From Gammaproteobacteria bacterium RIFCSPHIGHO2_12_FULL_35_23 (GTDB taxonomy: Bacteria; Pseudomonadota; Gammaproteobacteria; UBA12402): a DNA stretch of 64,000 bases. Below, one piece after another: positions 1 to 64,000 of the stretch. Position 1 is the first letter of the stretch. Every line of letters starts with the position of its first letter. The DNA lies in the NCBI GenBank assembly GCA_001801465.1, contig MGXT01000017.1:22362-86361 (forward strand), given 5' to 3'. The notes below the pieces were generated by a model. That model saw only the letters and a program-made list of their open reading frames with translations, had not been told where the DNA came from and ran no database searches. Position numbers and translations under genes: made by a program.

Positions 1-305
1 TTGATTATGATAAGTAAGTGTTGCATTTTTAATGCTAATGCCAGGTGCATGCAAGTGCTTTTCCTCCGCCAGTATAAACTGTATCAGGTTCAAAGGGTCG
101 ATGCTCAAACATCCTCTCAGCCAAAGGCTCCCCTAAGCAGATAATACCATGTATTCTAAAGATATTTTTCTTTTTTGTATAGATACTTTATTAAAAAACA
201 AATTATTTAATTTAGATTAAAGATTTAAATTAATTAGTAGGCTGTATGGATATTTTTTAAAAAGATTAGTTTATTCTTCACTTTTTAATAGTAATAGTTG
301 GCGAT

Positions 306-1481
306 CTATTGATTCTTAAAAATAGGGTTAATAGGGTCGTGCCGCCAATTTTGATAAAAATTTGTTTTATAAATGGTAAAGTTAAAAACTTTTTGTTTAA
401 TTTTATTGAGCCGATGATTCAATACTGTAAAGCGATCAGGTAATCTTTGTATAGTGATAATAACTGTTGTTTGAGCTGTTAAGAAAATTTTTGGTTGTTT
501 TGGTAAAGTGTTTATAGCAACAGAAATTTTATTGGCTAATTGGGTGATTGCTAAAGCATAAAGATAGGAAGCGTTCCATTTTAGTAAAATGATAAAATTA
601 TTATTCACTAAATAAGTTCTATCAGAACTTTCTTTTAGCAAAATAATAGAGGTTAGACCTTGCCATGTAGGAAAAGATTCATCATGATAGGTTTTGACGC
701 CTAAATGCTGCCATTCACTAATTGTTTTATGATTATTGAGTCCAATTTGAGATAAAGGAAAATTAACTGGCAGCTTGACTCTAAGCGCTGTGTTTTCAGA
801 ATATTGCCAACCTTGCTGATGAAAATAATTAGCAGTAGAAGCTAACGCATCAGCTGGATTATTCCAAATATCTGGGCTCTTATTACCTAAATACGAGACT
901 GCATAGTTTAAGTATAAACTAGGCATAAATTGACATTGTCCGATTGCACCAGCCCAAGAGCCGGTCATTTTATTTTTATTGAAATTGGAATTTTGAATTA
1001 TTTTTAAGGCTGCAATCAATTCTTTTTTAAAAAATACATGACGATGATCAAAATAGGCTAAAGTGGCTAGCGCAGAAATAACAGGATAAGTTCCTAAATT
1101 TTTTCCATAGTTAGTTTCAGCACCTAAAATGGCCACTAAATATCCTGGCTGCACGTGATATTGTCGGCTAATTTTATTTAAGACGGATTGATTTTGCTGA
1201 TAAAACTGTATTCCTTGATTGATACGATGGGAAGTGACAAATAGTTTCATGTAATCATTATAATTTAAGACAGACTCTGGTTGGTTAGAGTCTTTATTGA
1301 TTACATCAGACAAATACTCTGCAGTAAGTAAGTTGTGGTGAATGACTGATTGCGAAATACCATGAGCCCTGGTTAGGGGAATCATAGTAGATAAAAATAA
1401 TCGAAAACCTAAAGAATTGGGATGAGCAGCATAAACAGTTGTAGTTGTAAATAGCAATAACAAAAAAATTATTTTTTTCAT
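306..1481 (-). CDS. mltB: lytic murein transglycosylase B family (MltB-like), secreted
   Basis: 391-aa ORF. N-terminal signal peptide (MKKIIFLLLLFTTTTVYA). MltB/Slt2 catalytic core pattern LGAETNYG ... AGAIGQCQFMP. AT3-rich codon usage matches the genome. Confidence 0.75.
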   Translation of the reverse strand: MKKIIFLLLLFTTTTVYAAHPNSLGFRLFLSTMIPLTRAHGISQSVIHHNLLTAEYLSDVINKDSNQPESVLNYNDYMKLFVTSHRINQGIQFYQQNQSVLNKISRQYHVQPGYLVAILGAETNYGKNLGTYPVISALATLAYFDHRHVFFKKELIAALKIIQNSNFNKNKMTGSWAGAIGQCQFMPSLYLNYAVSYLGNKSPDIWNNPADALASTANYFHQQGWQYSENTALRVKLPVNFPLSQIGLNNHKTISEWQHLGVKTYHDESFPTWQGLTSIILLKESSDRTYLVNNNFIILLKWNASYLYALAITQLANKISVAINTLPKQPKIFLTAQTTVIITIQRLPDRFTVLNHRLNKIKQKVFNFTIYKTNFYQNWRHDPINPIFKNQ

Positions 1482-1489
1482 TTATGGTA

Positions 1490-3205
1490 TTAATCTTCAT
1501 TAACTATTTTAGTGATTAAATGTAAATACTCTTTATCATATTGCAAAGTTTCATTTTGCAAATGTAGTAAACAAAAATAATCATAATAATATAATTTGTA
1601 CTCTTTTTTCGTGTGAAGCTGTTGATGCAGAGCTTCTATTAAAAGACTAACAGCGAGATAAATAACACTCATTTGGTTTACCACAGTTTTAATATGGAGT
1701 GCCTGTAGGTCAGCGGAAAGATTTTTTAAATTATCTAATTGCTCATTTAATAAAATAATGGCAGCTGTTAATTGTTTTTTTCTTGGAGAGTCTGCTAAGG
1801 TGTCTAATTGAGTTTGTAAATGATTAATAAATACTTTATCTATTGCAAATTTATGAATATCTCGCAAAATTTGTAAGCGCAGAGTATTATGAGTTCCTTC
1901 CCAGTTTTCGCAAACAATGCTGTCTCGAAATAGTCTTGGAAGAGGGGAAAAGCTTTCAATAGCACCATTGCCGGCTAGCACATCAATACAATGATGAATG
2001 TGATTAACTCCCCATAAGGCGGAAATATATTTATTAAGATTAGCTAAGATTCTAAGCAATAATGCTTCTTGTTTTTGAGGTGTTTTGCAGGTATCAAAGA
2101 TATCCTGAAGTTTAGTTGTTGCTAAAATACTTGCTAGCCCTGCTATATTTTCGACTTTAATTTGAGCTAAATTTTCAATAACCAAAGGGTAGTTATTAAT
2201 TGTTTTACCAAAGGCTTCCCTATGCCTAGCATATTGATAAGCAATAGAATAAGCATATCTCACCATCCCAAGCATAATAATAGTATTAAAGAGTCTGGAA
2301 ATGTGCAGAACATTTTCCATAACGATATTAAAACCTTTATCCAGCTCGCCGACAGGATAGGCAATAGCCTCATTAAAATCTATCTCACCTGAGGCCATAG
2401 AATTTGTACCAATTTTTTCTTTAAGACGCCTTACTGTGAAATAATTATGCTCTCCGTTTTCCAATTTAGTAGGTACCAAAAACAATCCTAATCCCTTAGT
2501 ACCAGAAACTTTTTCATCATAGCGTGCTGTCATTAAAATAAGGTCGGCATTGGCATTAGAACAAAACCATTTTTCTCCTTTGATGCGCCATTTGCCTTGT
2601 TTATCTTGATAAGCCAGCACAGCATTTTGTCCTACATCAGAGCCACCCTGAATCTCAGTTAAAAACTGTGCGCCTGTAAAATTATTTTTATAAGAAGGAG
2701 TTATTAATTTATTTAGAAAAAATTCACTGTTAGGGACCTTATATCTTTGTAATACTCGAACTAGGCCAGCAGAACAGGCGAGAGGACAGTTATGACCAGC
2801 TTCTCCCGCATGGCCGGAAAGATATAATAAGGCAAAGCTTTTTAGCATATTACCAGGTATAGCAAATTGTCCTAAAATATCGGCTCCATAAATGATTTCT
2901 CCTGCTGCTTCATAGCTAGGATGGTGGATAATATGATCAAGTCGATTGCCAATACCATCATAAGGTTCTAATCTAGGTAAATTTAAGCGGTAATTATTTT
3001 CGGCAACCAAAGGTAATAAATCTTCTGCTACTTGCTTGCCAAATTCAATTAGCTTTTTCTTTAATTCTTGGTCATGAAGAAAATACAGTTCAAAGCTATG
3101 TTGAAAGGAATGATTGGTTAAATAAACATTGTCAGCCATGAGTGCTTGCCATTGGCTTAAGGCTTTACGAGCGATTTTATTTCTTAATTGGGATGTTTCT
3201 TCCAT
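1490..3205 (-). CDS. acyl-CoA dehydrogenase family protein, AidB-like
   Basis: 571 aa. Length and domain order resemble AidB/isovaleryl-CoA dehydrogenase-type ACADs (N-terminal helical extension, middle beta domain, C-terminal helical domain; segment GEKWFCSNANADLILMTAR). Divergent from the thioesterase gene at 3295. Confidence 0.7.
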   Translation of the reverse strand: MEETSQLRNKIARKALSQWQALMADNVYLTNHSFQHSFELYFLHDQELKKKLIEFGKQVAEDLLPLVAENNYRLNLPRLEPYDGIGNRLDHIIHHPSYEAAGEIIYGADILGQFAIPGNMLKSFALLYLSGHAGEAGHNCPLACSAGLVRVLQRYKVPNSEFFLNKLITPSYKNNFTGAQFLTEIQGGSDVGQNAVLAYQDKQGKWRIKGEKWFCSNANADLILMTARYDEKVSGTKGLGLFLVPTKLENGEHNYFTVRRLKEKIGTNSMASGEIDFNEAIAYPVGELDKGFNIVMENVLHISRLFNTIIMLGMVRYAYSIAYQYARHREAFGKTINNYPLVIENLAQIKVENIAGLASILATTKLQDIFDTCKTPQKQEALLLRILANLNKYISALWGVNHIHHCIDVLAGNGAIESFSPLPRLFRDSIVCENWEGTHNTLRLQILRDIHKFAIDKVFINHLQTQLDTLADSPRKKQLTAAIILLNEQLDNLKNLSADLQALHIKTVVNQMSVIYLAVSLLIEALHQQLHTKKEYKLYYYDYFCLLHLQNETLQYDKEYLHLITKIVNED

Positions 3206-3294
3206 AGGAATCTCCTTTGGCGTATAGTATGCCTGGAATTTGAATTAATGAAAATTAAAACAAGCCTGGTAATGCGTGGATAAAAATTGACATT

Positions 3295-4596
3295 ATGAAA
3301 GTTATTGTTGAACCAAAATATAGTCGAGTTGATCAAAATTTAACAATATTACTGACAGAGTTACTACCTAGTCAAAATGTAACACTATCTGTTTCAACCC
3401 AAGATGCAAAAGGCTTGTTCTGGTCTGCAACAGCGACCTTCAAAGCTGATAAAACAGGAACAATTAATGTTGCTTCCCAAGCTCCTATTAAAGGCAGCTA
3501 TCAAGGAAAGCACGCTCTAGGCTTATTTTGGTCTATGAAGCCTAATGAAGGTAAAGGTAGTTTTTCTCAACCTTTTGCCTTGCAAGGCCTTAAAAAGCTC
3601 TCTATCCAAATGAGTGCTAAAAGTAATAATCAAGTGTTGTTTGAAGAAACTCTAGAGAGATATTTGTATTCTGACAAAATAGAGCGCAGAGAGATTAAAG
3701 AACCTCAGTTGTCAGGTACTTTATTTTTACCTAAGACTGAAACTCCTCTGCCTGCTATTGCTATAATTCCTGGTTCAAGAGGGGTGAGTGTGGTAGAGCC
3801 TATGGCTGCGTTATTAGCCGAGCAAGGTTATATAGTTAAGGTGATAGCCTATCCTAACCAGCATGAAGGAGAAATCTATGAACTACCTATAGAGGGATTT
3901 AAGCGTAGTATCCTCTGGTTATCAGAGCATCCTCAGGTGTTAGCTAATAAAATCATGGCAATTGGCATTTCTAAAGGAGCTGAAGCATTATTGACTACAC
4001 TAGCTTATTTTCCTGAGCTTAAATTAGAAAAAGTAATAGCTATTTCGCCGTCTAGTGTGGTGTGGCAAGGTTTGGGTAAGGGAAGGCCAAAGTTCTGCAG
4101 CTCTTGGTCACTATTTAATGAGCCGGTAGCCTATTTGCCTATGCACCAAAAAACAGCTTTTCGCTCTGTTTTAATCAGTAAATTGCTGAGTAAGCTTGCT
4201 ATAGATAAAATATTCCCAAGTTTTAGTGCAGTCAAATTTGTTAAAACCTATCGCAAAGCATTTAAAAATAAACGTGCTGCAGAAGAAGCAGCTATTCCTA
4301 TTGAAAAAATTAGGGCACCACTTTTATTGATTTCTGGAGCTGAAGATAAATTATGGCCAGCTTCTATGATGTGTGAACAAATTAAAACAAGGCTCAAAGC
4401 TAAACAATTTAACTATCCTATTGAGCACATAAATTATTTTCAGGCCGGGCATGTATTTATGTTTCCTGGTATTCCTTCGATGATGCAAATTATTAAACTG
4501 CCAGTACTCACCCTAGCATTAGGGGGTAATAGAAAAGGGGCTGCAATGGCTTGGCAAGCGTATTGGCAAAAATTACTGAATTATTTGCAAGTGTAA
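3295..4596 (+). CDS. acyl-CoA thioesterase, BAAT/ACOT family (eukaryote-type)
   Basis: 433 aa. N-terminal Bile_Hydr_Trans-like beta domain (NVTLSVSTQDAKGLFWSATATFKADKTGTINV) plus C-terminal alpha/beta hydrolase with the GISKGAE nucleophile elbow (GxSxG) characteristic of BAAT/ACOT1-4 and a downstream His. Confidence 0.7.
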   Translation: MKVIVEPKYSRVDQNLTILLTELLPSQNVTLSVSTQDAKGLFWSATATFKADKTGTINVASQAPIKGSYQGKHALGLFWSMKPNEGKGSFSQPFALQGLKKLSIQMSAKSNNQVLFEETLERYLYSDKIERREIKEPQLSGTLFLPKTETPLPAIAIIPGSRGVSVVEPMAALLAEQGYIVKVIAYPNQHEGEIYELPIEGFKRSILWLSEHPQVLANKIMAIGISKGAEALLTTLAYFPELKLEKVIAISPSSVVWQGLGKGRPKFCSSWSLFNEPVAYLPMHQKTAFRSVLISKLLSKLAIDKIFPSFSAVKFVKTYRKAFKNKRAAEEAAIPIEKIRAPLLLISGAEDKLWPASMMCEQIKTRLKAKQFNYPIEHINYFQAGHVFMFPGIPSMMQIIKLPVLTLALGGNRKGAAMAWQAYWQKLLNYLQV

Positions 4597-4828
4597 AGCT
4601 AATAAAATTAAATTTGTAACTTTACTGTTTCTTTTTCTTATTGTTTGGCAAGCGTAGTAAATAGTTTTCACTTGCCCCCTTTTTTTAGTTGTATGTTCCA
4701 GTTCCAATCTTGCTCTTTTAGCAACGTCGCCTTTCCTATTTTACCAGCAGCTGCTTCTAATTTCAGTCGATTACAAAATATAACCGACTCACTTCCTTCT
4801 TTTTTTAAAGCTATTTTTTTAAGACCCC

Positions 4829-4972
4829 TCAGTAATTTTTAGCTGCCTGATAATATGGTTGTTGGGTTAACACTTGAGTAATATCCGCTACCGAGAAAAA
4901 CCAAGTTTCTGTTTCTTTATCTTATAAACGACGAATTTGAGAATCTTCGGAAATTGCCAACTCTATTTTCAT
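4829..4972 (-). pseudogene. BRO-N (phage antirepressor N-terminal)-like gene remnant with in-frame stop
   Basis: Minus-strand translation gives MKIELAISEDSQIRRL*DKETETWFFSVADITQVLTQQPYYQAAKNY*. The xIRxx..gEpWFxaxDvaxvLg pattern matches BRO-N domains. A GGAG SD precedes the ATG at 4972. The reading is interrupted by TAA at 4922-4924 and stops at 4829-4831. It lies in a 550-bp convergent intergenic gap. Confidence 0.25.
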
Positions 4973-5150
4973 AGCTACTCCATGTATTATGAATTAATAA
5001 TAAAATTTAAACTTTAAATAAAATATTTATTCTTAATCATCTTTTTCGGAAATTAAAAGATAAGTTTCTCAATAGTGAGTCATCACTAATTTTTGAGTCA
5101 AAAAATATATTTACGGAATAAAAGAAGTTTATTCTAAACCATAAAGATTG

Positions 5151-8100
5151 TTACTTTAATAAAGATAAAATATTTTTTATCGCCATAATTCTTTTTTCTG
5201 CTATATTTATTTCTTCAGCAAAATGAAAACTCAATTTATCAGATCCTAAAAGTTTAAAAGCATTGGGCTGTTGTTGAATTAATTTAATAATGGTAGTGGG
5301 TTCAATAGCTGGTTTTGCTTGGAAGTGGATTTTACCCCCCTTGCTAGAGGCCTCTAACTTTTTAATGCCAATTTCATTAGCGATAAATTTTAAACTTGTG
5401 ATCGTTAATAAGTTTTTAATGGAATCTGGTAATAAGCCAAAACGATCGACCATTTCACTTTGTAATTCATCTAAAGCTTGCTGATTTTCTGCACTAGCGA
5501 TACGTTTATATAGAATTAAACGACTATGAACATCAGGTAAATAATCCTCAGGAATAATGGTACTAAGCTTTAAATCTATCTCAGGTCCTTGATCAAGAGG
5601 TTGCTCTAAGTCAATTTTCTTGCCTTTTTTCAAGGCGTTTACTGCCCGTTCTAGCATATCCATATAAAGATTGAAGCCAATTTCAATCATTTGTCCGCTT
5701 TGCTCTTCACCAAGCAGTTCACCAGCGCCGCGAATTTCTAAGTCATGCGTAGCTAAAGTAAATCCAATTCCTAAATCTTTTAATGAGGCAATGGCTTCTA
5801 AACGTTTTTCAGCCTCTGCTGTCATTAATTTTTTATCAGGAATTAATAAATAAGCATAGGCTTGATGATGGGAGCGACCAACGCGACCTCGAAGTTGATG
5901 AAGTTGCGCTAAACCAAAATGATCAGCTCTATCAATAATAATGGTATTAGCATTAGGAATATCAATACCAGATTCAATAATCGTAGTGGCAATGAGTACG
6001 TTAAAACGACGATGATAAAAATCTGCCATCACTTGTTCAAGCTCACGTTCGCGCATTTGACCATGGCCTATTCCTATTTTAGCTTCAGGGACTAATTCTG
6101 CCATTTCTCTGGCGATTTGTTCGATAGTCTCTACTTTGTTATATAAAAAGTAAACTTGTCCACCACGCCATATTTCTCGAAGAATAGCTTCTCGTATCAT
6201 ATTATTATTGCGTTTTTGAATAAAGGTTTTAATTGCTAAGCGTTTGATAGGTGGCGTAGCAATAACTGAGAGATCTCTTATACCAGCAAAAGCCATATTG
6301 AGCGTGCGTGGAATAGGGGTTGCAGTAAGCGTAAGAATATCAATATTAGCACGCAAAGCTTTTAGTTGTTCTTTTTGTTTTACGCCAAAGCGATGTTCTT
6401 CATCAATAATTAACAGGCCTAAATTTGCATAACGAATGGTTTTATTAAGTAATTTATGCGTACCAATAACTATATCTATTTTGCCGTTTTCTAAACGCTC
6501 TATGATAAGTTTTTGTTCTTTAGTAGTTCTAAATCTGGATAAAACTTCAATTTCGATCGGCCAATCAGCAAAGCGATCTTTAAAATTTTGGTAATGCTGT
6601 TGCGCTAAAAGTGTGGTGGGCGCTAAGAGAACCACTTGTTTGTTATTGTTTGCCGCAACAAAAGCAGCTCGCATCGCTACCTCAGTTTTACCAAAGCCCA
6701 CGTCACCACAAACTAAGCGGTCCATGGTTTTTTCGCTTTGCATATCTTCTAATACTTGTTGAATAGCAGTTAATTGACCAGGTGTTTCTTCAAAGGGAAA
6801 AGTTTCACAAAAATTTTGATAATGTTCGTCGATTTTAAACTGAAAGCCATGTTGAGCCGCACGCCTTGCATAAATTTCTAATAACTCAGCTGCAGCATCT
6901 CTTATTTTTTCGGCGGCTTTACGTTTAGCTTTTTGCCATTGATCGGTACCGAGTTTATGTAAAGGTGCATGTTCGGGGTCAGCGCCAGTATAGCGGCTGA
7001 TTAAGTGAAGTGAAGAAACTGGAACATAGAGTTTGGTATCAAAAGCATAACTTAAAGTGACATATTCATCACTACGATTATCAAGTGTAATAATTTGTAA
7101 CCCCAGATATCGACCGACGCCATGTTCGATATGAACAATAGGATCTCCTATACTTAGCTCAGCTAAATTTTTGATTAAAGCATCTGCTTCTTGAGTTTGC
7201 TGTTTTTTGCGACGTCGTCGTTGAAGAATTCTTTCTCCAACTAACTGCGATTCGGCAATAATGGTAATTTTTTCCAGATTGCTAATTAGTCCATCATCGA
7301 GAGGATAAGTAACAATACAATAATTTGCTGAGGATTGTAGGAACTCTTGCCAATGATGAATTTGAACTGGTGTTAAATTAATGGTTTTAAATAAACCGAG
7401 TAATACTTCTCTACGGCCGGTAGTTTCTGCACAAAATAAAATTTTATTTGAGGTGCTTGCTAGATAATTTTGTAAATTAATTAAAGGATTTTTGAGTTTA
7501 TGGTTGAGTGTTAAATTTGGCAAAGGGTCAGTTGCAAAATTAATAGAATGAATTTTTTCAGGTAAAGGTTCAGTTTGTAGTTCGACTTGTGAAAATTGAT
7601 TTATTTTCATGAATAAGTCATTTACTGGTAAAAAAGCCTCAGTAGGGAAAAGAATAGGTCTTAATCGATCATGAGCTAATTGTTCATAACGGTTATTTAT
7701 TTCCTGCCAATAATGATTGGCCTGCTCATAAATATCTGCTAAACGAAATACCAACACTTCTTTAGGTAGTAGATCTAATAAAGTAGCAGTTTTCTCAAAA
7801 AATAAAGGGATATAATATTCAATACCAGGAGAAGTAATTCCTTGACTGACTTCTTGATAAATAGGGCAATCAGTAGGATTTCCTGGAAAACGACTACGCC
7901 ATTTAGCCCTAAAAAACTCAATACCTTCAGCAGATAATGAATACTCTGTTGCAGGTAATAAATTAATAGCCGCTAGTTTTTCTAAAGATCTCTGAGTTTC
8001 TGGGTCAAAAGTTCGAATGGTTTCGACTTCTTCATCAAACAATTCTATACGATAAGGAAGTACGGCGCCCATTGGAAAAACATCAATAATAGCACCACGA

Positions 8101-8609
8101 ACCGCAAAGTCTCCGTGCTCATTGACTTGATTGACACAACGATAAGCATTTTGTTGTAAACTTTTTCGCAAGGTAGTAATAGTAAATTGATCGCCTATTT
8201 TTAAGGTAAAACAATTTGCAATCAGATACTCGGCAGGTGCAATTTTATTCATTAAGCTTGAAATAGAGGTCAGTAAAACACCCGTTTTGAGCTTAGTTAA
8301 TTGAGTCAAGGTTAATAATCGTTCAGAGATGATGTCTTGGTGAGGAGAAAAGAGATCGTAGGGAAGTGTTTCCCATTCTGGAAATCGTAAAATGGTAAGT
8401 TCGGTATGCTCTTGTAAAAAGAATCTTAATTCTTCTTCTAGTTTGCTGGCAGTTAAATTATCGGGCGTAACAATAATATTTAACTGCTCAGATTGCTTAA
8501 TTGCTTCAGCAATGGCCAAACTATGAGCACAGCCATGTAATTGTCCCCAATATATTTTTGGTTGCTTTGGGGTAGGCAATAATGGTTTGAACAAACTATG
8601 CGCAGACAT
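5151..8609 (-). CDS. mfd: transcription-repair coupling factor Mfd
   Basis: 1152 aa. UvrB-homology N-terminus, RNAP-interacting domain, superfamily-2 helicase motifs (GDVGFGKTEVA Walker A, DEEHRFGV DEAH box), TRG motif and C-terminal D7. Unambiguous. Confidence 0.95.
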   Translation of the reverse strand: MSAHSLFKPLLPTPKQPKIYWGQLHGCAHSLAIAEAIKQSEQLNIIVTPDNLTASKLEEELRFFLQEHTELTILRFPEWETLPYDLFSPHQDIISERLLTLTQLTKLKTGVLLTSISSLMNKIAPAEYLIANCFTLKIGDQFTITTLRKSLQQNAYRCVNQVNEHGDFAVRGAIIDVFPMGAVLPYRIELFDEEVETIRTFDPETQRSLEKLAAINLLPATEYSLSAEGIEFFRAKWRSRFPGNPTDCPIYQEVSQGITSPGIEYYIPLFFEKTATLLDLLPKEVLVFRLADIYEQANHYWQEINNRYEQLAHDRLRPILFPTEAFLPVNDLFMKINQFSQVELQTEPLPEKIHSINFATDPLPNLTLNHKLKNPLINLQNYLASTSNKILFCAETTGRREVLLGLFKTINLTPVQIHHWQEFLQSSANYCIVTYPLDDGLISNLEKITIIAESQLVGERILQRRRRKKQQTQEADALIKNLAELSIGDPIVHIEHGVGRYLGLQIITLDNRSDEYVTLSYAFDTKLYVPVSSLHLISRYTGADPEHAPLHKLGTDQWQKAKRKAAEKIRDAAAELLEIYARRAAQHGFQFKIDEHYQNFCETFPFEETPGQLTAIQQVLEDMQSEKTMDRLVCGDVGFGKTEVAMRAAFVAANNNKQVVLLAPTTLLAQQHYQNFKDRFADWPIEIEVLSRFRTTKEQKLIIERLENGKIDIVIGTHKLLNKTIRYANLGLLIIDEEHRFGVKQKEQLKALRANIDILTLTATPIPRTLNMAFAGIRDLSVIATPPIKRLAIKTFIQKRNNNMIREAILREIWRGGQVYFLYNKVETIEQIAREMAELVPEAKIGIGHGQMRERELEQVMADFYHRRFNVLIATTIIESGIDIPNANTIIIDRADHFGLAQLHQLRGRVGRSHHQAYAYLLIPDKKLMTAEAEKRLEAIASLKDLGIGFTLATHDLEIRGAGELLGEEQSGQMIEIGFNLYMDMLERAVNALKKGKKIDLEQPLDQGPEIDLKLSTIIPEDYLPDVHSRLILYKRIASAENQQALDELQSEMVDRFGLLPDSIKNLLTITSLKFIANEIGIKKLEASSKGGKIHFQAKPAIEPTTIIKLIQQQPNAFKLLGSDKLSFHFAEEINIAEKRIMAIKNILSLLK

Positions 8610-8703
8610 ATAATCTTAATAACAAAATTAGCAAATTTTAGCGGTGGAGTGGAAAAAGATCAAAGCATTTTGAGCAAGAAATTCACTATGCTACAATTTA
8701 TTT

Positions 8704-9369
8704 ATGATACTAACAGCCGACTTTTTTAATCAAAATGCCGAACGAGTAGCAAGGCAGTTATTAGGCAAAATATTACGAGTTAAGTATAAACAAACTTGGC
8801 TTGCAGCGGTTATTATTGAAACGGAAGTTTATTTACTTGAGGATAAGGCTAGCCATGCCTCTTTAGGATTTACCTCTAAACGTAAGGCTTTATTTATGCC
8901 TCCTGGTACTATTTATATGTATTATGCTCGTGGGGGAGATTCTTTAAATATAAGCTGTCAAGGTGAGGGAAATGCAGTATTAATTAAATCAGCCTATCCT
9001 TATATAGAGCGCAATTCTTTGCCCAAAATGATATCAATTATGCAAAAATTAAACCCATTATCTGAAAATAAGCAGCGAACTGTAGAGCAATTATGCAAAG
9101 GACAAACTTTGCTGTGTAAATCTTTAGGATTAAAGGTTCCCGATTGGGATCAACAGCAGTTTGACAAAAATAAATTTTATATTGACGATATTGGGTTAAT
9201 AGCGGATAAAATAGTGCAGACAAAGAGGCTGGGGATCCCAAAAGGTCGAGATGAGCATTTGCTTTATCGCTTTATTGACTATAATAAAATAAAGTTGTGT
9301 ACTAGTAATCCCTTAACTAAAAAATGTTTCGCCTCCAATAAGGATTATTTTATTTTAGAAAAGTGTTAA
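8704..9369 (+). CDS. mpg: DNA-3-methyladenine glycosylase (Mpg/AAG family)
   Basis: 221 aa. N-terminal 100 aa match the AAG/Mpg fold signature (ARQLLGKIL ... IIETEVYLLEDKASHAS ... MPPGTIYMYYARGGDSLNISCQGEGNAVLIKS). Has a C-terminal extension of about 40 aa beyond typical Mpg. Confidence 0.75.
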   Translation: MILTADFFNQNAERVARQLLGKILRVKYKQTWLAAVIIETEVYLLEDKASHASLGFTSKRKALFMPPGTIYMYYARGGDSLNISCQGEGNAVLIKSAYPYIERNSLPKMISIMQKLNPLSENKQRTVEQLCKGQTLLCKSLGLKVPDWDQQQFDKNKFYIDDIGLIADKIVQTKRLGIPKGRDEHLLYRFIDYNKIKLCTSNPLTKKCFASNKDYFILEKC

Positions 9370-9379
9370 AAGGTTTGTT

Positions 9380-10153
9380 ATGAATAAAAAATTACTAGTC
9401 GTATTAATTGCAATTTGCAGTTTAAGTGGAAGTTATGCTTTGAGCTGCGATTCAAAAGTTCCAAGTGATTTGTTGCCGCAATTTGCTAACCAATCAGTCA
9501 TTACTAATAGTGGCTGGGTTTATGTAGCTGCTCTGCCAAATACTACTGCCGCAACTGATTCTTCACCAACTCCAGCAGCAGCGAATGTTACCAACTCAGA
9601 AAATTCTGTTCCTAATTCAGTAGCTAATAATAGCAATGCAGCGACTTTAACTTCGGTTAATGAAACAGATTCGGATGCGAATCCAGTTACCAGTTCTGCA
9701 GAGGCAACAAATGGGATTGTTACGCCAGATGATAATTCAGAAGCAGTAAGCTCTGATCAAACCAAGCAGGCAGAGAGCTCAACAAATAATACGATCACCT
9801 CCTCTACTTCCCAAAGTAGTCCAGGTGTCAATTCGACAACCAATAATACAGGGCCTACTTTGCCACCACCTGTCGTTATTCCGTCGGGGGCTTCTTTTCA
9901 ATTACAAAGTGTTGAAATGGGTGAAATTCCACAGCCAGATGGATCTACCATTGCAGGAATATTATGCACTTATCAAGATCAATCTTCAGGCATTACTGTG
10001 ACCGCCTTTAAAAAAGGTTACTATTATATTGTGCGCAATAATGATACAAAATGGCAGCAAACACCCGGTTCAAATGGTATGATTTGTACTTCAGCGAATG
10101 CTTACATCAATCCAAAAGACTGTCTATTTGATCAAATTGTTAATTGGCCGTAA
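9380..10153 (+). CDS. secreted Ser/Thr/Asn-rich low-complexity protein with Cys-containing C-terminal domain
   Basis: 257 aa. Signal peptide (MNKKLLVVLIAICSLSGSYA). About 120 aa of S/T/N/A-rich low complexity, then a roughly 90-aa C-terminal module with 3 Cys. No family recognised. Confidence 0.5.
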   Translation: MNKKLLVVLIAICSLSGSYALSCDSKVPSDLLPQFANQSVITNSGWVYVAALPNTTAATDSSPTPAAANVTNSENSVPNSVANNSNAATLTSVNETDSDANPVTSSAEATNGIVTPDDNSEAVSSDQTKQAESSTNNTITSSTSQSSPGVNSTTNNTGPTLPPPVVIPSGASFQLQSVEMGEIPQPDGSTIAGILCTYQDQSSGITVTAFKKGYYYIVRNNDTKWQQTPGSNGMICTSANAYINPKDCLFDQIVNWP

Positions 10154-10227
10154 TAATATTCTTGATATTTATCAAATAGTACCTATTTAAAAAGGATACA
10201 ATGGGTTAAAGCATAAAGGATATTGCC

Positions 10228-12801
10228 ATGAGAATTGATAAATTAACGAGTAAATTTCAAACCGCTTTACAGGATGCGCAATCCTTGGCAGTGGGGCGAG
10301 ATAATCTTGCAATTGAACCTATACATTTGCTTAAAGCAATGTTAAATCAAGATGATAGCTCTATTAGGCATATTGTCAGTTTAGCAGGCGGTAATGTTTC
10401 ACAATTAAATAATGAATTAGATAAAGCAATCTCACGTTTAGCTTGTCTAGAGCAGCCAAGTGGGGAAGTAAATATTTCTCCTGACTTAGCTAAGCTTCTA
10501 AATTTAACAGATAAATTAGCCCAGCAACATAAGGATCAATATATTTCCAGTGAATTACTTTTGTTAGCCGTTATGCAAGAAGGCGGAGAGCTTAGTAAGT
10601 TGTTGCGACAAGCTGGTGTCGATAAAAGTACTTTAGAAAAAGCTATTAATGATATACGAGGAGGCCAACGAGTGGATAATCCTAATGCTGAGGAGCAAAG
10701 GCAGGCTTTAGAAAAGTATACTATAGATTTAACAGCTCGGGCTGAGCAGAATAAATTAGATCCAGTCATAGGTCGAGATGATATTATTCGCCGAGTTATT
10801 CAAGTTTTACAGCGTCGAACTAAAAATAATCCAGTATTAATTGGGGAACCTGGTGTAGGTAAAACAGCAATTGTCGAAGGATTGGCACAACGTATTGTCA
10901 ATGGAGAGGTTTCTGAAGGACTAAAGGATAAGCGAGTGTTAGCTTTGGATATGGGAGCCCTCATTGCAGGCGCTAAATATAGAGGTGAGTTTGAAGAGCG
11001 TCTTAAAGCTGTTTTGAAAGATTTGGCAAAACAAGAAGGGCAGATTATTTTATTTATTGATGAAATTCATACCATGGTGGGTGCTGGTAAGGCAGAAGGA
11101 GCAATGGACGCTGGCAACATGCTTAAACCTGCTTTAGCGCGAGGCGAATTACATTGTATTGGTGCTACTACCTTAGATGAATATCGGCAGCATATTGAAA
11201 AAGATGCAGCATTAGAGCGAAGATTTCAAAAGGTATTAGTAGATGAGCCTACGGTTGAGGATACTATTGCTATTTTGCGAGGGTTAAAGGAGCGCTATGA
11301 AGTTCATCATGGCGTACAAATTACTGATCCTGCAATTGTTGCGGCAGCGACTTTATCGCAACGCTATATTACTGATAGACAGTTACCTGATAAAGCCATT
11401 GACTTAATTGACGAAGCGGCAAGTCGAATTCGTATAGAAATTGATTCTAAACCTGAAGCATTAGATAAGTTGGATAGACGTTTAATTCAATTAAAGATGG
11501 AGCGCGAAGCTTTAAAAAAAGAGAAGGATGAATCTTCGAAAAAACGTTTAGAAGATGTCGAACAAACCATCAAAGAACTTGAAAAAGAATATGGAGACTT
11601 AGAAGAAGTTTGGAAGTCTGAAAAAGCGGTGCTTTATGGAACTCAACAGTTACAAGAGGATTTAGAAAAAGCGCGTGCTCAATTAGAAACAGCAAGGCGT
11701 GCTGGCGATCTAGCGCGAATGTCTGAAATTCAATATGGTCGGATTCCAGAATTAGAGAAGCGGTTAATTACAGCTAATGCTGCGGAAGCAAAAGAAACCA
11801 AATTAATTCGCAATAAAGTTACCGCAGAAGAAATTGCCGAAGTAGTGTCTAGATGGACTCATATTCCTGTTTCTAAAATGTTGGAAGGAGAAAAAGAGAA
11901 ATTGTTACATATGGAAGAGTTTTTGCATTCTCGAGTAATTGGACAGGATGAGGCGGTTAATGCTGTTGCTAATGCAATTAGACGTTCAAGGGCAGGTTTA
12001 AGCGATCCAAATCGACCGATTGGTTCATTTATGTTTTTAGGGCCAACAGGAGTAGGTAAAACAGAGTTATGCAAAGCTTTGGCAGAGTTTTTATTTGATA
12101 CCGAAGAAGCTATGGTTCGCATTGATATGTCAGAATTTATGGAAAAACATGCCGTAGCTAGGCTAATTGGTGCGCCACCTGGTTATGTAGGATATGAAGA
12201 AGGAGGGTATTTAACTGAAGCTATACGACGCAAACCTTATTCTTTAATCTTATTAGATGAAGTGGAGAAAGCACATCCTGATGTCTTTAATGTATTGTTG
12301 CAAGTATTAGATGATGGTCGGTTGACTGATGGACAAGGCCGTACAGTAGATTTTAAAAACACAGTCGTAGTAATGACTTCAAATTTAGGTTCGCAAGTTA
12401 TTCAAGAGATGGCCAAGGAAAGCTATGATAAAATGCGTAGCGCTGTCATGGAAATTGTTGCCAAACATTTTAGACCTGAATTCATTAATCGAGTAGATGA
12501 AACGGTTGTCTTCCATGCATTAGAAAAGCAGCAGATTAAGCTAATCGCTAAAATTCAATTAGCAAGGCTCAGTAAGCGGTTGCATGAAAAAGAAATTAAT
12601 TTGGTGGTGGATGACTCAGTGTTAGAGTATTTGGCGAATGTAGGTTTTGATCCTGTTTATGGCGCTAGGCCTTTAAAACGAGTTATTCAGCAGCAGTTGG
12701 AAAACCCATTAGCACAAGAATTACTAGCTGGTAAATTTGCAGCAGAGGATACGGTTAAGGTAACTGTTAAAGAGGGTAAACTGGCGTTTAAAAGCAAATA
12801 A
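10228..12801 (+). CDS. clpB: ATP-dependent chaperone ClpB
   Basis: 857 aa. Clp N domain, two AAA+ modules ([15 protein letters not shown] and [15 protein letters not shown] Walker A motifs) and a long middle coiled-coil typical of ClpB rather than ClpA. Confidence 0.95.
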
Positions 12802-12855
12802 TGAATAATATTTTGTTGATAAAGAATAGTTCTTAAATTTCATTAAGTTAACTAA

Positions 12856-14113
12856 GCAGTGTTGACATTTCATAAAAAATGCTGAATATTTCTATGCAAA
12901 CAACTAAGACGAAAGGGCAAGCATGGAATTATTTAGAGAAGATCAGTGGAAAAAGATTTATCAGTTCTTAAGAATAGAAGGCGCTAGCCGCCGGATTTAT
13001 ACTGGAACAGAAGCAAACTGTAAAGCGTTCTTCACTGCTATTTTGTGGATGACCCGCTCGGGATCACAATGGCGTTTACTTCCCAAGGAGCTGGGAGAGT
13101 GGAACACCATTTATAAACGTTTTGCCAGGTGGAGTGATCAAGGTGTTTTTAGCAGGATGTTTGAATACTTTAAAGATGACCCAGATATGACAACAACCCT
13201 TATGGTTGACTCAACGATAGTCCGAACCCACGCCAGCTGCACGGGGCTGCGGCTTCTAAAAAAAGCCTCTTAAGCCTTAGGGCGAAGCCGCGGAGGTTTT
13301 TCCACAAAAATTCATATTCTGGTCTATGAGCTTGGCAAGCCCATAGACACTTTGTATTGACTAGGGAGTAAGACTCATGACAATACCCAAATATACGCAG
13401 GCTTAAGTTCTAGATTACGATGCGATATTGTATCTAAAAAAAGAGCTTGCCAAACCAAACGCATTGCCATTGAAGAGACAGCAATAGTACTGTCTACTTA
13501 TTTAAAAACCCACTGCTATTTTGGTGAAATTGGCAATAAAATGCTTGAGGTTTGGCGGGGATCATCAGCAGCGTACTTTAGAAATAATGAATAAACTATC
13601 GCCATGTCTATCACATCGGCAGTTTTGCCGATGTGATAAAGCACGTTGTGCTCTTATAAGAGCTTATTGGAGCGCTTCAAGCAAAAAGGAACCCCTTTTT
13701 TTATTTAGATGTTCATGCCGGGTGGGATTTATACGATTTAGCAGCAGCTGTACAGAAAACCAATGAAGCTGAGATGGACATTAAACGTTTGCTGAAATAC
13801 CAGAAAGCAACTGTGGATGAAAATAAATATCTTGGTTCAGTTTTGGCTGATAGGGGTTATGATGCTGATGAGACCGTTAAATTTATTGAGAGTATGGGAA
13901 CTTGTGCAATTATACTTCTAAAGCCAAGTCGCAAGACTCCGAGAGTTTGTGACAGGTATCTCTATAAGGAACATTATCTGATTGAATGTTTTATTGAGAG
14001 GATCAAGTATTTTAGACGAGTCTTTTCACAATTTAATAAGCTGCAGGGCGATTCCTCCCTTTTATTCAGCTTACCTCAACTTTCATTTGATTAAAATGAA
14101 ACGTCAACGCCGC
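12856..14113 (+). mobile_element. IS5-group insertion sequence, transposase inactivated (decayed copy with intact ends)
   Basis: Imperfect terminal inverted repeats GCAGTGTTGACATTTCAT (12856-12873) and reverse complement of ATGAAACGTCAACGCCGC (14096-14113), 15/18 matching. Directly flanked on both sides by CTAA (12852-12855 and 14114-14117), the classic IS5 target duplication. Interior encodes IS5/DDE_Tnp_1 transposase pieces. Confidence 0.7.
12923..14094 (+). pseudogene. IS5-family DDE transposase, disrupted by nonsense mutations/frameshifts
   Basis: N-terminal DUF4096-like ORF (12923-13273) ends at an in-frame TAA, directly followed by ALGRSRGGFSTKIHILVYELGKPIDTLY* (IS5 D-region motif). 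The C-terminal ORF 13774-14094 carries the third-motif signature YKEHYLIECFIERIKYFRRVFSQFNK (YKxRxxIExxFxxLKxFRRIATRYDK). At least three stops interrupt the reading frame. Confidence 0.7.
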
Positions 14114-14215
14114 CTAATAAAATTAATAATTATTTGCAGTAAAATATCAGGGATTTGAGTTATACTAATATTAGGTAAAAAGGTAATTAAAATTAATTGG
14201 AGGGGAGGGATCTAT

Positions 14216-14647
14216 ATGAAATATCAACACTTGTTAGTGGCAACAGATTTATTAGAAGGCCATGAGGTTCTGATTCAAAAGGCGGTCGCTTTAGCCAAAG
14301 GGTTTGGCGCAAAAATTAGTATGGTTCATGTCGTAGAACCCTTGCCTGGTTATGGTTACGCTTTTATCTCACCTGCAGATATTGAAACCCAATTAATTGA
14401 TGAAGCAAAGCAACAAATTAAAAACTTGGCCTCACAAAATGGTATCCCTGAACAAAATATTCATGTTTTGTTAGGACCAACTAAAGTAGAAATTATTGAT
14501 GTAGCTGAATCAGGAAAAGTTGATTTAATAGTAGTTGGTACTCATCATCGACATGGTTTAGGACATCTATTAGGCTCCACTGCTAATGCAGTGATTCATA
14601 GTTCTCCTTGTGATGTATTAACTATTCGTATCAATGAAGAAAAATGA
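14216..14647 (+). CDS. uspA: universal stress protein (UspA family)
   Basis: 143 aa. Usp fold: MKYQHLLVATDL ... ISMVHVV ... DLIVVGTHHRHGLGHLLGSTANAVIHSSPCDVLTIR. Strong GGAGGGG SD. Confidence 0.75.
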   Translation: MKYQHLLVATDLLEGHEVLIQKAVALAKGFGAKISMVHVVEPLPGYGYAFISPADIETQLIDEAKQQIKNLASQNGIPEQNIHVLLGPTKVEIIDVAESGKVDLIVVGTHHRHGLGHLLGSTANAVIHSSPCDVLTIRINEEK

Positions 14648-14659
14648 TTAGAGTATTAA

Positions 14660-15607
14660 ATGGAATTTAAAGATTATTATAAAATTCTAGGTATTGATAA
14701 GTCAGCAAATAAGGATGAGATTAAACGTGCCTATCGAAAGTTGGCTCGTAAATATCATCCAGATGTTAGTAAAGAACAAAATGCCGAAGAAAAATTTAAA
14801 GAAGCAAAAGAAGCTTATGAGGTTTTATCAGATCCTGAAAAACATAAAGCCTATGATAATCTAGGCGCTAATTGGCGCCATGGTCAAGATTTTACACCAC
14901 CACCCGATTGGGGGCAAGCAGGGGGAGGCGGATTCTATACGAGTGGTTTTACTCAAGCTGGTGCCGAAGATTTTAGTGATTTTTTTTCAGAGTTATTTGG
15001 CCAGCGTGGTTTTCAAACTGGCAAACGATCTCGACAGGGCTTTCAAACTAAAGGCCAGGATGCACGAGTTAAAGTTTTAATTAACTTAGAAGATGCTTAT
15101 CACGGCGCTACTAAACAAATTAATCTTCAAGTTCCTGAAGTCGATCAACACGGTCGACTGATTAACAAAACTAAATCGTTAAAGGTAAAAATTCCTAAAG
15201 GCGTTATTCAAGGTCAACAAATTCGTTTATCAGGTCAAGGTGAGCCTGGTATGGGGGGTGGACCTGCGGGCGATCTTTATTTAGAAATAGAGTTTCAAGA
15301 GCACCCTTATTTTAGTGTGCAAGGCAAAGATATTTATTTAACAGTTCCCCTTGCACCTTGGGAGGCAGCATTAGGTACTATGGCGAAAGTCATGACTTTA
15401 GGTGGCGAGCTTGAAGTAAAAATTCCTGCGGGTTCGCAATCTGGGAAAAAATTACGCTTAAAAAGTAAAGGGTTGCCAGCTAAAGAATCTGGTGATCAAT
15501 TGCTTTTATTACAAATTATAACACCGCCTGCTGACACTGAAGCAAAACGAAAATTATATGAAACAATGGCTAAAGAAATGGCGTTTAATCCAAGAGTTAG
15601 TCATTAG
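14660..15607 (+). CDS. cbpA: curved DNA-binding protein CbpA (DnaJ-like co-chaperone)
   Basis: 315 aa. N-terminal J domain with HPD ([31 protein letters not shown]), Gly/Phe-rich linker, two DnaJ C-terminal beta domains, no zinc-finger CxxCxGxG repeats. That combination is CbpA not DnaJ. Followed by cbpM. Confidence 0.8.
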
Positions 15608-15616
15608 GAGTGATGT

Positions 15617-15934
15617 GTGAAACAAGAGCTAACAATTAGTAGTGTTATCATTGATGAGTCTCAAACGTTTACCATTTATGAATTATCTACAACTTGTCAG
15701 GTGTGCGCAGAAGAGATTATTGAAATGGTAGAGTATGGTTTATTAACACCGCAAGGCGAGGTACCTGAAGTGTGGATTTTTTCCGCGCGCGATTTAAGAC
15801 GTTCTCAAAAAGCCTTGCGCTTACAACAAGATTTTCAAATTAATCTACCAGGGCTTGCCCTTTCTTTAGATCTGTTAGAAGAGATTGAGCAACTACGAGC
15901 AGAATTAAATCATTTTAAAAAGCTTTATAAATAA
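15617..15934 (+). CDS. cbpM: chaperone modulatory protein CbpM (MerR-like)
   Basis: 105 aa. Immediately downstream of cbpA as in E. coli. Small MerR-type HTH-like protein of typical CbpM length. Confidence 0.65.
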   Translation: MKQELTISSVIIDESQTFTIYELSTTCQVCAEEIIEMVEYGLLTPQGEVPEVWIFSARDLRRSQKALRLQQDFQINLPGLALSLDLLEEIEQLRAELNHFKKLYK

Positions 15935-15952
15935 ATTTTTTCTATTCTGTTT

Positions 15953-15976
15953 TAAGCTTAAAATAGCTTATTTGTT
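15953..15976 (+). terminator. weak candidate terminator after cbpM
   Basis: TAAGCT-taaaat-AGCTTA hairpin (6 bp, AT-rich) followed by TTTGTT. Marginal. Confidence 0.25.
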
Positions 15977-15990
15977 AACTAAAATGAATT

Positions 15991-16329
15991 TTGGAGAATC
16001 CCATGCTACCACTTAAGCAGTTGAAAAATAAAGGATTATATGCTTGGATGAATAATTTGTTGCTAGTTATAGCTTTAACTGCTTGCACACCAGCAGTTTT
16101 GCAACCTGGTGCCAACAGAGTAATGATCATTAATCAGTCAGTTGCAAGTGATTGTGATTTTAAAGGGATGGCTAGTTCCAACTTAACTAATCAACAAGGT
16201 GCTTTTATTCAAATGCAAAATCAAGCAAGCCAGTTGGGTGGTAATCGTATTGCTTTAATTCCCAACCAAGAGGGTAATAACTTATCTAGTGGTAATGCGT
16301 TTGCTGGTAAAATTTATTATTGTCCGTAG
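15991..16329 (+). CDS. putative lipoprotein, unknown function
   Basis: 112 aa. Lipobox LLLVIALTAC after a positively charged n-region. Mature part Asn/Gln/Ser-rich, ends YYCP. Confidence 0.45.
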   Translation: MENPMLPLKQLKNKGLYAWMNNLLLVIALTACTPAVLQPGANRVMIINQSVASDCDFKGMASSNLTNQQGAFIQMQNQASQLGGNRIALIPNQEGNNLSSGNAFAGKIYYCP

Positions 16330-16435
16330 TTTTCAGCTTAACAATTTAAAGCCTATATAAATTTCTTGAAAAGAATTGATTTGGTAATCCTAATCACTTG
16401 TATATAATCGTAGCCAGAATAGGAGAAGCTGCCAT

Positions 16436-17185
16436 ATGACTAATTTATCTACAGAACAGCAACCGGAAGGTCGTTTTGTCAAAGGTATTTACTTACTGCC
16501 TAATTTATTTACTACTGCAGGTATTTTTTCAGGTTTTTATGCCATTATTGCTGCAATGAAGGGGCTTTATAGCTATGCTGCCATGACAATTTTTATTGCG
16601 ATGATTGCTGATGGGTTAGATGGCCGAGTTGCGCGGTTAACTAATACAACCAGTGCGTTTGGGGCTGAATATGACAGTTTAGCTGATATTGTCGCGTTTG
16701 GAGTAGCGCCTGCAGTCACTGCTTATAGTTGGTCTTTGCATTTGTTTGGAAAAATTGGTTGGTTAATTGCCTTTTTTTTCGTAGCAGCCGGTGCTTTGCG
16801 TTTAGCACGTTTTAATGTTCATGTCGATGATGAAACCCAAGACAAGAGATTTTTTTGTGGATTGCCTATTCCAGCTGCGGCAGGCGTTGTTACCAGCATG
16901 ATGTGGGTATCACATATTAATAAAATTAATGGTCTAGGAGGGCATTTAGCATTATTACTTATTACTATTTTAGCAGCTGGGTTGATGGTAAGTAATGTTA
17001 AGTATTTCAGTTTTAAAGATTTTGATTTTAAAGGTAACGTGCCTTTTGTTGCAATTTTAATAGTAGTCTTATTATTTGTAGCCATTGCGATAGACCCTCC
17101 TTCAATCTTATTTATAGGTTTTTTTATTTACTTACTTTCAGGACCTATTTATTTCTTACGCTACTATCTTAAAAAGAAAAACTAA
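16436..17185 (+). CDS. pssA: CDP-diacylglycerol--serine O-phosphatidyltransferase (CDP-alcohol phosphatidyltransferase family, type II PssA)
   Basis: 249 aa polytopic membrane protein with the CDP-OH phosphotransferase motif DGLDGRVAR ... GAEYDSLAD. Confidence 0.8.
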   Translation: MTNLSTEQQPEGRFVKGIYLLPNLFTTAGIFSGFYAIIAAMKGLYSYAAMTIFIAMIADGLDGRVARLTNTTSAFGAEYDSLADIVAFGVAPAVTAYSWSLHLFGKIGWLIAFFFVAAGALRLARFNVHVDDETQDKRFFCGLPIPAAAGVVTSMMWVSHINKINGLGGHLALLLITILAAGLMVSNVKYFSFKDFDFKGNVPFVAILIVVLLFVAIAIDPPSILFIGFFIYLLSGPIYFLRYYLKKKN

Positions 17186-17880
17186 AAACTTTAGTAAGGT
17201 AAGAATTTTCTTCTCCTAGTTCTTCTGCATTAATACTATAGTGTTTAGCTAATTTTTGATTATTTATTCTATCTGTTAAAAGTTCAGCAAACTTAGAACC
17301 TTCATCAAGTTTTTATTCAAGAAATTTCCCAAATTCTTTATAAGCTTTGAGTTGCTTACTAGTAGATAATGCTAAAACAAGAACATTAGTGCTTAAAAAA
17401 TTTAAATACAAATTAGTAAACTTTAGAACTATTGACTAATTACAGTAGCTGCATGCTCAAGTTAGTTTTTAAAAAACATTTTGCGATTAACAAATTAAAA
17501 ATAAGAGTAGAATTTTTAGAAGAGTCGGATTGCTAAGAGCTTATTAATCAATAGTATTATTTGGTCAATTATTAGGTACTAGGTAATAATTTATCCGTTT
17601 ATTTTATTTACTAAACTTTATTTGTAAAAACCTTGCTCAATTAAGCCAGAAACTTAAAAAACCAGTTTGTTTAATTTTTATTTTACGCTATGCTGTTGGC
17701 AATTTGTTGGGATTGTTGCTGGCTATTCTCTTTATCATATTATTTTTCATCTTAAATAATTATTTTTAAAATTAAAAATAATTATTTATTGTTTTAGCTT
17801 TCATTATCCCGCGCTAAAAAAATTTAGTAATTACCGCAAGAATTAATTTTTAAAAACAGATTTACAACCATGAGGTTATT

Positions 17881-19197
17881 ATGAAATTAAAATTAATAAG
17901 TAAGACGCTAATAAGTCTGAGTCTTACTGGATCATTATTAGCTTTTTCTTCTTATGCTAATGCGGCTGGATTCCAGCTTTACGAACAAGATAGTGCAGGG
18001 CTAGGTGACTATCATGCTGGTGGAGCGGCAGAAGCTGATAGTGCCAGCACGGCTTGGTATAACCCAGCAGGTTTAATACGTTTGAAACGCCAGGAAATTA
18101 CGACAGGGGTTGCGGCAGTACATACGAATTTACCTTACAATGGTACCGTAGAAGTCAATACTGTTAATCCTGGAAATCCTGCTACGGTGCATGCGCAAGG
18201 TGGAAACTGGGGCTATATTCCTAACTTTTATTATGCAAGACCCATTAATGATAATTGGGCAGTTGGTTTTGGTGCTGTAGTCCCTTTTGGACTAGAGACT
18301 GATTATAGTAGTGATACTTATATTCGTTATGCAGCAACTAAAACTTCAGTAGAAGTGATAGATATTGGTCCTTCTGTTGCCTATCAATTAAATCGGGTCA
18401 TTTCATTGGGCTTGGGATTAGATGCTCAACATATGGAAGGCATTTTTAATCAGTATGCTGGAGTTGGTACCACACTGGATACTAAGAGTAAGAACTCTGG
18501 CAGTGATTGGGCTTATGGCTATCATGCGGGGATATTGCTACAGTTTACTCCTACCACGCGTGTTGGTTTAGCTTACCATTCACAAGTAGTGCACCACCTT
18601 ACTGGGAAAAGTAAATTTATAGGTCCTTTAGCAAATGGTTTGGCAGGAGGTACTCAGGTCTCAGATGATCTTAAAGGAAATGTTGCGTTACCGCCTTATG
18701 CCCAGCTGAGTTTTTATCATGATTTCAATGCTCAGTGGTCTATTTTAGCTTCAGCTATGTATACAATGTGGAGCGTATTTCGTGATTTACGGTTGGAAAA
18801 TGTGGCGGCAATTAATGCAGTAACTTTTTCTCCAGATAACAATGCTGTAATAACAGTTGCTGAAGATTATCGTAATACTTGGAATTTTGCTTTAGGTGCT
18901 CATTATAAGCCGATTCAAAATTTAACAATTAAAGCTGGGGTAGGGTATGATGAAAGCCCTGCTCGTAGTGCTTATCGAAATGTGCAATTACCGGATCAAA
19001 ATCGTTTTGCCGTAGCAGCAGGATTACACTATCAGTTCTTACCTGATTTAGGAGCTGATATTGGCTATATGCATTTGTTTATTCGTAAAGCTAATATCAA
19101 TTTGACTCAAGCGGTCTCTAATGAAGAAGTTACTACTATTGGTAGTACGCAAGGCAGCGCCAACTTATACGGCTTACAAGTTACGTGGGATTTTTAA
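17881..19197 (+). CDS. fadL: outer-membrane long-chain fatty acid / hydrophobic compound transporter, FadL/TodX family
   Basis: 438 aa. Signal peptide then AGFQLYEQDSAGLGDYHAGGAAEADSASTAWYNPAGL (FadL N-terminal hatch signature). Beta-rich, C-terminal aromatic residue (..QVTWDF). Confidence 0.8.
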   Translation: MKLKLISKTLISLSLTGSLLAFSSYANAAGFQLYEQDSAGLGDYHAGGAAEADSASTAWYNPAGLIRLKRQEITTGVAAVHTNLPYNGTVEVNTVNPGNPATVHAQGGNWGYIPNFYYARPINDNWAVGFGAVVPFGLETDYSSDTYIRYAATKTSVEVIDIGPSVAYQLNRVISLGLGLDAQHMEGIFNQYAGVGTTLDTKSKNSGSDWAYGYHAGILLQFTPTTRVGLAYHSQVVHHLTGKSKFIGPLANGLAGGTQVSDDLKGNVALPPYAQLSFYHDFNAQWSILASAMYTMWSVFRDLRLENVAAINAVTFSPDNNAVITVAEDYRNTWNFALGAHYKPIQNLTIKAGVGYDESPARSAYRNVQLPDQNRFAVAAGLHYQFLPDLGADIGYMHLFIRKANINLTQAVSNEEVTTIGSTQGSANLYGLQVTWDF

Positions 19198-19213
19198 TAA
19201 ATTAGAAAGAAAT

Positions 19214-19243
19214 AAAAAACCGCGCCTAGCGCGGTTTTTTTTG
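19214..19243. terminator. bidirectional rho-independent terminator between fadL and the convergent secreted-protein gene
   Basis: AAAAAA-CCGCGC-cta-GCGCGG-TTTTTTTT: 6-bp GC-only stem, 3-nt loop, flanked by an A-tract upstream and an 8-T tract downstream. Sits between convergent stops at 19197 and 19259. Confidence 0.8.
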
Positions 19244-19258
19244 TTCTCAAATTAACTA

Positions 19259-19654
19259 TTAACCAATAGTTAATTGATAAGGTGCTGTAGAAATATTGAT
19301 GTCATCTAAAGAGCTGGGCGCAGAAATGTTTCCAGAAGATAAATCCATAGAAACTGTAGCGCTTGAACCGCCACAAGTTTTACCAACTGTAGTTGGATCT
19401 AAATAAAGTGTGGCATTACAAGAGCCTGTTGATTTACCACAAAGAGAAGTTACGATTGCCCAAGGAGTCTTTGTTTGTGGTTGACCAGGTCCAGTCCATT
19501 GTCCTAGTGTACCTGAACAAAGTGGACCGACTTTGACAGAAGAATAGTCATTAGAATTGTTAGTAGTTGTTAGCACATTATCAGCCATTGCTAAAGAAGT
19601 ACCTGCTAATAAAACAGCTGCTGCAGTACTAAGAATTAAAGACTTAATTTTCAT
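19259..19654 (-). CDS. small secreted Cys-containing protein, unknown function
   Basis: Probable start MKIKSLILSTAAAVLLAGTSLAMA (signal peptide, AMA-D cleavage) preceded by GGAGA SD. Mature part is about 107 aa, Ser/Thr/Gly-rich with 4 Cys. Strong terminator downstream. Confidence 0.55.
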   Translation of the reverse strand: MKIKSLILSTAAAVLLAGTSLAMADNVLTTTNNSNDYSSVKVGPLCSGTLGQWTGPGQPQTKTPWAIVTSLCGKSTGSCNATLYLDPTTVGKTCGGSSATVSMDLSSGNISAPSSLDDINISTAPYQLTIG

Positions 19655-19682
19655 AAAACATCTCCAAGTTATTAAACAAATC

Positions 19683-19698
19683 ATTCTCTATAGAGAAT
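19683..19698. promoter_or_regulatory. 16-bp perfect palindrome ATTCTCTATAGAGAAT about 30 nt upstream of the secreted-protein start codon (candidate operator)
   Basis: Read directly from the sequence. Perfect dyad located between the putative promoter and the SD of the 19654 gene. Confidence 0.4.
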
Positions 19699-19969
19699 CT
19701 TGTATAAACTTAATTTTGTTAAGTTTAATTGACACCCACTATAGGCGCTTGATTTTAGAAATGCAAGTAAATTAAGCAAAATATGAACAAAAAATACTCA
19801 TATTTTAGCCGACTATTATTAGAAGCTATTGAAAATACTTAATAAATTTGTAAGATACTAGACATGTCGTGATTTTCTTACTAATAGTTTTTTAAGGGTG
19901 TTACCTTGCAAAAAGCTAACATTGATAAATCTATTTTTAAGCAGGTAGAAAGGGTCATAAAATCAATTG

Positions 19970-20239
19970 TCACCGATGTTTGGTATGGCTGCCAGTATCA
20001 GTTTGTGGTGGATGAGGATTTACTTGATCAAGTGCTTGATGTATTTGTTGTAGTAAATGAGCTGTTTCCCCACCGCGCATATTTTCTTCTTCGGCAACAG
20101 CTAGCTCCCGAACATCATATTCCCATCGTTCTAGAATTTCAGTTTTTTGAGCGACTGACAAGTGAGGATGTTTAACTACAGCTTCTGGACTTTCAAACTC
20201 TTCACTGGGTGTTAACATCGCTTTTTTAATATTAACCAT
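19970..20239 (-). CDS. small acidic hypothetical protein
   Basis: 89 aa. AAAGGGG SD 6 nt upstream. GAA/AAA/CAA-biased third positions match the genome better than the overlapping plus-strand ORF 19906-20175. C-terminal His/Pro-rich tail. Confidence 0.4.
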   Translation of the reverse strand: MVNIKKAMLTPSEEFESPEAVVKHPHLSVAQKTEILERWEYDVRELAVAEEENMRGGETAHLLQQIHQALDQVNPHPPQTDTGSHTKHR

Positions 20240-20444
20240 AAGTAACCCCTTTGGTAATTATTCCTTATTTCTATATTAATTTTACTCCTTTTATTTCTAA
20301 ATTTCTTGGATTCTTGAAAATTTATAAAACTTTATATTTTTTAATAAGTTAGCTTGAGAAAGGAGAATTACTTGATTGAGTAATTTCACAGGGTAAATTA
20401 CATAAAATGAGATATTCTAAAAAAAGAGATAAATATTTAAGGTA

Positions 20445-20464
20445 CTTAATATTATTTTAATATT
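20445..20464 (+). promoter_or_regulatory. putative PmrA-type regulatory element (tandem cTTAATATT-AT-tTTAATATT) upstream of the ankyrin gene
   Basis: Two 9-bp direct repeats separated by 2 bp, followed 7 nt later by a TATATT -10-like hexamer. The start codon is at 20510. Matches the published PmrA box of Legionella/Coxiella effector promoters (cTTAATatT-N2-cTTAATatT). Confidence 0.45.
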
Positions 20465-20509
20465 TAATTGTTATATTAAACTAAATTAAAGAATGAGAGG
20501 AAAATAAAA

Positions 20510-31130: not shown

Positions 31131-31478
31131 TTAACGTGTTTTATGATTAAGTTTATTGGCATTAGGATTAATGATAGCGGTGGCATGGGCCTCATCCCCG
31201 CGTCTTAAGGCTTTAATTACCCTTTTTAATTTTGCACCAAGCTCAGGACATTCTGCCATGATTAGTTCACATAACCTGCTATAGTCCTTAGTCGTTACTA
31301 AATTATTAGGTGCTGTTTCCATATTTTTTAAGCATCTTTTTCCTGTTGGGCTCGCCATAAAAGTTAGCAGTAGTTTAAGCGTTTGGGTTGAATGAGGAGA
31401 AAGCATAGGGTGCTCAGCCATAGCTTTTAGGTAGCCAGGGGATTTAAATAATACCTGAGGTAAAAAATGCGTAGCCAT
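31131..31478 (-). CDS. hypothetical protein
   Basis: 115 aa. GGAGAACC SD upstream on minus strand. No recognisable domain. Confidence 0.4.
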   Translation of the reverse strand: MATHFLPQVLFKSPGYLKAMAEHPMLSPHSTQTLKLLLTFMASPTGKRCLKNMETAPNNLVTTKDYSRLCELIMAECPELGAKLKRVIKALRRGDEAHATAIINPNANKLNHKTR

Positions 31479-31660
31479 AGGTTCTCCTTATTATTTTATT
31501 GTATAATTATAGTTCAGCTTTTGCATTACTACAAGAAAAAGCTATTAAGTCTCTGAAATAGTATAGCTATTAGCAGAGGATACCTTTTTATTATAGTTAA
31601 GTTTGCTGCGAAATCTAAAAGAGTACATACTAGCTCTCATCATTATTATAGGCAGTTAGT

Positions 31661-31918
31661 ATGACTACAGAAGCTGAATTAAATCGTTTAAAGTGGCAAT
31701 GTCGACGTGGGATGTTAGAGCTTGATCTTTTTTTGCAAAATTTTTTAGAAGGAAGCTATAACAAGTTGCCACAAAAAGATCAGGGATTATTTGCGGAACT
31801 ACTTAGTAATACGGACCAAGATCTTTATGCCTGGTTAACAGGGCAAGAAGAGCCTAGCAATGAGGCCTTCAAACGCATGGTAAAACTTATTCGCCAACAG
31901 CCTAAAACTATATTTTAA
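31661..31918 (+). CDS. sdhE: FAD assembly factor SdhE (YgfY/DUF339 family)
   Basis: 85 aa. Conserved RGMLELD (RGxxE) motif and the typical length of SdhE flavinylation factors. Confidence 0.7.
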   Translation: MTTEAELNRLKWQCRRGMLELDLFLQNFLEGSYNKLPQKDQGLFAELLSNTDQDLYAWLTGQEEPSNEAFKRMVKLIRQQPKTIF

Positions 31919-32035
31919 TCACTTCATTTCAAAATCAGCTAAGAACTTGTTAAGAGACTTAAGTTTAAGCAATTGCAAGTGGCTATCTAGGAAGCAATAC
32001 GGTAAAATCTGCGCTTTTATGTCACTTTAATAGTT

Positions 32036-33829
32036 ATGCAAAATATAAGAAACTTCTCAATTATTGCTCATATTGACCATGGTAAGTCTACTTTAGCTGA
32101 TCGGTTTATTCAGCTCTGTGGGGCTTTATCGGAGCGTGAAATGGCCGAACAAGTCTTAGATTCTATGGATATTGAGCGCGAGCGGGGCATTACGATTAAG
32201 GCCCAGAGTGTTGCCCTTTATTATAAAGCCAAAGATGGTCAAACTTATCAGCTGAATTTTATTGATACCCCTGGGCATGTCGATTTTACTTATGAAGTTT
32301 CTCGATCGTTAGCGGCCTGTGAAGGTGCCTTATTAGTTGTCGATGCAGCACAAGGGGTAGAGGCACAAACGGTAGCGGTTTGTTATACAGCCATTGAACA
32401 AAATTTAGAAGTAGTGCCAGTCTTAAATAAAATAGATTTGCCGCAAGCAGAACCAGAGCGAGTCATTAAAGAAATAGAAGAAATAATTGGTATTGAGGCA
32501 AGTGATGCAGTACGGGTAAGTGCTAAAACTGGTTTAGGTGTGCCAGATCTATTAGAACAATTAATTTCACGAATTCCAGCGCCACAAGGTGATCCAGAGG
32601 GCTCTTTACAAGCACTTATCATTGATTCTTGGTTTGATAGCTACTTAGGAGTTGTGTCCTTAGTGCGAGTTAAAAACGGTTGTTTAAGGGTTAAAGATAA
32701 AATTGCTATTATGTCTACTAAGCAAATTTATTTGGTTGATCGTGTGGGAATTTATACCCCAAAACTAACCGATAAAGACTGTCTAAATGCAGGGGAAGTA
32801 GGTTTTGTGGTAGCGGGTATTAAGGATATTCATGGAGCACCTGTAGGGGATACCATTACTTCTGCAAAAAATCCAGCAACCACTCCTTTAGCTGGTTTTA
32901 AAAAAATCAAACCACAAGTTTATGCCGGATTGTTTCCCGTGAGCGCAGATGATTATGAGTCTTTTCGTGATGCTTTAGAAAAACTTAGCTTAAATGACGC
33001 CTCATTATTTTATGAACCTGAAAATTCAGCTGCATTGGGATTTGGTTTTCGCTGCGGTTTTTTAGGGATGCTGCATATGGAAATTATCCAAGAAAGGCTG
33101 GAGCGCGAATATGATTTAAATCTTATTACCACGGCGCCAACGGTTATTTATGAGCTGGTTTTAAATAGTGGGGAAGTGATACAAATTGAAAATCCTTCTA
33201 AATTACCTGAACTTAATAAAGTTAAGGAAATGCGCGAGCCTATTGTTATTGCAAATATTTTAGTACCCCAAGAATATTTAGGTAATATTATTACCTTGTG
33301 TATAGAAAAACGTGGGGTGCAAAAGCAAATGCAATATATTGGTAATCAGGTTTCTTTGACCTATGAATTACCTCTTAATGAAGTTATTATGGATTTTTTT
33401 GATCGCTTAAAATCAGTTAGCCGAGGTTATGCTTCATTAGATTACAGTTTTACCCGTTTTCAGCCTGCTGAGCTCGTTAAGCTAGATATTTTAGTGAACA
33501 ATGAAAACATCGACTCTTTGGCTGTGATTGTTCATAAATTGCAGGCAGAATATCGTGGTCGCCGTCTAGTTGAAAAAATGAAAGAGCTTATCCCAAGGCA
33601 AATGTTTGAGGTGGCTATTCAAGCAGCAATCAGCAATCGGATTATTGCTAGGGCAACCGTTAAAGCATTACGTAAAAATGTTATTGCTAAATGTTACGGG
33701 GGGGACATTACTCGTAAACGAAAATTATTAGAGAAACAAAAAGAAGGTAAGAAACGGATGAAGCGTTTTGGAAAAGTGGAAATCCCACAAGAAGCATTTT
33801 TAGCGATATTAAAAGTATATGATAAATAG
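32036..33829 (+). CDS. lepA: elongation factor 4 (LepA)
   Basis: 597 aa. [19 protein letters not shown]1 motif, [13 protein letters not shown]-terminal LepA-specific domain. Confidence 0.95.
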
Positions 33830-33862
33830 AATAAATAACAGGATTGTAAAAGGAGTCAATAC

Positions 33863-34801
33863 ATGTCAACAACTTCATTATTAATGCTCGTTATCATGAT
33901 AATTGCCGGTATTTATTGGCTTTATGATAGTTTTACTGCCGCGATCAAAAGAAAAAAAATGAAAGTTGAAGAGCCGGTGGTTGTTAGTTATGCAAGAGGG
34001 ATTTTTTTAATTCTTGCTGTTATTATTATGATTACTGTTTTTAATATTAGTATCTTATTGTTATTAGTCATATTAACTTTTGGTAGCTTAATTATTTGGA
34101 TGATTGATAAAGCTATATTTGAAAGAAGGCGTAAAATGCTTCAAGGTAAAGAACCTTTGTTAGTTGATTATGCACGCTCACTTTTTCCGGTATTTTTAAT
34201 TGTGTTACTTATAAGATCTTTTGTGGCTCAACCATTTCGAGTACCAACAGGATCTTTAGAGCCAACTATTATGCCTAACGACTTATTGCTGGTTTCACAG
34301 TTTTCTTATGGTTTAAGATTGCCAGTTATTCAAACCAAGATTTTAAACATTGGTGAACCAAAGCGTGGTGATATTGTAGTATTTAGTCATCCCGCAGTTC
34401 CTGGTATGGATCTTATTAAGCGAGTGATTGGTATACCGGGCGACCATATTATCTATAAAAATAAAGTGCTTTATATTAATGGTCAAATTATGCAACAGAC
34501 TTTTATCAAAAATGGCTATGATGTGGAGCCTGGTATGAATATCTCTGTTAAAGTTATGGAAGAAGATTTAGGGACTATGAAGCATCGTATTTTAATTTAT
34601 AATCAAGGTGGAGAAACCACTGATTTTAACTTTACTGTGCCACAAGGCTATTATTTCATGATGGGCGATAATCGCGATAATAGTGCTGATAGTAGGGTAT
34701 GGGGATTTATGCCTGAAAAGAACATTATTGGTAAGGCTGAAGTAATATTTTTCAGTTGGGATCATGGTATCCAATGGTCAAGAATTGGAGATAGACTGTA
34801 A
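33863..34801 (+). CDS. lepB: signal peptidase I
   Basis: 312 aa. Two N-terminal TM segments, catalytic Ser region (PTGSLEPTI) and the S26 box GDNRDNSADSR. Confidence 0.9.
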   Translation: MSTTSLLMLVIMIIAGIYWLYDSFTAAIKRKKMKVEEPVVVSYARGIFLILAVIIMITVFNISILLLLVILTFGSLIIWMIDKAIFERRRKMLQGKEPLLVDYARSLFPVFLIVLLIRSFVAQPFRVPTGSLEPTIMPNDLLLVSQFSYGLRLPVIQTKILNIGEPKRGDIVVFSHPAVPGMDLIKRVIGIPGDHIIYKNKVLYINGQIMQQTFIKNGYDVEPGMNISVKVMEEDLGTMKHRILIYNQGGETTDFNFTVPQGYYFMMGDNRDNSADSRVWGFMPEKNIIGKAEVIFFSWDHGIQWSRIGDRL

Positions 34802-34807
34802 ATAGGA

Positions 34808-35485
34808 GTGAATATGTCAAAATCGCTTGAAAAAACGATAGGCTATTCTTTTCAGCAACAGGAGTTATTAAAAAGAGCTTTAGCACACAGAAGCTATGGT
34901 AAACAGAATAATGAACGTTTAGAGTTTTTAGGCGATTCGTTATTAAATTTTATCGTGGCAGAAGATCTTTTTAAGCGCTTTCCTGATGCTGTAGAAGGTG
35001 AGCTAAGTAGATTGAGAGCAACGATTGTTAAAGGTGAAACCTTAGCAAAAATTGCTTTAAAGTTAAAATTAGGTTCGCACTTATTATTAGGCTCAGGAGA
35101 GTTAAAAAGTGGGGGTGAGCGTCGTAACTCAATTTTAGCTGATGCTTTAGAGGCCATTATTGCGGCAATTTATTTGGATGCGGGTCTTGAGATTTGTCGG
35201 GAGCGAGTTTTAGAATGGTTTGTGCAAGAGTTAGCAAATATTTCTCCAGATCGAATAATTAAAGACCCTAAATCTACTTTACAAGAATACTTACAATCCA
35301 AACAGTTGCCTTTGCCAGAATATTATTTAGTAGCTACTTCTGGTAAGGAGCATGAGCAAATTTTTACAGTCGAGTGTAGAGTAGCACTGCTTAATCACCC
35401 CGTTGCTGGTATTGAGACCAGTCGTCGCCGAGCTGAACAACAAGCCGCTTCAAATGCCTTAATGGAGCTAAAAATTTATGGCTAA
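34808..35485 (+). CDS. rnc: ribonuclease III
   Basis: 225 aa. RNase III signature ERLEFLGDS, C-terminal dsRBD. Confidence 0.9.
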   Translation: MNMSKSLEKTIGYSFQQQELLKRALAHRSYGKQNNERLEFLGDSLLNFIVAEDLFKRFPDAVEGELSRLRATIVKGETLAKIALKLKLGSHLLLGSGELKSGGERRNSILADALEAIIAAIYLDAGLEICRERVLEWFVQELANISPDRIIKDPKSTLQEYLQSKQLPLPEYYLVATSGKEHEQIFTVECRVALLNHPVAGIETSRRRAEQQAASNALMELKIYG

Positions 35486-36365
35486 TTCAAAATGCGGTTA
35501 TGTAGCTATTATTGGTCGTCCAAATGTTGGTAAATCTACTTTGCTTAATGAAATTATTGGCCAAAAAATTAGTATTACTTCTCATAAACAACAAACTACT
35601 AGACATGTTATTCATGGTATAAAGACTTATGATTCAGTGCAAATCGTTTATGTTGATACACCAGGTATCCATACAGAATCAAAGCGAGCTTTAAACCAAT
35701 ACATGAATCGAGCGGCTCGTTCAGCGACCGGTGAAGTGGATGTAATCTTGTTTATTATTTCTATCGAACATTGGACTCATAACGATGAGCTTGTTTTAAA
35801 ACAATTACAGCACGCTAATTGCCCTGTTATTTTAGTGGTTAATAAAATTGATACAGTTCCTAATAAAGGTGAGTTGTTAATTAAGCTTGATGAACTATCA
35901 AAAAAGATGAAATTCGCAGAAATTGTGCCAATTTCTGCGACTAAAAAAACAAATGTAACAACTTTAGAAAAAGTAATTGAAAAATATTTGCCAGAAGGCC
36001 CACATTTTTTTCAAGCCGAGCAAATAACCGATCAAAACGATGGGTTTTTAATTGCAGAAATTATCCGTGAAAAATTATTTAAATGGGTACACCAAGAGGT
36101 ACCTTATTCAACTACTGTTATGGTTGAAGAAATTAAACACGAAGATAAGTTGATGCGAATTTACGCAACAATTTATGTAGAAAAATCTGGCCAAAAAGCA
36201 ATTATTATTGGCAAACAAGGAAGTAAGTTAAAGCAGATAGGAAGAGAAGCGAGATTAGAGTTAGAAAAAATGTATGGCAATAAAATATTCTTACAGCTTT
36301 GGGTAAAAATAAAAACTGAGTGGTCAGAAAATGAGAGAACTTTAAAGCAATTTGGTTTTGATTAA
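35478..36365 (+). CDS. era: GTPase Era
   Basis: 295 aa. GRPNVGKSTL G1, DTPG, NKID, C-terminal KH domain. 8-nt overlap with rnc as is typical. Confidence 0.9.
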   Translation: MANSKCGYVAIIGRPNVGKSTLLNEIIGQKISITSHKQQTTRHVIHGIKTYDSVQIVYVDTPGIHTESKRALNQYMNRAARSATGEVDVILFIISIEHWTHNDELVLKQLQHANCPVILVVNKIDTVPNKGELLIKLDELSKKMKFAEIVPISATKKTNVTTLEKVIEKYLPEGPHFFQAEQITDQNDGFLIAEIIREKLFKWVHQEVPYSTTVMVEEIKHEDKLMRIYATIYVEKSGQKAIIIGKQGSKLKQIGREARLELEKMYGNKIFLQLWVKIKTEWSENERTLKQFGFD

Positions 36366-36367
36366 GC

Positions 36368-37081
36368 ATGACAGAGGCAATTTCATTAAAGATTTTATAT
36401 ATTCTTCATTCACGCCCTTACCGTGATACGAGTTTATTATTAGAATGCTTAACATTAGAAGAAGGATTAATTAGCTTAGTGGCTCGTGGTGCGAAACGAC
36501 CTAAGTCTCCTTATAGAAATATTCTCCAGCTATTTACTCCGTTGTTGGCAAGTTGGTATGGGAAAGGAGATTTAAAAACCCTAAAAACAGCAGAATTGGC
36601 TGTAGTCACTCAGCCTATGTTTGGCCAACAATTATTCAAGGGTTTTTATATCAATGAATTGTTGCTAAAAGTCTTGCATAGACATGACCCTTGCCCTGTT
36701 ATTTTTAAGCTATACCAGACAATCATTGCCAGTGATTTGTCTGAAGTAGAGTTAAGAAAATTTGAACTAAGCTTACTGGCGCAATTAGGGTATGGATTGC
36801 AACTTACTCATGATGTCAAAACGCAGCAGCCTATCCAAGCAGAATATGATTATTATTACGATGCTTCCATTGGATTTACTGTCTTGTCAGAATTAAAGCT
36901 AGCGGTTTCTGCGAAATATATTTTTAAAGGTTCACATATAATAGCTATTTATCAAGGCAACTATCAGGATCCAGAAATATTAAAAAGTGCAAAGCGATTA
37001 TCTCGTGTAGCTTTTATGTTGTTATTAGGAAATAAACCATTAAAAAGCCGAGAGCTTTTTATTACCTATCCCTTAGAATAA
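36368..37081 (+). CDS. recO: DNA repair protein RecO
   Basis: 237 aa. Conserved position after era, with the OB-fold N-terminus typical of RecO. Confidence 0.75.
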   Translation: MTEAISLKILYILHSRPYRDTSLLLECLTLEEGLISLVARGAKRPKSPYRNILQLFTPLLASWYGKGDLKTLKTAELAVVTQPMFGQQLFKGFYINELLLKVLHRHDPCPVIFKLYQTIIASDLSEVELRKFELSLLAQLGYGLQLTHDVKTQQPIQAEYDYYYDASIGFTVLSELKLAVSAKYIFKGSHIIAIYQGNYQDPEILKSAKRLSRVAFMLLLGNKPLKSRELFITYPLE

Positions 37082-37201
37082 GCTAATAATTTGAATAGAT
37101 TCATAAAATAAATATTTTATGAGGCTGTTTTAATCAGGTAATCAATTCTATAATTATAATTAGGTACATTGGTGCTGGCAAAGGACTGCAAGAAAGGTGC
37201 A

Positions 37202-37993
37202 ATGATGGTTTTTACTAAAGAACAATTAGATGCTATTATTCAAAATCCCACTGCAAGCAAGTTGCATAACTTCTTTTTTAGAGATCGGGTTATTCTTGCT
37301 GCAAGACAACGATTTAGTGCTTGGTCGGGTGAGCTTAGTTTAGAGCAACAATTGGCAGTTATTCAATTCTTTTTGGACAATAAACCGATAGATGTGTTGC
37401 AAGCTGAAGCCGCGAGCCCATCTTCCTATTGGTCAAAAATTCTAAAAGCGCTATTTAATATAGGTGACGGGCCTGCCAAGGCAAAAGAATTAAGCTTTTA
37501 TTTAATATGCCTTTACCAAAAAGAAATTTTAACACTGGATTTATTTAATAGGTTAACCAACTTTACAGATAATTCAATTGTGATGGCTTGGTCATTACTC
37601 GTGCTTCATGCAGCAGGCTTACTTACTGATGCTAACAAAAAAACCCTTTTTAAATTTGTAGAGAGTGAATATTTGCGAGATATTTTGTATGTTCTTGCTA
37701 GGGAGCATTTGTTAAGTTTATATAATTTTAAACATATTACTAGCTGTGCTGTATTTATACCGCTACATAATTTACTGGTAAGATTATATGACAGTGGGGT
37801 GGTACTTACCCAAGAAGAATTAACACGGCTATTGAATTTAAGCGATAAAGGGTTAAGAGAATATAAAAGAGAAGCAGTAGCAGGAGATTTTTTAAAGACT
37901 TTTAAAAGAGTTTTTGCTGCTGAAGAAGAAGGGTATGGGCTTTACTCTTTATTAGATGACCAAGATTTATCGTCGCCTTTGAGTGTTCCTTAA
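37202..37993 (+). CDS. hypothetical protein (candidate accessory/effector protein)
   Basis: About 264 aa from the ATGATG start (AAGAAAGGTG SD). Helical, Leu-rich, no recognisable domain. Occupies the position where many gammaproteobacteria carry pdxJ/acpS after recO. Confidence 0.45.
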   Translation: MMVFTKEQLDAIIQNPTASKLHNFFFRDRVILAARQRFSAWSGELSLEQQLAVIQFFLDNKPIDVLQAEAASPSSYWSKILKALFNIGDGPAKAKELSFYLICLYQKEILTLDLFNRLTNFTDNSIVMAWSLLVLHAAGLLTDANKKTLFKFVESEYLRDILYVLAREHLLSLYNFKHITSCAVFIPLHNLLVRLYDSGVVLTQEELTRLLNLSDKGLREYKREAVAGDFLKTFKRVFAAEEEGYGLYSLLDDQDLSSPLSVP

Positions 37994-38003
37994 AATAAGG
38001 TTC

Positions 38004-38459
38004 TTATTTAATTTTTGAGGAACCAATAGTATGAGCAAATACTACTTTATTTCCAACTTGAATTTGATGATGCTTAGTAAATCCTGCATTGACTTCAAGG
38101 GCATAGTTGGCGGGTACAGCAGAGACATAAATAGGGCAAGGGGCTGTTGTACAAGGTGACATAGTTTGGACATTAACTATTTGCCACTGATCGTTAATAA
38201 ATAAAATATCTAAAGGAATGAGGGTGTTTTTCATCCAAAAATCTAAATATTGTGATTGCTTAAATATAAATAACATGCCTTGATTGGGTGCTAAGTAGCT
38301 TTGATTCATCAAACCTTTTTCTCTTGCAGTGGATGTTTTGGCCATCGTAGCGATCACTGTTACTGGTTTGGTTTGTGTCATAATTATTAATGAGACAGAG
38401 CTTGCAAAGCTTGTTTCAATTAAAAAAAGACTTAATCCGATAAGAATAATTTGTCGCAT
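38004..38459 (-). CDS. DUF192-domain secreted protein
   Basis: 151 aa. Signal peptide, then the conserved DUF192/COG1430 core (MKNTLIPLDILFINDQWQIVNVQTM..PC.....YALEVNAGF). Confidence 0.5.
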   Translation of the reverse strand: MRQIILIGLSLFLIETSFASSVSLIIMTQTKPVTVIATMAKTSTAREKGLMNQSYLAPNQGMLFIFKQSQYLDFWMKNTLIPLDILFINDQWQIVNVQTMSPCTTAPCPIYVSAVPANYALEVNAGFTKHHQIQVGNKVVFAHTIGSSKIK

Positions 38460-38464
38460 AAAAA

Positions 38465-38803
38465 TTACTGAAAAGGATAATTTAAAACCAGCTCTATTTC
38501 TTGAATTAAATTTTCATAGAGGGTTTTAAGCCGGTCAGTTTCATGGTGTTTAGCAGCTAATTCCAATTCTGCTACACTTATTTTGAGTCTAGGAGTACCG
38601 GTATAGCAGGTGGCACCATGAAGTTTATGGGTAGCTTTTGCTAAAGCCTCAAGATTATTGCTTTCATAGGCTGCAATAATTTCTTTTTTATGTTCAGGCA
38701 AAGCAGCAAGAAGCATGGTAATAAGCTCTTTAGCCATGGCCTTATCATTACTGACGAGTTTGGCGCCAAACTCTAAGTCTATGGGGGTTATCTTCTCAGT
38801 CAT
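38465..38803 (-). CDS. stand-alone histidine phosphotransfer (Hpt) domain protein
   Basis: About 112 aa from the internal Met (the ORF could extend to 38851). Hpt signature around the phospho-accepting His: AKATHKLHGATCYTGTPRL (hHxLKGxxxxxG). Four-helix-bundle length. Confidence 0.55.
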   Translation of the reverse strand: MTEKITPIDLEFGAKLVSNDKAMAKELITMLLAALPEHKKEIIAAYESNNLEALAKATHKLHGATCYTGTPRLKISVAELELAAKHHETDRLKTLYENLIQEIELVLNYPFQ

Positions 38804-39230
38804 AAGCGGTTTCCTGTTTAGCACGATTCCAGTATTCAAGTAATTGCTCAAAACTCAAGTCAGTAAATTTTTTATTTTCTTGTTTTAAAGCTTGCTCTAT
38901 ATGTTGAAAACGACGTATAAATTTTTCATTTGCAAGGTGTAAAGCCATCTCAACATTGGTATTAAGATGCCTTGCTAGATTAACACAAGTAAACAAAATG
39001 TCACCAAACTCCAGCACAATTTTAGTAGGTGGTTGTTGTTGATGTATAGCTTCTTCTAGTTCAGCAACTTCAGCTTTTAAAACCCCAATGACTTGATCAA
39101 CATTTATCCAGTCAAAATTTACTTCAGCAGTTTTAGTTTGTATTTTTTCAGAACGTATCACAGGAGGTAGAGAGCTTGAAAAAGCGGCTAATAGACTAGG
39201 GGCGTTTTCTTTATTAGTGGGGTTTTTCAT
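38796..39230 (-). CDS. mazG: nucleoside triphosphate pyrophosphohydrolase, single-domain MazG
   Basis: 144 aa. Aligns with the C-terminal MazG domain of E. coli MazG (NFDWINVDQVIGVLKAEVAELEEAI ... EFGDILFTCVNLARHLNTNVEMALHLANEKFIRRF vs GFDW..EE.GDLLFATVNLARHLG..AE.ALQKANEKFERRF). The N-terminal MazG domain is absent. Start overlaps the relA stop by 17 nt. Confidence 0.6.
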   Translation of the reverse strand: MKNPTNKENAPSLLAAFSSSLPPVIRSEKIQTKTAEVNFDWINVDQVIGVLKAEVAELEEAIHQQQPPTKIVLEFGDILFTCVNLARHLNTNVEMALHLANEKFIRRFQHIEQALKQENKKFTDLSFEQLLEYWNRAKQETAYD

Positions 39231-41415
39231 AAGTGCGTTTACGAATGACCGAATTAATATTAGGAATTTGATTAATCTTATCTAAAATATGGCTTAGATC
39301 TGCTAAATCATTAATTTCTATGGTAACAGTAATATAAGCGGTATGCTGCTTTTTATTAGTGACAGTATTTAAATTTAAAATGTTTATTTTATCATTTGCT
39401 AAGATTTGCGCTATATCACTAATAAGACCTGCGCGGTCAAAAGCTTGAATTTCAATATCAACTGGGTAAGAAGCTTGCGTTGTTTCAATCCACTCAACTT
39501 CAATAAGCTTATTATTATAATGATCGTCAAGATTAATAATATTTTTGCAATCGCGATGATGGATAGAAACCCCATGCCCTTGTGTAATATAACCGACTAT
39601 AGGATCACCTGGAATAGGTTTACAACAGTTGGCAATATGAGTTAATAAGTCGCCTACACCATAAATAGCAATATCCCCATGATATTTTTTACTAGGTGGT
39701 TTTTTGCTTGTAGCATGAAAAATTTGTGTCGATGTTGATTTAATCTCTAAATTCTTTTGTAAAGCACCAATCACTTGTGCAAACCGCAGATCTCCGTTAC
39801 CTAAGGCAGCGAACATGTTGTCTTGATCTTTGTAATTGAGTTGGAGTGCAAGTTTTTCAAGATTAGGATCTTCTAAATTTAAACGTTTAATTTCTTTTTC
39901 AAGTAAATTACGCCCTTCTTCGATATGCCTTTCTAAATCCTGCTTTTTAAACCAGTGATGTACTTTAGCTCTGGCTCTAGCCGTTTTTAAATAACCACGT
40001 TGCGAAATTAACCAGTCTCGGCTTGGCGCACCTGTTTTAGCTGTTAAAATTTCGACTACGTCTCCTAATTGTAATGCGGTAGTTAAAGGAACTAATTTAC
40101 CTTTAATTTTTGCTCCTCGGCAGCGATGACCTAAATCGGTATGAATATGATAAGCAAAATCTAAGGGGGTAGAACCAGGTTGCATGTCAATAATTTCACC
40201 ATTTGGGGTAAAGACATAAATTCTTTCTTCAAAAACATTTTTTTCAAGTTCAATGGGTAGTTCTTTATTATCACTGACTTCTTTTTGCCATTCTAATAGT
40301 TGTCGTAGCCACTTTATTTTTTCTTCATAACCTGTTGCAGCGCTGCCTTCTTTATACATCCAGTGTGCTGCTACACCCATTTCAGATTCTTCGTGCATGT
40401 TAAAGGTTCTTATTTGTATTTCAAAAGGTTTGCCATCAGTATCTAAAGCTGCAGTGTGAATAGAACGGTAACCGTTCAGTTTAGGTTTAGCAATGTAATC
40501 ATCAAATTCTTCTTTAATTGGTTTCCAAGTATCATGTACATAGCTTAACAAGGTATAACAGTCTTCAATAGTAGGCACTAATATGCGTAAGGCAATAGCA
40601 TCATAAATTTGTTCGAGCCCTACTTTTTTACGTTGCATTTTTCTATAAATACTATAGATATGCTTAGCTCGACCCTGGATCTCACCCGCGATGCCTGTTT
40701 TCTCAAGAAATTTATTTAAATGATTGATAAGAGATTGGACGCGTTCTTCACGATCAATACGCCTTTCGCGAAGATTTTTTGCAATAGTAAAGTAGTTATC
40801 AGGATCCAAAATAGCAAACGATAAATCTTCGAGCTGCCATTTAATAATATTGGTACCTAATCGACTCGCTAAAGGTGCATAAACTTCCATGGTTTCATTA
40901 GCTAAGCGTTTTTTTTCTATATCTGACAAATGATTACAGGTCCGCATAATACTTAATCGTTCAGCCAGTTTTATAATCACAACACTTACGTCCTGAACCA
41001 TGGATAATAACATTTTTCTGATATTATCAATTTGCTTTAATGAGGTTGAAGATAGAGATTGAATACTGCTTATATCATGTAGTTTGTGTGTACTGTGAAC
41101 TAGTTTAGTAACTCGTGAGCCTAGTTGTTCTTCGATATCTTCCAGACTTAAGCCAGCATATTCATAAGCAGGGTAAACTAGCGCTGCTGCAATAGCTTCA
41201 TCGCCTAATTTTAAACGGGCAATATGTTCAGCAATTTCTAAGCTTTGTAAGAAACAAGAGCGGGCATAATGATTGGCACGATCTTCGCCAGCGACTTGGC
41301 TTAAGCTGCAGGCTGATTTAACTAGCGGTGAAGTGTTATGAATTTGTTGCAGCCAATTCTCTATATTGACTGAACCATCTTGATTAAGGGGGGTGGTTTT
41401 ATGGGTTTTTACCAT
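39214..41415 (-). CDS. relA: GTP pyrophosphokinase RelA ((p)ppGpp synthetase I)
   Basis: 733 aa. Degenerate HD (hydrolase) domain, intact synthetase domain, TGS and ACT C-terminal domains. The rlmD-relA-mazG arrangement is as in E. coli. Confidence 0.9.
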   Translation of the reverse strand: MVKTHKTTPLNQDGSVNIENWLQQIHNTSPLVKSACSLSQVAGEDRANHYARSCFLQSLEIAEHIARLKLGDEAIAAALVYPAYEYAGLSLEDIEEQLGSRVTKLVHSTHKLHDISSIQSLSSTSLKQIDNIRKMLLSMVQDVSVVIIKLAERLSIMRTCNHLSDIEKKRLANETMEVYAPLASRLGTNIIKWQLEDLSFAILDPDNYFTIAKNLRERRIDREERVQSLINHLNKFLEKTGIAGEIQGRAKHIYSIYRKMQRKKVGLEQIYDAIALRILVPTIEDCYTLLSYVHDTWKPIKEEFDDYIAKPKLNGYRSIHTAALDTDGKPFEIQIRTFNMHEESEMGVAAHWMYKEGSAATGYEEKIKWLRQLLEWQKEVSDNKELPIELEKNVFEERIYVFTPNGEIIDMQPGSTPLDFAYHIHTDLGHRCRGAKIKGKLVPLTTALQLGDVVEILTAKTGAPSRDWLISQRGYLKTARARAKVHHWFKKQDLERHIEEGRNLLEKEIKRLNLEDPNLEKLALQLNYKDQDNMFAALGNGDLRFAQVIGALQKNLEIKSTSTQIFHATSKKPPSKKYHGDIAIYGVGDLLTHIANCCKPIPGDPIVGYITQGHGVSIHHRDCKNIINLDDHYNNKLIEVEWIETTQASYPVDIEIQAFDRAGLISDIAQILANDKINILNLNTVTNKKQHTAYITVTIEINDLADLSHILDKINQIPNINSVIRKRTYEKPH

Positions 41416-41422
41416 TATGCAA

Positions 41423-42772
41423 TTACCTTTTTAGTAAAGCGATTGATTCCACATGACTGGTATGAGGAAACATATCCAAAATACCAATTTTTTCTAAAAC
41501 AAAACCTTGTTGATTCACTAATACGTTTAAGTCTCTAGCTAAGGTTGCCGGGTTGCAAGAAACATAGACGATATGAGTAATAGTAGCGAATTTTTCAAAA
41601 GATTGCACAATTTCTAAAGCCCCGCTTCTTGCTGGATCTAATAAGAGTTTATTATAAGGCAGTGCAGCCCAGGGCTTTTGATCAAGAGGTTGACTCAAAT
41701 CACAGGTATAAAAACTGACATTATTTAATTGATTATGCTGGGCATTCAGGGTTGCTCGTTCTACAGCTTTAGTATTGCCTTCAACTCCTACAACTTGTTT
41801 AGCTAACGTTGCCATAGGCAGAGTAAAATTTCCAAGCCCACAAAATAAATCTAAAATAAGATCTTGTTCATTGGTGGCTAATAATTCGTTGACTAAATCT
41901 ATTAACTGCAGATTGATAGACATATTAATCTGGGTGAAATCACTAGGATGAAATAATAGCTCTAATTGGTAATAGGGAATACGATAACTCAGTAAAGGAC
42001 ACTCAGTTGGTGAGCCTAACAGATGAATTGAATCTAAGCCTTTGGGTTGTAAGTAAATAGTGAGATGATGGGTTTCAGAAAAAGCTTTTAATAAGTTATT
42101 ATCTGCTTGAGATAATGGTTTTAAATGCCTGAAAATTAAAGCAGTCTTATCATCCCCCACAGCCACTTCTAATTGTGCTATGTCAAAAGGAATGCTGAGT
42201 GTACTAATTAATTCGCGTAGTGGTTTAATAATTTTACCTACTGTGGGATTTAAAATAGCACAGTGTTCAATTTCAGTGATAAAGCTCTTTTGGCGTTCAC
42301 GAAAACCTACTAAAGGTAAGCCTTTCTTAGGGACATTGCGTACGCCTAATCTTGCTTTATTGCGATAGCCTTGTTGTAAACCAACCACGGGTGACATAAC
42401 TGTGTTAGCTTTAACATTGCCAAAGTGTTTAAGCTGTTCTAATAAAGTTGATTGTTTGTGAGCCATTTGTGCTGTATGAGACATATGTTGTAAAGAGCAG
42501 CCACCACAAACAGTAAAATATTCGCAGAAAGGGCTAAGGCGCTCTGGGGCGGGAGAGAGTATTTTGATAGCTTTTCCTTCAGCAAAACTTGATTTATGGT
42601 AGGTATATTCAAATTCCGCCTCCTCACCAATCAAGGTATAGGGGATAAAAGTGGTTTTGTTATTAACAGTGGCAATACCTCGGCCATCATGGCTAAGCCC
42701 ATGAATTTGTGCAATAAAAGTACCTTGTGGGAGCTTGGATTTATGTTTATGGCGCATAATAGTTGGTCTCAA
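41423..42772 (-). CDS. rlmD: 23S rRNA (uracil1939-C5)-methyltransferase RlmD (RumA)
   Basis: 449 aa. N-terminal TRAM domain, Fe-S Cys cluster (CEYFTVCGGCSLQH), C-terminal SAM-dependent MTase (LDLFCGLGNFTLP). Conserved neighbour of relA. Confidence 0.8.
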   Translation of the reverse strand: MRPTIMRHKHKSKLPQGTFIAQIHGLSHDGRGIATVNNKTTFIPYTLIGEEAEFEYTYHKSSFAEGKAIKILSPAPERLSPFCEYFTVCGGCSLQHMSHTAQMAHKQSTLLEQLKHFGNVKANTVMSPVVGLQQGYRNKARLGVRNVPKKGLPLVGFRERQKSFITEIEHCAILNPTVGKIIKPLRELISTLSIPFDIAQLEVAVGDDKTALIFRHLKPLSQADNNLLKAFSETHHLTIYLQPKGLDSIHLLGSPTECPLLSYRIPYYQLELLFHPSDFTQINMSINLQLIDLVNELLATNEQDLILDLFCGLGNFTLPMATLAKQVVGVEGNTKAVERATLNAQHNQLNNVSFYTCDLSQPLDQKPWAALPYNKLLLDPARSGALEIVQSFEKFATITHIVYVSCNPATLARDLNVLVNQQGFVLEKIGILDMFPHTSHVESIALLKR

Positions 42773-42795
42773 TCAGTAAAATGCTTGAATCTTAA

Positions 42796-43527
<732 letters not shown>

Positions 43528-43933
43528 TTATTGTTTAACTTACCTGCTGATAGCATAGCTTGTAGAGCTAAGAGTTAATTATTTTTTTAAATAAATTTTT
43601 GTAAATAAAAATTTATTTAGCGCTTATTTTTAAGTGTTAACCCACTTTTAGTGAGTGAAAAATTTATTTGCATAGACTATCAACTCAAGAAAAAGCATTT
43701 ACAAAAGTTAAAAATAAATTTATAATTTTCCCATAGTCGAAATGAAATTAAAAATTCCCATCATCAACTGTTGATAGTTAAAAAATAACAACAAAAAACA
43801 GAGAATAGCGTGCCAAAAAAAGCCTCGGGGGACAAGCAGATTATTAATTTTTCTGTGGAGGTATTAAGTTAAATAAACAATCATGACAATTTTAGAGGAC
43901 ATTTTATTTTTATTTACTTTGGAGGTATTGATT

Positions 43934-44167
43934 ATGCAAATGGCAGAAAACATTCAAGACAAATCAGAAGAATTAGGAAAAAAAGCACAAGATAAAATGA
44001 AAAACTTTACTGATAAAGCTTCTGATAAATTCCAGCAAGCACAAGATCAAATAGTACAATCTTCAGAAGAATGGGTTGGTTATGTAAAAGATCATCCATT
44101 TCAGATTGCTGCTTTAACAGGTCTTGCTTGTTTTTTAGCAGGACGTATTAGTAAAAATACGCATTAA
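43934..44167 (+). CDS. ElaB/YqjD-family (DUF883) membrane-anchored ribosome-associated protein
   Basis: About 77 aa from ATGCAAATGGCAG (GGAGGT SD 7 nt upstream). Charged helical N-terminus and C-terminal TM (FQIAALTGLACFLAGRI), characteristic of ElaB/YqjD/YgaM. Confidence 0.55.
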   Translation: MQMAENIQDKSEELGKKAQDKMKNFTDKASDKFQQAQDQIVQSSEEWVGYVKDHPFQIAALTGLACFLAGRISKNTH

Positions 44168-44283
44168 AAAAATGGATAACAACTTCAGTTTATCGACTGA
44201 AGTTGTTATACAAGCAAAATTGATCTTTTCATAACCATATACTTAATTCAGCAGGGTTAAACTATTATAGTGAGAGAAGTGTT

Positions 44284-44646
44284 ATGCAAGATGAGAAAAA
44301 CTATTCTTTAATTGAAAACATCCTAACTCAAGTACAATTATTTTTACTACTCATTAAACAAGAGTCACGTTTAGCACTTGCTTGTATCAATGCTATTATT
44401 TCATTGTTAGCCTTTAAGTTGATTATAATTTTTTCAATTTGGATTAATTTAGGTTTATTACTGGGCTATTTATTTTATAAATTAACCAATAGTTTTCCTT
44501 TGACGGTTAGTTTAGATCTAAGCGTAAATCTTATTTTTTATCTTTTTGCTTCATTACTTAGTAAATACTTATGGAATAATTTGTTTTTTAAAGCCACTCG
44601 CAGGCAATTATTTATAAGGAACAACGATGTTACTGAATATAATTAA
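44284..44646 (+). CDS. YqjE-like inner membrane protein (DUF1469 family)
   Basis: 120 aa, two TM helices. Position after the elaB/yqjD homologue mirrors the E. coli yqjD-yqjE-yqjK operon. Confidence 0.4.
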   Translation: MQDEKNYSLIENILTQVQLFLLLIKQESRLALACINAIISLLAFKLIIIFSIWINLGLLLGYLFYKLTNSFPLTVSLDLSVNLIFYLFASLLSKYLWNNLFFKATRRQLFIRNNDVTEYN

Positions 44647-44929
44647 ATTAAAATACGAGATTTATTTAACAGAAAAAAGCTTATTTCGATTGCGGAAAAA
44701 TTATAAAAAGTGGCCAATTGCCCATTGGTTAGCAAAGGTATTAACAATCGCCATTCCTTTTTCTGGATTACTTTTGCTAAAAAGAGTGAGGGGCTTACTA
44801 AGCAAAATCAGCTCGGTTATTAAAACCGCTATTAGCAGTTTTATTTTCAATACTACACAAGCATTTCTTAAGGGGTTAATGGGACGCTTTTTAATAAGAA
44901 GTATGAATAGAAGAAGCGGGATTAATTAA
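44627..44929 (+). CDS. YqjK-like small protein
   Basis: 100 aa. Overlaps the preceding ORF by 20 nt. Third gene of the yqjDEK-like operon. Confidence 0.35.
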   Translation: MLLNIIKLKYEIYLTEKSLFRLRKNYKKWPIAHWLAKVLTIAIPFSGLLLLKRVRGLLSKISSVIKTAISSFIFNTTQAFLKGLMGRFLIRSMNRRSGIN

Positions 44930-44952
44930 TGTATGTCGCTTGGTAAGATAAT

Positions 44953-44984
44953 AAAAAAAGCCGCAATAAATGCGGCTTTTATTA
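44953..44984. terminator. bidirectional rho-independent terminator
   Basis: AAAAAAAG-CCGCA-ataaa-TGCGG-CTTTTATT between convergent stops (44929 + and 44999 -). Stem AGCCGCA/TGCGGCT flanked by A- and T-tracts. Confidence 0.7.
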
Positions 44985-44998
44985 AAGTAATCCGGTGA

Positions 44999-45184
44999 TT
45001 ACTTCTTAGCTGCTTTCTTTTTAGAAGGTCTTTTAGCAGCCTTTCTTTTAGCTGGTTTTTTCTTAGCAGCAGGTTTTCTTTTTGCTGCTGGTCTTTTCTT
45101 TTTAACAGCTACTTTTTTCTTAGCAGCAGGCTTTCTTTTTGTAGTTGTTTTTTTCTTTGCAGATTTTTTCGTAGGCATTTCCAT
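44999..45184 (-). CDS. histone H1-like Lys/Ala-rich basic DNA-binding protein (Hc1/Hq1/BpH1/AlgP-tail-like)
   Basis: 61 aa, essentially all K/A/P/R (MEMPTKKSAKKKTTTKRKPAAKKKVAVKKKRPAAKRKPAAKKKPAKRKAAKRPSKKKAAKK). Own terminator downstream. About 200 bp of AT-rich promoter region upstream. Confidence 0.6.
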   Translation of the reverse strand: MEMPTKKSAKKKTTTKRKPAAKKKVAVKKKRPAAKRKPAAKKKPAKRKAAKRPSKKKAAKK

Positions 45185-45394
45185 ATCTCCATGTTAGTCA
45201 ATAAAAATGATAACCACGTAGCTAGTGTATAGGGAAAAATTTGTTCTGCAAACTTTTTTTGCTATTTTTTTCAAGAAAATAGATATTTTTTATCAAAATA
45301 AGTAAGAAATCTTTCGAAATTAATAATTTTTTGTTTACTTATGAGGTATTTTTGATAATTCTGAGAGAGGAAAATTTATTTTTTGGAGGTAAAA

Positions 45395-45910
45395 ATGAAA
45401 GTTAAAGCAAAAATTTTACGTTTACTAGGGATAACCGGTGCACTTTTTTTTATTTTTACGAGGGTTCAGGCGGTAACTTTAACGCCAGTAGGGTATTGGC
45501 AGCAGATTAGTGATACCACTAATAAAATACATAGTATAGTACAAATTTGGGAAGAGAATAATCAGTTAAAGGGCAAAGTTGTAAGAGGATTTGGACAAAA
45601 TGGGCAGCCGCCAAAAGAATTTTGTACTAATTGCCCAACGCAATTTAATAATCAACCGATTGTAGGTATGACGATTATGTGGGGCATGCAATATAATCCC
45701 AATCATAGTCGTTGGGAGGGCGGCCAAATTTTAGATCCTGATACCGGTAATATTTATAAAGCTAATATGACTCTAATTAATGGTGGTCAACGCTTATCTT
45801 TACGGGGTTATATCGGTATTCCTTTATTAGGCCGTTCACAAACTTGGCTTAGAATTCCACCGAATCAAGTTAAACAAGAACTTTCAAAAAATTGGCAACC
45901 ACAAGATTAA
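45395..45910 (+). CDS. DUF2147-domain periplasmic protein
   Basis: About 171 aa from the ATG at 45395 (the listed ORF uses an upstream TTG). Signal peptide, then the DUF2147/COG4731 core (GYWQQISD.....SIVQIWEENNQLKGKVV ... GGQILDPDTGNIYKANMTL). Confidence 0.55.
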   Translation: MKVKAKILRLLGITGALFFIFTRVQAVTLTPVGYWQQISDTTNKIHSIVQIWEENNQLKGKVVRGFGQNGQPPKEFCTNCPTQFNNQPIVGMTIMWGMQYNPNHSRWEGGQILDPDTGNIYKANMTLINGGQRLSLRGYIGIPLLGRSQTWLRIPPNQVKQELSKNWQPQD

Positions 45911-45915
45911 AAATA

Positions 45916-47403
45916 ATGGAACGATATATACTTGCAATTGATCAGGGCACGACTTCCAGTCGTGCTATTTTATTTAATGAGTTAGGTCGTAATGTTGCTA
46001 AAGCGCAACAAGAGTTTGCTCAGTATTTTCCAAATAATGCTTGGGTAGAACACGATCCTGAGGAAATTTGGCAATCTACTTTAACGGCCTGCAAACAAGT
46101 CATGAAATTTGCTACTATCAGGGCAAAACAAATTGCTGCTATTGGTATCACTAATCAACGTGAAACTACGGTGTTATGGGATCGAGAAACAGGCAAACCT
46201 TTGTATCATGCGATCGTTTGGCAAGATAGACGAACTACAGATTTTTGTGCCGAGCTAAAAGCACGAGACCCTAATATAGAAGCGACTATTTATTCTAAAA
46301 CAGGCCTATTATTGGATCCTTATTTTTCAGCAAGTAAATTATCCTGGTTATTAGATCATATTGAAGGGGCAAGAGAAAAAGCTAAACAGGGTAAGTTGGC
46401 GTTTGGTACGATTGATTCATTTTTACTCTATCGCTTTACAAGGGGTAAGAATCATCTTACAGATATTACTAATGCTTCTCGTACAATGCTATGTAATCTT
46501 AAAACACTTCAATGGGATGAAGATTTGCTTAAACTATTTAATATTCCTCGAAGCGTATTACCAGAGATTCGTGATAATTGTTTTGATTTTGGTATGGTAG
46601 CAAAAGAAATTTTTGGTATCGAAATACCCATTACAGGTATGGCAGGCGATCAACAAGCTGCTTCCATAGGACAAGCTTGTTTTCATCAAGGTATGGTAAA
46701 AAGTACTTTTGGTACGGGGTGTTTTGTCATGGTTCATACTGGCAATAACATTATTCATTCAAAAAATCGTTTGTTGACAACAATTATGTCTCGTATAGAG
46801 GGTAAAACTACTTATGCCCTAGAGGGTAGTATTTTTATTGCTGGTGCGGCCGTAAAATGGCTTCGTGATAAATTAGGTATAATTCGAGAGGCTAGAGAAA
46901 CTGAAGTGATTGCGCGCAGTATTAGCTCAACACAAGGCGTTTATTTAGTACCAGCGTTTACAGGTCTTGGGGCGCCTTATTGGCGACCAGAAGCACGAGG
47001 AGCCATAGTAGGAATTACCAGAGATACAGGCAAGGCAGAAATAGTACGCGCGGTATTAGAGGCAGTTGGTTATCAAACTCGCGATTTATTTAGTGCTATA
47101 AGTCAAGATGGTTGTTATACCAACAATATGTTTAGAGTAGACGGTGGTATGGTAGAAAATAATTGGCTATTGCAATTTTTAGCTGATATATTAAACATTA
47201 ATATTGAGCGTCCGGTTTGTATTGAAACAACAGCGTTAGGCGCAGCTTATTTAGCTGGATTGCAAATTGGTTATTTTAGTTCATTTGAGCAAATTGAAAG
47301 ATTGTGGCAAAAAGATGCTACTTTCAATCCTAAGATGGCTAATAATGAACGCGAAATTTTATATCAAGGTTGGCAAAATGCTGTACAGCAAATTTGCTTA
47401 TAG
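45916..47403 (+). CDS. glpK: glycerol kinase
   Basis: About 496 aa from MERYILAIDQGTTSSRAILF (FGGY kinase N-terminal signature). Confidence 0.9.
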   Translation: MERYILAIDQGTTSSRAILFNELGRNVAKAQQEFAQYFPNNAWVEHDPEEIWQSTLTACKQVMKFATIRAKQIAAIGITNQRETTVLWDRETGKPLYHAIVWQDRRTTDFCAELKARDPNIEATIYSKTGLLLDPYFSASKLSWLLDHIEGAREKAKQGKLAFGTIDSFLLYRFTRGKNHLTDITNASRTMLCNLKTLQWDEDLLKLFNIPRSVLPEIRDNCFDFGMVAKEIFGIEIPITGMAGDQQAASIGQACFHQGMVKSTFGTGCFVMVHTGNNIIHSKNRLLTTIMSRIEGKTTYALEGSIFIAGAAVKWLRDKLGIIREARETEVIARSISSTQGVYLVPAFTGLGAPYWRPEARGAIVGITRDTGKAEIVRAVLEAVGYQTRDLFSAISQDGCYTNNMFRVDGGMVENNWLLQFLADILNINIERPVCIETTALGAAYLAGLQIGYFSSFEQIERLWQKDATFNPKMANNEREILYQGWQNAVQQICL

Positions 47404-47421
47404 TTGGAAAGGAGAGCCATC

Positions 47422-47775
47422 ATGCAGAAATTTTTTGTATGTATTATTCTAGTAGGACTTAGCTTTATTCTTTCAGCTTGTAATACCACTCGTTTTGCTT
47501 ATCCAAATGGCAATAGTAAATTTACAGTTCTTGCAGCTTCTAATTCCCCTGTGGAAAGTGATAATCGTGCTTATAGTAAAGCACAGTCGATATGCAATAA
47601 TTTTGCTGCTACGCCTAGCATTATTCAGGTAGATCGAGTACCCAATAGCGTTTCTCAGATTTTTATCGGTAATCAAGTAGTTTATATAACGCCTGCTTAT
47701 CAGAAAAATGATTATATGACAATTATGCAAATTCAGTGTGTTCCCAAACCAGTGCCTAAAAATAATTCCAAATGA
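47422..47775 (+). CDS. putative lipoprotein, unknown function
   Basis: About 117 aa from ATGCAGAAA (GGAGAG SD). Lipobox LSFILSAC. Confidence 0.45.
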   Translation: MQKFFVCIILVGLSFILSACNTTRFAYPNGNSKFTVLAASNSPVESDNRAYSKAQSICNNFAATPSIIQVDRVPNSVSQIFIGNQVVYITPAYQKNDYMTIMQIQCVPKPVPKNNSK

Positions 47776-47886
47776 TCATTTTTTGTAGAAAAACATCTTC
47801 AAGAATAGCTGGTTGTTGCTTAATTTTTTTTTAAAATACTTGTTTAAATTGTTTGTTATTATCGTGAAAGATTACGAGTAGGTAGG

Positions 47887-48738
47887 ATGAGCATGAAAAA
47901 ATTTGGATTAACTATATTATTACTAAGTGTTTTATCTCTGAGTACTTATTCAGTTTTGGCAGAAACTGCCATTACAAAAGGAGCTTTTTCTTTAACACCT
48001 TTTGCCTCTTATTATAGCTTTTCTAGTAAGCGGCATTTAAAAAGTGGCGGTGGTTTAGGTTTAGGGCTTGCTTATTATTTTAACAATAACTGGGCAACAG
48101 AGTTGAGTGGTAGTGAATTTGCTACTAAACAAAGTCGCTTGCCTGAAAAAAGTGTAGATGGGCAGTATATAACATTAAATGGCCTTTATTATTTTAGATC
48201 AGGAATGGGTTTTAGACCTTATCTTTCAGCAGGAATTGGTGCGTCACATTTTAGCCGTAATAGTAATAACAATCCAAGTACTCAGGGCAATGTGGGAGTA
48301 GGTGGAGGAGTTATTTATTTCATTGATCAATCTATTGCTTTACGTGCAGGTGCCAACGATTATTATAATTTAACAGGGAGTGGTAATAATGATGTGGCCC
48401 TACAAGGCGGAGTAAGTTTTTATTTTGGTGACCGTGGTGATGAATCTTCTGGCACTTCAACTGAAGAGGCTGCTCAAGAAACCGCCGAAAATGTTTATGT
48501 ATTGCCTGATGAGTCAGAAACTAATGCGAGCGATATCACAACGCCAAGCACTACTCCTGCTTCTTCAGCAAAACAAAAACAAGCTTTTATTGCTGCAGCT
48601 GCAATAGAGGCTAGTAAATCTACTCCAAATACGAAAGCAGTAGCTTCAACTCCTACTCAAAAAGCTTCAAATAGTAGTGATAATACCTCTCAGAAAGTTA
48701 ATACAAATAACCCAGACAATAATAATTTATATAATTGA
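47887..48738 (+). CDS. outer-membrane beta-barrel protein (OmpA-like 8-strand barrel / OMP_b-brl) with Ser/Thr/Asn-rich C-terminal tail
   Basis: 283 aa. Signal peptide (..SVLA-ETA). About 160 aa with alternating aromatic/Gly beta-strand pattern (GLGLGLAYYF, GLYYFRSG, GVSFYFG), then about 100 aa of low-complexity S/T/N/A. No OmpA_C peptidoglycan-binding domain. Confidence 0.5.
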   Translation: MSMKKFGLTILLLSVLSLSTYSVLAETAITKGAFSLTPFASYYSFSSKRHLKSGGGLGLGLAYYFNNNWATELSGSEFATKQSRLPEKSVDGQYITLNGLYYFRSGMGFRPYLSAGIGASHFSRNSNNNPSTQGNVGVGGGVIYFIDQSIALRAGANDYYNLTGSGNNDVALQGGVSFYFGDRGDESSGTSTEEAAQETAENVYVLPDESETNASDITTPSTTPASSAKQKQAFIAAAAIEASKSTPNTKAVASTPTQKASNSSDNTSQKVNTNNPDNNNLYN

Positions 48739-49290
48739 ATTAGCTGCTGGTTCTCTTAACCTTTCGACGACTGATAATCTACTTGAACGGAATTGAGATT
48801 GTCTTAATACATATATTAAAAAAGCCTGAAAGCCAGTGGGAGTTAAAATCATATCTAAAAAAATATTACTATGAAAAAAATAGCCAAGAGGCCTTAATCT
48901 ATTACTAGGTGATGGACTTCTTCTAAGAGCTAATTCATGTCCATGAGATGTAGTAGCCTCGCTTTCTGTTTGTAATATTCTAGGATCAGAACGTATTAGT
49001 TCTTCTAAGATGTTGGTAGAAGATGGATTACAAATGTTTTCATAGGGAAACTTTAAAAACTCATTTAAAGCGTTCATTATATCTGAAAAAAGTTGTATAG
49101 ATTTTTTACCTGCTCTAATCATTTGTTGCCCACATGGTAAAGTATTAAAACGTAATGAACGGGAAATTTCTGGAAATTTAACTTGAATTAAAAATTGTTT
49201 TACTGCAGAAGCATATTCAGGATTTTGCTTAGCAAAAAGACGAAGCATTTTGACATTATTAAGCCCAATAGAACTAAGAGGAGTAATCAT
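48727..49290 (-). CDS. hypothetical protein, paralogue B of the MITPLS.IG family
   Basis: 187 aa. N-terminal approximately 90 aa are about 50% identical to the ORF at 52148-52594 (MITPLSSIGLNNVKMLRLFAKQNPEYASAVKQ.. vs MITPLSAIGRSSVKMLTLFAKQCPKYANAIKQ..; shared FN.LPC motif). TAAGG SD. The C-terminal 45 aa may be read-through into the convergent OMP gene. Confidence 0.5.
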   Translation of the reverse strand: MITPLSSIGLNNVKMLRLFAKQNPEYASAVKQFLIQVKFPEISRSLRFNTLPCGQQMIRAGKKSIQLFSDIMNALNEFLKFPYENICNPSSTNILEELIRSDPRILQTESEATTSHGHELALRRSPSPSNRLRPLGYFFHSNIFLDMILTPTGFQAFLIYVLRQSQFRSSRLSVVERLREPAANSII

Positions 49291-49442
49291 AATTAAAACC
49301 TTATTTAATTTATTAATATTTTAAAATAGCCTATTTTAGCATAAAAAATTACCATTTTACTAAGATAAAAATGCTATTTATCTTAGTGAGTAAGGAATTG
49401 ATTTTCTTATTTGTTACTAATCGCTTTAATATTAATCTCAAA

Positions 49443-51902
49443 TCACCTTTTGAGTCTTTGAGCTTCAGGATCTGGATTAGCTACTGAGGCAGTAGTACTA
49501 GCAGCAGCAGGGAATATTCCAAATCTATCTCGGCCCGCGCCACCACCAACTCCACCGCTACCAGCTCCTGTTGCAGCAGCAGGTGTTAGAATATTTGAAC
49601 TAGGATCTGGATCAGCTACTGAGGCAGTAGTACTAGCAGCAGCAGGGAGTGTAAATCTACCTTGATCACCACCAGCTCCAGCACCACCTTCGCCACCACC
49701 TCCTGAAGTAGTAGCAACTGCTGCTGAGGCAGCAGCTTCTAAACTTCTTAAAGCTTCAGCAGATAATGTACTTTCTAATTCTATAAATGAAACAGGAACC
49801 CCATAAGCTGTACCTAATTGAACTAATTTTTGCTTTGCTGAATTTGCTCGTTTTAAGTTATTATCATAGTCATCATCATAGCTAATATTTATGATATGAT
49901 CTTTAAGCGTGGTAGTAGCTAATTGCAATAATTCTTTGTCAGTTTCTGTAACCTCTTCACTGGGAGTAGATTCTAAGAACTCAATAATTGTTTCTATTAA
50001 CTGAATTTTTAATACATTGTGTATTGCATTTTCTGTGGGAATAGCCCGATAGATTTTTAATGCCTCTTCTCTATTTCCTCTTTGTATATAGAATGCAGTT
50101 TGCAAAGCTAAGGATTTATGCAAGGTAGAGGTTGGTACACCATCAATTATTTTTATTGCTTCAAAAAAAATAAAAGGAGTGTTAGAAATAACCGTAGGAT
50201 AATATAAAAAATCTAAATAAAGAAAACCAATAACTTGTGATAATATTGCTAAAGAAGATAGTTTTTCTTCTAAATCTGTACGAGTAGGATCTGTATTTAA
50301 TAGTAAAATACAGCGATAAGCTTCACGTAGAGAAGGATTGTCAGAAGGCCATTTAAATTTGCTAAAAATGGCTGCTTCAGCTGCAGAATCTAAATCGATT
50401 CTTGTAGCAAAAAGAGTTGGTTCAGTTTGAATAAGAGAAAAGTGATGCCAGTAAATTGCATTCATATTCTTTTTACTATAATAGTAATAATCAGCCAGAC
50501 ATTTTTCAGCTAAACCATCTCCTCTTAGAGGGAAACCCATCAATTTTTGAAAAAAACACTTTATAGATGTTTGGCTTTTTATTTCTTTTAACATAGAAAG
50601 TAATATTAGAGGAATTTTGGCTAATTCATCCACGCGATAATCTAGTCGCCAAACCCTTAAGCAATAAGCTAAAGCTGGATATCGTGATATAGTAACTTTT
50701 ATAGATTTATTTATTGAAGAAGAAGTAGAGGAACTAATAACATTTTTTGCTGTAATGAACCAGTCAACTATCATATCAGCATCACGACAAAGTATAGGGG
50801 ATTTAACTTCCGAAAGAATACCAATTAATTGCTTACTTACTTGAAACATTGATAAAGGCTCATTGCAAATAGCTGCTTCAATTAAAGCTGAGAGATGATC
50901 TTCCCCAAGTTCTGGGTTGTCTGCATAAAGATGGTAAAGTGCATTAGATGCCTTTATATAACATTGAGCTACGGATAGCTTAAAGCACTCTGCAGCTTTA
51001 AGTAAAAGGATTTGTGCTTGTTCAGGATCACTGGCTTTTAATGCAATTGCTTGCTTCTTATAAAAAACACCTAAGCTAAACTGTTCACGAGACGGCAGAG
51101 AGCTTGGATCTTCAACAGGAATAGGCTCTTCTGCTCTTAGCATTTTTATGATAAATGATGCTTCTAAATCACCAGCACTTTCAGCTGCTGATAAAAGACT
51201 TTTCCGTTCTGTGCTAGAAATTGTATGATATTTTCTTAAATCAAGACGAACAATAGTGGTTCCGGCCCAGGGGACAATATCCTTATGTTCGTTTAATAGA
51301 CCTATACCTTCTAAAACTTTGTCTCTTTCATAAGTTACAAGCTTAAGTGCTCGAAGGCAATGGGAGCGCGCTTGAAGGCTAGGATTTTCTGATTCTTGAT
51401 ATTCCTCTATTTTAGAGTTAATTAATGTAAATTGATCATCTTCTGTTAGTGTTTTTTCTATAAAATGATACATGAGAAAAGCTGCTGCTAAACTAGCTTT
51501 TTGAGGATCTTCTGAGAATAAATCATCTAACTTTACACTTAGCTGCTTAGTTAATCTTTCATTAAATATGGTTCTTTGAGTGATGACAAGATGTAAATAT
51601 TCTTGCAGTTTTAAAATTGAATCACCACTTTCAACTTCCCCTGGATTGGTTGTAGCAGCATCATCAACATTATCAGGGGGATCATCTGTAAGTCTATCAG
51701 GATCAGCAGTTGGTGGTTTTGGCTCGCCACTAAAATGGGAAAGAAAATCTTGATCTAGAATAATAGTACGACCGTCATCATCTAGAGCTCTTTCTCTTCG
51801 AATACGATCAAGGGTTCTGAGAGTACTCGCTGCAGCAGCACCAGTAATAGTTGGTTCACCGCTAGGATTTTCTTCTCTAGTTGAAGTAGCTGTTCTTAGC
51901 AT
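49443..51902 (-). CDS. large hypothetical protein with disordered Pro/Asp-rich N-terminus and C-terminal Gly/Ala/Thr-rich tandem repeats (candidate secreted effector)
   Basis: 819 aa. AAGAGGAAAT SD. First about 110 aa low-complexity (PKPPTADPDRLTDDPPDNVDDAATTNPGEVESGD). Roughly 600-aa helical core with no recognised domain. C-terminus carries two or more copies of a 45-aa unit (..F(T/G)(L/I)(P/F)PAAASTTASVA(D/N)PDP..). Confidence 0.6.
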   Translation of the reverse strand: MLRTATSTREENPSGEPTITGAAAASTLRTLDRIRRERALDDDGRTIILDQDFLSHFSGEPKPPTADPDRLTDDPPDNVDDAATTNPGEVESGDSILKLQEYLHLVITQRTIFNERLTKQLSVKLDDLFSEDPQKASLAAAFLMYHFIEKTLTEDDQFTLINSKIEEYQESENPSLQARSHCLRALKLVTYERDKVLEGIGLLNEHKDIVPWAGTTIVRLDLRKYHTISSTERKSLLSAAESAGDLEASFIIKMLRAEEPIPVEDPSSLPSREQFSLGVFYKKQAIALKASDPEQAQILLLKAAECFKLSVAQCYIKASNALYHLYADNPELGEDHLSALIEAAICNEPLSMFQVSKQLIGILSEVKSPILCRDADMIVDWFITAKNVISSSTSSSINKSIKVTISRYPALAYCLRVWRLDYRVDELAKIPLILLSMLKEIKSQTSIKCFFQKLMGFPLRGDGLAEKCLADYYYYSKKNMNAIYWHHFSLIQTEPTLFATRIDLDSAAEAAIFSKFKWPSDNPSLREAYRCILLLNTDPTRTDLEEKLSSLAILSQVIGFLYLDFLYYPTVISNTPFIFFEAIKIIDGVPTSTLHKSLALQTAFYIQRGNREEALKIYRAIPTENAIHNVLKIQLIETIIEFLESTPSEEVTETDKELLQLATTTLKDHIINISYDDDYDNNLKRANSAKQKLVQLGTAYGVPVSFIELESTLSAEALRSLEAAASAAVATTSGGGGEGGAGAGGDQGRFTLPAAASTTASVADPDPSSNILTPAAATGAGSGGVGGGAGRDRFGIFPAAASTTASVANPDPEAQRLKR
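49468..49648. repeat. 46-bp near-perfect direct repeat (two copies 135 bp apart) inside the 3' end of the 819-aa ORF
   Basis: GGATCTGGAT(T/C)AGCTACTGAGGCAGTAGTACTAGCAGCAGCAGGGA at 49468-49513 and 49603-49648, 45/46 identical. In-frame 45-codon periodicity. Confidence 0.85.
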
Positions 51903-52147
51903 TTATATTTCCTCTTTTACTAATTCTTAATAATTCCTCACGATCACCGCTACAATGTAGTCAGCATGCTAATGCCAGGAATATCCGCCAGTTTTTATGC
52001 CATTTCATGTTGCTGATATAGAGCAGTCAGTTCATTTTCATAATATTCTATTTCTTGATTAGCTCACAATACAATTGACTTAAAATACGCTGCGTTAATG
52101 GCGTCAGCTTATCATTTTCATTTCACGAATCCTTATAGCATGCTGCT

Positions 52148-52594
52148 CTAATTATTTCTTGATAACAAATCAAATTCGGGAGGACTAGGAACACGATCGG
52201 GATCGGGATCAGTCGTCAGAATCAGATTAGCCTGACAAAAAAAAGCATGTATTCCTGAAAGCTGTGTTGTAATATCAGCGTATCGTAGTTTAGGGTATGT
52301 TTCTCTAAATCTATCCGTTTCTAAAATTCTAGTAAAGGTTGAGCTACTTTCAGAGACTAAAAAATTATCTAAAGCTCTCATTGTTTCAACTGAAAGTCTA
52401 ATAGTGCTTTGCCCTGAGCTAGTTATTCTTTCGTCGCATGGTAAAGAATTAAAATGTACTGAGCGTGAAAATTCAGGGTATCTAATATAAGTCAAAAGTT
52501 GTTTTATGGCATTAGCATACTTAGGACACTGTTTAGCAAAAAGAGTTAGCATTTTTACACTGGAGCGGCCAATAGCGCTAAGAGGTGTAATCAT
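52148..52594 (-). CDS. hypothetical protein, paralogue A of the MITPLS.IG family
   Basis: 148 aa. Paralogous to 48727-49290. Located immediately upstream (same strand) of the 819-aa gene. Confidence 0.5.
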   Translation of the reverse strand: MITPLSAIGRSSVKMLTLFAKQCPKYANAIKQLLTYIRYPEFSRSVHFNSLPCDERITSSGQSTIRLSVETMRALDNFLVSESSSTFTRILETDRFRETYPKLRYADITTQLSGIHAFFCQANLILTTDPDPDRVPSPPEFDLLSRNN

Positions 52595-52795
52595 CGATAT
52601 ATACTCTTAATTTTATAATTATTAAAGTAATGAAGTTTATAAATAAAGATCTCCAAAGTCAATAATAAGTAAATTCTTTAAAATTAAGACCCTTTAACTA
52701 GCTAATTTTTTTGATAATTTTAAATAAGATCAATTGCTTTTTCCTTTCAATTTAAAAGGAAGCAGTTTTTTTAAATTTATTAAAATAACAGCAGC

Positions 52796-54079
52796 TTATC
52801 GCTCATCAATAGCAACAAAGTCGCGTTTAGTATAGCCAGTATAAAGTTGTCTGGGCCTGCCAATTTTATAAGCATTACTCAGCATTTCATTCCAATGAGC
52901 AGCCCAACCTACAGAACGTCCTAAGGTAAAAATAACAGTAAATAAACGAGAAGGTATCCCTAAAGCACTTTGTGTAATTCCAGAATAAAAGTCCACATTT
53001 GGATAAAGCTTTCTTTCTAAAAAATAAGCATCTTCTAATGCAATTTTTTCTAAGGCTTTAGCAACTTTAAATACTTCTAATTCATGGGAACCGGTTTCTT
53101 CTAAAACATCATAACAAATTTTACGCATGACGCTCGCACGAGGGTCATAGTTTTTATAAACTCGATGGCCAAAACCCATTAACCGAAAAGAATCGCTTTT
53201 ATCTTTTGCGCGTGCGATATAATGAGGAATGCGATCAACAGACGCAATTTCATGTAGCATATTAAGTGCTGCTTCATTAGCACCGCCATGTGCGGGACCC
53301 CATAAAGCGGTAGCTCCAGCTGCAAAAGCAGCAAAAGGATCAGTATCAGTTGAGCCTGAAAGTCTAACAGTTGAAGTAGAAGCGTTTTGCTCATGATCTG
53401 CATGTAAAACAAAAATAGTGTCCATAGCTTTACATAAAACAGGATTAGGTTTATCAGTATCACTTGCTTTGCCATACATCATGTAAATGAAATTTTCTGA
53501 ATAAGTTAAATCTTTGCGTGGACTAAGGAACGTTTCGCCTTTTCCATGTCTATAACACATGGCAGTTAAAGTAGGAATCTTAGCAACAAATTTAATTGCG
53601 GCATCCATTCTATCACTGCTATTTTTAATGTTTGTTTGATCATGATAAAGGCCTGCTAAACTTGCAATGGCAGCAGTGATCATGGCCATAGGATGAGCTT
53701 CTTTTTTAAAGCCTTTAAAAATATTTTCAATGATTGGGTCAACGGCCATATGGTCATTAACTTTTTTCTCAAAAGCCGTTTTTCCTGCTTGAGTAGGTAG
53801 TTCACCGTTTAAAATTAAATAGCAGACTTCCATAAAATCTGATTTTTCTGCTAGTTGGTCAATCGGATAACCTCGATAAAGGAGTACCCCTTTACCACCA
53901 TCAATGAAGGTTATTTTTGATTCACAGGCAGCGGTTGCCATAAAACCAGGATCATAAGTAAAGGCTCCGGATTTACCCAGGGAGCTTACCTCAATAACAT
54001 CTTGGCCTAAAGTAGGTCTATGTATAGGAAGCTCAACGCTGGCATTGTTAAAATTTAATAGCGCTTTATCATCATTCAT
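52796..54079 (-). CDS. gltA: citrate synthase (type II, hexameric Gram-negative type)
   Basis: 427 aa. Signature GFGHRVYKNYDPRA and catalytic His/Asp context. Divergent from sdhC as in E. coli. Confidence 0.95.
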   Translation of the reverse strand: MNDDKALLNFNNASVELPIHRPTLGQDVIEVSSLGKSGAFTYDPGFMATAACESKITFIDGGKGVLLYRGYPIDQLAEKSDFMEVCYLILNGELPTQAGKTAFEKKVNDHMAVDPIIENIFKGFKKEAHPMAMITAAIASLAGLYHDQTNIKNSSDRMDAAIKFVAKIPTLTAMCYRHGKGETFLSPRKDLTYSENFIYMMYGKASDTDKPNPVLCKAMDTIFVLHADHEQNASTSTVRLSGSTDTDPFAAFAAGATALWGPAHGGANEAALNMLHEIASVDRIPHYIARAKDKSDSFRLMGFGHRVYKNYDPRASVMRKICYDVLEETGSHELEVFKVAKALEKIALEDAYFLERKLYPNVDFYSGITQSALGIPSRLFTVIFTLGRSVGWAAHWNEMLSNAYKIGRPRQLYTGYTKRDFVAIDER

Positions 54080-54424
54080 TACTTATTAACTCCTAAAACA
54101 AAAATATTTACCTCATTATGAGGTGCTCAAATCTTAAACAGTTGAATTAGCTAACTATATGTGTGTTATTTTTCAAATACCAGGATAATCCCAGATGTTT
54201 AATAGTCAAGCAAAATAGCAAAGAGCTGAAATAGTTGCGTAATATTTTTTCAGAGCTTTAAAATCCTTCTTCATTCTAGGCTGAAAAGGCAATTTCGCTT
54301 TGTTTTCATAGACTAATGAAGCTATAATAGCGACAGCTTCAAAGCAGCTTATTGTTCATATTATCATCAAATTGCGAATAGCAATAAGTAAACTATAGAT
54401 AATATATTGATTGTTGAGGTATTT

Positions 54425-54823
54425 ATGGTAAATAAAGAAAGACCCGTTAATCTTAAGCTAACATCTATCCATTTCCCTATGCCTGCTATTACCTCAATTC
54501 TCCATCGTATTACTGGTGTGGTATTATTTTTTTTCATTCCTTTTCTTTTATGGCTTACTTGGTATTCCTTAAGCTCAGAGCAGAGTTTTAATAATATTAA
54601 AACTTTTATGAGTTTATTTAGCTTTAGATTTTTCCTATGGGTTTTTATTTCTGCTTTGTTTTATCATATTGTTGCAGGTATTAGGCATTTGTTTATGGAT
54701 ATTCATATTGGCGAAACACTTAAAGGCGGACGTTACAGCGCTTGGTTTATTTTCATTTTATCAGCTGTGGTAATAATTTTGTTAGGAATTTACTTGTTAA
54801 TTGGATTTAACTTTACCCTTTAA
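54425..54823 (+). CDS. sdhC: succinate dehydrogenase cytochrome b556 subunit
   Basis: Start at MVNKERPVNL (E. coli SdhC: ..KKQRPVNLDL). Three TM helices, haem-ligand His region (ILHRITGV). Confidence 0.85.
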   Translation: MVNKERPVNLKLTSIHFPMPAITSILHRITGVVLFFFIPFLLWLTWYSLSSEQSFNNIKTFMSLFSFRFFLWVFISALFYHIVAGIRHLFMDIHIGETLKGGRYSAWFIFILSAVVIILLGIYLLIGFNFTL

Positions 54824-54832
54824 GGAGTAATA

Positions 54833-55180
54833 ATGAGCACTAATACTAAAGGCTTGCGTGATTGGATAATTCAACGAGTCAGTGCAATTTATTTAGGCTT
54901 GTATGCGACTTTCTTATTTGTTTATTTAATTGTGCATCCAGATTTAACCTATCAAGTCTGGCAAAATTTATTTACTTTATTTTGGTTTCGTGTTGCTTCT
55001 ATCCTATTATTTGGCTGTTTAGTTCTTCATACTTGGATTGGCTTATGGACTGTTATTACAGATTATATTAAATTGCCGATCATTAGAATGATCGTGCAAT
55101 TGCTAATAATTTTTTCTTTAATCATATTTTTTATTTGGGGTATTGAGATAGTTTGGGGAATTCCACTTACTTGGATTTAA
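54833..55180 (+). CDS. sdhD: succinate dehydrogenase hydrophobic membrane anchor subunit
   Basis: 115 aa, three TM helices, between sdhC and sdhA. Confidence 0.85.
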   Translation: MSTNTKGLRDWIIQRVSAIYLGLYATFLFVYLIVHPDLTYQVWQNLFTLFWFRVASILLFGCLVLHTWIGLWTVITDYIKLPIIRMIVQLLIIFSLIIFFIWGIEIVWGIPLTWI

Positions 55181-55247
55181 ATAAACGTAATTAAAATCAA
55201 TAACGATAGGTAGTTTTCGGTTAAAGTCGCTGTGCAGGAGAGTAGAG

Positions 55248-57020
55248 ATGGGACATGCAATATACGAATTTGATGCTATTATTGTTGGGGCTGGCGGTGC
55301 TGGGATGCGCGCTTCTTTACAATTGGCAAAGTCTGGTTTTAATGTTGCTGTTCTTAGCAAAGTATTTCCCACTAGATCTCATACAGTTTCTGCTCAAGGA
55401 GGGATTGCTGCAGCGTTAGGCAATGAACACCCAGATGATTGGCGTTGGCATATGTATGATACGGTTGTCGGTTCAGAGTATTTAAGTGATCAAAATTGTG
55501 TAGAGTATATGTGTCGTGAAGCTCCGCAAGCAATTATTGAATTAGAGCATTATGGGATGCCTTTTTCACGAATGGATAATGGTAAAATTTACCAACGAGC
55601 TTTCGGCGGACAAACCATTGATTATGGCAAGGGTGTTGCGCATCGAACTTGTGCGGCTGCTGATCGTACAGGCCATGCTTTGCTTCATACTTTATATCAA
55701 CAAAATGTAAAAGCTAAAACCAATTTTTTTGTGGAATGGTATGCGCTTGATTTAATTCATCGAACAGATGGTTCAATTGCAGGGCTGACTGCTTTATGCA
55801 TTGAAACTGGTGAGGTAGTTTGTTTTAAATCAAGGGTTGTTATTTTAGCAACAGGGGGTGCGGGCCGTATTTTTGAATCGACTACTAATGCTTATATTAA
55901 TACGGGTGACGGAATAGGAATGGCTTTACGAGCAGGATTGCCTGTTCAAGACATGGAGTTTTGGCAATTTCACCCTACGGGAATAGCAGGCGCAGGCGTA
56001 TTGGTTACTGAGGGTTGTCGAGGTGAAGGGGGTTATTTAATTAATAGTGCAGGTGAACGTTTTATGGAGCGTTATGCACCGCATGCGAAAGATCTGGCTT
56101 GTCGTGATGTGGTAGCTCGTGCTATTACCATGGAAATTCGTGAACATAAAGGCTTTGTGAATAATGGTGTAGATTGTGTGAAATTGAATCTTACTCATTT
56201 AGGCGAAGATATTATTAAAGAGCGTTTACCAGGTATTCGTGAATTATCGATGATCTTTGCTGGGGTTGATCCTATTAAAGAGCCTATTCCAGTTGTACCA
56301 ACTTGTCACTACATGATGGGTGGCGTTCCTACTAACATTCATGGTCAAGTTATTACACAAAATAATCAGGGTGAGGATAAAATTGTTAATGGTTTATATG
56401 CAGTAGGTGAATGTGCTTGTGTTTCAGTGCATGGTTCTAATCGGTTGGGTAGTAACTCCTTGTTAGATCTGGTGGTGTTTGGTAGAGCCGCCGGTCAGCA
56501 TTTAGAACAAACATTACGTCAATCTGATGAACTTATTCCTGTGGCAGAGAGTGATATTGATCAAGCTATGGCGCGATACCATTATTGGGTTAATAGTGAT
56601 AGTACCAAAGGTGAAAGCTTCCAGGAAATTAGAACAGAGTTGAAAAAAACTATGCAGGCTTGTTTTGGTGTTTTTAGACAAGAAAGCGATATGGAACAAG
56701 GCATGAAAAAACTTGAAGAATTGCGTGAACGTGCAAAACATGCCTACATAACTGACAAGAGTAAAGTATTTAATAATGCAATGATAGAAGCGTTAGAGTT
56801 TGATAATTTGATAGCAGTTGCTTTTGCAACCGCCTATAGTGCAAAAATCCGCAAGGAAAGCCGTGGTGCTCACAGCCGAGAAGATTATCCACATCGAGAT
56901 GATCAACATTGGTTAAAGCATACTGTTTATTATTATCAAGGTAATCAAATTAATTATCGACCTGTTAATCTTCACCCATTAAGTATTAAGCCTTTCGAGC
57001 CTAAACCACGTGAGTTATAG
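55248..57020 (+). CDS. sdhA: succinate dehydrogenase flavoprotein subunit
   Basis: 590 aa. FAD-binding [14 protein letters not shown], covalent FAD His ([10 protein letters not shown]), active site HPTG / GxxRLG motifs. Confidence 0.95.
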
Positions 57021-57032
57021 GAGAAATATACT

Positions 57033-57743
57033 ATGAAATTTTTAATTTATCGCTATAACCCTGATCAAGATAAAGAACCTTATATGCAAGAGTATCATTT
57101 AGATATTCCTAAAGATAAGGATATGATGTTATTAACGGCTATTGAAATGATCAAAGAACAAGATCAAACTTTATCGGTTAGACGTTCTTGCCGTGAAGGG
57201 GTTTGTGGTTCAGATGGGATGAGCATTAATGGCAAAAATGGGTTGGCTTGCATTACGTTGTTGTCAAACCTAAAAGAGCCAATAGTATTAAGGCCTTTAC
57301 CAGGGTTTCCAGTGATTCGTGACTTAGTTGTTGATATGAATCAATTTTATAAACAGTATCAGAGTGTTGAACCTTATTTACAAAATGATGAACCTGAGCC
57401 AGCAAAAGAAAGGTTGCAAACACCTAAGCAACGCGCCGAATTAGATGGCTTGTACGAATGCATTTTATGTGCTTGCTGTTCTTCTTCTTGTCCTTCTTTT
57501 TGGTGGAACCCTGATAAGTTTGTTGGGCCAGCGGGTTTACTTCAAGCGTATCGTTTTATTACTGATTCACGAGATACTGCAACAGTTAAGCGCCTGAAAA
57601 ATTTAAGTGACCCTTTTAGAATCTTTCGTTGCCGTGGGATTATGAACTGTGTATCAGTTTGTCCTAAGGGATTAAATCCAACCCGCGCAATTGGTAAGAT
57701 CAAGTCAGCTATGCTGAAGCGAGATATACAAGATCAAGGGTAA
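57033..57743 (+). CDS. sdhB: succinate dehydrogenase iron-sulfur subunit
   Basis: 236 aa. Three Cys clusters (CREGVCGSDGMSING..C; CILCACCSSSCP; CRGIMNCVSVCP). Confidence 0.95.
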   Translation: MKFLIYRYNPDQDKEPYMQEYHLDIPKDKDMMLLTAIEMIKEQDQTLSVRRSCREGVCGSDGMSINGKNGLACITLLSNLKEPIVLRPLPGFPVIRDLVVDMNQFYKQYQSVEPYLQNDEPEPAKERLQTPKQRAELDGLYECILCACCSSSCPSFWWNPDKFVGPAGLLQAYRFITDSRDTATVKRLKNLSDPFRIFRCRGIMNCVSVCPKGLNPTRAIGKIKSAMLKRDIQDQG

Positions 57744-57787
57744 GTTTAAAGAGATAATAAAAATTATAAAAGAAATAGGTTAAGATA

Positions 57788-64000: not shown

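Follow-up and report, generated by a model that had tools for sequence, protein, structure and literature searches.

The tripartite kinases BarA of E. coli, GacS of Pseudomonas and LetS of Legionella end in a C-terminal histidine phosphotransfer (Hpt) domain, H2. In E. coli, barA lies divergently upstream of the cluster rlmD-relA-mazE-mazF-mazG. Of 48 BarA-type kinase loci that could be assessed, 32 have rlmD or relA within 10 kb of the kinase gene; judged by gene order, a place beside rlmD-relA-mazG is ancestral for the genes of such kinases. The H2 domain of GacS takes part in the phosphorelay LadS D1 > GacS H2 > GacA (PMC4866733). Hpt domains are also known as separate proteins: in Yersinia pestis, a frameshift in rcsD gives rise to a small and functional RcsD-Hpt protein that alters signalling (PMC10191623), while Pseudomonas aeruginosa HptB (7c1i) is a single-domain Hpt of ∼115 aa.

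We analyzed a 64,000-nucleotide stretch of DNA, referred to here as the window, in which a stand-alone hpt gene is found within an rlmD-relA(-mazG) neighbourhood typical of BarA/GacS/LetS kinase genes. The source is the MAG Gammaproteobacteria bacterium RIFCSPHIGHO2_12_FULL_35_23, from an uncultured groundwater lineage that is not Legionella. Five genes are packed on the minus strand: rlmD (23S rRNA U1939 methyltransferase, 41423..42772), relA ((p)ppGpp synthetase I, 733 aa, 39214..41415), a single-domain mazG (144 aa, 38796..39230), hpt (112 aa, 38465..38803) and a DUF192 (COG1430) gene with a signal peptide (38004..38459). All five ORFs previously described are present at these coordinates.

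The junctions, read from the sequence along the cluster, are 7 nt, −17 nt, −8 nt and 5 nt. That is, the rlmD stop and the relA ATG are 7 nt apart, the relA stop and the mazG ATG overlap by 17 nt, the mazG stop and the hpt start overlap at ATGACTGA (38796..38803), and the DUF192 ATG follows the hpt stop by 5 nt, which confirms the tight packing claimed earlier. The mechanical hpt ORF reaches back to a TTG at 38851, which would give a 128-aa protein and extend the mazG overlap from 8 to 56 nt; we favour the ATG at 38803 because of the N-termini of homologues and a Shine-Dalgarno-like AGGA 8 nt upstream. The mazG-stop/hpt-start overlap is a probable translational-coupling junction, and coupling of the cluster genes, as proposed before, is likewise probable from their overlapping or close junctions. 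Comparable Shine-Dalgarno-like sequences and tight junctions occur in four relatives (L002, L008, L011 and L033). Sequences in this region that resemble promoters or terminators were no commoner than in shuffled sequence, and none on the minus strand separates genes of the cluster.

RlmD scores 540.9 bits against NF009639 (cutoff 458); its listed TTG start may lie a few codons too far upstream. RelA has a complete architecture by Pfam profiles (HD_4, RelA_SpoT, TGS, AH/RIS and ACT), with no receiver domain found by the same profiles. It passes the RelA/SpoT subfamily model TIGR00691 (637 versus a threshold of 499) and falls marginally under the cutoff of the equivalog NF008124 (722 versus 728), which is by far its best match. 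The last gene product matches PF02643 with 106.3 bits (threshold 27). Its N-terminus is hydrophobic and carries a cleavage site of the SFA|SS type, consistent with a Sec-type signal peptide; this N-terminus is conserved in two orthologues (L003 and L008), whose genes also come after hpt.

The order rlmD-relA-...-mazG is shared with E. coli, but the window cluster differs in that relA and mazG overlap, mazEF are missing and MazG has no N-terminal domain. Because of the 17-nt overlap no mazEF ORF can sit between relA and mazG, which bears out the earlier report of their absence. MazG matches PF03819 (31.1 bits versus 22) and is below cutoff for both tandem-domain equivalogs, NF007113 (127.9 versus 208) and TIGR00444 (121.6 versus 148.3), which it matches only from position 116 or 118 to the end (118–251 of 251 for NF007113). 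It aligns with residues 132–261, the C-terminal domain, of the tandem E. coli MazG (3cra/3crc), and its metal-binding motif E54-x-x-E57 ... E74-x-x-D77 (39000..39071) corresponds in the alignment to E. coli E172, E175, E193 and D196, residues whose roles are described in PMC10014863 and of which E172, E193 and D196 are Mg2+ ligands. By sequence, then, the protein is a MazG-domain protein with the EXXE...EXXD residues and not a tandem-domain equivalog, equivalent to the C-terminal domain, with the N-terminal domain lost and the predicted Mg2+-binding active site kept, in agreement with the previous reading of MazG as cut down to its catalytic domain. Relatives L007, L008 and L090 have a two-domain mazG of 249–280 aa, and among close relatives, in some of which hpt comes after a mazG with both domains, the gene is full-length, halved or absent. 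Truncation of mazG is apparently a recurrent event, separate from the origin of hpt.

The fourth gene encodes an H2 domain of the BarA/GacS/LetS type, as indicated by sequence, matches to solved structures and predicted fold. The protein matches PF01627 (36.8 bits versus a gathering score of 24.6; profile positions 1–78 of 84). In NCBIfam, LetS (8e-20) and BarA (3e-15) are matched best, each through its C-terminal Hpt domain and with a score far below the cutoffs of these full-length kinase models (70 bits versus 1650 for LetS, 55 versus 890 for BarA). Profile matches to solved structures are led by Shewanella 3myf (4.5e-22) and the BarA Hpt 3iqt (3e-19), which are also the best Foldseek matches (TM 0.83 and 0.78) of an AF2 model with five helices and a pLDDT of 93.3. 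The phospho-acceptor motif H59-K-L-H-G-A-T-C-Y-T-G-T (38594..38629) aligns through HKLHG with 3iqt, and H59 (codon 38629-38627) is predicted to be the phosphorylated histidine. The preliminary description was therefore right about an intact HKLHG motif, and the histidine, whose loss from orthologues would have counted against the proposal, is invariant in them. HptB is similar in size and fold (TM 0.74), and like HptB the window protein would be expected to relay from receiver domains of hybrid kinases to a response regulator, but the sequence match is distant (1e-05, versus 1e-19 to 1e-22 for BarA-type domains) and the window gene has a different evolutionary origin and genomic context. In contrast to BarA, GacS and LetS themselves, the window Hpt is a separate protein without sensor, HAMP, HisKA, HATPase or receiver, and its gene is probably coupled to mazG instead of forming the end of a kinase gene. 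It is a derivative of the tripartite kinase family rather than a member, with only the Hpt part present.

Conceivably, an Hpt fragment of this kind has no function and is merely what remains of a kinase gene in decay, its reading frame still open by chance. The region does show reductive evolution, with relA absent or truncated in some relatives and mazG variable as above. However, conservation largely refutes this reading, which we consider very improbable. Of the 150 top representative clusters, 115 consist of stand-alone proteins of 106–160 aa, and 111 of these begin with Met, with intact ORFs of ∼110–125 aa. The residues H[KR]xHG are present in 126 of the 150, and HKLHGA.CYTGT is invariant in nine stand-alone homologues at only 36–66% overall identity. 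For hpt, pN is 0.26–0.36, far under a saturated pS of ∼0.8–0.88 and comparable to mazG and DUF192. Together with the Shine-Dalgarno-like sequences before the start in several relatives and the confidently predicted Hpt fold, these values show, at the sequence level, a gene kept by purifying selection that is conserved and still functional-looking.

Where the gene came from is best seen in relatives, all of which are MAG or metagenome contigs, so that single cases, L043 (below) among them, could be assembly artefacts. The adjacency of hpt to this cluster recurs down to 46% Hpt identity, in answer to the synteny check suggested earlier. Coxiellaceae-labelled MAGs form a sister clade, in which relA is followed either by the gene for a kinase of ∼920 aa or by its Hpt tail alone; the L009 kinase has the architecture sCache-HAMP-HisKA-HATPase-REC-Hpt. 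Three loci (L015, L050 and L053) read rlmD-relA-kinase (928–937 aa)-POT/MFS transporter, and two others (L011 and L033) read rlmD-relA-hpt followed by the same transporter, 75–100% identical to the L011 copy; the order rlmD-hpt-transporter occurs in 10 loci. In the window clade (the window, L001–L003, L006–L008 and L090–L092), a stand-alone hpt always follows relA or mazG. The RelA tree places this clade as sister to the co-directional kinase clade with an NJ bootstrap of only 66%, and the Hpt-domain tree is without bootstraps. No one-direction rlmD-relA-mazG-kinase intermediate was found among the loci compared. Truncation of the kinase in situ is thus demonstrated in the sister clade but no more than inferred in the window clade, where an H2 module duplicated out of a letS gene elsewhere would yield an identical pattern.

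The most probable explanation, in our view, is that of the lineage's barA/gacS/letS orthologue only the 3′ (H2) module survives, as hpt, encoding a free four-helix-bundle Hpt that likely acts as a relay shuttle, and that the linkage of hpt to relA is inherited. Ancestrally, the kinase gene would have adjoined rlmD-relA-mazG in divergent orientation, the arrangement seen in E. coli. The block may have turned co-directional, as rlmD > relA > (mazG) > kinase, in the ancestor that the window clade shares with the Coxiellaceae-like MAGs, after which the part coding for sensor, HAMP, HisKA, HATPase and receiver would have been deleted, leaving an Hpt ORF whose start codon overlaps the stop of the preceding gene. 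The window would accordingly hold only the Hpt tail of barA, placed downstream rather than divergently upstream as in E. coli. Independently, mazG would have lost its N-terminal domain and kept its C-terminal Mg2+-binding active site. The window Hpt resembles Y. pestis RcsD-Hpt, likewise a retained Hpt-only product that derives from the 3′ portion of a larger gene for a phosphorelay protein. Unlike that protein, which is of the Rcs Hpt family, the window Hpt is of the BarA/GacS family; and Y. pestis, where a single event took place recently, still makes the full-length protein, while in the window the upstream coding part is wholly deleted, in a state of ancient date, and truncations like it are found in several lineages.

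A different role is conceivable if a full-length LetS or BarA is encoded elsewhere, in which case the free Hpt would be a modulator, an extra H2 serving as phosphoryl sink, buffer or branch point. RcsD-Hpt is a precedent (PMC10191623), the docking motif scarcely differs from the one in H2 domains that are part of a kinase, and a relA-free hpt context, icmF-sohB-cation efflux-hpt-methyltransferase-HAD, which is the third for a stand-alone hpt and unrelated to relA, suggests that an accessory gene is possible. We nevertheless regard a modulator as unlikely, since in the sister clade the Hpt substitutes for the kinase at the same locus instead of adding to it. No genome among the 80 best genome loci has both a stand-alone Hpt and a motif kinase, a weak point given the narrow pattern and incomplete MAGs.

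The preliminary description had the Hpt appended to the operon, with a phosphorelay wired to RelA. Such wiring, as input to or output from RelA/MazG, would supply a reason for co-transcription, and even in deeply diverged relatives the genes are still adjacent, their stop and start codons overlapping. Reciprocal connections link BarA/UvrY-Csr with the stringent response in E. coli (PMC7652899), and the LetA/S and ppGpp regulons overlap in Legionella (PMC5928044). In one relative (L043), a RelA without ACT is joined in frame to Hpt, a Rosetta-stone-like hint. Even so, the comparative data do not bear out this reading, which we consider improbable: the protein is a kinase H2, the kinase gene is the ancestral neighbour, and a full kinase occupies the slot in the sister lineage, so that ancestral barA-rlmD-relA synteny accounts for the adjacency. 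Nor is the association specific to relA, as hpt lies beside rlmD in 12 loci without relA there and in the icmF-sohB context, and opposite-strand genes interrupt the cluster, in L001 between mazG and hpt and in L092 between relA and mazG-hpt. No receiver domain is present in RelA or in the flanks of 29 stand-alone hpt loci, and tblastn and HMM searches of the 64-kb window found no HisKA, HATPase or REC. In L. pneumophila in water, ppGpp is reportedly not the main signal activating LetS (PMC5928044). The L043 RelA is sister to that of L050 (100% bootstrap), which has a full RelA and a full kinase, and the fusion looks like a deletion product. Because the hpt-relA linkage is best explained by inherited synteny and gene truncation, it is not evidence for a new phosphorelay into RelA, and a direct functional link between RelA and Hpt is possible but unsupported.

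By analogy with known relays, the most likely function of the kinase-derived Hpt is that of a free phosphotransfer shuttle. A hybrid kinase encoded elsewhere would, through its receiver domain, supply the phosphoryl group to His59, and the Hpt would hand it to a regulator of the LetA/GacA/UvrY type, the part that the H2 of GacS plays for LadS; neither a donor kinase nor an acceptor regulator is encoded in the 64-kb window or in 411 kb flanking the 29 stand-alone hpt loci. Through translational coupling, Hpt output would now stand in fixed proportion to RelA and MazG. It is conceivable, if improbable, that the lineage discarded the LetS/BarA sensor and kept H2 under the relA operon, such that expression of the stringent-response operon, possibly with direct RelA-Hpt contact as the L043 fusion hints, gates the LetA/Csr lifestyle switch in place of a dedicated membrane sensor. 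If true, this would be a previously unknown merger of two global starvation circuits during genome reduction.

The five open reading frames at 38004-42772 of the window, all on the minus strand, were assigned by ORF listing and profile search and their junctions were read directly from the DNA, which bore out the gene order and tight junctions of the preliminary description. They encode RlmD (449 aa; NF009639, 541 bits versus 458), RelA (733 aa with all RelA domains; TIGR00691, 637 versus 499; 722 against a cutoff of 728 for the RelA equivalog model), a MazG-domain protein (38796-39230, 144 aa), a small Hpt protein (PF01627, 36.8 bits versus 24.6) and a 151-aa DUF192 protein. A 7-nt gap separates rlmD and relA, relA and mazG overlap by 17 nt, mazG and hpt overlap by 8 nt (ATGACTGA), and hpt lies 5 nt from the DUF192 gene; mazEF are absent, as had been claimed, with no space for them in the cluster. 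Consensus promoter and terminator scans gave matches no commoner than in shuffled sequence, and none separating the cluster genes on the minus strand. For hpt we rejected the TTG start at 38851 chosen by the ORF lister in favor of an internal ATG at 38803, since the N-termini of nine homologues match this ATG, which has an AGGA 8 nt before it; the product is thus most likely 112 aa long. In the DUF192 protein, as in the two orthologues that likewise come after hpt, the N-terminus is hydrophobic and carries an AxA-like cleavage site. Convergent on the DUF192 gene is a 274-aa ORF (37169-37993, plus strand) that fits no Pfam family and matches NCBIfam only below threshold; the two stop codons are 10 nt apart, with no terminator-like structure between the genes. 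On the other side, a 61-aa ORF (44999-45184, minus strand) is built of little but Lys, Ala and Pro (KKSAKKKTTTKRKPAAKKK...), has no Pfam match and resembles bacterial histone-H1-like proteins.

The window Hpt is real and conserved, and is best seen as the retained H2 module (the C-terminal Hpt domain of the BarA, GacS and LetS kinases) of a truncated barA/letS orthologue in its ancestral gene neighbourhood. Its best NCBIfam matches include no free Hpt proteins and are led by the C-terminal end of LetS (residues 791-898 of 906, 8e-20), a closer likeness to LetS than the preliminary description knew, and by that of BarA (803-892 of 920, 3e-15). Against solved domains, a profile of nine stand-alone homologues strongly matches two Hpt domains, that of E. 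coli BarA (3iqt, 3e-19) and that of a hybrid kinase from Shewanella (3myf, 4.5e-22), whereas P. aeruginosa HptB is matched only weakly (1e-05). The AlphaFold model, a confident one (pLDDT 93.3), has five helices, and its closest structural matches are again the two domains that the profile matched strongly, with TM scores of 0.83 and 0.78. The phospho-site motif is intact and, when checked in orthologues, invariant: H59-K-L-H-G-A-x-C-Y-T-G-T is unchanged across homologues that are otherwise 36-66% identical.

The source genome is a groundwater MAG, Gammaproteobacteria bacterium RIFCSPHIGHO2_12_FULL_35_23, and not Legionella. In all closest relatives of the window a stand-alone hpt ends the relA cluster, among comparison loci that are all MAG or metagenome sequence. 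The order is rlmD-relA-mazG-hpt-DUF192 in L008 (MazG of ~260-280 aa), relA-mazG-hpt-DUF192 in L003 (135 aa), rlmD-relA-mazG-hpt in L007 (262 aa), relA-mazG-hpt in L090 (249 aa), rlmD-x-relA-mazG-hpt in L002 (139 aa), mazG-hpt in L091 and relA-hpt in L006. L001 resembles L002, with an opposite-strand gene (6174-6767, minus strand, 197 aa, no Pfam match) between mazG and hpt, and in L092 another (5291-6340, minus strand, 349 aa) separates relA from mazG-hpt. The genes adk and DUF2147 flank rlmD both in the window (42814-43527, 45383-45910) and in the distant relative L002 (904-2297), so synteny reaches past the five genes. The preliminary description took the Hpt to be appended to the relA operon and suggested a phosphorelay wired to the stringent response. 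The long life of the relA-hpt adjacency and the coupled reading frames of the cluster would suit that idea, but the insertions in L001 and L092 break the cluster at different junctions, so co-transcription with relA is not universal, and RelA has no receiver domain.

As had been proposed, MazG is reduced to its C-terminal domain: the only part of E. coli MazG (3cra) to which the 144 residues align is 132-261. In this alignment E54, E57, E74 and D77 correspond to E. coli E172, E175, E193 and D196; PMC10014863, with reference to Lee et al. 2008, gives E172, E193 and D196 as the Mg2+ ligands. The C-terminal domain alone is also encoded in L001 (5762-6181), L002 (6589-7008) and L003 (1527-1934), while mazG is lost altogether in L006. 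A two-domain mazG precedes hpt in L008 (9157-9999), L007 (9204-9992) and L090 (2506-3255), and the Hpt linkage is therefore older than the MazG truncation. In a neighbour-joining RelA tree, L008, with its full MazG, is sister to the window with 100% bootstrap support, and the more distant L001 and L002 also have the short form, so the N-terminal domain was lost at least twice independently; repeated loss of this kind is evidence, supplied by nature, that MazG can do without the domain. The losses all end at nearly one residue, and each leaves mazG overlapping the stop of relA. P0015 and P0016, the closest MazG homologues, have one domain each and come from unrelated contexts.

E. coli carries barA next to rlmD-relA-mazE-mazF-mazG, in divergent orientation. 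We sorted the 80 best genome loci carrying a relative of the window Hpt by the length of the reading frame in which the match lay, and by tblastn searches that used RlmD, RelA, MazG and DUF192 of the window. In 51 of the 80, the match is the C-terminus of a kinase longer than 700 aa, and rlmD or relA lies within 10 kb in 32 of the 48 kinase loci not cut by a contig end. Most of these have the E. coli-like divergent layout (Alteromonadales, Pseudomonadales, Arsukibacterium and one Legionellaceae MAG). In a group of Coxiellaceae-labelled MAGs, rlmD, relA and the kinase gene instead run in one direction, the kinase starting a few bases past relA; in L009 its architecture is complete (sCache-HAMP-HisKA-HATPase-REC-Hpt). 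Within this group, the slot between relA and a conserved POT/MFS transporter gene holds a 928-937-aa kinase in L015, L050 and L053 and an hpt of 111-123 aa alone in L011 and L033, the transporters at this slot being 75-100% identical to the L011 copy. Ten more loci carry rlmD-hpt-transporter without relA, where hpt has stayed beside rlmD, which again speaks against a phosphorelay tied to RelA. Two other kinases depart from the full architecture: in L016 (7581-10354) a BarA-type kinase is split over two ORFs, one for sCache-HAMP-HisKA-HATPase (601 aa) and one for REC-Hpt (310 aa), through either genuine fission or a frameshift, and P0284 (658 aa) has a similar core without REC or Hpt.

In L043 (4190-6406, plus strand), a 738-aa ORF runs from RelA without its ACT domain (HD, SYNTH, TGS and part of AH/RIS are retained) in frame into a BarA-type Hpt domain. 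In the RelA tree this RelA is sister, with 100% bootstrap support, to that of L050, which has an intact RelA and a full ~930-aa kinase. The fusion is what one deletion from the relA 3' end to the kinase receiver-Hpt linker would leave, and it probably arose through a single such loss of ~2.7 kb. As a set, the loci at this slot show kinase genes being reduced to the Hpt tail on at least two occasions in the Coxiellaceae-labelled clade. A separate clade of BarA-type hpt genes from MAGs has a third stand-alone context, itself conserved, in L019 (5163-12726) and also L021, L026, L047, L049, L058 and L061, with the order icmF-like, S49 peptidase, cation-efflux, hpt, SAM-methyltransferase, HAD phosphatase and phosphofructokinase (pfk) genes, and with neither relA nor rlmD near hpt.

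In the RelA tree the window clade (98% support) is sister to the co-directional kinase clade at 66%. If an rlmD-relA-mazG block of the E. coli type were inverted, barA would come to lie immediately downstream of mazG, exactly the place of hpt today. Because no rlmD-relA-mazG-kinase intermediate occurs in the 80 genome and 80 metagenome loci, we infer in-situ truncation in this clade from what its sister clade shows, from the kind of domain and from where the gene lies. A tblastn alignment with kinase linkers appeared to run on past the hpt ATG, up to 38875, and hinted at a fossil kinase frame; this was rejected, as the frame has a stop there. The joining of hpt to the relA cluster is thus real as adjacency, while ancestral barA synteny already accounts for it in place of newly added wiring. 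A phosphorelay wired to RelA is improbable in our judgement, even with a natural RelA-Hpt fusion in L043 and with Csr and stringent response circuitry reciprocally linked in E. coli (PMC7652899), given also the relA-free context of L019 and its like and the report that ppGpp is not the main signal activating LetS of L. pneumophila in water (PMC5928044).

A decaying remnant would be at odds with the conservation of the retained H2 module. Among the best 150 of 12,723 matches from a profile search of 1.84 billion representative proteins, 115 are 106-160 aa long (median 118), 111 of these 115 start with Met, only 14 exceed 700 aa, and 126 carry H[KR]xHG. Several relatives have Shine-Dalgarno-like sequences upstream of the hpt start, and pN is below pS: the non-synonymous difference between the window and L003 or L008 is 0.26-0.36 for hpt (mazG 0.27-0.30, DUF192 0.36-0.37), with pN and pS given instead of dN/dS because synonymous sites are saturated (~0.8-0.88). 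GacS H2 serves another hybrid kinase as an Hpt relay (LadS H1 > LadS D1 > GacS H2 > GacA; PMC4866733), and a Yersinia pestis rcsD frameshift yields a small active RcsD-Hpt that alters Rcs signalling (PMC10191623). By analogy, phosphoryl shuttling is the most likely role of the free H2: a hybrid kinase encoded elsewhere would be the donor, through its receiver domain, and a LetA/GacA/UvrY-type regulator the acceptor. HMMs for the BarA-type kinase core and receiver found no match in the 64-kb window or across 411 kb flanking 29 loci with a stand-alone hpt. In a control locus, the receiver HMM did pick up an ordinary response regulator.

Free Hpt proteins are a known kind, as are Hpt-only truncation products and MazG enzymes of one domain. 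Our literature search returned no paper on BarA-type Hpt proteins that stand alone in relatives of Coxiella or Legionella, and for uncultured Coxiellaceae/Legionellales-like lineages the searchable literature appears to hold no description of a recurrent, conserved reduction of BarA/LetS to H2. BarA/GacS/LetS-type kinases are master switches of virulence and lifestyle in Gammaproteobacteria, and our comparisons suggest repeated reduction of this kinase to its last 110 residues, with conservation of that piece afterwards, in several uncultured lineages that are mostly Coxiellaceae/Legionellales-like. A striking "operon extension" can, as this result shows, be a fossil of ancestral gene order, which bears on guilt-by-association prediction of function. 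If the reduction is as suggested, the H2 module would serve a function by itself, that of a hub for other kinases being the most plausible, and the Csr-type switch in those bacteria would be wired unlike the textbook one.

Follow-up and report, generated by a model that had tools for sequence, protein, structure and literature searches.

Described systems with a comparable organization

The nearest analogs of the three-gene locus analyzed here are, we presume, the lineage-specific orphan Dot/Icm effector genes of Legionella and Coxiella, including adjacent effector-metaeffector pairs. The Dot/Icm C-terminal translocation signal comprises a Glu-rich 'E-block' and small polar residues, and a PmrA-type box is present upstream of a subset of the effectors. 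The locus resembles these genes in that its members are orphan, adjacent and co-oriented, in that the large product is helical with low-complexity ends, and in that its genome is AT-rich and also carries, ahead of an ankyrin-repeat gene, a PmrA-type box. In contrast, its own genes have no recognizable C-terminal signal, eukaryote-like domain or PmrA box. The analysis covered a 64-kb stretch of DNA (hereafter the window, i.e. the whole sequence that was analyzed) and short contigs identical to it.

Classical or class I secretion chaperones, which are acidic (pI about 4-5) alpha/beta dimers, offer another comparison. As with the T3SS class I chaperones (CesT/SycE), a protein of roughly 150 aa (about 130-160 aa in these chaperones, 148 and 187 aa here) is encoded beside a large one with a disordered N-terminus; however, the small proteins of our locus are basic, modeled as all-helical (at low confidence) and without a Pfam or NCBIfam match, and here two paralogs with unrelated tails bracket the large gene. 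With regard to T6SS adaptors, Pfam revealed no DUF4123, DUF1795/Eag or DUF2169 domain in the small proteins, and instead of a spike/Rhs context (PAAR/VgrG/Rhs) the neighbors are gltA, sdhCDAB, a porin gene and glpK. Comparison with the TPR/HAT/ARM alpha-solenoids (LapB, Ctr9, Ski3, karyopherins and the OGT/SPINDLY TPR domains, among others) gave Foldseek E-values of at least 1e-3 and TM-scores of at most 0.28, and none of the module's structure models, all of them low-confidence and all-helical, has a specific fold match. Unlike TPR/Sel1 proteins, which have repeats of about 34-40 aa, the large protein shows no Pfam TPR/Sel1 match up to an E of 10, and a test for repeats within its core detected none beyond those of shuffles.

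Organization and coding status of the locus

The locus consists of three co-oriented minus-strand genes between an outer membrane protein gene and gltA, precisely as the initial annotation had placed them:

47887..48738, plus strand: OprF/OmpA-type beta-barrel (porin) gene with a Pfam match; left flank and left border of the islet
48727..49290, minus strand: smallB, a 187-aa orphan (OGT31136.1, A3E87_04440; pI 9.9)
49359..49387, minus strand: AT-rich 11-bp hairpin (centroid structure), 56 nt past the large-gene stop codon
49443..51902, minus strand: large orphan protein of 819 aa (OGT31137.1, A3E87_04445; pI 5.1)
52148..52594, minus strand: smallA, a 148-aa orphan (A3E87_04450, annotated 'hypothetical protein'; pI 8.5)
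52796..54079, minus strand: gltA, citrate synthase, right flank and right border of the islet (PF00285 on the identical gene of a retrieved contig)

The product of the porin gene matches OprF (2.4e-12) and OMP_b-brl (2.1e-11) of Pfam over aa 11-182 and bears a C-terminal extension of ~100 aa of low complexity. The last 12 nt of smallB overlap the 3' end of this convergent gene, and the islet occupies a convergent 3'-3' junction between gltA and the OprF-type porin gene. No competing ORF of at least 60 aa is found on the plus strand inside the module.

In shuffled windows the longest stop-free stretch is at most 186 codons, which excludes chance as the origin of the 819-codon ORF. The large gene further displays a coding-type periodicity matching that of host genes (GC1 0.50 versus GC3 0.17), and an allele in the same read set is 98% identical with an in-frame 48-nt (16-aa) deletion. 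Stop-free stretches of at least 148 codons occur 0.17 times per shuffled window, so that length by itself does not make the small ORFs improbable; coding support for them comes from protein-level conservation accompanied by synonymous changes. These sequence features indicate that all three genes are real coding sequences. The four retrieved contigs are all identical to the window, and hence provide no population variation with which to gauge constraint on the large gene or on the tails of the small ones.

The proposal that each gene has its own Shine-Dalgarno (SD) sequence holds well for the large gene, which has a good SD-like AAGAGGA 8 nt before its ATG, whereas the SD-like sequences of smallA (AAGAG) and smallB (TAAGG) are weaker. 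Consensus scans of the module for promoters and terminators returned nothing above chance, and the folding of the spacers is not significant. The hairpin downstream of the large gene is possibly a weak terminator or stabilizer, with a whole-spacer folding z-score of only -1.27 and no terminator found by the consensus scan.

The small paralogs

The two small genes share an N-terminal module, of which a part is constrained:

49054-49290, minus strand: N-module of smallB, by paralogy with smallA
52358..52594, minus strand: shared N-module, smallA codons 1-79 (BLASTP and DNA repeat D1)
52436-52594, minus strand: constrained part of the smallA N-module, codons 1-53 (dN/dS)

The paralogy is as clear and ungapped as originally described, but it spans residues 1-79 rather than the first 90 or so: BLASTP aligns these residues without gaps at 53% identity (E 7e-30), and the tails past residue 79 show no likeness above shuffles (SW score 22, against an average of 24.5 for the shuffles). 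At the DNA level the shared part is a direct repeat (D1) of 237 nt and 70% identity, with one copy on either side of the large gene. The dN/dS of the pair is 0.13 over codons 1-22, where 9 synonymous changes are present, 0.29 over codons 1-53 and 1.37 over codons 54-79, with a dS of about 0.6-0.8 for the duplication; these ratios show that codons 1-53 are under purifying selection and that codons 54-79 are not, the sequence past codon 53 having diverged freely. Past the shared module the frames remain open for 69 codons in smallA and 108 in smallB. Both proteins are basic, the N-module having a pI of about 10, and the AF2 small-protein model is all-helical at low confidence, with two short helices, one spanning residues 10-22 and the other 24-36. 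Further copies of the paralogs were not found within the 64-kb window, and the idea that the N-module also recurs inside the large protein was rejected (hhalign probability 0.1; weak BLAST matches).

The large protein

Three regions can be distinguished in the 819-aa protein:

51627-51902, minus strand, aa 1-92: acidic, probably disordered N-terminus rich in Asp, Thr, Ala, Pro and Arg (pI 4.3)
49725-51626, minus strand, aa 93-726: all-helical core (AF2, low confidence)
49446..49724, minus strand, aa 727-819: Gly/Ala/Thr-rich C-terminal tail with two 45-aa repeats (direct repeat D3)

This is the architecture of the initial annotation, namely a Pro/Asp-rich N-terminus, a helical core (here a low-confidence prediction) and 45-aa Gly/Ala/Thr-rich repeats. 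The repeat unit, present in exactly two copies, is composed of a G-rich stretch followed by RF..PAAASTTASVA[DN]PDP, and in the DNA it has a 135-nt period with 47-nt cores at 49467-49513 and 49602-49648 that are 98% identical. The AF2 model of the large protein has helices as its only secondary structure, with a mean pLDDT of 42 and values above 60 only at aa 590-710. At such low confidence (pLDDT 42 and 50 for the structure models), statements about the fold are weak.

Homology searches

Searches of Pfam (E up to 10), NCBIfam (E up to 1), PHROGs, PADLOC and PDB sequences recovered no family for any of the three proteins, in agreement with the earlier impression that they belong to none that is recognizable. 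An exhaustive HMMER search with the large core against 1.84 billion representatives recovered its own genome only, even at E 0.001, and a word-index search with the large protein returned only the 98% identical allele. Likewise, a database search with smallA yielded the self-match alone, a profile of the small pair run against 5.8 billion proteins retrieved only smallA and smallB, and their alignment detected no relatives in genome, metagenome and viral contigs (collections from which the source contig itself was not returned, and may be absent). Matches to ENP2 (E 0.02-0.4) and to phrog_23663 (E 0.005, a family of unknown function) were treated as noise. The three genes are strict orphans in every searched collection. 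The small proteins do not belong to a family scattered without linkage to the large gene, given that its sole two members among the 5.8 billion proteins are these linked genes; the large protein, for its part, has no homologue and is therefore not a common housekeeping protein. The nearest genomes are only 55-65% identical in core enzymes, the nearest one about 60% in gltA, sdhA and sucA, and the 'no homologues' result partly reflects poor sampling of the lineage. A literature search with the name of the metagenome-assembled genome (MAG), Gammaproteobacteria bacterium RIFCSPHIGHO2_12_FULL_35_23, found no papers.

Genomic context and an IS110 relic

The host is an AT-rich gammaproteobacterium that branches deeply and is known solely from a MAG, and the chromosomal neighborhood of the islet is entirely housekeeping. 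Gene neighborhoods with gltA homologues of 60% identity were found, and in the nearest syntenic genome (L007) sdhB-A-D-C, gltA, the porin gene and glpK occur in the same order and orientation; there, the porin orthologue adjoins gltA, with a gap of only 94 nt at the position of the module. Its presence is thus a lineage-specific difference between the two genomes and probably an insertion, although in a comparison of two genomes alone it may also reflect loss from L007. The GC and GC3 of the islet are indistinguishable from those of host genes, so that any transfer would be old, and the islet lacks an integrase, an intact transposase, a tRNA and terminal repeats.

A frameshifted transposase relic lies in the 245-nt spacer that separates smallA from the large gene:

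51904..52069, minus strand: IS110-family transposase relic, corresponding to transposase residues about 188-272 (custom HMM, tblastn)

About 165 nt are left of it, spread over two reading frames and interrupted by stop codons, ending 2 nt before the large-gene ATG. The relic matches the C-terminal (Transposase_20-type) region of IS110 transposases, with the conserved ...IPGIG... and ...SG....ISK.GN motifs; in contrast to an IS110 element it has no N-terminal DEDD catalytic domain, C-terminal third, ends or intact ORF. The assignment is supported by a custom HMM (i-E 7.7e-7 and 5.4e-5), by tblastn over the window (E 1.75e-4) and by matches of the spacer on plasmids, 8 of 9 of which fall on IS110 transposases; a Pfam scan of the stitched relic peptide gave no match. 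Neither an intact IS110 nor any other copy occurs within the window. The large-gene SD AAGAGGA (51910-51916) coincides with the K-R-G codons of the relic, and a stop codon lies directly upstream of the large-gene start. These matches show that the spacer formerly carried an IS110 element, whose relic now supplies the ribosome-binding site of the large gene. That an element was inserted and decayed here argues against tight operon coupling of small and large gene, at least on that side.

We also considered whether the smallA tail or the N-terminus of the large protein derives from the IS110 transposase; a z-score of 4.45 against a Mesorhizobium transposase fell to 1.3 with a second transposase, and a 10-sequence HMM run with filters off found nothing, so that this idea was rejected. 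An origin of smallA and the large gene from one gene split by the IS is unlikely, as smallB is a free-standing gene of comparable size and the parts are not connected by any homology.

Functional inferences and alternative explanations

We regard the locus as an orphan-gene islet of an ordinary kind and not as a new system whose existence has been demonstrated, and our proposals on its function are conjectural. We favor its interpretation as a lineage-restricted accessory islet of three orphan genes and a dead IS110 remnant. We regard the structural and evolutionary part of this explanation as highly probable and the functional part as a guess of doubtful standing; the explanation as a whole, proposed roles included, has a fair claim that nevertheless falls somewhat short of an even chance. 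Under it, the large acidic protein would be all-alpha, probably a scaffold of the solenoid type whose acidic and Gly/Ala-rich ends are flexible, and would most likely serve as an accessory protein-protein interaction protein. It could also be exported or host-directed in an effector-like manner, a candidacy suggested by an ankyrin-repeat gene at another position in the window. In the small proteins, the conserved N-module may be a common docking or targeting element for one shared partner, either the large protein or a cellular machine, and the variable tails would carry different activities.

The 'Legionellales-like' and 'host-interaction' labels of the initial annotation rest on circumstantial evidence, namely a 623-aa ankyrin-repeat protein encoded 28 kb from the module, with a PmrA-type box (CTTAATATTATTTTAATATT) located 46-65 nt ahead of the start of its gene. 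Upstream of the module genes themselves no exact TTAAT-N6-TTAAT box occurs, the only one-mismatch site overlapping the smallB SD. The three proteins contain no detected transmembrane segments and no recognizable secretion signal, and their C-termini (...STTASVANPDPEAQRLKR, ...PSPPEFDLLSRNN and ...VVERLREPAANSII) are polar with single Glu residues and, by eye, no clear E-block. It is with little expectation that we entertain the trio as an undescribed host-interaction module of a deep-branching Legionellales-like bacterium, in which a secreted alpha-solenoid effector would act with two basic partners carrying a new, conserved 53-residue docking or translocation domain and divergent tails conferring different specificities.

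The more specific idea that the small proteins escort or neutralize the large one, as chaperones or adaptors of an effector or as immunity proteins or adaptors of a toxin, draws on the adjacency and co-orientation of the genes, the sizes of the small proteins (148 and 187 aa), which resemble those of chaperones, the constrained N-module that they share as a potential common binding surface, and the disordered ends of the large protein, which are seen in many secreted substrates. Nevertheless, both of them have basic pI values (8.5 and 9.9; about 10 for the N-module) and all-helical models, no chaperone, adaptor, toxin or immunity family is matched in Pfam, NCBIfam or PADLOC, where none of the three proteins revealed a toxin, immunity or defense domain, and the decay of an IS110 between smallA and the large gene implies that tight translational or transcriptional coupling was not essential. 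We infer that the small proteins fall outside the classical chaperones, toxins and immunity proteins; the effector/chaperone or toxin/immunity/adaptor logic originally suggested gained no positive support, and we consider it highly improbable. If instead the islet were leftover cargo of a decayed mobile element, with the small proteins as DNA-binding regulators duplicated around a cargo gene and no host-directed role, one could account for the IS110 relic within it, its absence from the syntenic L007, the 237-nt direct repeats around the large gene, and the N-module with its pI of about 10 and helix-turn-helix-like pair of helices at residues 10-36 (in a low-confidence model). Against this, no HTH, Xis or regulator is matched, the single PHROGs match (E 0.005) being to a family whose function is unknown, and viral contigs yielding none; the hallmarks of mobility (integrase, intact transposase, tRNA, terminal repeats) are missing; and the host-like GC and GC3 make any transfer old. 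We view such an origin as unlikely.

Decay of the reading frames themselves is another option, with one of the small genes as an incomplete duplicate that continues into junk sequence, the large ORF deprived of its 5' end by the IS110 event, and the trio as a whole heading for pseudogenization. The abrupt end of small-gene homology at codon 79, the dN/dS of about 1.4 over codons 54-79, the construction of the large-gene start and SD from the IS relic with a stop codon immediately upstream, and the chance frequency of ORFs of at least 148 codons (0.17 per shuffled window) are consistent with it. However, the 819-codon ORF is intact and its independent allele differs by a deletion of 48 nt that is in frame, codons 1-53 of both small genes are under purifying selection after an old duplication (dS about 0.6-0.8), and tails of 69 and 108 codons are open where, by a base-composition estimate, stops are expected about every 14 codons; decay is in our estimation very unlikely. 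A lineage-specific cellular function unrelated to a host, for instance a cytoplasmic or envelope scaffold with two small regulators in a deep and unsampled lineage, would fit the 55-65% identity of the nearest genomes in core enzymes, the entirely housekeeping neighborhood and the native codon composition. It is harder to reconcile with the absence of the islet at the conserved junction in L007, with the lack of any match among 1.84 billion representatives even at E 0.001, and with the IS scar that marks the site as plastic, and we accord it a small probability only.

Implications

The accessory islet presents a clean example of how orphan genes build up at a junction of convergent genes: a relic of an insertion sequence has been recycled as the ribosome-binding site of a neighboring gene, and a duplicated small gene has retained constraint on its first 53 codons only. 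It also offers a caution, in that 'no homologue in billions of proteins' coincides here with a nearest sequenced neighbor only about 60% identical in core enzymes. If export and interaction prove true, the locus would represent two new protein families and a new arrangement of small partners and a large scaffold, in an unsampled relative of intracellular gammaproteobacteria.

Anatomy and orphan status of the islet

ORF calling reproduced exactly the three minus-strand ORFs of the initial annotation, and the opposite strand within the module contains no ORF of at least 60 aa. The genes and their neighbours are:

52148-52594, minus strand: smallA, 148 aa ORF
49443-51902, minus strand: large gene, 819 aa ORF
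48727-49290, minus strand: smallB, 187 aa ORF
47887-48738, plus strand: left neighbour, OprF-type porin (OprF and OMP beta-barrel family match over residues 11-182, then a low-complexity tail)
Right neighbour: citrate synthase (gltA), then sdhCDAB in the divergent direction

All three products are labelled 'hypothetical protein' by NCBI (A3E87_04440, _04445 and _04450, MAG RIFCSPHIGHO2_12_FULL_35_23), and the earlier statement that they belong to no recognisable family is borne out by family and homology searches, which return nothing beyond the proteins themselves and one allele. Searches of Pfam (to E 10), NCBIfam, PHROGs, PADLOC and PDB sequences gave nothing credible for any of them, and a word-index search of 5.8 billion proteins yielded no more than smallA itself and an allele of the large protein at 98%. 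A profile built from the two small paralogues returns only these two linked genes, rather than a small family scattered elsewhere; likewise, an exhaustive HMMER search of 1.84 billion cluster representatives with the core of the large protein (its low-complexity ends removed) found only itself. The large protein is thus not a housekeeping protein, and neither of the two outcomes named initially as refuting the module was obtained. Scans of genome and metagenome contigs missed the window's own locus when given patterns from it, even though contigs identical to it are present in JGI, ENA and Logan; the source locus may be absent from or masked in the scanned collections, and the negatives from these scans therefore weigh less. 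Furthermore, gltA, sdhA and sucA of the nearest genome reach only 55-65% identity, so that fast-evolving accessory genes would be undetectable anyway.

The large protein and the small paralogues

The 819-codon ORF cannot be due to chance, the longest stop-free stretch in 30 shuffles of the window being 186 codons, and its GC1/GC3 contrast (0.50/0.17) is like that of housekeeping genes. Its product has an acidic N-terminus (aa 1-92; pI 4.3) rich in Asp, Thr, Ala, Pro and Arg, a core (aa 93-726) that is entirely helical in the AlphaFold model, and a Gly/Ala/Thr-rich tail (aa 727-819) in which a 45-aa unit occurs twice, with 98% identity between the two 47-nt cores in the DNA. The core contains no internal sequence repeats above shuffles; thus the earlier description of the protein as repeat-containing holds for the tail only. 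The AlphaFold models, built from one or two sequences, are of low confidence: that of the large protein has a mean pLDDT of 42 and exceeds 60 only at residues 590-710, and that of the small protein, also all-helical, has a pLDDT of 50. In a further allele of this protein, from the same read set (SRR3990167), an in-frame deletion removes 16 residues (EALKIYRAIPTENAIH; aa 615-630, about 50013-50060, minus strand) inside the sole confidently modelled helical segment; the difference is due either to heterogeneity in the population or to a variant of the assembly.

SmallA and smallB are indeed paralogues, aligning without gaps over residues 1-79 (53% identity, E 7e-30); the corresponding DNA forms a direct repeat of 237 nt, 70% identical and spaced by 3304 nt. 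The similarity begins at the ATG and ends at codon 79: tblastn found no frameshifted continuation, and the tails (69 and 108 residues) resemble each other no better than shuffled sequences do. The length of a small ORF alone is unremarkable (0.17 stretches of at least 148 codons per shuffled window). In the shared part conservation is lowest at third codon positions, and dN/dS, though from small counts, is 0.13 for codons 1-22, 0.29 for codons 1-53 and about 1.4 for codons 54-79. The shared part thus evolves as protein, and each small protein combines an N-terminal module of about 53 residues, which is constrained, with a remainder that diverges freely. The smallA tail is acidic, ending in an EFDLL stretch, and that of smallB is basic and more hydrophobic. 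The smallA tail (52151-52210, minus strand), the N-terminus of the large protein (aa 67-77) and both C-terminal repeats (aa 764-767 and 809-812) all contain short DPDP, DPDR or NPDP motifs, a recurrence that may be compositional.

An IS110 relic between smallA and the large gene

The 245-nt smallA-large spacer is more than plain intergenic sequence: it contains, in two frames, the translations ...NQEIEYYENELTALYQQHEMA*KLADIPGISMLT... and ...FLALAC*LHCSGDREELLRISKRGN, with asterisks for stop codons. Eight of the nine plasmid matches to the stitched peptide are IS110-family transposases; a Mesorhizobium IS110 transposase matches 52060-51959 (E 1.75e-4 over the whole window) and a Vibrio transposase is 52% identical to the second piece. 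An HMM built from ten plasmid IS110 transposases and run without filters aligns its positions 188-225 to 52069-51956 (i-E 7.7e-7) and 246-272 to 51984-51904 (i-E 5.4e-5). The Shine-Dalgarno sequence of the large gene, AAGAGGA (51916-51910), consists of K-R-G codons of the relic, which ends 2 bases short of the large-gene ATG, with an in-frame TAA immediately upstream. These matches and their position indicate that an IS110 element once inserted here; it was later worn away by deletions from both sides. The current translation start of the large gene is either adjacent to the scar or was made by it. The window contains no intact IS110 copy.

The junction in a syntenic genome and the surrounding genes

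A gltA-based scan of species-representative genomes yielded no close relative (top match 60% identical). The nearest syntenic locus (MAG_CA28) keeps the order and orientation that sdhB-A-D-C, gltA, the porin gene (orthologue of 40% identity) and glpK (55%) have in the window, and its gltA-porin gap is only 94 nt. At this convergent junction the three genes and the scar thus constitute a lineage-specific difference, for which an insertion is the simplest reading, with loss in MAG_CA28 as the alternative in a comparison without an outgroup. In GC and GC3 the module is at the native level or slightly below it, so any acquisition would be old.

Past its beta-barrel the porin continues for about 100 aa (48430-48738, plus strand) in a C-terminal extension rich in Ser, Thr, Ala and Asn, and the final 12 nt of the gene overlap the end of smallB. 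Tails of low complexity seem to be habitual in this genome and are for that reason a weaker mark of effectors. A 123-aa ORF (47404-47775, plus strand) located between the glpK and porin genes has a lipoprotein-type signal (…LSFILSAC…), no Pfam match and no counterpart at the corresponding place in MAG_CA28; it adds another small lineage-specific gene next to the islet. Apart from the ankyrin-repeat gene described below, the rest of the window is housekeeping (mfd, clpB, smc, zipA, lepA, relA/spoT, sdh, sucA); its sole Rfam match is a TPP riboswitch at 44-144, minus strand (RF00059, 67.9 bits, E 3.3e-11), and two further plus-strand ORFs, 9380-10153 (257 aa) and 37169-37993 (274 aa), lack Pfam matches at E 1e-4.

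The only clearly eukaryote-like gene found in the window (20510-22381, plus strand) has a product of 623 aa that contains several ankyrin repeats (Ank_2, 9.7e-20). PmrA-box arrangements lie upstream of Legionella and Coxiella effector genes. In enterobacteria the box comprises CTTAAT-type half-sites with a 5-nt spacer (PMC3973317). This arrangement, two CTTAAT-like half-sites with a 5-nt spacer, is seen in CTTAATATTATTTTAATATT (20445-20464, plus strand), 46-65 nt upstream of the ankyrin-repeat gene. Such patterns number 2 in the window versus 1.5 expected, which is not above chance; the position of this one is suggestive of a predicted PmrA-type control of an effector-like gene. No such box lies upstream of the module genes, whose host-interaction flavour comes only from this context.

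Functional interpretation

Maintained genes, an orphan islet, an insertion-sequence scar and a conserved junction are established. We propose that the large acidic helical protein might be an accessory interaction scaffold, possibly exported, and that the small basic proteins might have a common docking or targeting module. The chaperone and toxin-immunity readings offered initially are mildly disfavoured: no positive evidence for either was found, the small proteins have a basic pI, the models, though of low confidence, are helical, and an IS inserted between smallA and the large gene. Besides the preferred scaffold reading there remain the remnant of a decayed mobile element in which the small proteins would be DNA-binding regulators, ORFs in decay, and a lineage-specific cellular function in unrecognisable form. 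MAGs of unsampled lineages commonly contain such orphan trios; the most instructive details of this one are the half-constrained pair of paralogues and the recycling of the IS110 relic.
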